Shown: positions 1-64,000 of the stretch, piece after piece
Numbering within the stretch: the first letter of the stretch is position 1
Layout of the letters: each line of letters starts with the position of its first letter
Assembly: GCA_016789125.1 (NCBI GenBank)
Contig: JAEUNU010000140.1
Coordinates: forward strand, 6,338 to 70,337
DNA from: Zoogloea sp.
GTDB lineage: Bacteria > Pseudomonadota > Gammaproteobacteria > Burkholderiales > Rhodocyclaceae
Length of the DNA: 64,000 bases
Reading direction: 5' to 3'
Position numbers and translations under genes: made by a program
The notes under the pieces: model-generated
What the model was told of the DNA's origin: nothing
The model's input: only the letters and a program-made list of their open reading frames with translations
Databases searched by the model: none

Positions 1-1424
1 TGGCCCTCATCACGGCGGTGCTCACCGCCTACCGGCTGTGGGTGATCCAGCACCTGGGCATCGACCTCTACGTGGACGAGGTCCAGTACTGGACCTGGTC
101 CCAGGCCCTAGCCTGGGGCTACTTCTCGAAGCCGCCGGTGATCGCCGCGCTGATCGCCGCCAGCACCGCGCTGCTCGGCAACGGCCTCGTCGCCATCAAG
201 CTGCCTTCGCTGCTGCTCTACCCGGCCACCACCGCGGTGCTCTACGCGCTGGGCACCAGGCTGTATTCGGCGCGGGTCGGCTTCTGGGCCGGGCTGGGCT
301 TCATGTCGATGCCGCTGGTGGCGGCCCTCGGGCTGTTTGTGTCCACCGACGCGCCGCTGCTCCTGTGCTGGTCACTGGCCCTGCTCTTCCTGTTGCGGGC
401 GCTGGAGCGCGACGGCTGGGCCGACTGGCTGGCCTGCGGCGCGGTGATCGGCGTCGGGCTGCTGTCGAAGTACACCATGGCGGCCTTCCTGCCCTCAGCC
501 CTCCTGCTGGTCGTGCTCGACGCCAGCCACCGCCGCTGGCTGGCCCGCCCCCAGCCCTGGGTGGCGGTGCTGCTGGCCCTCGCCATCCTCAGCCCCAACC
601 TCTACTGGAACTGGGCCCACGACTTCCCCACCTTCCGCCACACAGCCGAGATCACCCGCGTCGGCCACGGCGAACGCGGCTGGCACCCGGTGCAGCTGGG
701 CGAGTTCATCGGCGCCCAGTGGCTGTCCTTCGGCCCGCTGGCAGGCGCCCTGCTGGCCTGGGCCCTGGCCCGCAGCCTGGAGCTGTGGCGCGACCGGGCC
801 CATCGCACCCTGCTCATCTTCATCCTGCCGCTGCTGCTCCTGGTGAGCGCCCAGGCCCTCACCGGGCGGGCCAATGGCAACTGGGCGGCGCCGGTCTTCG
901 TGGCCGCCTGCCTGCTGGTGCCGGCAGTGTTCCTGGCCCGGCAACGGGGCTGGGTGGTGGCCGGAGTGGTCGTCAACCTGGTGGCCGCGCTGGGTGCCTA
1001 CCACTGGCCCGACATCGCCCGCGCCACCGGCACCGAGCTCACCGCCAGAAACGACCCCTACAAGCGCGCCCGCGGCTGGCTGAACCTCGCCGACGGCGTC
1101 GGCCACTACACCGCCGCTCACCCCGAAGCGATCCTGGTGGCCGAAGACCGCGAGCTCATCGCCCAGCTGCTCTACCGCCTGAAGCCCACCCAGTACGCCG
1201 CCTGGAACCCCGACGGCCTGCCCCGCGACCACTACGAACTCACGACCAGCCTCGCCGACAAGCAAGGCCGCGACGTGATCTATGTAAGCCGCAAGCCCGC
1301 CATCCCCGACATCGCCGCGCGCTTCGAATCCAGTGAAACCCTCGGCAAGGTGGTCGTGCCGATCCACCGGGATTTCCGGCGCGAGGTGCATGTGTTTCTG
1401 CTGAAGGGCTTCAAGGGGTATTGA
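1..1424 (+). CDS. Glycosyltransferase family 39 (ArnT/PMT-like GT-C membrane protein), probably 5'-truncated by the window edge
   Basis: ORF 18..1424 stays open upstream to the window start. Motifs DEVQYWTWSQ..WGYFSKPP, TDAPL and SKYT, plus many hydrophobic helices. Confidence 0.85.
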   Translation, partial: ALITAVLTAYRLWVIQHLGIDLYVDEVQYWTWSQALAWGYFSKPPVIAALIAASTALLGNGLVAIKLPSLLLYPATTAVLYALGTRLYSARVGFWAGLGFMSMPLVAALGLFVSTDAPLLLCWSLALLFLLRALERDGWADWLACGAVIGVGLLSKYTMAAFLPSALLLVVLDASHRRWLARPQPWVAVLLALAILSPNLYWNWAHDFPTFRHTAEITRVGHGERGWHPVQLGEFIGAQWLSFGPLAGALLAWALARSLELWRDRAHRTLLIFILPLLLLVSAQALTGRANGNWAAPVFVAACLLVPAVFLARQRGWVVAGVVVNLVAALGAYHWPDIARATGTELTARNDPYKRARGWLNLADGVGHYTAAHPEAILVAEDRELIAQLLYRLKPTQYAAWNPDGLPRDHYELTTSLADKQGRDVIYVSRKPAIPDIAARFESSETLGKVVVPIHRDFRREVHVFLLKGFKGY

Positions 1425-1433
1425 AGCCGGGGG

Positions 1434-1680
1434 AGCAGATTTGCGCTTCCAGGTAGCACCATTGGTCCGGCGGCGAGCAATGGTGCTACCTGTACCCACC
1501 GACGTTGCACCAAAAAGCAGCGACGTTGGTGCTTCACACCACAACCATTGCACAAAAAAGCAGCAACGTTGCTACCTCGGACCACCAACGTTGCACAAAA
1601 AAGCAGCGACGATGGTGCTTGAGGGTAGCAGGCTTGCTCGACGGAGCTGCATCGTTGCTGTCCGGAGTAGCAATGTTGGT
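1434..1680. repeat. Phased array of 12 degenerate palindromic 12-mers (consensus AGCAACGTTGCT) separated by 9-10 bp
   Basis: Units start at 1434,1455,1476,1498,1519,1541,1562,1584,1605,1627,1648,1669. The centre is a 43-bp higher-order repeat (ttgcac at 1505,1548,1591). There is a perfect 15-bp inverted repeat at 1450-1464/1478-1492. Confidence 0.85.
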
Positions 1681-1705
1681 ATTGGGGGGATCAACGGATT
1701 TCTGG

Positions 1706-1772
1706 TCGCTGATGGGGACCGACCGCTTTCCGTTGTTTAGCGTTTCGGTGGCCGGGTCGCGTTCCACGGCCG
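1706..1772 (+). repeat. Partial (5' part) third copy of the structured element
   Basis: tcgctgatggggaccgaccgctttccgttg...tggccgggtc resembles 1799-1851 (tcgctgatggagaccagtggctttccgcta...tggccgggtc). Confidence 0.7.
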
Positions 1773-1793
1773 GGTTTGCACACCCGGTTGTTT

Positions 1794-2074
1794 GCTGCTC
1801 GCTGATGGAGACCAGTGGCTTTCCGCTATCTGGCGTTGCATTGGCCGGGTCCCGCCCCGGCGGGCGGCCTACTTTCTTGCGTCGCCAAGAAAGTAGGCAA
1901 AGAAGGCGACCCCGCTTCACCGGTCGTCGGCGTCGCCGACGACTCCCCTGCGCTGCTCGCATCGGGCGGCCGGCGCAGAACTCGCCCGCTTCGCGGGCTC
2001 AAACAGCTGCGCCGGAAAGCCCCGCCCGCTGCTGCGCTGCTCGGCGGCTCAGAAGGGGCTTTTCGGAATCACCG
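1794..2074 (+). repeat. ~280-bp multi-hairpin repeat element, copy A (MITE-like or structured ncRNA)
   Basis: Stems gcctactttcttg/caagaaagtaggc, gtcgtcggc/gccgacgac, gcccgc/gcgggc and ccggcgcag/ctgcgccgg. Homologous to the reverse complement of 2162-2457. Confidence 0.85.
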
Positions 2075-2161
2075 TGCGTTGCAGGGCGAGTATGGTTGAT
2101 CGACGCAAAGGCAGAAAACCTGGTCGATTCGCTGATTGCACAAGACGTTTCAGTAAAGGCT

Positions 2162-2457
2162 CGGTGTGTGCTGAAAGCCCCTTCCGAGCCGCCGAGCAGC
2201 GGAACAACAGGCGGAGAAGTCCGGCGCAACTGTCTGAGCGGGCGCAACCCGCGAGTTCTGCGCCGGCCGCCTGTTGTGAGCAGTGCAGGGGAGTCGTCTG
2301 ATCAAGCTACGCTTGAGCAGACGACCGGCTCGGCGGGGTCGCCTTTCTTGCCTCCTTCTTTGGCGACGCAAAGAAGGAGGCCGGCCGCCGGGCCGGGACC
2401 CGGCCAATGTGGCGCAAACCAACGGAAAGCGGTTGGTCTCCATCAACGAACAGCAGC
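2162..2457 (-). repeat. ~295-bp multi-hairpin repeat element, copy B (inverted relative to A)
   Basis: Reverse complement aligns with 1794-2074, with the same stems carrying compensatory substitutions. Confidence 0.85.
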
Positions 2458-2475
2458 CATCGGGGAAAAGTATCG

Positions 2476-3861
2476 TCAGCCCTCCCCCGGCAATGCCCCC
2501 GGCAGCTCATCCAGCTGCGCCGCCTCGATCTTCTGGAAGTGGGCGGTGATCTTGCGCGACGAGGTCTGCACCTCAGCCACGTCCTCCCCCGCCTGGCGGA
2601 TGTGGGTGGCGAGCTTCTGCATGCGCTCGTCGAAGCGGTTGAAGTCCTTCGCCAGCTTGCCCAGGGCGTCCTTGATCACGTGGATCTGCTTGCGCGTCTC
2701 CACGTCCTTCAGCACCGCGCGGGCGGTGTTGAGCACCGCCATCAGGGTGGTCGGCGAGACGATCCACACCCGGCGCGTCATCGCGTAGGCCACCACCTCC
2801 GGGTGGTAGGCGTGGATCTCGGCGAACACCGCCTCGGCGGGGATGAACATCACCGCACCATCCGAGGTCACGTCGGGCAGAATGTACTTGCCGGCGATCG
2901 CGTCCACGTGCTTCTTCACGTCGCCGCGGAAGGCGCCCTGGGCGGCGCGGCGCTCCAGCTCGCCGGTGTCGGCGGCGAACATGCGGTGGTAGTTCTCGAG
3001 GGGGAACTTGGAGTCGACGATGACCATGCCGGTGGGCTCCGGCAGGCGCAGCACGCAGTCGGCGCGGGTGCCGTTGGGCAGGGTGTATTGAAAGTCGAAG
3101 GCCTCGGGCGGCAGCGCGTTGCGCACCAGGGCCTCCAGCTGCACCTCGCCGAAGGCGCCGCGGGCGCGCTTGTCGCCCAGCAGCTCCTGCAGGCTGACCA
3201 CGTTGGTGGTGAGATCGCCGATCTTCTTCTGGGCCTCGTCGATGGTGGCTAGGCGAGTCATCACGCTGGTGAAGGTCTCGTTGGTCTTGCGGAAGCCTTC
3301 GTCGAGACGCTGGTTAACGTGCCCGCTGATCGCCTCCAGGCGCTCGCCCACCGTGCGATTGAGGGCCTCGAAGCTGCCCGAGAGCTGCTCGGAGGCGCTC
3401 TTGAGGCCGCTCTGCAGCAGCTCCCGGTCGGCACGGGCGTGCTCGGAGAGGGTCTTGAGGGTCTCGGCGAGCAGGGTGCTGCGCAGCTTCTCCTGGCCGG
3501 CGGCGAAGGCATTCGCCAGCTCGGCGAGGCGCAGCATGGTCTCCTCGCGCTGGGTGCCGAGCTGGCCGACGAGCGCCAGGTGCAGCTGCTGCATGGCCTG
3601 GCGGGAGGCGGCCTGTTCCGCATCGAGGCGGTCGCGCAGGTTGTCCACCTCGCCGGCCACCAGGTCGATGACACGGTCGCTGCCGGCGGTGGTGGCGGTC
3701 TGGATGTCCCGCAGCAGGCCCAGCTGCAGCTGGGCGAACTGCTCATCCACGCGGCGGCCCAGACGGCCGAGCTGAAGCGCCAGCCAGACGACGGCGGCGA
3801 GGGTGACGGCAAGGGCGGCGAGAAGCCAGGGCAGCAGGCTGGAAGCGGATTCGGGGTTCAT
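2476..3861 (-). CDS. rmuC: DNA recombination protein RmuC
   Basis: N-terminal TM helix, coiled coil, RGAFGEVQLE, DSKFPLENY and AVMFIPAEAVF motifs. Confidence 0.92.
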   Translation of the reverse strand: MNPESASSLLPWLLAALAVTLAAVVWLALQLGRLGRRVDEQFAQLQLGLLRDIQTATTAGSDRVIDLVAGEVDNLRDRLDAEQAASRQAMQQLHLALVGQLGTQREETMLRLAELANAFAAGQEKLRSTLLAETLKTLSEHARADRELLQSGLKSASEQLSGSFEALNRTVGERLEAISGHVNQRLDEGFRKTNETFTSVMTRLATIDEAQKKIGDLTTNVVSLQELLGDKRARGAFGEVQLEALVRNALPPEAFDFQYTLPNGTRADCVLRLPEPTGMVIVDSKFPLENYHRMFAADTGELERRAAQGAFRGDVKKHVDAIAGKYILPDVTSDGAVMFIPAEAVFAEIHAYHPEVVAYAMTRRVWIVSPTTLMAVLNTARAVLKDVETRKQIHVIKDALGKLAKDFNRFDERMQKLATHIRQAGEDVAEVQTSSRKITAHFQKIEAAQLDELPGALPGEG

Positions 3862-3901
3862 CGGCCCGAGTATACCGGCGGCCCGGTCGCGCGCCGCGCC
3901 G

Positions 3902-6379
3902 TCAGGTAAGTGCGCGCAGGCTCTCGAGGGGCGGCCGCGACAGCAGGTGACGGGTGCCCAGCCAGCCGGCCAGCATCACCACCACGCAACCGGCCAGCGC
4001 ACCGGCCAGCACCGGCAGCAGGCTGGGCGCGTAAGGCAGCTTGAACACGAAGTGCCCCAGCGCCCAGCCGATGCCCGTCGCCCCGACCCCGGCCAGCGCC
4101 CCGGCGATCAGCCCGAGGGCCGCGAACTCGGCCAGCAGCGCGCCCCGCAGCTGGCGGTTGCGGGCGCCCAGGGTGCGCAGGATGGCGAGCTCCTTCTCGC
4201 GTTCGTCGTGGGTGGCCTGGAGCGCCCCGAGGAGCACCACCACCCCGGCCACCACCGCAAAGCCGAACACAAACTGCACCGCCCCGATCAGCTGCTCGAC
4301 CATGCTCTGGATCTGGCCGATCACCGCCGCCACGTCGATCACCGTGAGGTTGGGAAAGGCCGCCACCAGCCGGTTGGCAAACTCCATCTGCGCGGCAGGC
4401 AGGTGGAAGCTGGTGATGTAGCTGGCCGGCTGACTGTCGAGCATGCCGGGGGCGGCGATCACGAAGAAGTTCACCCGCATCGAGTCCCAGTCGAGCTTGC
4501 GCAGGCTGGTGATGCGCGCCTCGCTGCGCACCCCGGCGATCTCGAAGCTGAGCACGTCGCCCATCGCCAGCCCGAGGGTCTGGGCGAGACCCTGCTCGAC
4601 GGAGAACTGGGGCGTGGTGTCTGCCCCGTGCCAGCGCCCCGCCACCACGCTGTTGCCGTCCGGCAGGCGGCTGTCGAAGGAGAGGTTGAAGTCGCGGTCC
4701 ACCAGGCGCCGGGCGCGGTCGTCGGCGTAATCGTCGGGGCCCACCGGACGGCCGTTCACCGCCACCAGGCGGCCACGGATCATCGGCTGCAGCAGCGGCA
4801 CCGGGCGGCCATCGTCGGCGAAGAAGGCGCGCAGGGGCGCCAGCTGGTCGGGCTGGATATTGATGACGAAGCGGTTCGGTGCATCAGCCGGCGTAGCCTG
4901 GCGCCAGTTGTCGAGGAGATCGCTGCGCACCAGGGTGAGCAGCAGCAGCGCGGTGAGGCCCATGCCCAGCGCCAGCACCTGCACCAGGCTCGCCACCGGG
5001 CGCCGCCGCAGTGCCGCCAGGCCATAGCGCCAGCCGCTGCCGGCCACCGCCCGCAGGTGGCCCAGCAGGCCCAGCACCAGCCACGCCACCAGCCCATACA
5101 CCGCAAAGGCCAGCGCGAAGCCGCCCACCACCCAGGCTCCCAGCAGCCAGTCGCGGGCGATCGCCACCAGCAGGCTGGCCAGCACCAGCGCCCCCAGGCC
5201 CCAGGCCAGGCCCTCCCGCGCGGCCACGCCGTTCCACTCCCGGCGCAGCACCCGCAAGGTGGACACCCGCCCCAGGCGGATCAGCGGCGGCAGCGCAAAG
5301 CCCAGGAGCAGCAGCAGCGCCACCGCCATCCCGTGGGCCACCGGCCAGCCGCCCGGCGCCGGCAGCGGCACCCCGACCAGCCCACCGAGCAAGCCCGCCA
5401 GCACGAACTGCACGCCGAAACCCAGCGCACAGCCGACCACCCCGGCCGCCAGCCCCAGCAGCACGAATTCACCGATGAAGAGCCCCATCAGCTGCGCCTG
5501 GCGCGCGCCCAGGCAGCGCATCACCGCGCAGCCGTCGAGGTGGCGTTCGACGAAGCGCCGGGTCGCCAGCCCCACCGCCACCGCCGCCAGCACCACCGCC
5601 AGCATCGCCGCGAAGCGCAGGAAGCGTTCGGCCCGGTCGAGCACCGTGCGCACCTCGGGGCGGGCGTTGTCGACGGTCTCGAGGCTCTCGCCCCGCTGCA
5701 ACCGGCCCTTGGCCCAGGCCTCGAAGCGCGCCACCTCGGCCGGGTCACCGGCCACGTGGAGGCGGTGGAAGGCCCGGCTGCCGGGCTGGATCAGCTGGGT
5801 GGCCGGCAGGTCGGCGGCGTTGATGATGAGCCGCGGCAGCAGGCTGAAGAAGTTGGCGCCCCGGTCGGACTCGAAGCTGAGCACCGCCGCCATGCGCAGG
5901 CGCGAGGCGCCCAGGCCGACCACGTCGCCCACCTTCGCCCCCAGCGCGCTGGCCAGCCGCTCGTCGAGCCACAGCTCGCCCCGGGCCGGGATACCCGGCG
6001 CCGGTGCGTCCGGCTGGTTGAGCCCCGGCGCGATGCGGATCGCCCCCCGCAGCGGGTGCCCGTCCTCCACCACCTTGACGCCGGCCAGCTGTGCGCCTTC
6101 GCCGAGGGTGGCCATGCTGGTGAAGCTGGCACTCTCCACGCTCCGCAAGCCACGGCGGGTGGCCTCGGCACGCCACTCTGGCTTGAGGGCATGGTCGGCC
6201 ACCAGCACGAGGTCGCCGCCGAGGAGCTGGTTGGCCTCCAGCTTGAGGGCCCGGGCCACCCGGTCGGTGAAGAAGCCGACGCTGGTGAGGCTGGTCACCG
6301 CAATGATCAGCGCCACCAGCAGCAGACCGAGCTCACCGGCCCGCAGGTCGCGGCGGAGCATGCGCAGGGAGAGAAGCAT
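3902..6379 (-). CDS. ABC transporter permease, YbbP/FtsX-like with two permease domains
   Basis: Start taken as MLLSLRMLRRDLRAGEL (ATG at 6379). LLGGDL, APNRFVINIQPDQ and DWDSMRVNFF motifs are typical of YbbP. Confidence 0.85.
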   Translation of the reverse strand: MLLSLRMLRRDLRAGELGLLLVALIIAVTSLTSVGFFTDRVARALKLEANQLLGGDLVLVADHALKPEWRAEATRRGLRSVESASFTSMATLGEGAQLAGVKVVEDGHPLRGAIRIAPGLNQPDAPAPGIPARGELWLDERLASALGAKVGDVVGLGASRLRMAAVLSFESDRGANFFSLLPRLIINAADLPATQLIQPGSRAFHRLHVAGDPAEVARFEAWAKGRLQRGESLETVDNARPEVRTVLDRAERFLRFAAMLAVVLAAVAVGLATRRFVERHLDGCAVMRCLGARQAQLMGLFIGEFVLLGLAAGVVGCALGFGVQFVLAGLLGGLVGVPLPAPGGWPVAHGMAVALLLLLGFALPPLIRLGRVSTLRVLRREWNGVAAREGLAWGLGALVLASLLVAIARDWLLGAWVVGGFALAFAVYGLVAWLVLGLLGHLRAVAGSGWRYGLAALRRRPVASLVQVLALGMGLTALLLLTLVRSDLLDNWRQATPADAPNRFVINIQPDQLAPLRAFFADDGRPVPLLQPMIRGRLVAVNGRPVGPDDYADDRARRLVDRDFNLSFDSRLPDGNSVVAGRWHGADTTPQFSVEQGLAQTLGLAMGDVLSFEIAGVRSEARITSLRKLDWDSMRVNFFVIAAPGMLDSQPASYITSFHLPAAQMEFANRLVAAFPNLTVIDVAAVIGQIQSMVEQLIGAVQFVFGFAVVAGVVVLLGALQATHDEREKELAILRTLGARNRQLRGALLAEFAALGLIAGALAGVGATGIGWALGHFVFKLPYAPSLLPVLAGALAGCVVVMLAGWLGTRHLLSRPPLESLRALT

Positions 6380-6382
6380 TTT

Positions 6383-6408
6383 GGGGAGTGGGAAGTGGGG
6401 AGTGGGGG
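6383..6408 (+). repeat. G-rich heptamer tandem repeat (GGGAGTG-like), G-quadruplex motif
   Basis: ggggagtgggaagtggggagtggggg. Confidence 0.7.
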
Positions 6409-6549
6409 CTCGGTTCTGGCCGGTGTGCGCTGGCGGCGGGGCTTGGGGAGGTGAGCAATCAGGGGGCGGTAACGGCCGGGTTGCGCTGACGATGACGGCG
6501 CGCGGGAAACTCAATGGCGGCGGAGCAGCGGAGGCCGAGCGGCCTCACG

Positions 6550-6595
6550 CCCCCCCACTACCCATTTCCCACTACCCACTACCTACGTCCCACAA
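6550..6595 (-). repeat. Heptamer tandem repeat (CCCACTA-like, about 6 units; G-rich on the minus strand), inverted relative to 6383-6408
   Basis: cccacta cccattt cccacta cccacta cctacgt cccacaa. Confidence 0.75.
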
Positions 6596-7755
6596 GCCAG
6601 CCAGCGCTGGGCGAGGCGCACCCAGTAGGCGACGCCGTAGGGGATCGCCTCGTCGTTGAAATCGTAGTGGGGGTTGTGCAGCGTGCAGCCGCCCTCCCCC
6701 GGACCGTTGCCCAGCCAGATGTAGCAACCGGGCTTCTCCTGCAGGAAATACGAGAAATCCTCGGCGCCCATGCTGGGCTTGGGGTCCACGATCACGTGGG
6801 CGCTGCCGCACACTTCGGCCGCGGCCTGGATGCAGAAGTCGGCCTCGGCAGGGGTGTTGATGGTCGGCGGGTAGCCGCGGCGGTATTCGAAATTGACGTT
6901 GGCGCCGAAGGCCGCGCCGATGCCGGCGCAGATGCGCTGCATGGCGTCTTCGACCTGGGCGCGCACCTCCGGTCGGAAGGCCCGCACGGTGCCGCCGATG
7001 CGGGCCACGTCGGGGATCACGTTGTAGGCGTCACCGGCGTGGAACTGGGTGACCGACAGCACCGCGGCGTCCTGGGGGTCGGCGTTGCGGCTGACCACCG
7101 ACTGCAGCGCCTGGACCAGCGCCGCGCCAGCCTGCACCGGGTCGATGCCCTGGTGGGGCATGGCGGCGTGGGCGCCGTGGCCGCGGACCTCGATGTCGAA
7201 GCGGTCGGCGCAGGCCATCACCGGGCCGTGGTGCACGGCGATCTGCCCGAGGGGCAGGCCCGGCCAGTTGTGCAGGCCGAACACGGCATCCATCGGGAAG
7301 CGCTCGAACAGCCCGTCGTTTATCATCGCCGGCGCACCGCCCTCGCCCTCCTCGGCGGGCTGGAACAGGAAATACACGGTGCCGTCGAAATCAGGCTTTC
7401 GCGCCAGCTGCGCCGCGGCGCCGAGCAGCATCGCGGTGTGCCCGTCGTGGCCGCAGGCGTGCATGCGCCCGGCGTGACGGGAGTGGTGGGCGAAGTCGTT
7501 CTTTTCGTGGATCGGCAGTGCGTCCATGTCGGCGCGCAGGCCGATCGCCCGCTTGCTGCTGCCGGCGCGCAGCACGCCGACCACGCCGGTCTGGCCGACA
7601 CCCCGGTGGGTTTCGATGCCGAGGGCCTCGAGCCGCTCGGCCACCAGCGCGGCGGTACGGTGCTCCTCGAAGGCGAGTTCAGGGTGGGCGTGGATGTCAC
7701 GGCGGATCGCGGTGATCTCCGCGTGATCGGCCCGGAGAAGATCCAGAAGGTGCAT
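6583..7755 (-). CDS. M20 family amidohydrolase (hippurate hydrolase-like)
   Basis: HAHPELAFEE, LRADMDALP, MHACGHDGH, FQPAEEG, MGAEDF and LHNPHYDFND motifs. Confidence 0.92.
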   Translation of the reverse strand: MHLLDLLRADHAEITAIRRDIHAHPELAFEEHRTAALVAERLEALGIETHRGVGQTGVVGVLRAGSSKRAIGLRADMDALPIHEKNDFAHHSRHAGRMHACGHDGHTAMLLGAAAQLARKPDFDGTVYFLFQPAEEGEGGAPAMINDGLFERFPMDAVFGLHNWPGLPLGQIAVHHGPVMACADRFDIEVRGHGAHAAMPHQGIDPVQAGAALVQALQSVVSRNADPQDAAVLSVTQFHAGDAYNVIPDVARIGGTVRAFRPEVRAQVEDAMQRICAGIGAAFGANVNFEYRRGYPPTINTPAEADFCIQAAAEVCGSAHVIVDPKPSMGAEDFSYFLQEKPGCYIWLGNGPGEGGCTLHNPHYDFNDEAIPYGVAYWVRLAQRWLACGT

Positions 7756-7844
7756 GATGCGTCCCGAGAAACGGCCCATGGGCCTTGATGAACCAATGAT
7801 AGCAGCGCCTGCCGCTGCCGCCCCACCTGCAAGACGACTCCGCC

Positions 7845-8765
7845 ATGAAGCTCTTCTACGCCGACCACTTCGTGCTGCCCCTGCCCGCCGGCCACCGCTT
7901 CCCGATGGAAAAATACGCGCGCCTGCGGGAGCGCCTGATGGCCGGCGGTGACTTCACGCCGCACGACTTCAATGTGCCGGCCGCCGCCAGCGATACCGAG
8001 ATCCTCCGCGCCCACGACGCCGGCTACCTGCAGCGGGTGATCCGCGGCAGCCTCGCTCCCGACGAGATACGCCGGATCGGCTTTCCGTGGTCGGAGGCGA
8101 TGGTGGAGCGCTCCCGCCGCTCCGCCGGGGCCACCCTCGCCGCCTGCCGGGCGGCGCTCGACGACGGCTGCGCCGCCAACCTGGCCGGCGGCACCCACCA
8201 CGCCTTCCGCGACCGTGGCGAGGGCTTCTGCGTCTTCAACGACGCCGCCATCGCAGCACTGGCAATGCGGGCCGAGGGCCGCGCGGCGCGCGTCGCCATC
8301 ATCGACTGCGACGTGCATCAGGGCAACGGCACCGCCGCCATCCTCGCCCGCCAGCCCGAGTGCTTCACCTTCAGCCTCCACGGCGCCCGCAACTTTCCCT
8401 TCGAGAAGGAGACCAGCGACCTCGACGTGGAGCTCCCCGACGACACCGGCGACACCGGCTATCTGGATGCCCTCGACGCCGCGCTGCCCGTCGTGTTCGC
8501 CCGCAGCCAGCCGCAGCTGGTGATCTATCTGGCCGGCGCCGACCCCTTCGCGGGCGACCGCCTGGGACGCCTCAAGCTCAGCAAGGCCGGCCTCGCCGCC
8601 CGCGACGAGCTGGTGCTCGGCGAATGCCGACGCCGTGGCCTGCCTGTGGCGATCGCCATGGCCGGCGGCTACGCCCGCGACATCGACGACACGGTGGACA
8701 TCCACGCCACCACGATCTCCACGGCCGCACGCATCCACCGCCAGGCTGCGGCGGCCTCGCTATAA
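7845..8765 (+). CDS. Histone deacetylase family (Zn-dependent deacylase)
   Basis: GHRFPMEKY, GGTHHA, GFCVFND, DCDVHQGNGT, GADP and GGY motifs. Confidence 0.92.
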   Translation: MKLFYADHFVLPLPAGHRFPMEKYARLRERLMAGGDFTPHDFNVPAAASDTEILRAHDAGYLQRVIRGSLAPDEIRRIGFPWSEAMVERSRRSAGATLAACRAALDDGCAANLAGGTHHAFRDRGEGFCVFNDAAIAALAMRAEGRAARVAIIDCDVHQGNGTAAILARQPECFTFSLHGARNFPFEKETSDLDVELPDDTGDTGYLDALDAALPVVFARSQPQLVIYLAGADPFAGDRLGRLKLSKAGLAARDELVLGECRRRGLPVAIAMAGGYARDIDDTVDIHATTISTAARIHRQAAAASL

Positions 8766-8795
8766 TCGCTTCACCTCCCTGCCAGGATTGTTCCC

Positions 8796-9638
8796 ATGCG
8801 TTTCGAAGGCTCCGACAACTACGTTGCCACCCCCGACCTGATGCTGGCGGTGAATGCCGCCATCCGCCTGCAGCGCCCGCTGCTGATCAAGGGCGAACCG
8901 GGCACCGGCAAGACCATGCTCGCCGAGGAGGTCGCCGCGGCCCTGGGCATGCCGCTGTTGCAGTGGCACATCAAGTCCACCACCAAGGCCCAGCAAGGGC
9001 TTTATGAATACGACGCGGTGTCGCGCCTGCGGGATTCCCAGCTCGGCGACGACAAGGTCAAGGACATCGGCAACTACATCGTCAAGGGCACCCTGTGGCA
9101 GGCCTTCGAGGCCGACCGGCCCACCGTGGTGCTGATCGACGAGATCGACAAGGCCGACATCGAGTTCCCCAACGACCTGCTACGCGAACTCGACCGCATG
9201 GAGTTCCATGTGTACGAGACGCGGGAGACCATCAAGGCCCGCCACCGGCCGATCGTCTTCATCACCTCCAACAACGAGAAAGAGCTGCCCGACGCCTTCC
9301 TGCGCCGCTGCTTCTTCCACTACATCAAGTTCCCCGACCGGGACACCATGCAGCGCATCGTCGATGTGCATTTCCCGGGCATCAAGCAGGCGCTGCTCAA
9401 GGAGGCCCTGGAGGTCTTCTTCGGGCTGCGGGAAGTCCCCGGCCTCAAGAAAAAGCCATCCACCTCCGAGCTCATCGACTGGCTCAAGCTGCTGGTGGCC
9501 GAGGAAATCCCGGTCGAGGCGCTGCGTTCGCCCGACCAGAAGGCCAGCATCCCGCCGCTCCACGGCGCGCTGCTCAAGAACGAGCAGGACATGCACCTCT
9601 TCGAGCGCCTGGTGTTCATGGCCCAGCGCAACCGCTGA
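8796..9638 (+). CDS. MoxR family AAA+ ATPase
   Basis: Walker A GEPGTGKT, Walker B LIDEIDKA, ITSNNEKELPDAFLRRC. Confidence 0.92.
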   Translation: MRFEGSDNYVATPDLMLAVNAAIRLQRPLLIKGEPGTGKTMLAEEVAAALGMPLLQWHIKSTTKAQQGLYEYDAVSRLRDSQLGDDKVKDIGNYIVKGTLWQAFEADRPTVVLIDEIDKADIEFPNDLLRELDRMEFHVYETRETIKARHRPIVFITSNNEKELPDAFLRRCFFHYIKFPDRDTMQRIVDVHFPGIKQALLKEALEVFFGLREVPGLKKKPSTSELIDWLKLLVAEEIPVEALRSPDQKASIPPLHGALLKNEQDMHLFERLVFMAQRNR

Positions 9639-9651
9639 CGCAGCGCCGGCC

Positions 9652-10830
9652 ATGCTCATCGAGTTCTTCCTGCACCTCAAGGCCCGCAAGCTGCCGGTGT
9701 CCACCAAAGAGTTCCTGACCCTCCTCGAGGCCCTGCAGGCCGGCCTCGGCGGGCACTGCATGGAAGACTTCTACTTCCTCAGCCGCAGCACGCTGGTCAA
9801 GGACGAATCCCTCTTCGACCGCTTCGACCAGGCCTTCGGCGAATACTTCAAGGGCATCCAGCAGATCCCGGGGCTGGAGGTCGACCTGCCGGCCGAATGG
9901 CTGAAGGCGATGATGCAGAAGCACCTCAGCCCCGAGGAGCGGGCCAGGCTCGAGAAGCTCGGCTGGGACAAGCTGATGGAGGAGTTCAAGAAGCGTCTCG
10001 CCGAACAGAAGGGCCGCCACGAGGGTGGCAGCAAGTGGGTCGGCACCGGCGGCAGCTCGCCCTTCGGCAACAGCGGCTACCACCCGGAAGGCATCCGCGT
10101 CGGCGGCGAATCGGCCGGCAACCGCACGGCCGTCAAGGTATGGGACCAGCGCGAGTATCGCAACCTGGATGATTCCATCGAGCTCGGCACCCGCAACATC
10201 AAGGTGGCCCTGCGCCGGCTGCGCCGCTTTGCGCGGCTGGGCGCGCCGGACGAACTCGACCTGGACGGCACCATCGCCGCCACCGCCCGCAACGCCGGCT
10301 GGCTCGACCTGATGATGCGCCCCGAGCGCCACAACGCCGTCAAGGTGCTGATCTTCTTCGACGTGGGCGGCTCGATGGACGAGCACATCAAGGTTTGCGA
10401 GGAGCTCTTCTCGGCCTGCCGGGCCGAGTTCAAGCACCTCGAGTACTTCTACTTCCACAATTGCGTCTACGACCACGTGTGGCGCGACAGCTACCGCCGC
10501 CACTCCGAACGCACCCCGACCCTCGACGTGATCCACAAGTACGGGCCCGACTACAAGCTGATCTTCGTCGGCGACGCCACGATGAGCCCCTACGAGATCA
10601 TGCAGCCGGGCGGCTCGATCGAATACCACAACCCCGAGCCCGGCGCCACGTGGCTGCGCCGGCTGGGAGACGCCTACCCGTCGCTGGCCTGGCTCAACCC
10701 CGAGCCCGAGCGCAGCTGGGACTACCGTCAGTCGATCGGGCTGGTACGCAAGATATTGGGCGAGCGGATGTTCCCGCTCAGCCTCGACGGCCTCACCCGG
10801 GCCATCACCCACCTGTCGCGCAAGCAGTAA
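9652..10830 (+). CDS. VWA domain protein (CoxE-like MoxR partner)
   Basis: Start MLIEFF at 9652. GSKWVGTGGSSPFG, MIDAS-like DVGGSM, FYFHNC and VGDATMSPYE. Lies directly after moxR. Confidence 0.88.
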   Translation: MLIEFFLHLKARKLPVSTKEFLTLLEALQAGLGGHCMEDFYFLSRSTLVKDESLFDRFDQAFGEYFKGIQQIPGLEVDLPAEWLKAMMQKHLSPEERARLEKLGWDKLMEEFKKRLAEQKGRHEGGSKWVGTGGSSPFGNSGYHPEGIRVGGESAGNRTAVKVWDQREYRNLDDSIELGTRNIKVALRRLRRFARLGAPDELDLDGTIAATARNAGWLDLMMRPERHNAVKVLIFFDVGGSMDEHIKVCEELFSACRAEFKHLEYFYFHNCVYDHVWRDSYRRHSERTPTLDVIHKYGPDYKLIFVGDATMSPYEIMQPGGSIEYHNPEPGATWLRRLGDAYPSLAWLNPEPERSWDYRQSIGLVRKILGERMFPLSLDGLTRAITHLSRKQ

Positions 10831-10896
10831 AAAGGGTGCCTTCAGACAAAGGCGCGCGCCGGGCACGCAAGGAAACGCAGGGCCGCCCCAAGTCTC

Positions 10897-10919
10897 CCTG
10901 CCCCCCACCGGGGGCAGGC
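10897..10919. terminator. GC-rich hairpin between convergent genes
   Basis: cctgcccc-ccacc-ggggcagg; no clear U-tract. Confidence 0.4.
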
Positions 10920-10939
10920 GGAGTCCGGCCCCGGGGCGC

Positions 10940-11710
10940 TCAGGGCGCCCGGTAGTTGTCCTGGGTCATCAGGTCGACGCCGCACTGGAGGGTCTCGATC
11001 CAGTCGAGGAAGCGATTGACCATCACCTTGCCCTCGAAGCGGCAGCCGTGCTGCGGCACGATCATCTCGACATCCAGCTGGCGCACCATGTTCACCCAGA
11101 AGCGGCAGATCTTGTTGGAGATCATGTAGCGGCGGTGAAAGCCGATCATCGTCAGCAGATGGTCGTCGAAGTCGCGCACTGGCTGGGCCGCCTGGTCGTG
11201 GTCGACCAGCGAGGCGCCCATGTCGCCCGAAAAGAGGATCTTCGAGACAGGGTCGTAGAACTGGAAGTTGCCCTCCGAGTGCATGAAGTGCGCCGGCACG
11301 GCCTTGATCTTGCTGTGGCCAAGGGGGATGTTCATGCCCTCGTCGGGGATCCCGATGAGACGGTGGGTGTAGTCCTTGCCGGTGGTGAAGTGCGGCACGA
11401 AGCGCGTCCACAGGCGCGAGATCATCACCTTGCAGTGGGTCGCCACCATCCACTTGTTGAGGGACGCGATGATGTCCGGGTCGGCGTGGGTGGCGAAGAT
11501 GTAGTCGAGGTCACGCGACGGGAAGAAGCGCTGCATCGCCATCAGCAGCCCCGAGTAAGTCATGTTGCCGCCCGGATCGATCAAGGCGCCGTGCTGCCCG
11601 TCGACGATCAGGAACTGGTTGCACTGGACCGCATGATCGGCCTCCTCGTCTACCAGATCGTAGAAAGCCAGGCAGGCGTGGGTTCCGTTGTTGAAGAGTT
11701 CGACAGCCAT
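10940..11710 (-). CDS. MBL-fold di-iron protein (ODP / FprA N-terminal-like)
   Basis: NQFLIVD..LIDPGG, THADPD, PAHFMHSEGNFQFYDPVSKILFSGD and IVPQHG. No flavodoxin domain. Start taken as MAVELF. Confidence 0.8.
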   Translation of the reverse strand: MAVELFNNGTHACLAFYDLVDEEADHAVQCNQFLIVDGQHGALIDPGGNMTYSGLLMAMQRFFPSRDLDYIFATHADPDIIASLNKWMVATHCKVMISRLWTRFVPHFTTGKDYTHRLIGIPDEGMNIPLGHSKIKAVPAHFMHSEGNFQFYDPVSKILFSGDMGASLVDHDQAAQPVRDFDDHLLTMIGFHRRYMISNKICRFWVNMVRQLDVEMIVPQHGCRFEGKVMVNRFLDWIETLQCGVDLMTQDNYRAP

Positions 11711-11790
11711 GGGGGCAGGAATGTATGAGTTGTAATGGTTCGCAACTTTAGCCGACTCCCACTGCCCAATCCAAGCAAGCACCGATGAGA

Positions 11791-11804
11791 TTGACGCTAA
11801 TCAA
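11791..11804. promoter_or_regulatory. FNR/CRP-family binding site
   Basis: TTGAC-gcta-ATCAA, a 9/10 match to TTGAT-N4-ATCAA, in a divergent intergenic region. Confidence 0.7.
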
Positions 11805-11876
11805 ACTAATTCCTCGTCACCTTTCTGCTTTTCGGGTATTTTTTCGATTTTGCTTTGCACAAAAAGAGGCGCCTAC

Positions 11877-12416
11877 TTGAGCAGATCACTCCTTACCCTG
11901 GCCCTTCTGGGCGGCCTTGCCCTCTTCCCCGCCGTCGAAGCCCTGGCCCTCGATCAGGGTGCGGCGCGCAAGGCTGCCGGGCAGCAGGCGGTGCCCTTCG
12001 GCGGCGCGTATTCGCCCACCCAGGTCGGCAAGCGGCCCCAGGATCTGCAGCGCCCAGGCGTGGGTAATTGCGGCCCGCGGGCCAAGGCCGGCGCTTCGGG
12101 CCGGATCACCCGCCAGGACGCGTCGGGCAAGGTTCATGTGTTCAATGACACCGCCGGGCTCGCCAACCGCAACGGCAACATCTACGGCGATTGCAACAGC
12201 CCCCGCCCCACGATGCGCCCGGGTAGCAAGACGGCCAAGCCGGCCACCGCCTACAACCGCAGCACCAACACCCTCAAGGCGGCCCGGGATGGCTACATCA
12301 ACCGATCGGCCACCAGCGCGATGATGCCCCGCAAGGCCCCGTCGATGTACGACCCGGCGACCGGCGTCCTGCGCCCGCCCAAGAAGCTCAACGACTACCA
12401 GATCTACCAGCAGTAA
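11877..12416 (+). CDS. Hypothetical secreted basic protein
   Basis: TTG start after aagagg. Signal peptide-like LSRSLLTLALLGGLALFPAVEALA. Host-like GC3 codon usage. Followed by hairpins. Confidence 0.7.
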   Translation: MSRSLLTLALLGGLALFPAVEALALDQGAARKAAGQQAVPFGGAYSPTQVGKRPQDLQRPGVGNCGPRAKAGASGRITRQDASGKVHVFNDTAGLANRNGNIYGDCNSPRPTMRPGSKTAKPATAYNRSTNTLKAARDGYINRSATSAMMPRKAPSMYDPATGVLRPPKKLNDYQIYQQ

Positions 12417-12422
12417 ACGCGG

Positions 12423-12486
12423 CGCGGGGACGCGCCCTTCGGCCCGTCCCCGCGTGGTCTGCAGGCGGGGGCAGAGAGCCCCCGCA
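12423..12486. terminator. Two GC-rich hairpins between convergent genes
   Basis: cgcggggacg...cgtccccgcg and gcgggggc-agaga-gcccccgc. Confidence 0.5.
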
Positions 12487-12494
12487 TTGCCCGC

Positions 12495-14414
12495 TCAGTT
12501 GCCGTTCATTGCCAGCATCAGCTGGTTGATGCGCTTCACGAAGCTCGCCGGGTCGTCCAGCGTGCCGCCTTCTGCCAGCAGGGCTTGGTCGAACAGCACC
12601 GCGGCCCAGTCCTCGAACTGCTTGTCCTCGTATTTAAGGCGCAGCACCACCGGGTGGGTGGGGTTGATCTCGAGGATCGGCTTGGAGATCGGCATGGTCT
12701 GGCCGGCGGCCTTCATGAGGCGCGCCAGGTTCATCCCCATGTCGTGCTCGTCGGCCACCAGGCAGGCCGGCGAATCGGTCAGGCGGTGGGTGACGCGGAC
12801 TTCCTTCACCTTGTCGCCGAGGCTGGTCTTCATCTTGTCGAGGAGGTCCTTGAGCTCGCCGGTTTCCTTCTCGACGGCGGCCTTGTCGGCTTCGTCTTCC
12901 AGCTTGCCCAGGTCGAGACCGCCCTTGGCCACCGAGGCCAGCGGCTTGCCGTCGAACTCGGTGAGGTTGCCGACCACCCATTCATCCACTCGGTCGGACA
13001 GCAGCAGCACCTCGATGCCCTTCTTGCGGAAGATCTCGAGGTGCGGGCTGTTCTTGGCGGCGTTGAAGCTGTCGGCAGTGACGTAGTAGATCTTGTCCTG
13101 GCCTTCCTTCATGCGGCCGATGTAGTCAGCCAGCGACACGGTCTCGTCGGCGGTGTCGGCCAGCGTGGAGGCGAAGCGCAGCAGGCCGGCGATCTTCTCC
13201 TTGTTGGCGTGGTCCTCGCCGACGCCTTCCTTGAGCACCTTGCCGAACTCCTTCCAGAAGGTGGTGTATTTGTCCTTCTGGTTCTCGGCCAGGTCTTCCA
13301 GCAGACCCAGGATCTTCTTGGTGCAACCGGCGCGCAGGGTGTCGATATCCTTGGATTCCTGCAGGATCTCGCGGGACACGTTGAGCGGCAGATCGTTGGA
13401 GTCGACGATGCCGCGCACGAAGCGCAGGTAGAGCGGCATCAGCTTCTCGGCGTCGTCCATGATGAAGACGCGGCGCACGTACAGCTTCACGCCGTGGCGG
13501 GCAGTGCGGTCCCACATGTCGAAGGGCGCGTGGCCGGGCACGTAGAGCAGCTGGGTGTATTCGTGGCGGCCTTCCACCTTGCTGTGGGTCCAGGCCAGGG
13601 GCTCTTCGTAGTCGTGGCCGACGTGCTTGTAGAACTCGGTGTATTCCTCGTCGGTGATGTCGGACTTGGCGCGGGCCCACAGGGCGTTGGCCTTGTTGAC
13701 GGTCTCGTCCTCATCGGTGACGACCTGCTCCTTCTTCTCCTCGTCCCACTGCTCCTTCTTCATCACGATGGGCTGCAGGATGTGGTCGGAGTACTTCTGG
13801 ATGATCGAGCGCAGCTTCCAGCTGGACAGCAGGTCGTCCTGGTCCTCGCGCAGGTGCAGGGTGATCTCGGTGCCACGGGCGGCCTTGTCGATCGGCTCGA
13901 CGGTGTATTCGCCGGCGGTGTCGCCGGTCATCGAGCATTCCCACTGTACGCCTTCGGCGGCGGCGAGGCCGGCCCGGCGGGTGCGCACGGTGACCTTGTC
14001 GGCGACGATGAAGGCCGAATAGAAGCCCACGCCGAACTGGCCGATCAGGTGGGCGTCCTTCTTCTGGTCGCCGGTGAGCTTGCCGAAGAACTCCTTGGTG
14101 CCCGACTTGGCGATGGTGCCCAGGTTGGTGACGACCTCGGCGCGGCTCATGCCGATGCCGTTGTCGGAGATCGTCAGGCTGCGGGCGGCCTTGTCGTAGG
14201 CGACGCGGATCTTAAGCTCGGCGTCGTCCTCGAACAGGGCGCCGTTCTCGAGGGCCTCGAAGCGCAGCTTGTCGCAGGCATCGGAGGCGTTGGAAACCAG
14301 TTCGCGCAGGAAGATCTCACGGTTGGAGTACAGCGAGTGGATCATCAGGTGAAGCAGTTGCTTCACTTCGGCCTGGAAGTTCAGGGTTTGCGCGGTGGCT
14401 TGCTCGACGGTCAT
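12495..14414 (-). CDS. htpG: Chaperone HtpG (Hsp90)
   Basis: [44 protein letters not shown] and [12 protein letters not shown]. Confidence 0.97.
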
Positions 14415-14449
14415 GAAACGGACTCCAAGGAAACAAAAGACAGTCACCC

Positions 14450-14477
14450 ATATGGGTACGCCCTGCCCCGTTTCAAG
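14450..14477 (-). promoter_or_regulatory. Sigma32 (RpoH) heat-shock promoter of htpG
   Basis: Minus strand reads CTTGAA-N14-ACCCATAT, ~35 bp upstream of the ATG. Confidence 0.8.
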
Positions 14478-14497
14478 AGCCCGCGATCACGCGCGAT

Positions 14498-15049
14498 TCA
14501 CTCGTAGCGGATTTCCAGCACCTCGATCTCGCGCAGCCCGGCCGGGCTGGCAAAGCGGATCACGTCGCCCTCGCGGGCCTTGAGCAGCGCCCGGGACAGC
14601 GGCGCGATCCAGCTGATGCGCCCCTCGGAGGCGTTGGCCTCGTCGACGCCGACGATCTGGTAGGTCTGCTCGTCCTCGCCATCCACGTCGCACACCGTGA
14701 CGGTCGCGCCGAAATACACCTGCTCGGTGTTCTCCTGCTCGGACGGCGTCACCACGGTAGCGGTCTCGAGGCGCTTGATGAGGAAGCGGATGCGCCGGTC
14801 GATCTCGCGCAGGCGCTTCTTCCCGTAGATGTAGTCGCCGTTCTCGGAGCGGTCGCCATTGGAGGCCGCCCAGCGGATGGTTTCGACTAGGCGCGGGCGC
14901 TCGTCGCGGACGAGCTGGTCGAGTTCGAGCTTGAGGGTCTCGAAGCCCCGCCGGGTCATGTAGTTGCGCGTCCCTGGCGGCAGGCTCGGCGTGCCGGGCG
15001 GGGCGTCGTCTTCGTCCCCGTCGCTTTCCTTGACGAAGGCCTTGTTCAT
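14498..15049 (-). CDS. greB: Transcription elongation factor GreB
   Basis: MNKAFVKES, WAASNGDRSENGDYIYGKKRLREIDRRIRFL and ISWIAP. Confidence 0.95.
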   Translation of the reverse strand: MNKAFVKESDGDEDDAPPGTPSLPPGTRNYMTRRGFETLKLELDQLVRDERPRLVETIRWAASNGDRSENGDYIYGKKRLREIDRRIRFLIKRLETATVVTPSEQENTEQVYFGATVTVCDVDGEDEQTYQIVGVDEANASEGRISWIAPLSRALLKAREGDVIRFASPAGLREIEVLEIRYE

Positions 15050-15123
15050 GGTCGCTGTACTCCCCACGCTTGAAACAGGGCCGCCATGTTAACGCACTCG
15101 CGGCGCTCCGCGCGCCGCAGCGC

Positions 15124-16560
15124 TCAAGCTCTCCTCGCCACTCGCCGCACCAGGCCGGCGACCTCGCCCCCGAGGGGGTGACGGAAGAGCAGCAGCCCGA
15201 GGCCCCAGCCGAGCGCCGCGGCGCTCACGGAGCCGAGCACCTCGACCAGCAGGCTTCCCCCCGTGAAGGCCAGGCGAAACGCCGCGCATCCGGCGACCGC
15301 CAACAGCGTGACGTACAGAGAGGGCGCCACCGCCAGCGCGATCTGGCCGAGCCGCATGCCGAGAATGCGGCCGAGCACCGCCAGCGTGTAGGTGGTGATG
15401 ACGACCTCCCCGATCGCCAGCCCCCAGGCCACGTGGGTGAGGGACATGAAGCTGCCCAGCAGGACCAGCACCACCTTGATCGGCTGACCGACGAGATTGA
15501 AGCGCAGCGCGTAGCGGGCGTGCCCCATGCCGGCGATGACCGCCCCCGCGGTGTGCCCGACGCTGAGCAGCGCCATGCCGAGGCAGAGGATCCGCGCCGG
15601 CTCGACGGCGGCGTCCCACTGGCTGCCATAGAGCAGGCGGACGATGGAATCCATCGCGACGGCCAGGCAGGCGAAAAGCGGAAAGCTGATCGCGCTCAGG
15701 TAGCGCACACTCTTGGTGAAGTGGGGAGCAAGGTCTTCGCCCGCCCGGTGACTCTGGGAGAAAAAGGGCATCAGCACCGGCAGCAGGCCCTCCATCAGGG
15801 AGCGGTAGGCCAGCCCGACGACGCCCTGGGCACGGGACAGCAGGCCCGCCGACTCGATGCTCACGGCCTTGCCGACGATGATCTCGGGCGCCGCCAGCCC
15901 CAGCTCGTTGAGCATCGCCGAGGCCGAAAAACGGCCTCCGGTGCTCATCACATGGCGCCACTCGCCCAACGTGGGGCGAAGCGAGGCGGCGCGCCCGCCG
16001 ATGAGCAGGGTCAGGGCAACCGTCACGGCGGTGGCCGCCACCGCCGCCCAGGCCAGACCGATGAAGCCGACGCCGTGATAGCAGAGCGCAATGCCCAGCA
16101 GCGACTGGGTCAGCGAGGCCGCGAGGTTGATCCGGATCAGCTTGTCGAACTGCATGTTCCGCCGCAGCAGGGCCCCCGAGACCGAGCCGAGGGGCAGGAT
16201 CAGGAAGTTGAGGGCCAGCACGTTGAGCACCTCGCCGACGCCGTCCTCCCGGTAGAAGGCGGCCAGCGGCTCGCTCGCCAGCCAGGCCACGCAGGCCAGG
16301 AACCAGCTCATCGTGAGGGTGATCGTCCCGGCGGTGCGCAGCCGCTCGGGGGTGAGCTCGCGCTCCTGGATCAGATAGTTCGAGATCCCCAGGTCGCGCA
16401 AGGCATGGGAGAAGGAGAGGACCAGGCTGCCGATCGAGAAGATCCCGATCTCGTGGGGCGACAGCAGGCGCGCGATCGCGATCGACGAGACGAACTGGAT
16501 CACGAAGATGAGGTATTTCTCGCCGACGGAAAAGAGTATCGCGGTCTTCAGTTTGGCCAT
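15124..16560 (-). CDS. wzx: Polysaccharide flippase (Wzx)
   Basis: ARLLSPHEIG, DLGISNYLIQ and LLRRNMQF motifs. Many TM helices. Last gene of the EPS cluster. Confidence 0.85.
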   Translation of the reverse strand: MAKLKTAILFSVGEKYLIFVIQFVSSIAIARLLSPHEIGIFSIGSLVLSFSHALRDLGISNYLIQERELTPERLRTAGTITLTMSWFLACVAWLASEPLAAFYREDGVGEVLNVLALNFLILPLGSVSGALLRRNMQFDKLIRINLAASLTQSLLGIALCYHGVGFIGLAWAAVAATAVTVALTLLIGGRAASLRPTLGEWRHVMSTGGRFSASAMLNELGLAAPEIIVGKAVSIESAGLLSRAQGVVGLAYRSLMEGLLPVLMPFFSQSHRAGEDLAPHFTKSVRYLSAISFPLFACLAVAMDSIVRLLYGSQWDAAVEPARILCLGMALLSVGHTAGAVIAGMGHARYALRFNLVGQPIKVVLVLLGSFMSLTHVAWGLAIGEVVITTYTLAVLGRILGMRLGQIALAVAPSLYVTLLAVAGCAAFRLAFTGGSLLVEVLGSVSAAALGWGLGLLLFRHPLGGEVAGLVRRVARRA

Positions 16561-16692
16561 GGTTCCGGGAACGGCTTTGAATGCGCCCGAGGGGCGGGTG
16601 CCCTGCACGACCGGCACGCAGCAGCCCCGTAGGAGGCGCCGCAGGCCCGGCCTGCCGGGTTGGCGGCCCGCCGCTGGGCGGCCGATCTGCGC

Positions 16693-17658
16693 TCAGTCGG
16701 CGCGGGGCGGGAAGAAAGCCTTCCCGGCGTGGATCAGATGCTTCGGCTCGCCGGACCACTTCCACGCCTCCACGCAGGCCTTGAACGCGGCGACGGGGCG
16801 ATGGGAGCTGCGGTACAGCCAGCCCAGGTCGGAAAGGTAGTGCACCAGGCGGCCGTTGAGCGCGGCGAAGTCGTCGGCCGACATGCGCCCCTTCACCCGG
16901 GCCGCGTTCTCCTTGATGTAGAAGATCGCATCGACCAGGTATTTCTCGCGGTCGGCGGTGATGTTCGTCTCATGCAGGCGGTAGGAGCCCATGACCTGCT
17001 CGGTGTAGACCATCTTGCCCTCCAGCGACAGGCTGATCCACAGGAAGGCGTCGTCGCAGACCTTGAAGCGGGTATCGAAGCGGAGGGCGCCCTTAGGGAT
17101 GCGGTCCATCGCGATCATGAGCGAGATCGTCGACACAGCGAGGTAGTGGATCGACTGAAAGGCGTAGAAATCGCGGTTGCAGATGTGCACGCCTGGCTCG
17201 ACCTCGGTGAGGTACTTGCGGGCGTCGTTCACGAAGCCATCGAGGTAGCGCCGCGTGAAGCGGCCTTCGCCGTCGATCACGTTGACGTCGTGGAAGGCGC
17301 CGAAGCAGTCGGGGTGCTTCTGGAGCAGATCGAGGAGCGTGGCGATCTTTTCGGGGTGATAGAAGTCGTCGTGGTCGAGAAAGCACACGTAGCTGCCGCG
17401 CACGTGCTCGAGCCCCGTGTTCTTGGTGACGGCCGGCCGGCCGCCGCGCTCGGTGCGCTTGAACAGCCTCACCCGGTCATCGACCCGGGCGTACTCCTCG
17501 ATCATGGCCACCGTGCCATCGCTCGAGCAGTCGTCGACGATCACGAGTTCGATGTTCCGGTAGGTCTGCCCGAGCACGGACTCAATGGCTTGCCGAAGGT
17601 AGCGCGTGCTGTTGTAGCAGGCCATCACGACGGAAACGAGGGGCGAAGCGTTGTTCAT
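16693..17658 (-). CDS. Glycosyltransferase family 2
   Basis: VSVVMACYN, SVLGQTY, VDDCSSD and FLDHDD. Confidence 0.92.
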   Translation of the reverse strand: MNNASPLVSVVMACYNSTRYLRQAIESVLGQTYRNIELVIVDDCSSDGTVAMIEEYARVDDRVRLFKRTERGGRPAVTKNTGLEHVRGSYVCFLDHDDFYHPEKIATLLDLLQKHPDCFGAFHDVNVIDGEGRFTRRYLDGFVNDARKYLTEVEPGVHICNRDFYAFQSIHYLAVSTISLMIAMDRIPKGALRFDTRFKVCDDAFLWISLSLEGKMVYTEQVMGSYRLHETNITADREKYLVDAIFYIKENAARVKGRMSADDFAALNGRLVHYLSDLGWLYRSSHRPVAAFKACVEAWKWSGEPKHLIHAGKAFFPPRAD

Positions 17659-17708
17659 TTGCAGATCTCTTGGGGAGGCGATGCGCGGCAGCGGGCCGAC
17701 GCCCGCAC

Positions 17709-18881
17709 TCAGGATTTCGAATAGGCGTCCAGATAGCCGGCGGTCATTGCATCACCCGAAAACAGGCGCGTCACCTTGGCCCGCATGGTGTCGGCCCGGC
17801 GCCCGGCCTCGGCGGGCGAATCGAGCACGACGCGCAGCGCCGCGGCCATCGCCAGCGGATCACCCGCCTCGACGAGGAGGCCCTGGTCGGGCGACTCGAC
17901 GATCTCGGGGATGCCGCCGACCCGGGTGGACACCACCGGCAGGCCACAGGCGCCGGCCTCGATCAGGACGATGGGCAGGCCTTCCCGGTGGGACGAGTGG
18001 GCCAGGCAGACGGCGTTCTGCATGAGGGCCGCCACCTGCCGCTGGGGCTGGTTCTCGAGGAAGAAAACCCGCCTCTCGAGCCCCCGGGCGGCCACCTGCT
18101 CGCGGAGACCCGCCAGCCATACACCATTGTTGGTGCCCCCGACGAAGACCAGGTTGAGCTGCGGGTAGGCGGCGGCAACCTGCGCGAAGGCATCGACGAG
18201 CACGTCCTGGCCCTTGTTGGACACGAAGGTGCCCACATTGAGGATGTACGGCTTGGCAACGGGCGACGCGGCCTCGTCTGCCCGGCCCAGGAAGCGCCCG
18301 ATGTCGATCCCGTTGTAGATCACCCGCGGCTCGCCGCGGAACAGCCCGAGGGCCTTGATCTGGCCCGCCAGGGCTTTCGAGCAGGCGGTCACCTCGTCGA
18401 CCTGAGAGGCGACGAACCGCCAGGCGGCGCTGCGGGGGTCGACCGAGAGGACATCCGAGCCGTGGAAGCTCAGCACGATCCGCCCCCGCCACAGGCCCAG
18501 CCGCTTGATCAGCACCAGTGGGAAAACGTTGAGCGTCAGGTAGTGGAAGTTAACGACGGCGACGTTCCGGCGGCGCAGCTCACCGACGATCCGGGGGATG
18601 CGCCGCCCCAGCGTCACCAGGTAGCGGAGCGTCGCCACCAGGCCGTCCTCGGGCGGCTGGGGGAGGTTGAGATGGAGGAAGCGCCGCCCCTCGGCGTCGG
18701 TCTTGTCGCCCTCCTCGACCCAATCCTGGATGCCGATCGTCGCGAGCCCCGGCTGATACCGCTCGAGGCCCCGCCAGAGGTTCTCGACGACCACGTCCAC
18801 GCCCCCCAGCAGATCGAAGTGGAAAGGCTGGAACAGCAGGACATTGCCCGGCAGCTGCCCGGCGCTGCGCTCAGACGGCAT
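17709..18881 (-). CDS. Glycosyltransferase family 4
   Basis: FHGSD, IYNGID, KGQDVL and EGLPIVLIEAGACGLPVV. Confidence 0.9.
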   Translation of the reverse strand: MPSERSAGQLPGNVLLFQPFHFDLLGGVDVVVENLWRGLERYQPGLATIGIQDWVEEGDKTDAEGRRFLHLNLPQPPEDGLVATLRYLVTLGRRIPRIVGELRRRNVAVVNFHYLTLNVFPLVLIKRLGLWRGRIVLSFHGSDVLSVDPRSAAWRFVASQVDEVTACSKALAGQIKALGLFRGEPRVIYNGIDIGRFLGRADEAASPVAKPYILNVGTFVSNKGQDVLVDAFAQVAAAYPQLNLVFVGGTNNGVWLAGLREQVAARGLERRVFFLENQPQRQVAALMQNAVCLAHSSHREGLPIVLIEAGACGLPVVSTRVGGIPEIVESPDQGLLVEAGDPLAMAAALRVVLDSPAEAGRRADTMRAKVTRLFSGDAMTAGYLDAYSKS

Positions 18882-20052
18882 CAGCCCGGCCCGTCAGACC
18901 ATAGCGCTTGCCGCTGCGGTTGGCGGTATCCATCATCAGCGCGTCCGCGTAGAACTTGGTCGCCCAGTTGGGGTACTGCCACGGGTGGTAGCCACCATTG
19001 ATCGGGTGGGAGCCCTTGATGCCGCCGACCACCGCCTTCTCGTCGCTGGCGAGCTGCTGGGTCTGCTTGACGAAGCCGAGGATCCGCGTGGTGGCGTCGC
19101 GATAGCGCGCTTCGCCAGTGATCTGGAACAGGCGGCCCCAGTTGATGCCGAGCTGGCAGTCGCCGGTGAGGCAGGACCACTTGACGGTGGGCTGCCAGTC
19201 GGCATCAAAGCGGCCCGGCAGGCGGCCATCGGCGGGCAGCGCGGCCAGCATCGCGTCGCCGATCTTGCGGGCGGCCAGCATGAAGTCTTCGCGGCCGGCG
19301 TAGTCCCCGATCTCGAGGAGTCCGCGCATCGCGTAGGCGATGGTGTGGGTGAAGGGCTGGGCGCTGTCCTGCAGGCAGTTGGTCTCCAGCCAGCCGTTGG
19401 CCCGGGCCTGGGTCAGGGCCCATTCGCAGTTGCGTACGGCAGCGTCGAGGAAGCGCTTCTCGCCGGTGATCTGGTGGGTGCGGGCCAGGCTCCAGGCCGA
19501 GCGGGTGTTGTAGGTGTTGATGTCCTTGCCGGTCATCGGCGAGCCGAACTTACGCCAGCAGCCGTCATCGTCCATGATGTCGCACAACCAGGCGGAGGCG
19601 CGCACGGCGGCGTCGCGGTAGCGCTCGTCCTGCTCCTCCTCGAAGGCACGGACCCAGCCGAAGATCACCTGCCCGGTGTTGAACACCGTCGGCTTGTCGG
19701 AGTCGCCCAGCGCGCCGGCCAGCACGCCGCCGCCGGGCAGCTGGATGTCGATCTCCCAGTCGGCCATGCGTCGGGCGCGGGCGCGGCTGTCCTCGTCGCC
19801 GGTGATCGCGGCGTAGCGGTACATCGTCGGGATGATGTAGCCGGTGGTTTCCGGGTAGGACGGCGCCCATTTGTTGTAGCGGACAAGCCAGGTCTGCGCG
19901 ACGCCGCCGTTGCCGGTGACGTCCTGGGCACGCTTCAGCCAGGCTATGGCCGCGTCCAGGTGAACACGGTTGTCGGCCGGGGCGGTAAGACCGATACCCA
20001 GGGTGTCCTTGAGGATGAGACGCTTCTGACGAAGGGTTTCACTGATGCTCAT
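18871..20052 (-). CDS. Uncharacterised alpha/alpha-barrel-like protein (prenyltransferase/squalene cyclase repeat-like) in the EPS cluster
   Basis: Repeats WLKRAQD, WEIDIQLPGGG, WLCDIMDDDGCW and WALTQARANGW (QW-like), plus SYPETTGYIIPT. Confidence 0.65.
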   Translation of the reverse strand: MSISETLRQKRLILKDTLGIGLTAPADNRVHLDAAIAWLKRAQDVTGNGGVAQTWLVRYNKWAPSYPETTGYIIPTMYRYAAITGDEDSRARARRMADWEIDIQLPGGGVLAGALGDSDKPTVFNTGQVIFGWVRAFEEEQDERYRDAAVRASAWLCDIMDDDGCWRKFGSPMTGKDINTYNTRSAWSLARTHQITGEKRFLDAAVRNCEWALTQARANGWLETNCLQDSAQPFTHTIAYAMRGLLEIGDYAGREDFMLAARKIGDAMLAALPADGRLPGRFDADWQPTVKWSCLTGDCQLGINWGRLFQITGEARYRDATTRILGFVKQTQQLASDEKAVVGGIKGSHPINGGYHPWQYPNWATKFYADALMMDTANRSGKRYGLTGRADAV

Positions 20053-20089
20053 GATGATTTCCAGGATTGATTCGGAGTGTTCTTGATCT

Positions 20090-20938
20090 TCAGGCAGAGG
20101 CTGCCGGCGGGGCGTCGAAAAAATGCTGGCCGCCGGCCACGAAGCGGGCCGACTCGCGGCTATGCTCGGCAGCCCGGATCCAGGTCAGGGCTGTCCGGCC
20201 AAGGCGATCAGCGTGCAGCACCCCGCTCTTCTGAAGGTGCTCGACGAGCCGGTCCTCGCGGCGCAGGCGGTTGGCCTCGGCAGCGAGCACCCGGACAGTG
20301 CAGTCGAAAGGCTGCCCGTCGCGGCCGATCACCACGCCAGCCACCGGCTCCAGCTCGTAGAGCGGGCATGGCAGGGTGGCTTCGAGCTGGTCCTCGACGA
20401 AATGGGTGTAGGTGAAGGTGGAGAACGGTGCATCGAAGCCGACGATCAGCGCATCCCGGGCCAGCAGGCGGGCAAACGGCGAGGCCTCGCCGAAGGAGCG
20501 CTCGGTGCGCTCGTGCCCCTCGACGAAGGCCGCCGCGTCACGCCCCCAGGCCAGCAGCGGATGGGTGACGCTGAGGCTGCGCTGGACGCCTTCGCTGCGC
20601 CGGAAGACCTCGGAGACGAGGCCCATCATCGACGGGCTACGCAGCACATTCATCGGCTTGCCTTTGGCGAGCCACTGAGCCGAGCTCATGTTGTGATAGG
20701 GCATCGACGGCATCACCAGCAGGCCGTCCTCCCCCACTGCGGCCTTGAGGGTGCGCACCACATCGGCGGGCTTGCCCTGGAAGCCGCTGTGCTGCAGCCA
20801 AGACGAATGGAACATGACCGTCGAGCCGGGCACCACGCCGATCTCGCGCAGCCGGGCGGCCAACTCGGCGGGGCCGTAAGCCCAGAGGGTGCGTGCGGCC
20901 TGGGCCTTGGCCCAATCCTTGAGCTTTGACAGCTTCAT
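20090..20938 (-). CDS. AAC(3)/YokD family acetyltransferase
   Basis: VMFHSSW, GLLVMP, MGLVSEVFR, RSLSVTHP..AWG, FGEASPF and TYTHFVE. Start MKLSK overlaps the upstream stop. Confidence 0.82.
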   Translation of the reverse strand: MKLSKLKDWAKAQAARTLWAYGPAELAARLREIGVVPGSTVMFHSSWLQHSGFQGKPADVVRTLKAAVGEDGLLVMPSMPYHNMSSAQWLAKGKPMNVLRSPSMMGLVSEVFRRSEGVQRSLSVTHPLLAWGRDAAAFVEGHERTERSFGEASPFARLLARDALIVGFDAPFSTFTYTHFVEDQLEATLPCPLYELEPVAGVVIGRDGQPFDCTVRVLAAEANRLRREDRLVEHLQKSGVLHADRLGRTALTWIRAAEHSRESARFVAGGQHFFDAPPAASA

Positions 20939-22353
20939 CGGGCAGGAGCTCCCTGGCGGCCGTCGACGACTTCGTCGAGCAGCCGGGCGAGCCGGGCGGT
21001 GATCGCCTTGCGGTCGAACTGGGCCAGATAGGCGTCGTCGGAATCCACCTGCTCGGGCACCGGCCGGGCGAGCCAGTCGCGCAGCATCGCCTCGCAGGCC
21101 TCGGTCGATTCGGCGGGCACGGCGCGGCCCAGACGGGCCCGTTCGATGATCTGCTGGGTCGCGCCGGGGTCGCACAGGGCGAAGATGGGCCGGCGCACCG
21201 ACACATATTCGAAGAGCTTGCCGGGGATCACACCATCGGAGGTCTCGCCGGTGTCGACGATCAGCAGCAGATAGTCGCAGTTGACCTGGGCGTTCATCGC
21301 TTCGGCGTAGGACACGTCACCGGCAAAATCGTAGAGGTGGGCGATGCCGTACTCGGCGAGGATCTGGTCATAGCGCTTGCGGATCGACGGCTCGACACCA
21401 CCGAAGATGCGCACCCGCGCCCGCGCGGCGAGCGCCGGGTCGCTGCGGTGGATACGTCCCAAGGCCTCGGCGAAGGCGTAGCCGCGGCGGTTCTTGAAGA
21501 GACGGCCGGTGTACACGAACTCGATGGTCTCACCGGTGAAGGGGCGCGTACGGGCACGTTCGCCATAGAGCTCGGTGTCGTAGCCGTTGGTGAGGGTTTC
21601 CCAGCGGGCCTTGAGCCCGGGGTGCAGGCGCTGCATGTAGGCGGTCTTGGGCTCTGAGACGGTGACGATCACGTCGGCCTCGCGCAGCAGGCGGCGCTCC
21701 ATGCGCAGCTCGATCTTCTTGCGCCAGTCGGGCACCCATTCGCGCAGCACATCGCCGTACCACAGGTCGCGGTAGTCGGCGATCCAGGGCAGGCCGGTCT
21801 CGCGGCGCAGTGCGTGGCCGACAAACATGCTCGAGAAAGGCGGGAGGGTCGTGTAGACCGCATCGATGTGGCGCTCAGCGCACAGCTTGCGCGCTACCTT
21901 GAGGGCTTCGTCGGCCCACAGGCGATAGTCGTCGGGAACATCGACAAGATTACGCAGCACCCAGCGCGTCATCGCGTGGGCGTGATCCATCAGCCCGCCG
22001 GAAGCCACCGTGGCCACCGGTGCCGCCACGGCCACAGCAGCACCGGACGAAGAGCCGGCACCGAGCGAGGCCGGTGCGGCCGGCTTGCGCCCGAGCATGC
22101 GTTTGACCGCATTCGCGATCTCCTCTTCCCGGTTACGCGCCTGCACCCGGACGACTTCGACACCGTCGGCAATCTCCGCCATCAGGGATGGGTCGTAGTT
22201 GGGCTCTGTGCCGCGGGGCTTGAGAGTGATCACGATCGAGCGCCAGCCATGCTGGCGGAGCTGATCGACGAACTTGACCGTGCGGATACGCCCGATGGTC
22301 TTGAGCGGAGGAAATTCGCCCGCGATCACCAGCAAGGTGCGCGGTTCAGCCAT
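20935..22353 (-). CDS. Glycosyltransferase family 4-like
   Basis: FPP..IGRIR, TTLPP, WIADYRDLW, LTNGYD and IPGKLFEY. Confidence 0.85.
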   Translation of the reverse strand: MAEPRTLLVIAGEFPPLKTIGRIRTVKFVDQLRQHGWRSIVITLKPRGTEPNYDPSLMAEIADGVEVVRVQARNREEEIANAVKRMLGRKPAAPASLGAGSSSGAAVAVAAPVATVASGGLMDHAHAMTRWVLRNLVDVPDDYRLWADEALKVARKLCAERHIDAVYTTLPPFSSMFVGHALRRETGLPWIADYRDLWYGDVLREWVPDWRKKIELRMERRLLREADVIVTVSEPKTAYMQRLHPGLKARWETLTNGYDTELYGERARTRPFTGETIEFVYTGRLFKNRRGYAFAEALGRIHRSDPALAARARVRIFGGVEPSIRKRYDQILAEYGIAHLYDFAGDVSYAEAMNAQVNCDYLLLIVDTGETSDGVIPGKLFEYVSVRRPIFALCDPGATQQIIERARLGRAVPAESTEACEAMLRDWLARPVPEQVDSDDAYLAQFDRKAITARLARLLDEVVDGRQGAPAR

Positions 22354-23602
22354 ATTGAGCTCCCGTTGTTTGCAGTTTCTTGCAAAGATCCTGAAAGATC
22401 AGGACCCGATTTGACCAGCTGTTGGCCTGGGCATGGCGCAGGGCACCCGCCTCGAGGCGGGCCCGGAGGGCTTCGTCCCCCAGGACAGAGTTGATTGCCG
22501 AGGCGATTTCGTCGACCGACTCGCCGTTCACCAGCAAGCCGCTCTCCCCGTGGCGCACCGCCTCGACAGCGCCCCCCGCCCGCCCGCCGATGACGGCCCG
22601 GCCACAGGCGTTGGCCTCGAGGAAGACGAGCCCGAAGCCTTCGGTGTCGCCGTCGGGCATGGTGCGGTTGGGCATTACGAAGAGGCTCGCGCTGCGATAG
22701 GCCGCCAGCAACTCTGCGTCGCTCACCGAACCGGTCAGGGTGATGCTGTCGGCGACACCGGACGCATCGGCGAGGGCCTGCAGCTCGGCCCGCTGGGGCC
22801 CATCACCGACGATCACCAGTTGGGCGTCGGGATGTGCGGCATGGATGGCCGGCCAGGCCGCAATGGTCTTGTCGAAGCCCTTGCGCGGCACCAGGCGCCC
22901 CACTGCCACCACCAGGCGCTTCTGCCCCAGGCCGAACTTGGCCCGGAAGGCCGCGTCGTCCGGGCCGGGCGAGAAGCGCAGGGTGTCGACCCCATTTTCG
23001 ATCAGGCAGACCCGCTCCGGGCGGACGCCCATCTGCTCGACCAGGGCCTTCTGGGTGAAGCGGCTCACCGACACGATGCCGTCGGCGGCCTGGAGGTAAC
23101 TCCGCCGCCGCCGCCCGAAGGAGCCGGCGCTGAAACGGGTAGTGATCTCCTCGCCATGGACGTAGAGGATCACCGGAATACCGAGCACTTTTTTGAACAG
23201 GCTACCGAGCCAGGCCGACGAATTGAGTTCGCCGATGCAGATCACCCGCACCTGGTGCTTCCTCACCAGCGACCACACCTTGGCCACCAGATGCACCCGC
23301 AGTGGAATGTCGATAGTCAGGAAGCGCCAGGCGGAAACCAGCTTGTTGGCCGGCGGCGGCGTCATCTCGGGGCGCAGGAGGTCCATACGATACACCGGAA
23401 AGCCACACTGCACGTCGTGCTCGCGCCAGCCGGCTATCTCCTTGCCGTCGGTGTAGTTGCGCCGGGTCGCCAGTGCAACCATGTTGCCGGCGGGCTCGGA
23501 GAGACGGCACAGGTTGGCGTACACCGTGGCCGACCCTCCCTGGATCGGGCTGAAGATGCTGGCCACCATCAGGCAGGCCCCCGGCTTGGCTGCTGAACTC
23601 AC
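22346..23602 (-). CDS. Glycosyltransferase family 4 (PimB-like)
   Basis: HGEEI, VGRLVPRKG and EGFGLVFLEANACG. Confidence 0.9.
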   Translation of the reverse strand: MSSAAKPGACLMVASIFSPIQGGSATVYANLCRLSEPAGNMVALATRRNYTDGKEIAGWREHDVQCGFPVYRMDLLRPEMTPPPANKLVSAWRFLTIDIPLRVHLVAKVWSLVRKHQVRVICIGELNSSAWLGSLFKKVLGIPVILYVHGEEITTRFSAGSFGRRRRSYLQAADGIVSVSRFTQKALVEQMGVRPERVCLIENGVDTLRFSPGPDDAAFRAKFGLGQKRLVVAVGRLVPRKGFDKTIAAWPAIHAAHPDAQLVIVGDGPQRAELQALADASGVADSITLTGSVSDAELLAAYRSASLFVMPNRTMPDGDTEGFGLVFLEANACGRAVIGGRAGGAVEAVRHGESGLLVNGESVDEIASAINSVLGDEALRARLEAGALRHAQANSWSNRVLIFQDLCKKLQTTGAQYG

Positions 23603-25170
23603 CTCGCCTCCCCGGTGTCTCCACCCGTGGCAATACGCTCGAGGTCGGCGGCGATGCCGGCCATGTGCTCGTCGGCAAAGGCTTCCGCGATCTTCCGGGC
23701 ATCGGCCAGGCTCTCGCGGCTGTATGCGGTGATTGCGATGACAGCCGCATCATCACCCCTACCGCGCAGGCGGGAGGCGAGTTCGAGCAACTTGCTGAGC
23801 GAGTCGTTGGTAGTCAACATGCCGTTCACCCAATACACATGGTGTAGCGCCGCATGACGACCGTTCTTGAGGTAGGCCTCGACGCCCATCTCTGGAACGC
23901 CGGCACGCGCAGGGGACCGCGCCGACGCAGCCCAGCTCCAGTCCTTGGTCGGCTCGTAAGCATTGTTCACGCTCACCAACTCGACCCCCTGGCGCTGGTT
24001 ACGAAAATAAGCCACGAACACATCGATCTGATGAGCGCGATAGACGAAGCGCCGCTCGTAGCTGACACGCGCCCCCGGGAAGATCGGGCGAACGCCTTCG
24101 TCCGCCGAACTTCCATGCTCGAGCGCGGCGAGAGACTCCATGTGCAGAACCGGCATGCTTCGTAGCGGCAGGTTTTCCATCTGGACAGCCCCGTAATGCC
24201 AGCTGAAGGGGACTGCAACGGCCAGCACCCCCATGCCCAGGAAAGATGCCGCAGACGCCAATCTCATGTTCTGAGGCGGTGGCACTTCAGGCACGGGATC
24301 GCGCCAGCGTACACCGACGGCAAAGCCGGCGAACACCGCGACACCAAAGATCACCCAGCCAAGGGCCAGGTGGCTGAGGCCCAGGCCCCATTCGTTCTCG
24401 GTGAGATGCGCGACCATCACGATCACGTAAGCCCTCACCCAGTTAGCTATCAGCGGCATGAGGACCGACCACACCATGAACAGCACGCGCTTGTGGGTGC
24501 GGGTGTAGGTCAGGTAGGCAAAAACGGCGCCGATGAACACCGAGGTCAGCAGATAACGGATCCCACCACAGGCCTCGACTACGGACCAGCGGCCGCTCGG
24601 AATCACGAAGTTGCGGCCCTCCTGAAAAACCGGCACGCCCGAGTAACGCAGGGCAAGCACCGTAGCGTCGGCGGTCCAGTTCATGAGATCCGGCAACACC
24701 TCATGGCCGAAGGGCACTGCAAACAGCAGGAAGGCCAGCGGCCCACGCACCGTCAGGAAGGCCTTGTCACCCATCACCGCCCAGACCGCAAAAATCAGCA
24801 TCAGCACGATGGAGAACTGCACCACCGCAGCAACCGCTACGGTTTCCCCCAGAAAGGCCACCAAACCGGAGAGCACAAGGAGCGCAAAGCCCCTCCAGGA
24901 GGGCCTGAAGCCAATTCCCGACAACATCGCGTGCTTTGTCCACAACAGGTAAGCCACGACGAGCAGCACCACGTAGCCGTGAGCGTGACTCGGCAAGGTC
25001 TCCCAGGCCTCGAGCACCAGCGCGACCTGGGTCCGGAAACTGAAGAGGATGGCCGCCCAGACGAGGAGCACCACCAGCAAGGGGAGCAGCAATGCCCCGC
25101 CACGTTGGCCAGCGGCGCCTGAGGAAAGAGCACCTGCGGCGTTCCCGGAGCTGTTATTGATGAATGACAT
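23599..25170 (-). CDS. xrtA: Exosortase A (EpsH) fused to an EpsI-like periplasmic domain
   Basis: HAHG, WSVVEACGGIRY (Cys), NWVRAY (Arg) and SHLALGW (His). C-terminal YFRNQRQGVELVS..N and YWVNG match EpsI. Confidence 0.9.
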   Translation of the reverse strand: MSFINNSSGNAAGALSSGAAGQRGGALLLPLLVVLLVWAAILFSFRTQVALVLEAWETLPSHAHGYVVLLVVAYLLWTKHAMLSGIGFRPSWRGFALLVLSGLVAFLGETVAVAAVVQFSIVLMLIFAVWAVMGDKAFLTVRGPLAFLLFAVPFGHEVLPDLMNWTADATVLALRYSGVPVFQEGRNFVIPSGRWSVVEACGGIRYLLTSVFIGAVFAYLTYTRTHKRVLFMVWSVLMPLIANWVRAYVIVMVAHLTENEWGLGLSHLALGWVIFGVAVFAGFAVGVRWRDPVPEVPPPQNMRLASAASFLGMGVLAVAVPFSWHYGAVQMENLPLRSMPVLHMESLAALEHGSSADEGVRPIFPGARVSYERRFVYRAHQIDVFVAYFRNQRQGVELVSVNNAYEPTKDWSWAASARSPARAGVPEMGVEAYLKNGRHAALHHVYWVNGMLTTNDSLSKLLELASRLRGRGDDAAVIAITAYSRESLADARKIAEAFADEHMAGIAADLERIATGGDTGEAR

Positions 25171-25183
25171 GGATCGTGACTCG

Positions 25184-26524
25184 CTAATTCGTCTGCAATT
25201 GGCTGGCAGGCTGCGGCTCGGCGGTTGCAACCCCGGTCGGACGAGATTTCTCCTCGGCCAGCCTGTCCTTCACCCATCGCTGGAGTGCCACCAGAATGAG
25301 CATGTAATAGAAAGGCATGTCCCAGTAAGCCAGGCTCAAGAAAGCGCCCCCCACCGCAAAACCGATCAGGGCGACCCGGACCATGGAGGCTAGTTGCAAG
25401 GCCCACTCGGCATCGGGCAGGCCCTTGGTAAGCTTGATCACCCGGGTCGACATCCGAAGTGTCACCACCCAGAACATCAGATAGAGCGCCAGTCCGATGT
25501 AGCCATGCTCGCCGAGAACCTGAAAGTAGATGCTGTGCGCGACGATGACGAAGTTCGGATTGGGTGCGAACAAGTGGTAGATGAAGGGCGAATCGGTCGC
25601 GAAGCCTGCACCCGTGATGCGGCTGTTCGCGATGTTGATCGCCATCGTCCAGGCGTTGATCCGCCCCATGGCCGAGGCGTCAGCCTCGTAGGACTGGATC
25701 GTTTCCATGCGGGAGAACCACTCGCTGGGCATGAACATCACCATCACCGGCGCCAGTATGATCAACGCGATACCAATCGTCAGCTTGGCCTTGCTGCGCC
25801 ACCAGAACAACGAAGCCATCGCGAGCATGGCGAGCAAGGCTCCGCGGGAGTGGCTCCCCAGTGCGGCAAGGGCCGACAGGACCATAGTGGCGTAGAGGCC
25901 GCGACGCAACCACTTTCCCCCGACCCGCTTCACCATGGGCAGGCTGAAGCTGAGCGCCGACTGCTGTGCCAAATAATAAAGAAGCGGAATCGTCATGATG
26001 AGGGCGACAGCGAGTTCGTTGTTGCCCTCGACCGCGCTGGCGGGCGGCCCCCAAACCCGGAAAGAGCCACCCGTGATCAGTGTGAAGAAGCCGCCCTTCA
26101 GCCCGAAGAAGCCCATCGACGCTGCCACGACCCACACGAAACCGATGATTTCGTCCCGGGTGCGGATGATGGAGGCGAGAACCAGCACCACGCCGAGCAC
26201 CTTGAGCACCTCGACGTAGCGGGCGGCACTGGGGTCGGGAAGGATGGCCGACATGGTCGTGACTCCCATCCAGACGATCAGCATCGTGAGCACCGTGAGC
26301 GGGCTGCCGCCGGGCCATCGCACCTGCTTCGAGTTCATCAACATCGAAACGAGAACGATCAGGATCGCGATCATCGCGAACGGGAACGAATAGGCGAACC
26401 CCCAGCCCATGCGATGCGGATTCATTAGACCGATCCACACCCACAGCAAGGCGCCCACGTACGGCCGACGAAGGGCAAGTACAGCGCCGTAGGTGAATAT
26501 CAGGAGTACCGCGATGTCACGCAT
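25184..26524 (-). CDS. Putative O-glycosylation ligase/Wzy-like protein, exosortase A-associated
   Basis: MRDI..., MNPHR..WGF, RVWGP, NNELA, SRGA, SAMGRINAW and AHSIYFQVLGEHG. Confidence 0.88.
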   Translation of the reverse strand: MRDIAVLLIFTYGAVLALRRPYVGALLWVWIGLMNPHRMGWGFAYSFPFAMIAILIVLVSMLMNSKQVRWPGGSPLTVLTMLIVWMGVTTMSAILPDPSAARYVEVLKVLGVVLVLASIIRTRDEIIGFVWVVAASMGFFGLKGGFFTLITGGSFRVWGPPASAVEGNNELAVALIMTIPLLYYLAQQSALSFSLPMVKRVGGKWLRRGLYATMVLSALAALGSHSRGALLAMLAMASLFWWRSKAKLTIGIALIILAPVMVMFMPSEWFSRMETIQSYEADASAMGRINAWTMAINIANSRITGAGFATDSPFIYHLFAPNPNFVIVAHSIYFQVLGEHGYIGLALYLMFWVVTLRMSTRVIKLTKGLPDAEWALQLASMVRVALIGFAVGGAFLSLAYWDMPFYYMLILVALQRWVKDRLAEEKSRPTGVATAEPQPASQLQTN

Positions 26525-26530
26525 CAGCGT

Positions 26531-27766
26531 TCATGCCGTCAAGGTCGGATCTGCCGCAGCACGGCCACCCATGATTTGTTTGAACAGCGCCAGCTGACCG
26601 CGGGTCGTCTCCGCCCAGTCGAACTGCTCGGCATAGGCCCGAACAGCCTTTCGGGACGGATAGGCAGCGAGCAATTCACCGAGGGCATTCACCAAGGCAT
26701 CCACCGAGCGATCGGCCATCAGCCGACCGGCATCGGGCGACTGGATCACCTCCGGCGTACCACCCAGGGGAGTCGCCACCACGGGGGTTCCACAGGCCAT
26801 CGATTCGAGCAGGACATTAGCCCAGCCTTCACGGCTGGAACACAGTACAAGCGCATCGGCAGCGCTGTACCAGTATGACAGTTCGGACTGGGGGCGCGCG
26901 CCGGCAAATGTCACGCGATCGACGACATTGTGCTGTTCCGCCAGCGCTTTCAGATTGGCATGCTCCTCACCCTCGCCGACGATGAAGAGCCGTGCATCGG
27001 GGACGCGTGTCATTGCTTCGATGGCAATGTGATGCCCCTTGCGCTCGATAAGGTAGCCCACTGACAGCAGCACGCGCCCTGCCCCGATGCCGAGCCGGCG
27101 CCGCGCGTCGGCCTGATCGTGAGGCTTGAAGCGCTCGAGATCGACACCGTTGCGAAAGACATGGGTCTTATCGGCCCGCCCGCCCAGCTTGACGAGGCGG
27201 TCCATGAGGTCACGACAGACGCCAATCGAGCCGGCAGCCCTGGACTCCGCCCACTGGATGCAGCGGCGGGGAATCGGATAATCAGGCAGGAGCGTCAGGT
27301 CGGAGCCACGGGCGGTGACCACGAATGGCTTGCCGAACCACGAGGCAAGAATCGCCGCCGCAACCCCGTCCGGGTAGTAATAATGGGCATCGATGAGGTC
27401 GAAATCGAAACCCTCTTCAATCAGCCGCGCAACCGTCGCCCGCGCGCCCAGCGCGAGGGTCAAGGGCGCGATATTCATACCCACCTTGGGTGGCAGGACG
27501 TAGCGAGGATGCCAGACCTCGATACCATTGTGCACCTCGCGCCTCGGCGTGGCGGCATGCTTCGCCCAGACTCCGAAACGCGGATGGGCACTGGGAAACC
27601 AAGGCACCGGGGCAATCACGCGGGCTTCCACCTCGCCGCTGGTCAGCAGGTGCCGCAGACGTGTCTCCACAAAGATCCCGAAACTGGGGCGAACGCCGCT
27701 CGGATAAAGCGACGAGAACAAAAGGATGCGGATGGGGCGCGCGGGCCGACTGGAGGCTGCCATCAT
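26531..27766 (-). CDS. Glycosyltransferase family 4
   Basis: SSLYP, FVETRL, IDAHYYYPDG and EGWANVLLESMACGTPVV. Confidence 0.9.
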   Translation of the reverse strand: MMAASSRPARPIRILLFSSLYPSGVRPSFGIFVETRLRHLLTSGEVEARVIAPVPWFPSAHPRFGVWAKHAATPRREVHNGIEVWHPRYVLPPKVGMNIAPLTLALGARATVARLIEEGFDFDLIDAHYYYPDGVAAAILASWFGKPFVVTARGSDLTLLPDYPIPRRCIQWAESRAAGSIGVCRDLMDRLVKLGGRADKTHVFRNGVDLERFKPHDQADARRRLGIGAGRVLLSVGYLIERKGHHIAIEAMTRVPDARLFIVGEGEEHANLKALAEQHNVVDRVTFAGARPQSELSYWYSAADALVLCSSREGWANVLLESMACGTPVVATPLGGTPEVIQSPDAGRLMADRSVDALVNALGELLAAYPSRKAVRAYAEQFDWAETTRGQLALFKQIMGGRAAADPTLTA

Positions 27767-28974
27767 GCCGCGCCCCTCCCCGCCCGCGTCAATGCAGCAT
27801 AGACCGACACGTAATTGCGAACGCTGTTGCGCCAGTTGCGGACATCCTCGACGAAGCGCCGCCCGGCCTGCCGCATGGCAGGCCAGTGCCGGCGGTCGGC
27901 GAGCATGTCGCTGACGGTAGCCGCCAGGGCCCCCGCATCACCGGCGACGAACAGGCGCCCGGTCTCGCCGTCACGGATCAGTTCGCGGTGCCCGCCCACG
28001 TCCGAGGCGACGAAGATCCGCCCCTGGGCCATCGCCTCAAGGGGCTTGAGCGGCGTCACGAGCTCGGTGAGGCGCATCGAGTGGCGCGGATAGGCCAGCA
28101 GGTCGATCAGGTCGTAGTAGCGGCTGACCTCGGCGTGGGGCACGCGGCCGGTGAAGACCACCTTGCCTGCAATGCCGAGCCGCTCGGCCTGGGCCTTGAG
28201 CCTGGCCTCCTGGGAGCCGCCGCCGACCAGCAGCACACGCAGATCTGGCTGACTGGCGTGCAGCGCGGCGAACGCGTCTAGGAGCAGATCGAGGCCTTCG
28301 TAGGCGTAGAACGAGCCGACGAAACCCAGCACGGTGCAGCCCTCGAGGCCCAGCCGGGCCTTGAGCGCAGCGTCGGGCGTGCCGGAGAGCTGAAAACCCT
28401 CCACGTCGACCGCATTGGGGATGACGGTGACCTTAGACTCGGCGACGCCCCGGGCGACGATGTCGCGGCGCAGCCCCTCGCAGATCGTGAACACATGGCC
28501 GACCCGCTTGATCGCCCAGGTCTCCAGGGCCCGGGTGGCGCGGTAGCGCAGGCTGCCTTCGGAGGTGGTACCGTGGTCCACCGCGGCGTCTTCCCAGAAG
28601 GCGCGGATCTCGTAGACCACCGGAACCCCCAGCCGCCGACCGACCCGGATCGCCGGGATCGCGTTGAGCACCGGTGAGTGTGCATGAATCACGTCGGGCT
28701 TGAGCTCGCGGACGAGGGCCTCGAGGCGCTGCTCGGTGGCGCGGATCAGCCGCCATTCGTTGAGGCCGGCCGGGCCCGCTGGTGGCACCGGACAGCGGTA
28801 GAAATCGAGGCCATCGACCTCTTCGTGGGCCGCTGCGCAGTGGCCCTGCTTGGGCGACGTGAGGTGGAAGGTCTCCCAGCCGAGGGCGCGCTGCTCCCGC
28901 AGGATCGCCGCGGTGCGGAAGGTGTAGCCGCTGTGCAGGGGAATGGAGTGGTCGAGGATGTGGAGGATGCGCAT
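27763..28974 (-). CDS. PEP-CTERM/XrtA-system glycosyltransferase (GT4)
   Basis: MRILHILDHSIPLHSGYTFRT, YEIRAFWEDA and TPLKPLEAMA. Confidence 0.9.
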   Translation of the reverse strand: MRILHILDHSIPLHSGYTFRTAAILREQRALGWETFHLTSPKQGHCAAAHEEVDGLDFYRCPVPPAGPAGLNEWRLIRATEQRLEALVRELKPDVIHAHSPVLNAIPAIRVGRRLGVPVVYEIRAFWEDAAVDHGTTSEGSLRYRATRALETWAIKRVGHVFTICEGLRRDIVARGVAESKVTVIPNAVDVEGFQLSGTPDAALKARLGLEGCTVLGFVGSFYAYEGLDLLLDAFAALHASQPDLRVLLVGGGSQEARLKAQAERLGIAGKVVFTGRVPHAEVSRYYDLIDLLAYPRHSMRLTELVTPLKPLEAMAQGRIFVASDVGGHRELIRDGETGRLFVAGDAGALAATVSDMLADRRHWPAMRQAGRRFVEDVRNWRNSVRNYVSVYAALTRAGRGAA

Positions 28975-30903
28975 TTAGAGGCTCATCTCGGCCGCGCTGG
29001 GCGCCGGCGCGGTGGCGTTGCTGTTACGCAGGAAGGCTTCGAACATCAGGGTGGTCCACAACGGGGCACTGTAGTCGCGGGCGCCCGACTGGTGGGCATC
29101 GACCAGATGCTGCAGGTAATCGCGGTTGAAGATGCCGGTGTCGGCCAGGGTCGAGCCCAGCACGGCCTCGCGAACGCGCTCCTTGAGCGGGCCGCGGAAC
29201 CAGCGCGCCAGCGGGACGGCAAAGCCCATCTTGGGGCGGTACAGTACGTCGTTGGGCAGGAGCGGCTCCATGGACTTCTTGAAGACGTACTTGCCCTCCT
29301 GGCCCTTGATCTTGAGGCTCGACGGCAGCGTAGCCAGCCATTCGATGAGCTTGTAGTCCATCAGCGGGGCACGCACTTCGAGGGAGTGGGCCATGCTGGC
29401 CCGGTCGACCTTGGTGTTTATGTCGCCCACCAGGTAGGTCTTGATGTCGAGATACTGGATCAGCGCGAGCGGGTCTTCGGTGTTGGCGTTGGCGCCGTGG
29501 CGGCGGAACACCTCGATCGCGTTGTAGCCGGCGAGCTCATTGCGGAACTTGCTGGAGAACAGGCTGCGCCGCATGTCGTCGCGCAGGATCGACACGGTGT
29601 GGAAGTAGGCCTGCACGGAATCCCGCGCCAGCGCCTGGAACGTCGTCTTGGCGCGGAACACGCGGGGCGCCCAGTCGGCCTTCGGGTACATCCGCCCGAG
29701 CATGCCGAACAGCGGCCGACGCAGGCCCGCCGGCATGCTACCGCGCATCTTCTCTTCCATGAGGTGCATGCGGTGGCGACGATAGCCGCCGAGGTTCTCG
29801 TCGCCACCGTCGCCCGACAAGGCCACCGTAACGTGCTTGCGGGCCAGCTGGCAAACCCGGTAGGTGGGGATCGCCGAGCTGTCGGCGTAGGGCTCGTCGT
29901 AGAGCGCGGCCAGGGTATCGACGAGGTCGAAGTCGTCGGACTTGACGGTCTCGACGAAATGCCGCGTCTTGTAGCGGTCGGCGACCATCTGGGCGAAAGC
30001 AGATTCGTTGAAGGCCGGGTCGTCGAAGGCGATCGAGCAGGTGCTGACCGGGTCGCCGGAGAGCCCAGCCATGATCGCCACCACCGCGCTGGAGTCGACC
30101 CCGCCCGACAGGAAGGCGCCCAGCGGCACCTCGGAGATCATGCGCAGGCGCACCGACTCACGCAGGCGCTCGGTGAGCTCGGCGGTGGCGTCGGCCAGGG
30201 ACAGGGGGTTGTCGAGGGTGAAGTGGACGTCCCAGTAGAGCTTCGGGGCCGGGATCGGCTGGCCGCGGCGGATGCACAGGCTCTCGCCCGGCTGCAGCTT
30301 CTTGGCCCCCAGGAAGATCGTGCGCGGCTCGGCCACGTAGCCCAGCGCGAAGTACTCTTCGACCGCGTGGGGGTCGATGCGGCGGTCGAGGCCCGGGTGC
30401 TGCATCAGCACCTTGAGCTCGGAACCGAACACCAGCGTGCCGTCGCCGAGGATCGCGTAATACAGCGGCTTGACCCCGAGGCGGTCGCGGGCCAGAAAGA
30501 AGGTCTGGCGGTTGCGGTCCCACAGGCCGAAGGCGAACATGCCGCGGAAGCGCTGCACGCACTCCTCGCCCCACGACTCCCAGGCGTGCACGATCACCTC
30601 GGTGTCGCTGCGGGTATGGAAGACGTGGCCGAGGGCCTCGAGCTCGGGCACGAGCTCCTGGAAGTTGTAGATCTCGCCGTTGAAGACGACCGCCACCGAG
30701 CCGTCCTCGTTGAAGAGCGGCTGCTGGCCGGTGGACAGGTCGATGATCGAAAGCCGGCGGTGCCCCAGCGCCACGCCGGGCTCGAGGTAAACGTCGCCCT
30801 CGTCCGGGCCGCGATGGAACTGGATGTCGTTGAGCCGCTGCATCAGGCCGCGATCGAAATCGCGCTTGCCGCGGGTGTCAAAAAGGCCGGCGATACCGCA
30901 CAT
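28975..30903 (-). CDS. Asparagine synthetase-like amidotransferase, exosortase A-associated
   Basis: MCGIAG, HRGPD, GHRRLSIIDL, FLSGGVDSS and DRASMAHSLEVR. Confidence 0.93.
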   Translation of the reverse strand: MCGIAGLFDTRGKRDFDRGLMQRLNDIQFHRGPDEGDVYLEPGVALGHRRLSIIDLSTGQQPLFNEDGSVAVVFNGEIYNFQELVPELEALGHVFHTRSDTEVIVHAWESWGEECVQRFRGMFAFGLWDRNRQTFFLARDRLGVKPLYYAILGDGTLVFGSELKVLMQHPGLDRRIDPHAVEEYFALGYVAEPRTIFLGAKKLQPGESLCIRRGQPIPAPKLYWDVHFTLDNPLSLADATAELTERLRESVRLRMISEVPLGAFLSGGVDSSAVVAIMAGLSGDPVSTCSIAFDDPAFNESAFAQMVADRYKTRHFVETVKSDDFDLVDTLAALYDEPYADSSAIPTYRVCQLARKHVTVALSGDGGDENLGGYRRHRMHLMEEKMRGSMPAGLRRPLFGMLGRMYPKADWAPRVFRAKTTFQALARDSVQAYFHTVSILRDDMRRSLFSSKFRNELAGYNAIEVFRRHGANANTEDPLALIQYLDIKTYLVGDINTKVDRASMAHSLEVRAPLMDYKLIEWLATLPSSLKIKGQEGKYVFKKSMEPLLPNDVLYRPKMGFAVPLARWFRGPLKERVREAVLGSTLADTGIFNRDYLQHLVDAHQSGARDYSAPLWTTLMFEAFLRNSNATAPAPSAAEMSL

Positions 30904-30918
30904 GGATTGTCTCTACTT

Positions 30919-32109
30919 TCAACGAAGGGCTTTGCGGGATTGAACGGCTGGGTCGCACGGGCGGGAAACGCCGCAGACCAATTCCTGATAAAGGAAAAGA
31001 TACGCGCCCACCATGGCGTCGAGGCTGAACTCGGCCAGGACGCGCTCGCGCCCCGCGCGCCCCATGGCGGCGGAAAGGTCCGGCGCGTGGAAGAGCTGCC
31101 CCATCGCCGCAGCCAGCCCGTCGGTGTCGCCCGGGCGCACCAGCAGGCCGGTATGCCCGGCCTCGACCAGCTCGGGGTTGCCGCCCACGTCGGTGGCAAC
31201 GACGGGCAGGCCCGAGGCCATCGCCTCAAGCAGGGTGTTGGAGATGCCCTCGGCGATGGACGGCTGGACGAATACGTCAAAGCTGCGCATCGCCTCGGGG
31301 ATGTCGGCCCGCTCACCGGCGAGCCACACCTTGCCGTCCAGGCCCTCTTCGCAAACGAGAGCGGTGAGCTCGGCCAGCAGCCCGCCACCGCCGACGATCG
31401 CCAGGCGGGCGTCGCGCGCCGCATCGGCGTCGCGGCGCACGAGGGCCGCAAAGGCACGAATCAGGTCGGCGTGGCCCTTCACGGCCTGAAGACGACCGAT
31501 GGCGCCAAAGACGATCAACGAGGGATCGTTGAAGGGCGACCCCGCAAGCGGCGCCCGCCCCGTCCCAGGTGAGAATCGACGCGCATCGACACCGTTGCAG
31601 ATGCGGCGGACCCGCCCTGCCCCGATGCGCACCTTGTCATGAAGGTACGATTCGATCTTGCGCGACAGGGCCACATAGCGGGACACGAAGACCGAATACA
31701 GCCGACGGACCAGCCGGTACTTCTTGTTCGAGCCTTCCCGGTCGTTGTGGTCCCAGCCATGCTCGCCATGGATGCGCACCGGCACGCCAGCCAGCCACGC
31801 CGGCACCAGCATCTCGAGAGCGGCGATGTTACGGGTATGGACGATCGCCGGCCGCAGCTCGCGGAACATCCGGAACAACACCGGGTATAGCTTGAAGCCA
31901 TGGCCAGCTGGCTTGTGCAGGGAGACGAACTCCACGTCGGCGCGCTTGACCCGCTGGGTGAAGCCAGGCGCGCAGGTCGTGAGCGCAACCACCATGTGGC
32001 GGAAGTGCTCGACTGGCATGTGGTTGAGCAGATTGACAATCCCGTTCTCCAGCCCTCCGACATCGAAGCTGTACACCACGTGAATGACAAGAGGACGAGG
32101 ATCGGTCAT
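30919..32109 (-). CDS. PEP-CTERM/EpsH1-associated sugar transferase (stp2-type GT4)
   Basis: GGLENGIVNL, HTRN, HGEHGWD and EGISNTLLEAMASG. Confidence 0.9.
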   Translation of the reverse strand: MTDPRPLVIHVVYSFDVGGLENGIVNLLNHMPVEHFRHMVVALTTCAPGFTQRVKRADVEFVSLHKPAGHGFKLYPVLFRMFRELRPAIVHTRNIAALEMLVPAWLAGVPVRIHGEHGWDHNDREGSNKKYRLVRRLYSVFVSRYVALSRKIESYLHDKVRIGAGRVRRICNGVDARRFSPGTGRAPLAGSPFNDPSLIVFGAIGRLQAVKGHADLIRAFAALVRRDADAARDARLAIVGGGGLLAELTALVCEEGLDGKVWLAGERADIPEAMRSFDVFVQPSIAEGISNTLLEAMASGLPVVATDVGGNPELVEAGHTGLLVRPGDTDGLAAAMGQLFHAPDLSAAMGRAGRERVLAEFSLDAMVGAYLFLYQELVCGVSRPCDPAVQSRKALR

Positions 32110-32119
32110 GACTCTTCAA

Positions 32120-33361
32120 CTAATGCGGCACGACGGGCAACGCAGGTGAGCGAACGGGCGCCTCAAGGACGCTTTCGAGTGCGGCAAGATGGGCAGCCCA
32201 GCTGTAGCGGGCGACGACACGCCGCCGGGCGGCCTGCCCCATGTTGCGGCGCGATATTACATCAGCGAGCAGAACGATGATACGCGATACGAATTCATCC
32301 CCGTCGTGGGCAATCTCACAATCCTCCCCGGGTATGGCCTCGAGCCCGGTGGCGGATGCCGAGGAAATCACGACCGGTTGCGCCATCGCCATCGCCTCGA
32401 GCACCTTGTTCTGGATGCCGCGGGCAATCCGCAGCGGCGTGACGATCACATCGGCATGTGCCAGGTAGGGCCGCACGTCGGGCACCGTGCCGGTCACCAC
32501 GACGCCGTCGGCAGCCAGGGCCTGCACTGCGGGCGCCGGGTTCATGCCGACGATCCAGAAGCGCGCATCGGGAAACTGCCGGCGCACCCTGGGCAGGAGC
32601 TCGCCGGCAAACCACACCACGGCGTCGATGTTCGGCCAGTAATCCATCGCCCCGGTGAACAGCAGCACCGGCCCGCCGGGCGGGAACGGATTATCGAAGG
32701 TGTGCTCGGGGCTGAAGTAGTCGGAGTCGACCCCGTTCTGCATCACGCCGACCCGCGGCGCGAGCTCGGGGGCGGCCTGACGGAACAGCTGGGCCTCGGC
32801 CTCGGTGACGAACAGGCTGGCGTCGCTCGCGGCAGCAGCCTTGCGCTCGAAATCGAGGAGCTTCGCGCCTTCACGCCGATACAGCCACGACATCGGCCAG
32901 CGATGGTCGGGGGCGTATTGGGTCCATTTGGCGGAGTCGAGGTCGCAGAAGTCGATCACCCGCCGGGCCAGGCCGGGCACGTCGAGGTACTGGGCCATCG
33001 GGCCGGAGAAGGCGACCGCCTGCCCGATGCCCTCCCGGGCCACCACGTCCGCCACCCACCGGCGCAGGCCGGCGTCGCGGTAATAGGGCAGGCTCAAGGC
33101 CTCGCCGGAAAGAAGGCCGCGCAGGCTGGCGACACGGGACAGGCGCGGGTCGAGGCGGACCACGTGGCTCTCCTCGCACCATTCGGCGAGGCGGCCGACG
33201 TGGGCCTCATCGTCCGGATGATCGACGAAGGTGCCGAGGAAGACCCGATGCCGCCGCGCCAGCTGGCGCAGGATGTTGAAGGAGCGGACCTTGTCGCCCT
33301 TGTTGGGAGGAAAAGGAATGCGGTGAACGAGATAAAGCAGCGGGCTGCGATCGTCGGGCAC
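32120..33361 (-). CDS. PEP-CTERM/EpsH1-associated sugar transferase (stp1-type)
   Basis: HRIPFPPNKGDKVRS, DLDSAKW, FTGAMDYWPN and RGIQNKVLEAMA. Confidence 0.9.
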   Translation of the reverse strand: MPDDRSPLLYLVHRIPFPPNKGDKVRSFNILRQLARRHRVFLGTFVDHPDDEAHVGRLAEWCEESHVVRLDPRLSRVASLRGLLSGEALSLPYYRDAGLRRWVADVVAREGIGQAVAFSGPMAQYLDVPGLARRVIDFCDLDSAKWTQYAPDHRWPMSWLYRREGAKLLDFERKAAAASDASLFVTEAEAQLFRQAAPELAPRVGVMQNGVDSDYFSPEHTFDNPFPPGGPVLLFTGAMDYWPNIDAVVWFAGELLPRVRRQFPDARFWIVGMNPAPAVQALAADGVVVTGTVPDVRPYLAHADVIVTPLRIARGIQNKVLEAMAMAQPVVISSASATGLEAIPGEDCEIAHDGDEFVSRIIVLLADVISRRNMGQAARRRVVARYSWAAHLAALESVLEAPVRSPALPVVPH

Positions 33362-33367
33362 CGGCGC

Positions 33368-34405
33368 TCACCCGAGGTTACGGACGATGTGCGGCCCGAT
33401 CGTGTTGGCCACGGCCAGCGGCAGGCGCCGCCACATGGCGATGAAGGCCCGGTACTTGGGGTTGAGCGGGTTGTTCTGGGGCACCTCGTCGCGCTTATAA
33501 AGGCGGTACTCGTAGGACAGGGGCTGCGGTTCGAAGCCCCAGTTCTTCTTGAAGCTGAAGGGCCCGGTGCCGGCCTTGCTACGGCCGTAGTCGAAGATCT
33601 TGTAGCCACGGGCGCAGGCGCGACGCATCAGCTCCCAGTACTTGAAGTCGTTGGCCGCCAGGTCGCGGGCAGCGAGGTCGTCGCCGGCGTAGTAAGGCAG
33701 CACCTCTTCGCGGAAGTAGAAGGTCAGGACAGTGGACAGGGGCTTGCCTTCGGGCGAGGTAATCGTCATCACCTCGCAATCCTGCCCGAAAACCCGCATC
33801 AGGGTTTCAAAGAAACGTTTCGGCAGCGCCGGCGTGCCGTGGCGCAGCACGTTGTCGGAGTACAGCGCGAAGAAGCGGTCGACGTTGCCGTCGATCTCGC
33901 AGACGAGGCCGTTCTTGATGCCCTTCCGGACCATCGCCCGCTGCTTCCTGGGGATGGCCAGCATGTTGGCCTCCTCGTCGGCGAGGATTTCCTTGCGGAA
34001 GGTGAAGTAAACCTCCTGGCGCGGCCACTCGGGGTGGCGCTCGGTGAGGTTGCGATACTCGAGGTGCTGGACCCCGGCCTTGCGCGACAGCGCGTCGGCG
34101 GCCTGCTCGAGGGCCTCGACCGCACCGGCGTCGCTGCCGGCGACGCCGCCATAGACCGCGAACGGCAGGGACGTCATGGCGTGGCCGAAGAGCCGGCTCT
34201 TGACCTCGACCAGCGGCAGCACCGCCGCGATCTCGCCGTCGCGTTCGGCGAGGAGGTAGTGGGTGCGATGGCGGAACACCGTCTCCATGATGTCGCGCCA
34301 CTCGATGCGGTGAAAGAAGGTCGCATCCGGGCAGCCAAAGACGAAGGCGTTCCAGCGCGAGGCGTCACCCGCCTCGTAGGGGCGTACTTTTACGACAGAA
34401 ACCAT
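33368..34405 (-). CDS. FemAB-related protein, PEP-CTERM system-associated
   Basis: ATFFH, SLPFAVYGG, IPRKQRAMVRKG and FDYGRSK..TG..FKKNWGF. Confidence 0.9.
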   Translation of the reverse strand: MVSVVKVRPYEAGDASRWNAFVFGCPDATFFHRIEWRDIMETVFRHRTHYLLAERDGEIAAVLPLVEVKSRLFGHAMTSLPFAVYGGVAGSDAGAVEALEQAADALSRKAGVQHLEYRNLTERHPEWPRQEVYFTFRKEILADEEANMLAIPRKQRAMVRKGIKNGLVCEIDGNVDRFFALYSDNVLRHGTPALPKRFFETLMRVFGQDCEVMTITSPEGKPLSTVLTFYFREEVLPYYAGDDLAARDLAANDFKYWELMRRACARGYKIFDYGRSKAGTGPFSFKKNWGFEPQPLSYEYRLYKRDEVPQNNPLNPKYRAFIAMWRRLPLAVANTIGPHIVRNLG

Positions 34406-34418
34406 GCGAAACCCAGGC

Positions 34419-35285
34419 TCAAGTTCTAGTTGCGGGGAGGAAGACTTCGTCCATCCGCCCCCATGCGAAATCCTGCAGCAGGCGCTCGAGGCGCGCTTCG
34501 GTGTGCTCGAGATTGACGTAGTGACGGAAGCGGGTCTTGGCGCTCGCTTCCTTGATCACCGGCTGGCCGGGATCGATTTCCCAGGGGTGGAAGTAGAAGA
34601 TCGCCGGGCGACGGTCTTCGGTGTTCACCTTGCGAATGCCCCACGCCGACACCGGGTAAGGCAGCAGGCGAAAGTAGCCACCGCCGCCCACCGGCCAGTT
34701 GCGGCCGAAACGGCGCACGGTGGTGATGGGAATCTCGAGCAGGCCCTTGGCCACCGGGTACGGGAAGCGCGGTGCGTCGGGCACGCCATAGTGGTCGTGC
34801 TTGACCGGGTACACGCTGGAGCTGTAGGTGTAGCCCGCCGTCTCGATGCAATCGTGGGCCCAGGGGTTGGAATAGCCCACAGAGAAGCTCGGCGCGCGAT
34901 AACCCCGCACCTCGCAATCAGCGATGTCCTCTAGCACCACCTTGGCCAGCTGGATGTCGGCCAGGAAGGCTTCGGGCGTCTGGTCGCTGGCCCGCTCGTG
35001 GCCGTAGCCGTGGCTGGCGATCTCATGCCCTTCCATGGCGATCAGGCGGACCAGCTTGGGGTAGCGCTCGGCGATCCAGCCCAGCGTGAAGAAGGTGCCC
35101 TTGGCCTCGTAGCGATGCATCAGCTCGAGGATGCGATGCACGTTGCGCTCGACCCTGCACTCGGTGGAGCTCCAGCGGTCTTTCGGGAAATGGCTGGCCA
35201 GCGCGGAGACCTGAAAGTAGTCTTCCACGTCGATCGTCAGGGCATTGACGATCGGCCCGCGGGCCGGGGGGGTAGGTGCGCTCAC
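34419..35285 (-). CDS. Polysaccharide deacetylase, PEP-CTERM locus type
   Basis: TIDVEDYFQV, TFFTLGW, HEIASHG, GYRAPSFS, GGGYFRL and YFHPWEID. Confidence 0.92.
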   Translation of the reverse strand: MSAPTPPARGPIVNALTIDVEDYFQVSALASHFPKDRWSSTECRVERNVHRILELMHRYEAKGTFFTLGWIAERYPKLVRLIAMEGHEIASHGYGHERASDQTPEAFLADIQLAKVVLEDIADCEVRGYRAPSFSVGYSNPWAHDCIETAGYTYSSSVYPVKHDHYGVPDAPRFPYPVAKGLLEIPITTVRRFGRNWPVGGGGYFRLLPYPVSAWGIRKVNTEDRRPAIFYFHPWEIDPGQPVIKEASAKTRFRHYVNLEHTEARLERLLQDFAWGRMDEVFLPATRT

Positions 35286-36370
35286 TTGCCGGGCCCTCCG
35301 GTCTCGCTCGTCGTCGCCTGCTGCTGGGCAGACTTGAGCAGTTGCCCGAGGGCGTTAAGGGTGGTGGACAGCGTGCGCTCGAGGACGGCCAGGCGCTCCT
35401 CGAAACGTGCGGTATCGAAGGCAGCCCCCGCCCCGGCCAGCACCTTGGCGGCCTCGGGGTTGGCGAGCAGGCGCTGCAGGTCGATCGCGGCCGGCGGCGC
35501 CTCGGCGGACACCGCGGGCCGGGCTGCGAAGCTGTCGGTCTGCAGGGCTGCCGGTGTCACCTGCTCCTCGCGCATCTCGGCGGAGATCTGATTGACCAGG
35601 TCAACGCTGACCCGGCGCTGCTCGCCAAGGAAGGCGCCCAGCATGATGCGGTCGCAGATGGCGTTGATGCGCCGCGGAATGCCCTGGCTGGCGTTGAAGA
35701 TCTCGCGCATTGCCTCCTGGTCGAAGCTGGGGTTTCCCTTCCAGCCGACGCAAGACAGGCGGTGTTCGATGTAGGCGTGGGTCTCCTGCAGGTCCAGGGG
35801 GCCGAGGTGATACGAAGCGATCACGCGCTGGCGCAGCTGCACCATCTCCGGGCTCTGCATGATGGCGCGAAACTCGGGCTGGCCCACCAGGAAGCTCTGC
35901 AGCAGGGCGTGGTCCTCGAGCTGGAAGTTGGAGAGCATCCGCAGCTCCTCGACCGCCTGGGGGGTGAGGTTCTGGGCCTCGTCGACGATCAGCAGGGCCC
36001 GCTTGCCGGCCGCCGTGGTGGACACCAGGAAGGCCTCGATGGCGAGCAGGAGGTCGCTCTTGTTGAGGTGCTTGCTGGGGATGCCGAAGGCCGCCGCCAC
36101 CAGGCGCAGGATGTCGTCGGCGTCGATCTGGGTGCTGACCAGATTGGCCGCCACGATCTTCTTGGGGTCGAGCTTCTCGAGGAGGCTGCGCACCAGCAGC
36201 GTCTTGCCCGCCCCGACCTCGCCGGTAATGACGATGAAGCCTTCGTTCTGGTGCAGTCCGTACTCGAGGTAGGCCATGGCGCGGCGGTGGCCGCGACTGC
36301 CATAAAAGAATGAGGGGTCAGGGTTGAGCTGGAAGGGCTTGCCTCGCAGCCCGAAATAGGCTTCGTACAT
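35282..36370 (-). CDS. ExeA-like secretion ATPase, PEP-CTERM locus
   Basis: MYEAYFGL..KPF, GEVGAGKT, DEAQNL, VGQPE and GIPRRIN. Confidence 0.9.
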   Translation of the reverse strand: MYEAYFGLRGKPFQLNPDPSFFYGSRGHRRAMAYLEYGLHQNEGFIVITGEVGAGKTLLVRSLLEKLDPKKIVAANLVSTQIDADDILRLVAAAFGIPSKHLNKSDLLLAIEAFLVSTTAAGKRALLIVDEAQNLTPQAVEELRMLSNFQLEDHALLQSFLVGQPEFRAIMQSPEMVQLRQRVIASYHLGPLDLQETHAYIEHRLSCVGWKGNPSFDQEAMREIFNASQGIPRRINAICDRIMLGAFLGEQRRVSVDLVNQISAEMREEQVTPAALQTDSFAARPAVSAEAPPAAIDLQRLLANPEAAKVLAGAGAAFDTARFEERLAVLERTLSTTLNALGQLLKSAQQQATTSETGGPGK

Positions 36371-36376
36371 GAGATC

Positions 36377-37921
36377 TCAGAATTGGAGGACGACGTTGCC
36401 GAACACCGCGTTCTCGGTGTAATCGCCAACACTGCCTGTCCCCTGGTTACGACGCGCGCTCAGCATGCCGGTGGCCTTGGGGGCCAGCTTGGTACTGAGG
36501 CCGGCCATCAGCATCTTGGACTGCGAGCTCTGGTTGACGCTGCCCTCGTTGCGGCTGCGGCTCGTGGAGAACGAGGCATTGAGGGACGTGAGCGGCGTCA
36601 GCTGGTGACCGAGGCTCGCGATCATCCCGGTGGTCCGTAGCGTCGAGCCCACGCGGATGTCGCTGCCGACCGCATAGTCTCTATCGACCAGGCTTTCGCG
36701 GTCGGACATGAAGGCCATCAGGGACAGGGAGTTGCGCGGGCCGCTGTAGGTTGCCCCCACCTGGAGCCGCTCGTCGAGGAAGGTGGTGTCGGTGAGCACG
36801 GTCTGGGCCGCGGTGATGCGGTCGGCCTGGCCCGGCGCCTGGGTCGCGATCAGCTGCCTGACGAATGCCTCACGCTCCGTGGCGTCAGGAAAGCGCGACG
36901 TGTACTGGAGCATCAGCAGCTCGTACAGCGTCATCGCGCTCAACATCGAGCTGCTGGTCGAGCTGGCGTCCTTGCCGTAGCTGATCCGGTAGGCCATCTG
37001 GGACGACCGGTGATCGGCCGCCAATGTGTAGCCAGTGCCGAAGAAACGGTCTTCGATTGTCCCGGACACACGGGTGCGCGGCGTCGGCGTCCAGTCGGCA
37101 CCGAAGCCGTAGATCGAGCTGTTCTGGTTGCTGACCCGATAGTTGTTGGACTCTGCGCCGACGATGAGGCGGAGCATCAGGTCCGGCATCGCCTGGGCCA
37201 TGCCGGTCAGGCGCGTCGTCTGCTGCTTGAGCTGGCGGGACGTGGCGCTGCTGTCGGAGCTGCGATCCATGAAGCTGAAGCCCCACCCCAGGAAACCCGT
37301 CATCCGCGGGTCGGACGCATCGAAAGACCAAGTCTGCGTGTTGTTTCTGGACATCGCCGCGCTGCCGGAGTCGGAGATACCCATCATGTAGCGCAGGCGC
37401 ACCGACCCGGTGCTGCCGAAGCGGGTCGTGAAGTACGGACTGACGGTGAAGACACTGAGCTGCGACAGGTTGCTGCCGGTGACCGAGTCTGCGGGCCGGG
37501 GATCAAACAGCGACGACGCAATGCGGCTGACCGACCCGGTGAGATCGACATACAGCCGGTTCTCCCAGGCCATCAGCTTGCCGGAGCCGTTGAGCGTCAG
37601 GAAAGTGGAGTCGGACGAGGTGCCGTTGCCGTAGTGGTTGGCGTTGAGCGACATCGACAGCGAGCCGTTCAACCGGGCGCCACGCGCCTCGAGGCTCACA
37701 CCCGGGCTGAGCTGGGTGATCCAGTCCGACTTTGCATCGCGGTCGTTGCGCAGCCCCGCGTTGTCGGTGATCGTCTCGGTGAGGCGAACGAAGGGCGCGA
37801 GCCTGACGGTCTGCTGCTGGGCCAGCGCCGGAGCGGCCACCAACAGCCCGAGGGGAGCACAGAGGGCGGCCAGGCGCCAGGCATCTGACTGCCGGGAGCG
37901 GCCGGAAGCACGGACTCTCAC
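36377..37921 (-). CDS. PEP-CTERM system outer-membrane beta-barrel protein
   Basis: Signal peptide, TDN motif, EDRFFG, YTENAV, C-terminal Phe. Canonical position in the cluster. Confidence 0.82.
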   Translation of the reverse strand: MRVRASGRSRQSDAWRLAALCAPLGLLVAAPALAQQQTVRLAPFVRLTETITDNAGLRNDRDAKSDWITQLSPGVSLEARGARLNGSLSMSLNANHYGNGTSSDSTFLTLNGSGKLMAWENRLYVDLTGSVSRIASSLFDPRPADSVTGSNLSQLSVFTVSPYFTTRFGSTGSVRLRYMMGISDSGSAAMSRNNTQTWSFDASDPRMTGFLGWGFSFMDRSSDSSATSRQLKQQTTRLTGMAQAMPDLMLRLIVGAESNNYRVSNQNSSIYGFGADWTPTPRTRVSGTIEDRFFGTGYTLAADHRSSQMAYRISYGKDASSTSSSMLSAMTLYELLMLQYTSRFPDATEREAFVRQLIATQAPGQADRITAAQTVLTDTTFLDERLQVGATYSGPRNSLSLMAFMSDRESLVDRDYAVGSDIRVGSTLRTTGMIASLGHQLTPLTSLNASFSTSRSRNEGSVNQSSQSKMLMAGLSTKLAPKATGMLSARRNQGTGSVGDYTENAVFGNVVLQF

Positions 37922-38919
37922 GCGTTCTCCTTCGGGGCATGGCCGTAGCCGTAGCCGTAACCGTAGCCATACCCGTAGCCATAGGCGCCCGCCCCCGAGT
38001 GGGCCGCCTTGTTGAGCAGCATCAGCTTGACGGGGCAGGACTCGATGGTGGAAAGGGCCTGCTTGACCGCAGCCTGGGTCGTCTTGTTCGACTCGACGAC
38101 CATCACGATCTGGCCCATGTGGGTGGCCAGCACGCGGGACTCGGTGGTGACCAGCAGCGGGGGCGAATCGAAGACGATAATCCGGTCGGAATAGCGCACG
38201 GCCAGCTCGTCCAGCAGATTGTTCATCGAATCGCTGGCCAGCAGCTCGGTGGCCCGCGGGTGCGGCGTGCCGGCCGGCAGCAGGCTCAGCTTCTCGATGT
38301 TGGTCTTCAGCAGCACGTCGCCCAACTCGATGTCCGGATTGGTGAGCACGTCCATCAGCCCCTTCTTGGGAGGCAGGCCGAGGATGTTGAGCACCGACGG
38401 ACGCGACACGTCAGCGTCGATCAGCAGCACGGTGTGATCGAGCTCCATCGCCATGCTGATGGCGAGGTTGATCGAGCTGAAGCTCTTGCCCTCGCCCGGG
38501 AGCGAGCTGGTGATCATGATCAGGTTGGCGTTCTCGACCGCCGCCGCCCCCTTGCCCTGCACGTTGCGCAGCAGCGGGCGCTTCACGATGCGGAACTCGT
38601 CGCCGATCAGCGAGCGCGGTGCATTGGGCGTCACGACGCCGATGGAATGCAGACGTTCGAGATCGATCTCGATGCTTTTGGCGGTGCCGCCCGACCGGGC
38701 TGCCGGCTTGGGCGCCACGACCGGCGCCGGCGCGGCAGGCGCCGCAGCTTCCGGCCTGGCCGGCTCGACTGCGAAGGCCGACACCGGCGGGACCGGCGCA
38801 GCCGATGCCGCCGCCGGTTTCTGGGCCTCGGCGGTCTCGGCGGTCTCGGGCGTAGCCTGCCCGGCGTTTGCGCGCTGGAGCTGCTCGAGTCGCTCGACAG
38901 CTTTTTCAATAATGCTCAT
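37918..38919 (-). CDS. Exopolysaccharide tyrosine autokinase (BY-kinase)
   Basis: TSSLPGEGKS, LIDAD, FDSPP and a C-terminal YGYGYGYGYGYG tyrosine cluster. Confidence 0.93.
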   Translation of the reverse strand: MSIIEKAVERLEQLQRANAGQATPETAETAEAQKPAAASAAPVPPVSAFAVEPARPEAAAPAAPAPVVAPKPAARSGGTAKSIEIDLERLHSIGVVTPNAPRSLIGDEFRIVKRPLLRNVQGKGAAAVENANLIMITSSLPGEGKSFSSINLAISMAMELDHTVLLIDADVSRPSVLNILGLPPKKGLMDVLTNPDIELGDVLLKTNIEKLSLLPAGTPHPRATELLASDSMNNLLDELAVRYSDRIIVFDSPPLLVTTESRVLATHMGQIVMVVESNKTTQAAVKQALSTIESCPVKLMLLNKAAHSGAGAYGYGYGYGYGYGYGHAPKENA

Positions 38920-38928
38920 GTTCGCCTC

Positions 38929-40491
38929 TCACCCCACCCTGGCCAGCAACAGCCAGACAGTCATTGCGCCAAACAAACCGACAAGGGCTCCGACCCCACC
39001 GAGAAAGAAGATCCGCCCGCGTCGCTGCACCCGCATGCGGTCAGGATCGGCGATCATGCTGACGGCGCCGAGCACCGCAAGCCCGGTCACCTCGCGCAGG
39101 ACCTGAGTATCCGAGAAGGTCGGACGGATCTGGCTGGTCAGGAAGCTCACCGCTGCACCGAGCAAGAGCGCCAGGACGCCGGCACCCGGCATCAGGAGCA
39201 GCCGGTTGGGCGCGGACGGCTTGGCCGGCACCGTGGGCGGGTCGATCAGACGGAAATCGGCCACGCCCGAGGTGGCGCCCATCTCGACGGCCATGGTCGC
39301 CGACTCCCGGCGGGCCACCAGCGCATCGTAGTTCTTCTTGTTGACGTCGTAGTCACGGTTGAGCTGGGTGTACTCGGTCTCGAGCTGGGGCAGCATCCGC
39401 GATGCGGCGGAGAGCTGCTGGACGCGGCTCTCGTATTCGCTGACACGGGCCTTCAGCGAAGCCACGTTGGCTTCGGCCTCGCCGAGGGAGATCTTCATCT
39501 GCTGCATGACCGGGCTGGACCCCACCCCGACCATCGCCGGGCCGTTGCCCATGGTCTTGCGACGGATCTGGATTTCCTGGGCCTTCTGGGCCTCGAGCTC
39601 CTCGATGAGCTTGCGGGCGGCAACCACGTCGGGGTGCTGATCGGTGTACTTGAGCAGCAGGGCGTCGAGGGATTTCTTCTGGGACTCGATGCGGCCATCG
39701 AGCTCGGGCACCGACACGCTCGCCAGGGAAGCACTGGACATGCGCTCGGGGAGGATCATGGAATCCTCGCCGGTGAACTGCCGTTTGAGGGCGTCGCGGG
39801 AGTTCTCGGCCTCGCGCAGCGCGAGCCGGGCCTGGTTGAGCTGCTCGGTGGCATCGGTCATCTTGCGGAAGTAGTCCGGCGCACCCGAGCCCACGGTGTT
39901 CATGTTGCGCAGCTTGTATTCCTTCAGCCGGTTCTCGGCATCGACCAACCGCTGCTCGTAGGCCTTGATCTGCTCCTCGATGAAGCGCCGGGCGGTGTCG
40001 GAATCCTTGCGCTTGTCACCAAGGCCGGACTCGACGAAGATCGACACCATCGACTGGACGACCCGCTTGGCCCGCTGGGCGTCGGTGTCGGTGTAGGCCA
40101 GCGTGTAGATGTTGTCGCGGCCCGCCTCGCGGATCTGCAGCGCCTTGGTCACCGAGACGATCAACGCCTCGCGCTCTTCCTTGGTCTTGGCCGCCAGATC
40201 GAGGTCGGCCATGCGGATCAGCTTCTCGACGTTGGGTCGGCTGATGAGCGTGCGACTGAGGATGTTGATCTGCTGGTCGACGTTGGGTTGCACCGCCAGC
40301 CCGGACATCAGCGGCTTAAGGATGGACTGGGTGTCCACGTAGACACGCGCCGAAGCCTCGTATCGGTCGGGCTGCAGGTAGACAGCCGCCGCAGCAATCG
40401 GACCAACGATCCACGCAGCGGCCAGGCCCCACCAGCGATAGAGCCACATGCCGCGGAGGATCACCGACAGCTGTCTCAATATATCTTCCAT
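38929..40491 (-). CDS. Polysaccharide chain-length determinant (Wzz/Wzc N-terminal), PEP-CTERM locus
   Basis: YEASARVYVDTQSILKPL, YTDQHPDV, LNRDY and FRLIDPP..P. Two TM helices. Confidence 0.9.
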   Translation of the reverse strand: MEDILRQLSVILRGMWLYRWWGLAAAWIVGPIAAAAVYLQPDRYEASARVYVDTQSILKPLMSGLAVQPNVDQQINILSRTLISRPNVEKLIRMADLDLAAKTKEEREALIVSVTKALQIREAGRDNIYTLAYTDTDAQRAKRVVQSMVSIFVESGLGDKRKDSDTARRFIEEQIKAYEQRLVDAENRLKEYKLRNMNTVGSGAPDYFRKMTDATEQLNQARLALREAENSRDALKRQFTGEDSMILPERMSSASLASVSVPELDGRIESQKKSLDALLLKYTDQHPDVVAARKLIEELEAQKAQEIQIRRKTMGNGPAMVGVGSSPVMQQMKISLGEAEANVASLKARVSEYESRVQQLSAASRMLPQLETEYTQLNRDYDVNKKNYDALVARRESATMAVEMGATSGVADFRLIDPPTVPAKPSAPNRLLLMPGAGVLALLLGAAVSFLTSQIRPTFSDTQVLREVTGLAVLGAVSMIADPDRMRVQRRGRIFFLGGVGALVGLFGAMTVWLLLARVG

Positions 40492-40550
40492 TGGGAGAAT
40501 CCGAATGCAACCCCCCGGCCCTCAGACCGGGGAGGAAATCAAATGAATGC

Positions 40551-41156
40551 TCAGAACCAGCTCTGAGGAATGATGAGCACGTCGCCCGGCTTCAGTTCGA
40601 CGTTGGCCGAGACGTCGCCGCGCTTGACCAGGTCCTTGAGGCGCACCGAGTACTGCTTGTTGCCCTCGGAGGTCCGCATCAGGGTTGCCCGGTTGCCGTC
40701 GGCGAAGTCGGTGATGCCGCCGACCGCGATCATCACGTCGAGCACAGACATCTTCTGGCGGTAGGGCAGCGTCTGCGGCCTGGCCGCCTCGCCGATCACG
40801 CGGATCTGCTGGGAGTAAGGCCCGACGAAGCCCCCGACGATCACGGTCACGACCGGGTCGCGGATGTACTTGCCCAGCGCCTGCTCGATCTCGCGGGCGA
40901 GGGTCGTGGAATCACGGCCGGCCGCCGGAAGATCCTCGACCAGCGGCGCGGTGATCTTGCCGTCCGGCCGCACGGCGACCGACATCGACAGCTCCGGGTT
41001 GCGCCAGACCACGATGTTCACGCTATCGCCAGGACCGATCAGATAGTTGTAGTCGGCATTATCAGCGGTTGCCGGAGCCGGCGGATAGGTCGTGGCACAG
41101 CCGGCCAGACCTGCCAGGGCACAGGCCAGCAAGCCTGTCGTCAGAAAACGTTTCAT
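40551..41156 (-). CDS. wza: Polysaccharide export lipoprotein (Wza-like)
   Basis: Lipobox LAGC, YLIGPGD, VRPDGKIT and PGDVLIIPQSWF. Confidence 0.9.
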   Translation of the reverse strand: MKRFLTTGLLACALAGLAGCATTYPPAPATADNADYNYLIGPGDSVNIVVWRNPELSMSVAVRPDGKITAPLVEDLPAAGRDSTTLAREIEQALGKYIRDPVVTVIVGGFVGPYSQQIRVIGEAARPQTLPYRQKMSVLDVMIAVGGITDFADGNRATLMRTSEGNKQYSVRLKDLVKRGDVSANVELKPGDVLIIPQSWF

Positions 41157-41350
41157 AAGCTACTTCCCCTGATTGCGGCCGTATTTCAGCCTTTGAACGA
41201 TAACATGCGGATATTACGGCAGACGGTACACGGGCCCGGAGAAAAACGTCACGCAACCCTGGAAAGGGTACATGACTTCGCCATGCAAAGACGTAAAAAA
41301 TCTGCACCGGGCAAGGCCCGGCGCCGATGATAGCCGATTGGCGAGCCGTT

Positions 41351-42640
41351 CTAGAAGGACCAGCGCGCCTCGGTATAGACCCTGTCCCGATCCGAATATC
41401 GACCGAAAGCACCGGTGGCGTCGCCGCCGAACACGTCCGCGCCGAACACGAGCCGCCAGTTCTTGCTCGCGGACCAGATCACCCGGGGGCGGAGCATGAA
41501 ATCGGTACGCTTCAGCATCGATACGTAGAGCACCTCGCCCTCCCAGGCCGTCGCGAGCTTGGTGTTCAGGAGGATGCTGGCCCCGTCCTCGACCCGATCA
41601 AGCCCGATCGCGGGATTGTGGTCGAAGGTGCGGCGGCCGAAATACTGCAGATTGACACGGCCGTCACGGAAGGCCGGGATGTCGACGCCGAAGGCATAGT
41701 CCATGGTGTTCTGCGCCACCAGCCCGTCCGGATTAAGCACCGGGTTGAAGGTGTTGTACTTGCGCCCACGGGCATGCACCATCTCGCCCTTCAGCACGAA
41801 CTCGCCGAAGTCCTTCGCCATCGTTCCGCCGATCTGGGTGATGCGGTCGTGGCGCGGCTCGAACTCGTTGCCGATCTGGTAGAAGGTCTGGGCGACGTCG
41901 AGGCTGCGGTAGTAGAAACCGGACAGATCCCAACCCCCGAACTGCCGTGACAAGCGGGCACCCCAGTTACTGTTGCCGAGGGTGTTGTCGGGCTTGACCT
42001 CGCCTCGCACCCGCGTGCCCTGGGGCAAGGGCAGCGGGTAGAACTCGGCGCCGGGCTTGCCGATCCGGTCGTAGCTGGGAACGGGGATCCAGACCAGTTC
42101 GGCATGCGTGTCGCCGAAATAGTACTCGGCCCGCGCAGCCCACTGGGGAATCCGCAGCTGCTCGAACTCCGGCAGGTAGAAGGTTCGCAGATCGCGGGCA
42201 GAGACGACGTCGGCAAAGAACAGGCCGACCATCTCGCCCCACACGATGTGCTGGCGGCCGAGCCGGATGTCCACGTCGCCGGCGGAGAAATCCAGGTAGG
42301 TCTCGCGCAGATCGAACTGGTACTGCTGGTCACGTCGCACCGCATCCGGGTAGAAACCCGAGTCGATGGCGAACACCGCATCGGCGTCGGCGCGGCCGGA
42401 GATCTTCCACTTCACCCCCTGGCTGCCGCCCTGGGCGGTGAGCTCGGCCCGGGCCCGGGCCATGGACCAGTGCTCGGGACGCGCGTAGGTGCGCGCCACG
42501 TCGAACTGCAGGACCCCGGTGGTCCTGGCGCCCTCCTCTGCCGACTCGTCGAGCGCGAGCTCGTCGTCGGCCGCCTGGGCCGACGCAATGCACAGCAGCA
42601 TCGAACACGCCGCTGCACTGCGGCGAAAAATATGGGTCAT
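41351..42640 (-). CDS. Outer-membrane beta-barrel protein, DUF1302-like
   Basis: Signal peptide, LRETYLD, RLGRQHIVWG and C-terminal FG.Y..DRVY.EARWSF. Confidence 0.7.
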   Translation of the reverse strand: MTHIFRRSAAACSMLLCIASAQAADDELALDESAEEGARTTGVLQFDVARTYARPEHWSMARARAELTAQGGSQGVKWKISGRADADAVFAIDSGFYPDAVRRDQQYQFDLRETYLDFSAGDVDIRLGRQHIVWGEMVGLFFADVVSARDLRTFYLPEFEQLRIPQWAARAEYYFGDTHAELVWIPVPSYDRIGKPGAEFYPLPLPQGTRVRGEVKPDNTLGNSNWGARLSRQFGGWDLSGFYYRSLDVAQTFYQIGNEFEPRHDRITQIGGTMAKDFGEFVLKGEMVHARGRKYNTFNPVLNPDGLVAQNTMDYAFGVDIPAFRDGRVNLQYFGRRTFDHNPAIGLDRVEDGASILLNTKLATAWEGEVLYVSMLKRTDFMLRPRVIWSASKNWRLVFGADVFGGDATGAFGRYSDRDRVYTEARWSF

Positions 42641-42681
42641 CAGTCTTACTCCAGCGTTTTCTTGGTGTTTCGCGGAGGCCG

Positions 42682-43482
42682 TCAGGCCTCGGGGTTGATT
42701 TCCGGCCCCTCTTCGCCCTTGCTCTGGTCGTGCACGAACTTCCATGAGCCATCGGGGAGCTTGAGCCCGAGCTTCATGATCCGCCCGTCTTCCATCCGGA
42801 CCTGGGTATCGGCCCGCTCCATCACGCGCCGGTCATGGGTTGAGAAAACGAAGGTCGTGCCGCGCTCGACGTTGATCTTCTGCATCAGGTCGAGAATTCC
42901 CGCGCCGGTCTTGCGGTCGAGGTTGGCGGTGGGCTCGTCGGCAAGCACGACCCGGGAGTTGGTGACCAGGGCGCGTGCAATCGCGACCCGCTGGCGCTGC
43001 CCCCCGGAGAGCTGATTTGGTCGATGGCTGGCATACTTGCTGAGCCCGACGATACCGAGGTAGGTGCGGACCCGCTCCCGCCGCTCGTCGCGGCTGATCT
43101 CGGGCATCTGCAGCAGCGGATACTCGACGTTCTCCTCGGCCGACAGCACCGGAAGCAGGTTGAAGGTCTGGAAGACGAAGCCGATTGTCCGGGCGCGGAT
43201 CTCGGCGAGTTCGTCGGGCGCCTGCCCGGAGACATCCCGGCCATCGATGATCACCTGGCCCTTGCTAGGCGTATCAATGCACCCCATGATGTTCAGGAGG
43301 GTGGACTTGCCGCTTCCCGACGACCCCGCGATCGCCATGAAACGCCCCTCCTCGACCTTCAGATTGACGTGCTTGAGCGCGAGGACATTCTGATCTCCGA
43401 GACGGTAGAGCTTGCTAACGTCCCTGATCTCTATGATCATTTTTTTTGATTCGCCGACAGCGCCATCGTTGGTAATTGGCAT
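42682..43482 (-). CDS. ABC transporter ATP-binding protein, LolD/MacB-like (start may be 43440)
   Basis: GSSGSGKS, GFVFQTFNL, LSGGQRQR, LADEPTANLD and STHD. Confidence 0.92.
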   Translation of the reverse strand: MPITNDGAVGESKKMIIEIRDVSKLYRLGDQNVLALKHVNLKVEEGRFMAIAGSSGSGKSTLLNIMGCIDTPSKGQVIIDGRDVSGQAPDELAEIRARTIGFVFQTFNLLPVLSAEENVEYPLLQMPEISRDERRERVRTYLGIVGLSKYASHRPNQLSGGQRQRVAIARALVTNSRVVLADEPTANLDRKTGAGILDLMQKINVERGTTFVFSTHDRRVMERADTQVRMEDGRIMKLGLKLPDGSWKFVHDQSKGEEGPEINPEA

Positions 43483-43524
43483 CGCCTCACCGATCTATGT
43501 TATTTGCGTCCAAAGGATAACACC

Positions 43525-44313
43525 ATGAGCCTAAAAATTTCCCTTTCGCGCCGCCGAGCCGGCTGCTTCGTTACCCTGTTTGCCGCAATGACACTGATGA
43601 CGGGAGGCGCCAGCCTGGCCGCCGACGACCCCGAGCTGGCACGCAGCATCGTGGCCAAGGCCGACGAGATCCGCTTCCCGGCCGACGGCTTTCAGGTGAT
43701 CATCGACATCGTCTCCACCAGCCCCGGCGAAGACCCCGATGAGCGCAAGTACAAGGTGCTTTCCAAGGGCAACCAGAACACCATCGTCCAGACCCTGGAG
43801 CCTGCCGCAGACCGGGGCCAGGCGCTGCTGATGCGGGGCCGCGACCTGTGGGTCTTCATGCCCAACATCTCCCAGCCCGTGCGCCTTTCGCTCGCCCAGC
43901 GCCTGACCGGCCAGGTCGCCAACGGCGACCTCGCGCGGGCCAGCTTCTCGGGCGACTATGAGCCCAAGATCCTGCGCACCGACACCATCGACGGCGAGAA
44001 GATGCACGTACTGGAGCTCACCGCCGTGGACCGGGGCGTCACCTACGGCAAGGTGCTGTACTGGGTGCGCCAGTCGAACAACTGGCCGCACAAGGCGGAG
44101 TTCTACTCGCTTTCGGATCGCCTGCTGAAGGTGTGCCGCTACGAGAAGTTCCAGAACCTGGGCGGCCGCGTCCGTCCGACCCAGCTGATCATGGAAGACG
44201 CCCTGCGCAAGGGCGACCTGTCGACCCTCCGCTACTCCCAGATGACGGCCAAGGACCTCCCCGACCGGGTGTTCACCAAGCAGTACATGGACAAGCTCAA
44301 CCGCGTCGACTGA
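43525..44313 (+). CDS. Outer-membrane lipoprotein-sorting (LolA-like) periplasmic protein
   Basis: RBS aagga and a signal peptide. EP..DRGQALL, LWVFMP, Y.KVLYWV, K.EFYS and DLPDRVFT. Confidence 0.78.
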   Translation: MSLKISLSRRRAGCFVTLFAAMTLMTGGASLAADDPELARSIVAKADEIRFPADGFQVIIDIVSTSPGEDPDERKYKVLSKGNQNTIVQTLEPAADRGQALLMRGRDLWVFMPNISQPVRLSLAQRLTGQVANGDLARASFSGDYEPKILRTDTIDGEKMHVLELTAVDRGVTYGKVLYWVRQSNNWPHKAEFYSLSDRLLKVCRYEKFQNLGGRVRPTQLIMEDALRKGDLSTLRYSQMTAKDLPDRVFTKQYMDKLNRVD

Positions 44314-44324
44314 GCGCAGGCCGC

Positions 44325-45002
44325 TCAGGCGGAAGGCACGCCCGGGTCGGGCGGCGCAGCAAGCGCCCGGCTCAGGGCGTCGGCGGCAAGCTCAAGCAGC
44401 CTGTCGGGCTCAGGCCGGGGCGGCGAAAGCGCGATCCGCCGGAGCACCCCGCAGATCCGCACATCCAGCCCCTCGAAATCCAGCCCGAGCACGCTCGTAC
44501 CACTGGGCGCGAGCCTGCTCAGCGCGTCCACCAGCCCGGCCTCGGTACGGGCGTCCAGCTGCAGCGGCGGCGGACACGCAACCACCCAGCCGATCCGCCC
44601 GAACCCACCAATGAAGCGCGCCTTGTCTGGCTCCATGCGGAAGAAACGAAAGTCCCCGAGCGTAAGGTAGCCGGCAGCCTCGGGCTGGTAGCGCAGATAA
44701 CGCGCCTGCACGTCTTCGTCGGGCTTCACCGGCAGCACCCTGCCGAGCAGCGTGACACGCGCCTGGTCAAGCCGCCCGCCCTCCCCTTCGAGCACCAGCA
44801 GGCTGGCGCGCGGATCGGCCAGCAGGTTGCGGGTATGTTCCGCCAGGCCGCTGATCAGGAACAGCGGCCGGCAGGCCCCGTCGAGCGCGTAGCGCAGACT
44901 GCTCGTGAAAGGGTAGCCGGCAATGCTGGCGGAGTGGCTGCCCAAGGCCCCGGCCGACCCCAGGCGGAGCAGCCGACGGACTTCGGAAGAGTCGACCTTC
45001 AC
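44325..45002 (-). CDS. Pyridoxamine 5'-phosphate oxidase/HugZ family protein
   Basis: GYPFTS, LISGLAEHTRNL..DPRASL, RVTLLG and RFIGGFG. Confidence 0.82.
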   Translation of the reverse strand: MKVDSSEVRRLLRLGSAGALGSHSASIAGYPFTSSLRYALDGACRPLFLISGLAEHTRNLLADPRASLLVLEGEGGRLDQARVTLLGRVLPVKPDEDVQARYLRYQPEAAGYLTLGDFRFFRMEPDKARFIGGFGRIGWVVACPPPLQLDARTEAGLVDALSRLAPSGTSVLGLDFEGLDVRICGVLRRIALSPPRPEPDRLLELAADALSRALAAPPDPGVPSA

Positions 45003-45024
45003 CCGACGCCCCTTGTCACGCCCC

Positions 45025-45771
45025 TCAGCCGGCGCGCTGCCGACGTGCCTCGAACAGGCACAGGCCGCTGGCCACCGAGACGTTCAGGCTCTCGACGGTG
45101 CCATACATCGGGATGCGGACGAGCTCGTCGCAGGTCTCGCGGGTAAGCCTGCGCAGCCCGTCGCCCTCGGCCCCCAGGACCCAGGCGATCGAGCCCTTCT
45201 GGTCCACGGTGTAAATGGATTTCTCGGCCTCGCCCGCCGCGCCGAGCACCCACACGCCGGCCTCCTGCATCTCGCGCAGCGCCCGGGCGAGGTTGGTGAC
45301 GGTGATGTAGGGTACGGTGTCGGCCGCCCCGCTCGCTACCTTTACCGCCGTGGCGTTGAGGCCCACGGCCTTGTCCTTGGGGGCGATGACGGCGTGGGCG
45401 CCGGCCGCGTCGGCCACCCGCAGGCAGGCGCCGAGGTTGTGGGGATCCTGGATGCCGTCGAGCACCAGGAAGAGTGCCGGCTCGTCGAGGCCGTCGAGCA
45501 CGTCGGCCAGCTTGAGCTCCTTGCGGCGCCCGTCGATGCGGGCCACGACGCCCTGGTGGCGGCGCGTGCCGACCATGCGGTCGAGGCGCTCACCGTCGGA
45601 CGGCAGCACTCGGGTGGACAACTGCTCGGCAGTGCGCAGCAGATCGCGGGCGCGCGGGTCGGTACGCTTGGCATCCACGTAGATCTCGAAGATGGCTTCG
45701 GGATCATGGCGCAGCTTGGCCAGGATGGCGTGAAAACCGTAGATGAGACGGGAACTTGCAGTTTCAGACAC
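45025..45771 (-). CDS. rlmB: 23S rRNA Gm2251 methyltransferase
   Basis: [30 protein letters not shown] and SLNVSVA. Follows rnr. Confidence 0.95.
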
Positions 45772-48235
45772 GAGGTTTCGCTTTCTTCTTTGCGCCGGCA
45801 AGGGAAGTCTTGCCCGGCTTCTTTGCCTTTGCCGGCTTGGCGTCGGCCTTGCTGTCGGACGCCGCCCCGGGTTTCGACGCGGCCTTGGCCTTCTTTGGCT
45901 TGTCGACAGGCTGCGCTACCTCGAGCACTCCGGCCTTCGCCCCCCGACGACGCGGCTTGGCCGGAGTCTCCTGGACGGGCTCCGACGGGAGTTTATCCCG
46001 GGCCGTCTTGCCAACCCGCTCGGTTGCCCGCGCGGGGCCGGCGATGAGGCGGAAGTCGATCTTGCTGGCTTCCATGTTCACCCGCACCAGCTGCACCCGC
46101 ACCCGGTCCGACAGGCGGTAGCGCTCGCCGGTACGCTCGCCGACCAGGGAGTGATGGGCGTCGTCGTAGTGGAAGTAGTCGCTACCGAGATCGGAGATAT
46201 GCACGAGGCCTTCGACAAACACGTCGTCCAGCGCGACAAAAAGCCCGAAAGGTACCACCGCCGAAACGCTGCCGTCGAATTCCTCGCCGATGCGATCCTG
46301 CATGTAGTAGCACTTGAGCCAGTTCTCCACGTCCCGGTCTGCCTCGTCGGCGCGCCTTTCGGTCATCGAGCAGTGCAGGCCGATCTGCTCCCAGTCGCCC
46401 GCCTCCTGGGCCGGCTGGTACTTCTCGGCGGCCAGCACGGCCTTGATCGCCCGGTGCACCAGGAGATCGGGATAGCGCCGGATCGGCGAGGTGAAGTGGG
46501 TGTAGGCCTCGTAGGCCAGGCCGAAGTGGCCCACATTGTCGGGGCTGTACATGGCCTGGCGGAGGGAGCGCAGCATCACCGTCTGCAGCAGCTGCAGGTC
46601 GGGCCGGCCCTGGATCTTCTCAAGCAGGCGGGCGTAGTCGCCGGCGCGGGGCTCTTCGCCACCGCCCAGCTGCAGGCCGAACTCGGCAAAGAACTCGCGC
46701 AGCTTGGCAAGCTTTTCGGGCGTCGGGCCTTCGTGAATCCGGTACAAGGCCGCATGCTCGTGGGTCTGCAGGAACTCGGACGCGCACACGTTGGCAGCCA
46801 GCATGCACTCCTCGATCAGCCGGTGGGCGTCGTTGCGCGTTTCCGGCACGATCTGGGCGATCTTCCCGTTTTCGTCGAAGACCATCCGGGTCTCCTGCGT
46901 CTCGAAGTCGATCGCACCACGCTTGGCCCGGGCCTTCAGCAGCACCCGGAACAGCTTGTCGAGGTTCTGCAGGTGCGGGAGCAGCTCGCCGACGCTCTCG
47001 ATCGCCGCCGCATCCTGCTCGTAGAGCGCCGCGGCCACCTGGTTGTAGGTGAGGCGCGCCTTGGAAAACATAACGGCCGGATAGAAGCGGAACTGCTTGA
47101 TCGCGCCAGTCATCGAGATCGCCATGTCGCACACCATGCACAGGCGCTCCACCTGCGGGTTGAGCGAGCACAGGCCGTTGGACAGCTTCTCGGGCAGCAT
47201 CGGGATCACCCGGCGCGGGAAATACACCGAGTTGCCGCGATCGTAGGCTTCGCCGTCCAGCGCCGAGCCGACCTTCACGTAATGGGACACATCGGCAATC
47301 GCCACCACCAGGCGGAAACCCCGGCCCTGGCGCTCACAGAAAACAGCATCGTCGAAGTCACGGGCGGTCTCGCCGTCGATCGTCACCAGCGGCAGCGCGG
47401 TGAGATCCTCGCGGCCCTTCCAGTCGGTCTTGCGCACCTTGTCGGGCAGGCGGCGGGTCTGCTCCTTGGCCGCGCTCGAGAACTCGAAGGGGAGTTCGTG
47501 CTTGCGCAGCGCGATCTCGATCTCCATCCCAGGGTCGGCATAGTTGCCGAGAATCTCGACGATCTTGCCGACGGGCTGGGCATAGCGCGTGGGCTGCTCG
47601 ACGAGCTCGACCACCACCACCTGCCCGGCCACCGCCCTCTTGGCCTTTACGCCGGGCGCCAGCAGGACCTCCTGGGAGATCCGCCGGTTCTCGGGCACCA
47701 CCAGGGTCACACCGTTCTCGACGAGCACCCGCCCGACGATGCGCGTATTGGCCCGCTCGAGGACTTCAACGACCTTACCCTCCGGACGCCCACGTCGGTC
47801 GAGGCCAGCGATACGCACCATCACCCGGTCGCCGTGGAGCACCTCGCGCATCTCGTTGGGGCCGAGGAAGATGTCCGGCCCCTCTTCATCGGTGACCACG
47901 AAGCCGTAGCCCTCGGGATGGCCCTGGACCCGCCCGCGAATCAGATCCGCCTTGGCCGGCAGCAGATAGGCACCACGGCGGTTGCGGATCACCTGCCCGT
48001 CGCGCTCCATGGCGAACATGCGGCGCTCGAAGAACTCACGCTCGACGGGCTGAATGTCCATCGCATCGGCCAGCTCGCCGAAAGGCAGGGGAACGCCACG
48101 CTCGGCGAGGACCTGCATGATGAATTCCCGACTCGGCAGAGGGAAGTCGTACTTCTGCCATTCCCGCTCAAAGAAGGGATCGCTCTGGCGGAATTTGCTC
48201 GGTTTTTTAGTGTTTTTTGATTTTGAACTTGACAC
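45764..48235 (-). CDS. rnr: Ribonuclease R
   Basis: [33 protein letters not shown], an S1 domain and a basic tail. Confidence 0.96.
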
Positions 48236-48256
48236 AGGTTCTTTCTAATCTATAAT
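48229..48256 (+). promoter_or_regulatory. Consensus sigma70 promoter of the first tRNA-Leu
   Basis: TTGACA-N16-TATAAT followed by a GC-rich discriminator ggcgccc. Confidence 0.85.
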
Positions 48257-48269
48257 GGCGCCCATCGCT

Positions 48270-48354
48270 GCCCAGATGGCGAAATTGGTAGACGCGCTAG
48301 TTTCAGGTACTAGTGCCGCGAGGCGTGGAGGTTCGAGTCCTCTTCTGGGCACCA
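48270..48354 (+). tRNA. tRNA-Leu(CAG), copy 1
   Basis: Acceptor stem gcccaga/tctgggc, anticodon loop ttCAGgt, long variable arm, GTTCGAGTCC and encoded CCA. Confidence 0.96.
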
Positions 48355-48364
48355 AGTTTCAGGT

Positions 48365-48392
48365 AAAGCCGGTCGATTCGACCGGCTTTTTC
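48365..48392 (+). terminator. Rho-independent terminator
   Basis: aaagccggtcga-t-tcgaccggcttttt. Confidence 0.85.
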
Positions 48393-48464
48393 TTTGTCCG
48401 TCATATCTGCAACCATCACCGTCGACACGGCGTTTTGCACGAACAGGATTTGTTGTTGAGGGGC

Positions 48465-48492
48465 TTGCTTAGGCATGTCTTTTGTCTATAAT
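48465..48492 (+). promoter_or_regulatory. Sigma70 promoter of the second tRNA-Leu
   Basis: TTGCTT-N16-TATAAT. Confidence 0.75.
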
Positions 48493-48504
48493 AGCGCCTT
48501 CGTT

Positions 48505-48589
48505 GCCCAGATGGCGAAATTGGTAGACGCGCTAGTTTCAGGTACTAGTGCCGCGAGGCGTGGAGGTTCGAGTCCTCTTCTGGGCACCA
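48505..48589 (+). tRNA. tRNA-Leu(CAG), copy 2 (identical)
   Basis: Same 85-nt sequence as 48270-48354. Confidence 0.96.
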
Positions 48590-48592
48590 AAT

Positions 48593-48624
48593 AAAAAGAC
48601 CGGTCAATCAGGCCGGTTTTTTTT
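48593..48624 (+). terminator. Rho-independent terminator, possibly bidirectional
   Basis: aaaaagaccggtc-aatca-ggccggtttttttt. Confidence 0.78.
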
Positions 48625-48749
48625 CGCCTGCCGTCTTTGGCCGTCGCATCTTGGTCTCATCGAGACGGGAGGCAAAACCAAGCCTCCCTGCCCTGCCTAA
48701 CGCGGCCCCGGATGGTCACCCACCCGGAACCACTCACTCCTCCGCCCGA

Positions 48750-51223
<2,474 letters not shown>

Positions 51224-51235
51224 GGGTAAGGCGCC

Positions 51236-51421
51236 TCAGGAAAAAACAATCAGTATGACGAGGCCGGCGAGCATCGACGCGAAACCGACGAAGCGGATCT
51301 GACCGTCGGCCATGCGGATCAGCCGGCTGAAGGTTTCGCGCCAGGTTGCCGGCGCAACGAAGGGAATCACCCCCTCGAGCACCAGCATCAGCGCGAAAGC
51401 AAGAAGTAGGGTACGCCCCAT
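51236..51421 (-). CDS. DUF2065 (YjeT-like) small membrane protein
   Basis: LMLVLEG..PF..P..WR...QIRF.G. Canonical position after hflC. Confidence 0.85.
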   Translation of the reverse strand: MGRTLLLAFALMLVLEGVIPFVAPATWRETFSRLIRMADGQIRFVGFASMLAGLVILIVFS

Positions 51422-52339
51422 TTACTTGGTGCCCTTGGCACCCTTCGCGGCGTCGGACGCAGGCGCCGAGCGGGCACCGGCGCCCTTGAGGTATTTGAAG
51501 AAATCGGAGCTCGGCTCGACCACCATCACGTCGGACTTGCTCTTGAAGCTGTTCCGGTAGGCCTCGAGGCTGCGGTAGAAGGCATAGAATTCCGGGCTCT
51601 GGCCGAAGGCCTGGGCGTAGATCGCCGATGCCTTGGCGTCACCCTCACCCTTGACGATCTGGGCCTGGCGATAGGCTTCGGCGACGATGACCTCGCGCTG
51701 CTTGTCGGCGTCGGCCTTGATCTTCTCGGCCTCGGCGCCGCCCTGCGAGCGCAGCTCGTTGGCAACCCGCTTCCGCTCGGCCTCCATACGACGGTAGACC
51801 GACTCGGACACCTCCGAAGGCAGATCGACGCGCTTCAGGCGCACGTCGACGATCTGCACGCCGATCTTGCGGGCATCGAGATCGGCCTTGATGCGCATGT
51901 CGTCCATGATCCGGTCACGCTCGCCGGACACCACTTCATGAACCGTCCGCTTGCCGAACTCCTCGCGGAGGCCGGCATTGACGGTCTGCTCGAGGCGGGT
52001 CTTGGCGCGGGTTTCGTCGCCACCCACCGAAATGTAATAGAGCTTGGGGTCGATGATCCGCCACTTGACGAACAAGTCCACCAGCACGTTCTTCTTCTCG
52101 GAGGTGATGAAGCGCTCGGGCTCGGTGGTGTCCAGGGTCAGGATCCGTTTGTCGAAGTAGCGGACGTTCTGGATGAGAGGAATCTTGAAATGCAGGCCGG
52201 GATCGCTGATCTGATCCTTAACCTCCCCCAGCTGAAACACCAGCGCGTGCTGACGCTGATCCACGGTAAACAGACTCATCGAAAGGATCGCGAAGACGAA
52301 CAGGCCGACTCCGGCCAACAAAGGCAAACGTTCACGCAT
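51422..52339 (-). CDS. hflC: FtsH modulator HflC
   Basis: SPFH domain, RMEAER and PEFYAFYRSLEAY. Confidence 0.95.
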   Translation of the reverse strand: MRERLPLLAGVGLFVFAILSMSLFTVDQRQHALVFQLGEVKDQISDPGLHFKIPLIQNVRYFDKRILTLDTTEPERFITSEKKNVLVDLFVKWRIIDPKLYYISVGGDETRAKTRLEQTVNAGLREEFGKRTVHEVVSGERDRIMDDMRIKADLDARKIGVQIVDVRLKRVDLPSEVSESVYRRMEAERKRVANELRSQGGAEAEKIKADADKQREVIVAEAYRQAQIVKGEGDAKASAIYAQAFGQSPEFYAFYRSLEAYRNSFKSKSDVMVVEPSSDFFKYLKGAGARSAPASDAAKGAKGTK

Positions 52340-53616
52340 CAGCGCTCTCCCCGCTCGCGGTTACGAATCGATTCACGGGTGCTGCGTGCCTCGCCGGACA
52401 AGGCGTCTACCCGCGGCGGGGAAACGTTGCTCTCGGGCATGCCGGGAACCGTGGCGGGACGGCCGGGCTGGGCCACGGCATCGGCAGCCGGCGTGCTGGC
52501 GGCCGGCGAAGCCGTGCTTTGGATCAGCTTGTCGAGGGGCAGATACAGCAGATTGCCGCTGCCACGCGAGTCGACCAGCACCTTGGAGCTGTTGGAGAAC
52601 ACCTGCTGCATCGTCTCGATGTACATGCGCTGACGGGTGACCTCGGGGGCCTTGGCGTACTCGGCATACACCTGCTTGAAGCGCGACGCATCACCTTCGG
52701 CCTGGGCCACCACGCGGCCCTTGTAGGCCTCGGACTCCTCGATCAGGCGCGATGCGGCACCGCGGGCGCGGGGAATCACGTCGTTGGCGTAGGCCTGACC
52801 TTCGTTCTTCTGGCGCTCACGGTCCTGGCCGGCTTGCACGGCGTCGTCGAACGCGGCCTGCACCTGCTCGGGCGGCTGGGCGTTCTGCATCGTGACCTTG
52901 CTTACCTGGATGCCGGTGGCGTAGCGGTCAAGGATTTCCTGGGTCAGCTTCTGGGCGTTGGCCGCCACCTGCTCCCGCCCCTCGTAGAGCACGAAGTCCA
53001 TCTTGCTCTTGCCGACGATCTCCCGCACCGCGGTCTCGGCCGCCTGGATGACCGAGTCGTCTGCGTTGCGGTTGTTGAACAGGTATTGCTGCGGATCCTT
53101 GAGGACGTACTGCACGGCAAACTGGATGTTCACGATGTTCTCGTCATCGGTGAGCATCAGCGCCTCCTTGAGAACCTTGTTGCGCTCGGAACCGCGGTAG
53201 CCGATCTCGACCGTGCGCACGCCGGTGAGGTTCACCAGCTCGTGGGTCTGGATCGGGTACGGTAGCCGCCAGCGCAGGCCCGGCTCAGTGGCTTCCTGGA
53301 AGCGCCCGAACTGCAGCACGATGCCACGCTGGCTCGCGTCGACGATGTAAAAGCCGCTGGCGAGCCAGATCACCGCGGCAAATGCCGCGATCAGGCCAAT
53401 GCCGCCACCGAACTGGCGGAAGTTGAACTCGGGCAGCCTGCCGCCGCCGTCACCGTCGCCAGAGCCACCGCCCCTGCCGGGGGTCTTGCCGAACATGCCG
53501 GAAAGACGACGATTGAAATCGCGCCACAACTCGTCGAGGTCGGGAGGCCCCTGGTTGCCGTCGCCGCCGCGGTTGTCACCGCCGCCCTTGCCCCATTTGG
53601 GGTCGTTTAGAGACAT
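52339..53616 (-). CDS. hflK: FtsH modulator HflK
   Basis: MSLNDPKWG, GPPDLDE, MLTDDENIV and LYLPLDKL. Confidence 0.95.
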   Translation of the reverse strand: MSLNDPKWGKGGGDNRGGDGNQGPPDLDELWRDFNRRLSGMFGKTPGRGGGSGDGDGGGRLPEFNFRQFGGGIGLIAAFAAVIWLASGFYIVDASQRGIVLQFGRFQEATEPGLRWRLPYPIQTHELVNLTGVRTVEIGYRGSERNKVLKEALMLTDDENIVNIQFAVQYVLKDPQQYLFNNRNADDSVIQAAETAVREIVGKSKMDFVLYEGREQVAANAQKLTQEILDRYATGIQVSKVTMQNAQPPEQVQAAFDDAVQAGQDRERQKNEGQAYANDVIPRARGAASRLIEESEAYKGRVVAQAEGDASRFKQVYAEYAKAPEVTRQRMYIETMQQVFSNSSKVLVDSRGSGNLLYLPLDKLIQSTASPAASTPAADAVAQPGRPATVPGMPESNVSPPRVDALSGEARSTRESIRNRERGER

Positions 53617-53701
53617 GAGGATGCCTGAGATCACGGTGAAAATCTGCTCCGGGATATGTCGTGAATGCGGAGATAGTACGACTTTGAATGCGGACGCGGG
53701 T

Positions 53702-54835
53702 TCAACCGGCCTGTGCCGCGGCTGAAATGGCGGCAAGCTCTGCCTTGTGTGCCAGCGCCACGTCGGCGAGCACCTCACGTAGCAGGTCGAGACCTTCGCC
53801 CGTCCTGGCGCTAAGCAAAACGCGCGAGATCTTACCACAAGCGTCCCGCTGGACTTCTGGACTCGCCAGCGTGGCGTCTATCTTGTTCCAGATCTGGATC
53901 TGGGGAAGGCTGCCCGCCCCGATCTCCTCCAGCACCCCATTCACGGCGGCGATCTGCCCTTCGCGGTCCTCGCTGGCCGAATCGACGACGTGGAGCAGCA
54001 GATCTGCCGAGATCGTCTCTTCGAGGGTTGCATGAAAGGCGGCAACCAGCGAATGGGGCAGGTCACGAATGAAACCGACGGTATCCGACAACACAACGTT
54101 GCCCGCCTCGCCCAGGAAGAGCCGGCGGGAGGTGGTGTCGAGGGTCGCAAAGAGCTGATCCGCAGCGTAGGCCCCGGCCTTGGTCAGCGCATTGAACAGG
54201 GTGGACTTGCCGGCGTTGGTATAGCCGACCAGCGAGATCGTCAGCACTTCACGACGCTCCCGGGCACGCCGCCTGACGGCCCGCTGGCGCTCCAGGGTCG
54301 CCAGCCTGGACTTGAGCAGCTTGACCCGCTCGCCCAGCAGGCGGCGGTCGGTTTCAAGCTGCTTCTCGCCCGGGCCCCGCAGGCCGATGCCGCCCTTCTG
54401 GCGCTCCAGGTGGGTCCAGCCCCGCACCAGCCGGGTGGACAGATGCTGGAGCTGGGCCAGTTCGACCTGCAACTTCCCTTCGTGGCTCTTGGCCCGGAGG
54501 GCGAAAATGTCGAGGATCAGCGCCGAGCGATCGACGACGCGGCAATTGAGCTTGCGCTCGAGGTTGCGCTGCTGCGCGGCCGTGATGTCGTGATTGAAGA
54601 TCACGATGTCGGCTTCGTTCGACTGCGCCACGAAGCCGATCTCATCCGCCTTTCCCTTGCCGACAAAATGCGCCGGGTCGGGCGCCTGCCGCTTGGCCTG
54701 AACCACCCCGACGACGCTGGCGCCGGCGCTCTCGGCAAGCAAGGTGATCTCGGCCAGGCGCTCGTCGAGACTACCCTGGCCGAAATCGACCTGCACCAGG
54801 AGCGCACGGGTTCCGGCAGCGGGCCTTTCAAACAC
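53702..54835 (-). CDS. hflX: GTPase HflX
   Basis: GPGEKQLETDRR, GYTNAGKST and DTVGFI. Confidence 0.96.
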   Translation of the reverse strand: MFERPAAGTRALLVQVDFGQGSLDERLAEITLLAESAGASVVGVVQAKRQAPDPAHFVGKGKADEIGFVAQSNEADIVIFNHDITAAQQRNLERKLNCRVVDRSALILDIFALRAKSHEGKLQVELAQLQHLSTRLVRGWTHLERQKGGIGLRGPGEKQLETDRRLLGERVKLLKSRLATLERQRAVRRRARERREVLTISLVGYTNAGKSTLFNALTKAGAYAADQLFATLDTTSRRLFLGEAGNVVLSDTVGFIRDLPHSLVAAFHATLEETISADLLLHVVDSASEDREGQIAAVNGVLEEIGAGSLPQIQIWNKIDATLASPEVQRDACGKISRVLLSARTGEGLDLLREVLADVALAHKAELAAISAAAQAG

Positions 54836-54898
54836 GTGGGCTCCCGGATCGAGAGAGACCGTGACGCGGCCGGTTCAAGAAATGATCGCGCGTCTGAA

Positions 54899-55141
54899 TC
54901 AGCTGGCCGCCTCGTTCTGTTCCTGCTGGATATTGACCGGGCGCGCCGGCACGACGGTGGAGATGGCGTGCTTGTAGACCATCTGCGTCACGGTGTTCTT
55001 CAGCAGCACGACGTACTGGTCGAAGGACTCGACCTGGCCTTGCAATTTGATCCCGTTCACGAGGTAGATGGAAACCGGAACGTGCTCACGCCGCAGGGCA
55101 TTAAGAAAGGGATCCTGAAGAAGTTGCCCCTTGTTGCTCAT
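54899..55141 (-). CDS. hfq: RNA chaperone Hfq
   Basis: [20 protein letters not shown] and YKHAIST. Confidence 0.97.
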
Positions 55142-55240
55142 GTTAGAACCTCTATGGTTATAGTTTGGAATAATTATAGAGCGATTTGCTGCATCGCAAC
55201 ACGAACAAACAGATCGCTCACTGGTGTGGAATGGGGTTCT

Positions 55241-56569
55241 TTAAACCTTGCCTGCAAAAGGGTTATGTGAGGACTTGAATTGTATCCTCAACGGTGTGCC
55301 CTGCAATTTGAATGCCTCGAGAAAGCTGCGCTCGAGGTATCGAACATAAGACGCCGGCACGTGATCGAGCGCGCTGCCATGCACGACGATGATTGGCGGG
55401 TTCATCCCGCCCTGGTGGGCGTAGCGCATCTTGGGGCGGAAGCCGCCGTGCCGCGGCGGCTGTTGCTTCAGCGTGGCATCGAGGAGCAGGCGGGTCAGCT
55501 TGGGAGTGGCCAGCTTGGTCATCGCCGCGGCGTAGGCCCCATCAACAGCCTTCAGCATCGGCACGATACCCTGCCCCTTCAGCGCCGACACGTACAGGAA
55601 CTTGGCAAAACCGAGGAACGGCAGCTTGCGCTCGATGTCTTCCTTGATGCGCTGGCGACGATAGTCGTCGACGCTGTCCCATTTGTTCACGGCAACGACC
55701 AGCGCGCGGCCGGCCTCGACCACGAAACCGCCGATATGGGCGTCCTGATCGGAGATCTCCTGGCTCGCGTCGAGCACCAGCACCACCACGTTGGCCTGCT
55801 CGACCGCCTGCAGGGTCTTGATCACCGAGAACTTCTCGACGGCCTCGAAGACCTTGCCACGCCGGCGCAGGCCGGCGGTGTCGATCAGGGTGTAGTGCTT
55901 GCCGTTGCGCTCGAAGGGCACCTCGATGGCGTCCCGCGTGGTGCCCGGCATGTCGAAGGCGATCACCCGCTCTTCGCCGATCAGCGTGTTCACCAGGGTG
56001 GATTTGCCCACGTTCGGCCGGCCGACGATAGCCACGCGGGGGCCCTTCTCGTCGGCTTCGTCGTCTTCTTCGTCGGCGGGGAAGGACTCGAGAACGAGCT
56101 CCATCAGCGCGTGCACGTTATCGCCGTGGGCCGACGAGATGCACAGCGGGTCGCCAAGCCCGAGGGCGTGGAACTCCGCTGAGACAACCGCGCGGTTCAT
56201 GCCTTCGGCCTTGTTGACCACCAGGAAGGTCGGGCGACCGGCCCGGCGCAGGCGCGCGGCGATCTGCTCGTCGTGGGGCGTCAGGCCGTTGCGGGCGTCG
56301 ACCATGAACAGCAGCGCATCGGCTTCGGCGATGGCCTGCTCGGCCTGCTTGGCCATTTCATGGACAATGCCTTCCTTGGCGACCGGGTCGAAGCCGGCGG
56401 TGTCGACCACCAGGAACTCCCGCTCGGCGACACGCCCGAGGCCGTAGCGACGGTCGCGGGTGAGGCCGGGAAAGTCTGCAACCAACGCATCGCGGGTCTT
56501 GGTGAGACGGTTGAAGAGGGTGGATTTGCCCACGTTGGGGCGTCCAACGAGGACGAGGGTAGGTTTCAC
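55241..56569 (-). CDS. der: Ribosome biogenesis GTPase Der
   Basis: Two GRPNVGKS domains and a KH-like C-terminus. Confidence 0.97.
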
Positions 56570-56590
56570 GCCAGGGTGACTCCCTTAGTG

Positions 56591-57724
56591 TTACTGCACG
56601 CCAACGGCCTGGATGCTGCCATTGCGTGTCTGGATGACGACGTCGCCGCCCGCTTTTTGCGGGTCGGCGAGAATCGGACTGGAATCGACGCGGTGGCGGC
56701 CTGCGAGGCTGCCGTCGTCTTTCCGGAGGAGATGCACATAACCTTCGATGTCGCCGACGACGACGTACTCCCCCACGATGCGCGGGCGACCGGGGCTGCG
56801 CCCGGCCAGCTGGTCCTGCTTCCAGACGCTGGCGCCGTTGGCGAGGTCGAGCGCATGGATGGCGCCCTTCTCGTCGGTCACGAAGACGTTGCGGTCGTCG
56901 AGGTCGAGGCCCCTGGAGCTCGACAGGTCACGCGTCCACAAGGTGGAGCCGTTGCTCATGTCGAAGCAGGCGACCCGCCCCTGGAAGGCCACCGCGCAAG
57001 TGGCGCGCGGTGTCATCACGGGCAGGCTGGTGATGTCGGCCACCCGTTCGAGCTCGGTTGCCCCGCGCGGGACGGCGACGGTGCCCTCCCAGGCCAGGCT
57101 GCCGTTGGCACCATTGACGGCAACGAGCTTGCCGCCCGGATAACCGGCGATGATGAAGTTGCCCTCCATCACCACGCCTGCAGCGTTGCGCAGCGCCAGC
57201 GGGGGCGTGGCACGCTGGTAAGTCCAGCGACGCTTGCCGTCCGACGCATCGAGGCCGAAGAGGCGGCTGTCAGCACTGCGCACCACCACCATGCCGCCCG
57301 AGACGGCCGGGGCGGCGAGCACTTCGGCGTTGATGAGCGTGCGCCACCGAACCTGCCCGGTCTCGGCATCGAGGGCAATGACCTCGCCCTTCGGCGTGCC
57401 CACCGCGACGAGCTTGCCGTCGGAGCCGACCCCGCCGGACACGGTGGTCTTGAGGGGCGCCTTCCAGACCGTGCGACCGGACTCGATCCGCACCACCTCG
57501 CCATCCTTGCCGGAGGCAAACACCGCACCGCTGCTGATCGCCGGCTGAAACACGAAGACGCCGGCATCGTCGACGCGGGCGCGCCAGCTCTCGCTCATCC
57601 TGACCGGATTGCTCAGGGGCTTGAGCGCCGGCGGCTTGCCTTCCGACGAAAAAGGGTTCAGCGAGCTGCAGGCCGACAGCACGAGCGCGCCAGCCAGGCT
57701 CAACGCCAGCCGGTGGCGCCTCAT
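56591..57724 (-). CDS. bamB: Outer membrane assembly lipoprotein BamB
   Basis: Lipobox LSAC, PQQ-like propeller repeats and PRGATELER. Lies between yfgM and der. Confidence 0.92.
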   Translation of the reverse strand: MRRHRLALSLAGALVLSACSSLNPFSSEGKPPALKPLSNPVRMSESWRARVDDAGVFVFQPAISSGAVFASGKDGEVVRIESGRTVWKAPLKTTVSGGVGSDGKLVAVGTPKGEVIALDAETGQVRWRTLINAEVLAAPAVSGGMVVVRSADSRLFGLDASDGKRRWTYQRATPPLALRNAAGVVMEGNFIIAGYPGGKLVAVNGANGSLAWEGTVAVPRGATELERVADITSLPVMTPRATCAVAFQGRVACFDMSNGSTLWTRDLSSSRGLDLDDRNVFVTDEKGAIHALDLANGASVWKQDQLAGRSPGRPRIVGEYVVVGDIEGYVHLLRKDDGSLAGRHRVDSSPILADPQKAGGDVVIQTRNGSIQAVGVQ

Positions 57725-58374
57725 TGCGCACCCCCGACCGCGTCGAGCTTGGCCTGGGCGATCTCGCGCAGCGCCGCCGACTCGCTCTTGGTCGCAGTCT
57801 CGAGGGCGCTCACCACGGACTTGTAGGCTGCGCGGGCTTCCTCGCGCTTGCCCTGGGCGAGCAGGATGTCGCCCTTGAGATCGGCGAAGCGCGCCTTCAG
57901 GCTGTCGTCGGTCGGCGCCTGAAGCTGCGCCAGGGCCTCGTCGTAGGCCTTGTCGTCGAACATCACGGTGGCGAGGCGCAGGCGGGCCAGCTCCCGCAGG
58001 GCGGGGTCGCTGGCGTTGCTCGCCGCCCAGGCAAGCGGCACCCGAGCGTTCTTGAGATCGCCGGCTTCGGCCTGAACCTTGGCCGACAGCAGCGCGGCCA
58101 TGTCGGCGTAGGCGGTGCCGTTGTATTTTTCGAGGAGGGTGCCGGCCGCCTCGCGGGCCTTCTGGGTGTTCCTCTCGCTGGCGGCCTTCTGCAGCACGCC
58201 GTACAGCGCCGACGCCTCGGCACTCTGCTTGCCCTGGTACCACTGCCAGCCCTGCCAGCCCACCGAGGCGATGGCGGCAGCCACAGCGACGCCGGTCACG
58301 AGAGTGCCGAACTGCTCCCACCAGCCCTTGATCTGGGAAATCTGTTCCTGCTCTTCGAGGTCAAATGCTGCCAT
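57721..58374 (-). CDS. yfgM: YfgM family TPR protein
   Basis: DLEEQEQ..WW, LARLRLA and [11 protein letters not shown]. Confidence 0.88.
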
Positions 58375-59656
58375 CGTCTTCTTCCGATTCGATCAGGCGA
58401 TCCGCCAGGGTTTCCGGGAGCACGTCCATGGGGACGCGGATTTGTTCACCACCGTCGCGCAGGGGCTTGAGGCTGACTTCGCCGGCCGCTGCCTCGTCGT
58501 CGCCGATCACCACGGCGAAGGGTGCGCCGGAGGCATCGGCCCGCTTCATCTGCGACTTGAAGCTGCCACCACCGCAGTGCAGCGTGACCGCAAAGCCGGT
58601 GCCGCGCAAGCCTTCGGCGACGCGGAAGGCGGCCCGCTGGGCGGCCTCTCCGGCGTGCACCAGATAGACATCGGGCACCACGCGCTCGGCCTGGCCTCCG
58701 GACTCCTGCCACAGCGCCAGCAGACGCTCGACCCCCATCGCGAAGCCCGCCGCCGGCGCCGGCTTGCCGCCGAGCTGGGCGACGAGGCCGTCGTAACGAC
58801 CGCCGGCACAGATCGTGCCCTGGGCGCCGAGCCGGGTCGTGACCCACTCGAAGACCGTGCGGTTGTAGTAATCGAGGCCACGCACCAGGCGGTGATTGAT
58901 GCGGTACGGCAGGCCGGCATCCTTGAGGATGGTCTGCACGCCGTCGAAGTGCTTGAGCGACTCTTCGCCGAGGAAGTCGGCAAGCTTGGGCGCGGCCTCG
59001 ACGATGCCCTGGAGGTCGGGGTTCTTGGTGTCGAGGATGCGCAGCGGGTTGGTGTACAGGCGGCGCTGGCCGTCCTCGTCGAGGCTGTCCTTGTAGCCCT
59101 CTAGGTAGGCGATCAGCGCGGCCCGGTGGGCTGCTCGCTCCTCGCTGCTGCCGAGCGAGTTGATCTCGAGCTTGACGTCTTCGAGGCCGAGGTCGTCCCA
59201 CAGCCGGGCGCACATCAGGATGTGCTCGGCGTCGATGTCGGGCCCGTCGAAACCGAGGGCTTCCACGCCAACCTGATGGAACTGGCGGTAGCGGCCCTTC
59301 TGGGGACGCTCGTGACGGAACATCGGACCCTGGTAGTACAGGCGCCGCGGGTTGCCGAACAGCAGGTTGTGCTGGATAGCCGCCCGCACGCACGACGCCG
59401 TGCCTTCGGGGCGCAGGGTGAGGTGCTCGCCGTTGAGGGCGTCCTCGAAGGAGTACATTTCCTTCTCGACGATGTCGGTGACTTCGCCGATCGCCCGCTT
59501 GAACAGCGGTGTCGGCTCGACGATGGGCATGCGGATGGGGCGGTAGCCGTAGCTGTGCAGCCAGTCGCGGACGATGTCCTCGAACTGCTCCCAGACTTCG
59601 GCGTCGTCGGGCAGGATGTCGTTCATCCCGCGCACGGCCTGGAGGGTCTTGCTCAT
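58361..59656 (-). CDS. hisS: Histidine-tRNA ligase
   Basis: [28 protein letters not shown] and VRGLDYY. Confidence 0.97.
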
Positions 59657-59687
59657 GATTCCCTTTGTTGTTCTGATCGGCGCGGGC

Positions 59688-60949
<1,262 letters not shown>

Positions 60950-60953
<4 letters not shown>

Positions 60954-61858
60954 TCTAGCTTGAGACGCCCGACCGTCACCTTGCCGGGCGTCGGGATGTC
61001 GATGGCGGTGCCGTTGCGTTGGAGCTTCACGTGGCGGGCGTTGCCGACAACGAGGGAAACAGGCGCGGAGACGACGACCTCCTCCTGGGAACCCGCCTTG
61101 CCCAGGCGAGAGAAGACGACCTTGCCACCCTTGTCCTTGACCTCGACCCAGGCGTCCTGGGCGAACTGGAAGACGAGCCGGTCACGCCCCGCCTCGACCG
61201 CCGCCGGGGCCGGGGCAACCGCCGGAGCCGCCTCGGTGACGGTCGGGCTGACCGGCACCGGGACCCCGACCACAGCCGGGGCAGCAACGACCGGCGCGGA
61301 AGCGCTTTCGACGGCCTTGGGTGCCGGCTCGACCACCTGCGGCGGCACGGCGGGCGCTTCATTTGCAGCGGCGCCCGGCGGGGCTTCCGGCGCCGGGAGG
61401 GCAAGCTCCTCGGCCGGCTTCTTGCGGAGGGTGTCGTAGTACCAGCCGGCCACGACGATGCCGAACAGGGCCAGAGCTGCCAGCACGCCCGGGATCACTG
61501 AGCGGCGGAACCGCCCTCGCCCCACCTGCGGCATGTCGCCGTGGGCGTTGGAGGCCGGCGCGAGCTCCATCGGCTCGCCGGCGTCCGGCGCCTGGAGGCC
61601 TGCCAGCAGCGGCGCCGCGTCGATCTTGAGCAGACGGGCGTAGTTGCGCAGGAAGCCCCGCGTGAAGGCGAGCCCCGGCAGCTGGGCAAAGCGGCCGGAT
61701 TCTAGAGCCTCGATCTGGCGCGGATTGAGCTTAAGCGCGTTGGCGACTTCGGAGATCGACAGGCCCTGGGCCTCGCGGGTTCGCCGCAGGGTGTCACCTA
61801 CCGATGTATCCTGGGTAAAGGTCGACACGGACGATGGCACGGCTTGGGAATCGGTCAC
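60950..61858 (-). CDS. rodZ: Cytoskeleton protein RodZ
   Basis: HTH ([17 protein letters not shown]), a TM helix and a C-terminal WVEV..VGNA domain. GTG start overlaps the pilW stop. Confidence 0.85.
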
Positions 61859-62664
61859 TGGTACTGCCCTTGCAAGAAAGCCTGGTATTCGGGAGAGCCG
61901 GGGAAGCGGCGGCGCAACTGCTGCACGAGGCTCGCCTCGGCCGCACGGTCGCCCAGCCGGCGCTCGATGCGGATGGCCAGCCAGAGGCTCTCGGCGGTCG
62001 GCTCGCCCGCCTGGTTGAGGGCCGACACGTAACGTTTCGCGGCCTCGTAGGCGCCACGCCGGTAGGCGATCCCCGCGAGGTGGAAGACGGCCTGGTGATT
62101 GCCGTTGTCGAGCTCGACCGCCCGCAGGAAGGCGCGCTCGGCGGCAGTGTCGTTGTTGAGCCGCAGCTGGCACAGGCCGACGTTGGCATGGGCCCGCGTA
62201 GGCGTCTGGTAATAGGGGTTGCGGGCGGCGGCCTGGAGCATCTCGATGCCGGCGGGCTCCTTGCCGGTGGAGCACAGGAACCAGCCGTAGCTGTTCTGGA
62301 TCTCGGGGTCGCCCGGCGCCAGCGACAGCGCGTGGGAGAAGTTGGCCTCGGCGATCGGGTTCTCTTCGAGGAACATATGCACCAGCCCCATCAGCTGGTA
62401 GGCCGGCGCATAGCGCGAGTCATACGAGAGCGCCGCCTTGGCTTCGTCGAGGGCCACGCCGTAGCGGCCGACCTGGAAATACGCCTGGCCGAGCTCGACA
62501 TGGACCTTCGCCTTGCCGCGGGCCTCGTCCTTGCCCACCGGCATCTCGGAAACCGGCCGCTCCATGCGAGCCAGCGAACCACCCGGCTGGGGCCCGACGC
62601 AGGCCCCCAGGGCGAGCACCGCCGGCAGCGCAAGCAGCAGGCGGGCGGCGAGAGAACGATTCAT
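61855..62664 (-). CDS. pilW: Type IV pilus biogenesis TPR lipoprotein PilW/PilF
   Basis: Lipobox [28 protein letters not shown] and FPGSPE. Confidence 0.9.
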
Positions 62665-63767
62665 CGGGGCTGCTCCACGATGGGGACGATCCGCGACGCG
62701 ACCCGGCGCGTCTTGTCCGTGACCTGCCCTGCCAGCTGCCCGCAGGCCGCATCCACGTCGTCACCGCGCGTCTTGCGCGTCGTGGTGACGATACCGGCGT
62801 CGATCAGGATTTCGGCAAAGCGCTTGATGCGCGGCGCTGGAGAGCGGTCGAAACCCGAATTCGGGAAGGGGTTGAAGGGGATCAGGTTGAACTTGCACGG
62901 CACGTCGCGGGTGAGCGCGACGAGTTCGCGGGCGTGGGCGTCGCTGTCGTTCACGCCGTCGAGCATGACGTACTCGAAGGTGATGAAGTCGCGCGGCGCA
63001 CGCTCGAGGTAGCGCCGGCAGGCGGCCATCAGCTCGCGCAGCGGGTATTTCTGGTTGATCGGGACCAGCTTGTCGCGCAGCGCGTCGTTGGAGGCGTGCA
63101 GCGACACGGCCAGCGCCGTCGGGCAGGCGTCGCGCAGGCGATCCATGGCCGGCACGATGCCGGAAGTGGAAACGGTGACGCGGCGCCGCGAAAGTCCATA
63201 GGCGTTGTCGTCCAGCATCAGGTTGAGGGCCGACACGACGTTGTCGAAGTTGGCGAGGGGCTCGCCCATGCCCATCATGACCACGTTGCTGATGACCCGC
63301 TCGCCGTCGCCGTTGGCGCCGAGCATGCGGTTGGCGAGCCACAGCTGACCGATGATCTCGGCGGCGCTGAGGTTGCGGTTGAAGCCCTGCTTTCCGGTGG
63401 AGCAGAACGCGCAGTCGAGGGCGCAGCCGGCCTGGGACGAGATGCACAGGGTGCCGCGGTTGGTCTCGGGGATGAACACCGTCTCGACCGCGTTGGCGTT
63501 GCCCACGTCGAGCAGCCACTTGCGCGTACCGTCGGTGGAGATGCTGTCGCGCACCGGCACCGGCGGGGTGATGCAGGCCGTCGTTGCGAGCTTGGCCCGC
63601 AACGACTTGGCCACGTCGGTCATCTGGTCGAAATCGGTCGCGCCGAAGCGATGCACCCAACGGAGCACCTGTTTGGCACGGACTGGTTTCTCACCCTGCT
63701 GGACGAACCAGTCGGTGAGCGCTGCAGCATCGAAATCGAGAAGATTGACCACGTGTAATTCCATCAA
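62661..63767 (-). CDS. rlmN: Dual-specificity RNA methyltransferase RlmN
   Basis: [21 protein letters not shown] and AACGQL. Confidence 0.96.
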
Positions 63768-63768
63768 G

Positions 63769-63801
63769 ACCGGCGGAAGAAAGGAGTTTCATCCCGCCGG
63801 T
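63769..63801. terminator. Hairpin between ndk and rlmN
   Basis: accggcgg...ccgccggt. Confidence 0.4.
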
Positions 63802-63809
63802 AGAGATCA

Positions 63810-64000
63810 TCAACGGCTGTAAACGTTCATGCCGGGGAAGAAGAAGGCGATTTCCACAGCGGCGGTTTCCGGCGCGTCGGAGCCATGCACGGCGTTGGCG
63901 TCGATGGACTCGGCGAAATCGGCACGGATGGTGCCCTTGTCGGCCTTCTTCGGGTCGGTGGCGCCCATCAGCTCGCGGTTCTTGGCGATGGCACTTTCAC
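63810..64000 (-). CDS. ndk: Nucleoside diphosphate kinase, 3' part (truncated by the window)
   Basis: Minus-strand translation ...[56 protein letters not shown]. Confidence 0.95.

What the first reader, a model, noticed from the sequence alone, without database searches (positions are those of the whole stretch)
1434..1701. Helically phased array of 12 palindromic 12-mers (AGCAACGTTGCT) at 21/22-bp spacing
Seen: starting 10 bp after the GT39 stop, the units are agcagatttgcg(1434), agcaccattggt(1455), agcaatggtgct(1476), accgacgttgca(1498), agcgacgttggt(1519), acaaccattgca(1541), agcaacgttgct(1562), accaacgttgca(1584), agcgacgatggt(1605), agcaggcttgct(1627), tgcatcgttgct(1648), agcaatgttggt(1669), with a possible decayed 13th at 1690. 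The spacing is always 21 or 22 bp although most 9-10-bp linkers differ. The 21/22 alternation breaks any reading frame. A-tract linkers (caaaaaagc-like) recur at 43 bp. Inference: about 2 helical turns per unit puts every dyad on one face of the DNA, as in iteron or centromere-type arrays bound cooperatively by a dimeric protein. It could instead be a transcribed repeat/short-spacer RNA array. No Rep, ParB, Cas or Nop-domain gene lies in the window, so any cognate factor would act in trans.
Basis: partly seen in the sequence, partly recalled or inferred. Interest (0 to 1): 0.78.

Follow-up and report, generated by a model that had tools for sequence, protein, structure and literature searches.

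The report
Orphan phased DNA array, unknown partner
This row of twelve near-palindromes spaced two DNA turns apart is one of dozens of similarly spaced arrays scattered through this bacterium's genome, and the same kind of array sits beside an uncharacterised helical-protein gene, so it is likely a stand-alone docking site for that predicted dimer in a system I could not find described.

Summary
The array is real: 12 units at 1434-1680, seven 21-bp and four 22-bp steps, though only one unit is a perfect palindrome. It is not unique. This genome holds about 45 non-coding arrays with a 21-bp period in roughly 20 motif classes; 11-12 lie beside genes of three unnamed helical families, the rest are orphans, often right after a stop codon. 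The window's class is the one found beside gene P0001 (contig C77) and its 84%-identical relative. Across 86 genes of that family, 77 have an adjacent array. In 33 congeneric genomes, clustered arrays of three tested classes occurred only where the gene family occurs. Units are swapped between species and length changes by 21, 43 or 86 bp, so phase is kept. P0001 has no family or fold match and is predicted to be an elongated two-fold homodimer with basic tails; the tail column co-varies most with motif class. Best reading: a DNA lattice on which dimers line up. Binding and cellular role are untested, and one complete relative keeps such orphans without a close P0001 copy.

The parts
1434..1680 (.). 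Array of 12 quasi-palindromic 12-mers at 21/22-bp steps (orphan array of the P0001-linked motif class)
1498..1620 (.). Central 43-bp module (two units plus A-tract linker) repeated about 2.7 times; the module that is gained or lost in close strains
1450..1492 (.). Units 2 and 3 in inverted orientation, an 18-bp inverted repeat (potential hairpin)
1690..1701 (.). Possible decayed 13th unit; weak, not counted
3..1424 (+). Flanking host gene, PMT_2/GT39-like glycosyltransferase (5' end outside window); array starts 10 bp after its stop. Bystander.
1702..2465 (.). Inverted pair of a separate dispersed ~330-bp repeat with an extra partial copy; neighbour, not part of the array
2476..3861 (-). Flanking host gene rmuC, convergent with the GT39 gene. 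Bystander.

Best explanation
The array is a gene-less copy of a 21-bp-period DNA element that elsewhere sits next to an unnamed ~155-residue helical-protein gene (P0001 family), and it likely serves as a lattice on which that predicted rod-shaped homodimer lines up along double-stranded DNA. Shown: the array, its class match to the P0001-linked array, the gene-array pairing across the family, phase-keeping length changes, and two alternating two-fold axes per period in the arrays. Predicted: an all-helical, two-fold, antiparallel dimer. Inferred: one dimer per 21 bp, dimer and dimer-dimer axes lying on the two DNA axes 10.5 bp apart, and the basic C-terminal tails reading the core, so that each paralog lineage has its own motif class. 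Inferred more weakly: about a dozen dimers coat ~250 bp just behind stop codons, most often between converging genes, and act as a local architectural or transcription-insulating block; new orphans arise by copying of arrays in trans by a host or mobile-element enzyme, since the protein shows no catalytic fold.
For: Same motif and period at other loci of this genome, two of them behind P0001-family genes. A 21-nt unit-plus-linker module of the window array occurs in 21 of 278 held loci, which collapse to the GT39-rmuC arrays of G000/G007/G009, the P0001-linked array and the array behind L034 (84% identical to P0001). Behind 80 family genes base autocorrelation peaks at lag 21 (0.423) and 42 (0.405) against 0.26-0.30 at other lags; upstream lag 21 is 0.302. 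66 of 86 genes have an array downstream, 11 of 86 upstream, none both. Family copy number is 0-13 in 33 congeners; the window-class pair pattern hit 3 of 33 and another class 12 of 33, none among the 10 family-free genomes. Five genes linked to that second class are one subfamily, 79-89% identical. Length changes are +43, +86, -43 in close strains and one exact 21-bp indel at an orthologous orphan. In 71 arrays a second, unselected dyad peak lies 10.5 bp from the main one (3.03 of 7 vs about 1.8). No sense/antisense folding bias (35 of 61 and 6 of 10). Homodimer score 0.83 vs best control 0.00, runs agree in at least 93% of contacts, pLDDT at least 87; the mark was reached by 20 of 30 true pairs and 1 of 23 monomers in calibration. 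Tail column 145 ranks first for co-variation with motif, and 82-86% identical proteins with different motifs differ in that tail. 13 of 35 arrays lie in convergent gaps vs 48 of 413 long gaps.
Against: No binding was tested and no known DNA-binding fold was matched. G009 (100% complete) keeps two orphans of the window's class but its best P0001 match is only 54% identical; G007 (82% complete) 46%, so these orphans persist without an obvious cognate gene. Overall motif-protein correlation is weak (rho 0.18); the column ranking uses non-independent pairs, had no permutation test, other columns (52, 40, 25, 105, 73, 97) also scored 7-10, and the tail pattern was read after the fact. Gene and array could co-occur because both collect in permissive genomes and insertion hotspots. 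Two unrelated helical families also carry such arrays, so the period is not specific to this protein. The arrays fold well as single strands (z -5.8 and -4.2 for the two strands here). 9 of 86 genes had no array above the cut-off, and the 80 outside loci are the best 80 of 344, biased to near relatives.
Confidence: 0.55

Rival explanations
1. Host-factor site: the arrays are wrap or docking sites for a general host protein (gyrase or a nucleoid protein), as reported for E. coli REPs at gene 3' ends, and the helical genes only hitchhike with them.
For: Orphans are enriched in convergent gaps and follow stop codons, like REPs (PMC3733652, passages). Period is shared by about 20 motif classes and three gene families. 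Orphans persist in G009 without a close P0001 copy.
Against: 77 of 86 family genes have an adjacent array; tested classes are missing from the 10 family-free congeners, which must have the general host proteins; motif class follows paralog lineage.
Confidence: 0.15
2. Selfish or neutral repeat: arrays are minisatellite-like by-products that spread with a mobile gene-array unit, keep their period through unit-wise slippage and conversion, and have no function at orphan sites such as this one.
For: Patchy 0-13 copy number; the GT39-rmuC gap is an insertion hotspot, 33-93 bp in 7 of 14 measured congeners and holding unrelated inserts in others; slippage of whole units keeps phase by itself; fast unit turnover.
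Against: Slippage does not explain why unrelated motifs share one period and a similar length (median 11 units), the second dyad, or a different-motif array at the same site in G023. Linkers differ while spacing holds. No transposase, terminal repeat or target duplication was seen in the unit; no Y1 transposase in G000 (81% complete).
Confidence: 0.17
3. Structured RNA array: the array is transcribed (here as a 3' extension of the GT39 gene), folds into hairpins or is cut into ~21/43-nt pieces, and the helical protein binds the RNA.
For: Strong predicted folding (median z -4.3 for the first 40 arrays against mononucleotide shuffles); position just behind stop codons; array sequence is present in contigs of RNA-labelled runs.
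Against: No strand bias in folding; arrays lie beyond the gene's terminator-like hairpin in many loci and upstream of the gene in 11; units flip orientation freely; no Rfam match at curated score; no promoter-like site in 1300-2600. The contigs cannot show transcription.
Confidence: 0.1
4. Coding repeat: the 21-nt period is seven codons and encodes heptad peptides.
For: Pure 21-nt arrays in other taxa leave open heptad-repeat frames.
Against: Four of 11 steps here are 22 bp; +43, +86 and -43 changes shift frame; the open frame differs between cases.
Confidence: 0.03

Closest known systems
REP/BIME elements with RAYT transposases (REPtrons) and TIRtrons (PMC3733652, passages read)
   Same: Dispersed extragenic palindromic repeats, mostly downstream of genes and between co-directional or convergent genes; several repeat classes per genome, each with a class-specific gene flanked by its own repeat; patchy abundance.
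   Different: Fixed 21/22-bp lattice of 10-14 units rather than hairpin singles or doublets; no unpaired terminal GTAG/CGTC tag on most classes; partner is a small all-helical protein with no HUH/Y1 match; no Y1 transposase found in G000.
Plasmid centromeres with small centromere-binding proteins (type Ib omega/ParG/pCXC100 ParB, type II ParR; PMC3074162, passages read)
   Same: Array of phased sites next to the gene of a small dimeric protein; extended or superhelical protein-DNA assembly is the working model here.
   Different: Those binders are ribbon-helix-helix dimers with an NTPase partner on plasmids. Here the model has no beta strand, no NTPase gene was seen beside the G000 copies, the family was not found on plasmids or phages, and there are dozens of chromosomal arrays in many motif classes.
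Iterons with Rep initiators (recalled, no paper read)
   Same: Repeat step near two helical turns.
   Different: Iterons are direct repeats at one origin with a Rep gene; these units are quasi-palindromic, flip orientation, are dispersed and have no Rep.
CRISPR, TIGR and type III toxin-antitoxin repeat arrays (recalled)
   Same: Repeat plus variable linker layout; array next to a small gene.
   Different: Linkers are only 6-10 bp, unit orientation is mixed, no Rfam, Cas or other family match, no strand bias.

Membership tests
REP/RAYT | Class-specific HUH/Y1 tyrosine transposase flanked by the repeat | tested here: not met
   Array-linked gene has no Pfam/NCBIfam match; PF01797 absent from G000, control genomes ring 6 of 14 (genome 81% complete)
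REP/RAYT | Dispersed extragenic copies, mostly 3' of genes | tested here: met
REP/RAYT | Unpaired GTAG or CGTC tag at one end of a hairpin unit | tested here: inconclusive
   GTAG overlaps some units of the window's class as part of the palindrome but is missing from most class consensuses; judged by eye
Plasmid centromere (ParABS/ParMRC/TubZRC) | Centromere-binding protein of RHH or HTH type | tested here: inconclusive
   Model is helical without strands; no clear fold match, which does not exclude a family
Plasmid centromere (ParABS/ParMRC/TubZRC) | Adjacent NTPase gene and plasmid or prophage location | tested here: not met
   Neighbours of G000 arrays are varied host genes, read from N-terminal sequence by eye; no P0001 relative in 72,556 plasmids, 50,697 phages or viral contigs
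Iteron origin | Direct repeats in one orientation beside a Rep gene | tested here: not met
   Mixed orientation; flanks are a GT39-like gene and rmuC
CRISPR/TIGR/type III TA RNA arrays | Known repeat RNA family or known effector gene | tested here: not met
   No Rfam hit at curated score in 1300-2600; partner has no Pfam, NCBIfam or PHROG match and only scattered weak PADLOC hits
CRISPR/TIGR/type III TA RNA arrays | Transcript processed into unit-length RNAs | not testable with these tools
   Only assembled contigs were available
DUF6261 (array-linked family of an earlier AI note) | Pfam DUF6261 match | tested here: not met
   0 of 136 aligned members match it

The most novel reading that the evidence does not exclude
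A widespread, undescribed chromosomal address system: families of small rod-shaped helical dimers polymerise on 21-bp DNA lattices, each paralog reading its own motif through a short basic tail, with dozens of gene-less lattices seeded behind host genes. One genome would carry about 20 orthogonal protein-DNA codes on a common scaffold, reprogrammable by changing a few tail residues.
Probability: 0.35. Interest if true: 0.88.

Novelty: categorically new. Interest (0 to 1): 0.7.

Why it matters
It links a large unnamed protein family (3039 clusters at 50% identity with E up to 0.001) to a specific, testable DNA element and reveals a class of dispersed repeats that repeat finders mostly miss because motifs differ while the period is fixed. 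If the dimers do coat these lattices with tail-encoded specificity, it is a new mode of bacterial DNA recognition and chromosome organisation, and a source of compact orthogonal DNA-binding scaffolds. The window's array with P0001 is a ready first test pair.

Tried and rejected
Rfam: two sub-threshold hits outside the array. Family libraries: nothing for P0001 in Pfam, NCBIfam, PHROGs; PADLOC only weak scattered hits in 1-3 of 34 members; no PDB sequence hit under E 0.1; Atlas gave only unnamed clusters, one auto-named 'methyl-accepting chemotaxis protein' without Pfam support. Fold searches: no Foldseek hit at E 0.001 in PDB or BFVD, best VIA Z 5.3 on a helical hairpin; second family best Z 5.5; these show neither a new fold nor absence of relatives. 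Homology between the first and second gene family: not detected. Transcription: four runs were contigs only and covered all bins, so no conclusion. A motif-free A-tract pair pattern hit 4 of 33 genomes, one of them family-free, and was uninformative. A third class pattern hit 17 of 33 genomes; clustered hits were all in family-bearing genomes, but five family-free genomes had single hits, four sharing one sequence; the script meant to check them for periodicity failed, so they are unverified. A metagenome scan gave 47 stretches; I read 3, all 21-bp repeats in other-looking contexts with no P0001-like ORF recognised in the held flank, so that pattern is not specific to this system. An early reading that no residue tracks the motif was revised. 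Rows dropped: from 48 non-coding peaks I removed 4 by eye and added back C14, giving 45; C178:14852 and C193 remain doubtful. Literature: eight searches listed nothing describing this pairing; the library lacks most subscription journals.

Full report
Observation. The 12 units are at the stated places, 1434-1680, with seven 21-bp and four 22-bp steps; matches to the consensus run from 7 to 12 of 12 and only the unit at 1562 is a perfect palindrome; the 13th is weak. The centre is a 43-bp module with an A-tract linker repeated about 2.7 times. Ten of 26 window matches within three mismatches fall in 226 bp. The array starts 10 bp after the stop of a PMT_2/GT39-like gene and is followed by a separate inverted pair of a dispersed repeat and then the convergent rmuC gene.

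It is one of many. A matrix from the window's units finds further chains of 13, 13, 7 and 5 units in the same genome against 27 pairs and 3 triples of background; a retrained scan finds 7 arrays and none in the reversed genome. A motif-free scan for excess autocorrelation at 21/42/43 bp gave 48 non-coding peaks; after removing 4 by eye and adding 1 back, 45 remain, in 22 k-mer clusters, some probably over-split and two members doubtful. Of 35 with both neighbours called, 13 lie in convergent gaps and 3 in divergent gaps, against 48 and 150 of 413 long gaps (my own simple gene caller). Many begin within tens of bases of a stop codon.

The partner gene. Two arrays related to the window's motif lie just behind genes of a ~155-residue family (P0001 on C77, and a 3' remnant on C202). 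The genome has 10 family hits; five intact copies and the remnant have a clear array behind them, with a different motif each, one is doubtful, and two divergent copies have none. The family is large (3039 clusters at E up to 0.001), unnamed and was not found on plasmids, phages or viral contigs. For the 80 best of 344 genome loci (record titles name Zoogloea, Accumulibacter, Aquabacterium, Lysobacter and others) autocorrelation behind the stop peaks at lags 21 and 42. With six G000 genes added, 66 of 86 have an array downstream, 11 upstream, none both, 9 neither. The window's array belongs to the P0001 lineage: a unit-plus-linker module occurs only in the GT39-rmuC arrays of three genomes, the P0001-linked array and the array behind the 84%-identical L034 gene. 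Two further unnamed families also have adjacent arrays; the second is predicted to have the same outline of one long helix and a basic tail but shows no detectable homology.

Co-occurrence. Copy number in 33 congeners is 0-13, with 10 at zero. The window-class pair pattern hits 3 of 33 and another class 12 of 33 (three of these are single unverified hits), all family-bearing; the reversed-pattern controls are zero. That second class is orphan-only in G000 but lies behind a family gene in five other genomes, and those five proteins are 79-89% identical. A third class gave clustered hits only in family-bearing genomes and single unverified hits in five family-free ones. Kin are not independent, so these are tallies, not tests. 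Against strict dependence: G009 is complete, lacks a close P0001 copy (best 54%) and keeps two orphans of this class.

History of this site. Among 14 congeners where the gap could be measured, 7 have 33-93 bp, G009 has the array, G023 has a different-motif array, and the rest have other inserts; G007 has a 14-unit version right after the same stop. The three versions share their first units, then exchange modules while staying in register. At a second orthologous orphan the only indel inside the array is exactly 21 bp. Contigs from close strains differ by +43 and +86 bp (both with flanking gene sequence) and -43 bp (low depth, flank unknown). These shifts break reading frames and keep phase.

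DNA or RNA. The array folds well on both strands, as inverted units must. Across 71 family arrays there is no sense-strand advantage, and each period carries a second two-fold axis 10.5 bp from the first (the first peak is chosen as the maximum, the second is not). Arrays occur on either side of the gene and often beyond a terminator-like hairpin. No Rfam family matches. Transcription could not be judged.

The protein. The model is confident (pLDDT 87), all-helical, with a 57-residue helix and a disordered basic tail, and has no clear structural match. A homodimer is supported: 0.83 against 0.00 for the best of three controls, with cross-chain contacts 21-21 and 80-108/112 that imply a two-fold, antiparallel rod (20 of 30 true pairs and 1 of 23 monomers reach the mark; a model, not a measurement). 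A chain of two-fold dimers has two alternating axes, as the DNA does (inference). Motif similarity rises with protein identity (0.10 below 50%, 0.38 at 80-90%, 0.71 above 90%; rho 0.18) and the column that best predicts shared motif among distant pairs is 145, in the tail (74 arrays, no permutation test). Proteins 82-86% identical but with different motifs differ in that tail. Tails with Gly-Arg, as in P0001, tend to go with AT-rich cores, which recalls AT-hook arms (recalled, read after the fact).

Mechanism. Most likely the array is a double-stranded lattice for these dimers, one per two turns, with tail-encoded preference; the window's copy would be served in trans. The cellular role is the weakest step; position suggests a local block or organiser at gene ends. 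How orphans spread is inferred, not shown: no transposase is in the unit and no Y1 transposase was found in the genome.

Known systems and novelty. It is distributed like REP/RAYT (PMC3733652, passages) and would work like a centromere-binder array (PMC3074162, passages), but fails defining tests of both. I read the abstract and two results sections of a 2026 preprint on non-coding element mining (10.64898/2026.09.22.753630); those parts do not describe it and its supplements were not seen. Other papers were seen as search listings only. Eight searches found no description. Unchecked AI notes from this scan report similar gene-plus-array pairs in other genomes; they are leads, not support. What this locus adds is the orphan side: many motif classes on one period in one genome, each tied to a paralog lineage. 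The script machine was lost, so the motif-free scan of congeners and a tree-aware co-variation test were not done.

Verdict. Observation confirmed; interpretation partly supported; categorically new as a system, function unproven; interest 0.70.

Noticed in passing
window 1702-2465: Inverted pair of a dispersed ~330-bp structured repeat (arms 149 and 143 nt, about 80% complementary) with many copies in this genome and congeners; several lie near phased arrays. Possibly like the long TIR repeats of PMC3733652; no Rfam match at curated score.
   Followed up: partly
L133:918-1295, L134:1135-1509, L135:1599-1973, L136:1528-1896: Second unnamed family (~124 aa, predicted 54-residue helix plus basic tail) with a 21-bp array upstream of each of four genes; no detectable homology to P0001; present in 24 of 33 congeners and missing from 8 of the 10 that lack the first family.
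   Followed up: partly
L137:1962-2642 (P0270): Third unnamed gene (226 aa, no Pfam match) with its own 21-bp array upstream; related motif seen in an orphan by eye.
   Followed up: no
G000:C246:144-452 and C202:150-305 (L029, L033): Two halves of what looks like one P0001-family gene, each ending at insertion-sequence-like repeats at a contig end; the 3' half still has its array.
   Followed up: no
G000:C178:17349-18348 (L031, L032): Two divergent, acidic tandem paralogs of the P0001 family without an array or basic tail; similar low-scoring pairs in G007 and G009.
   Followed up: no
L014:1190-1500 (G023): A different-motif array with 21-bp steps (read by eye) fills the same GT39-rmuC gap with no gene beside it.
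   Followed up: partly
window 6382-6407 and 6554-6593: Heptamer runs (TGGGGAG, CCCACTA) between genes; unrelated to the array.
   Followed up: no
L235, L247, L263: 21-bp repeat rows with a similar core in metagenome contigs of other base composition; some leave heptad-repeat open frames that could be mis-called as coiled-coil genes.
   Followed up: partly
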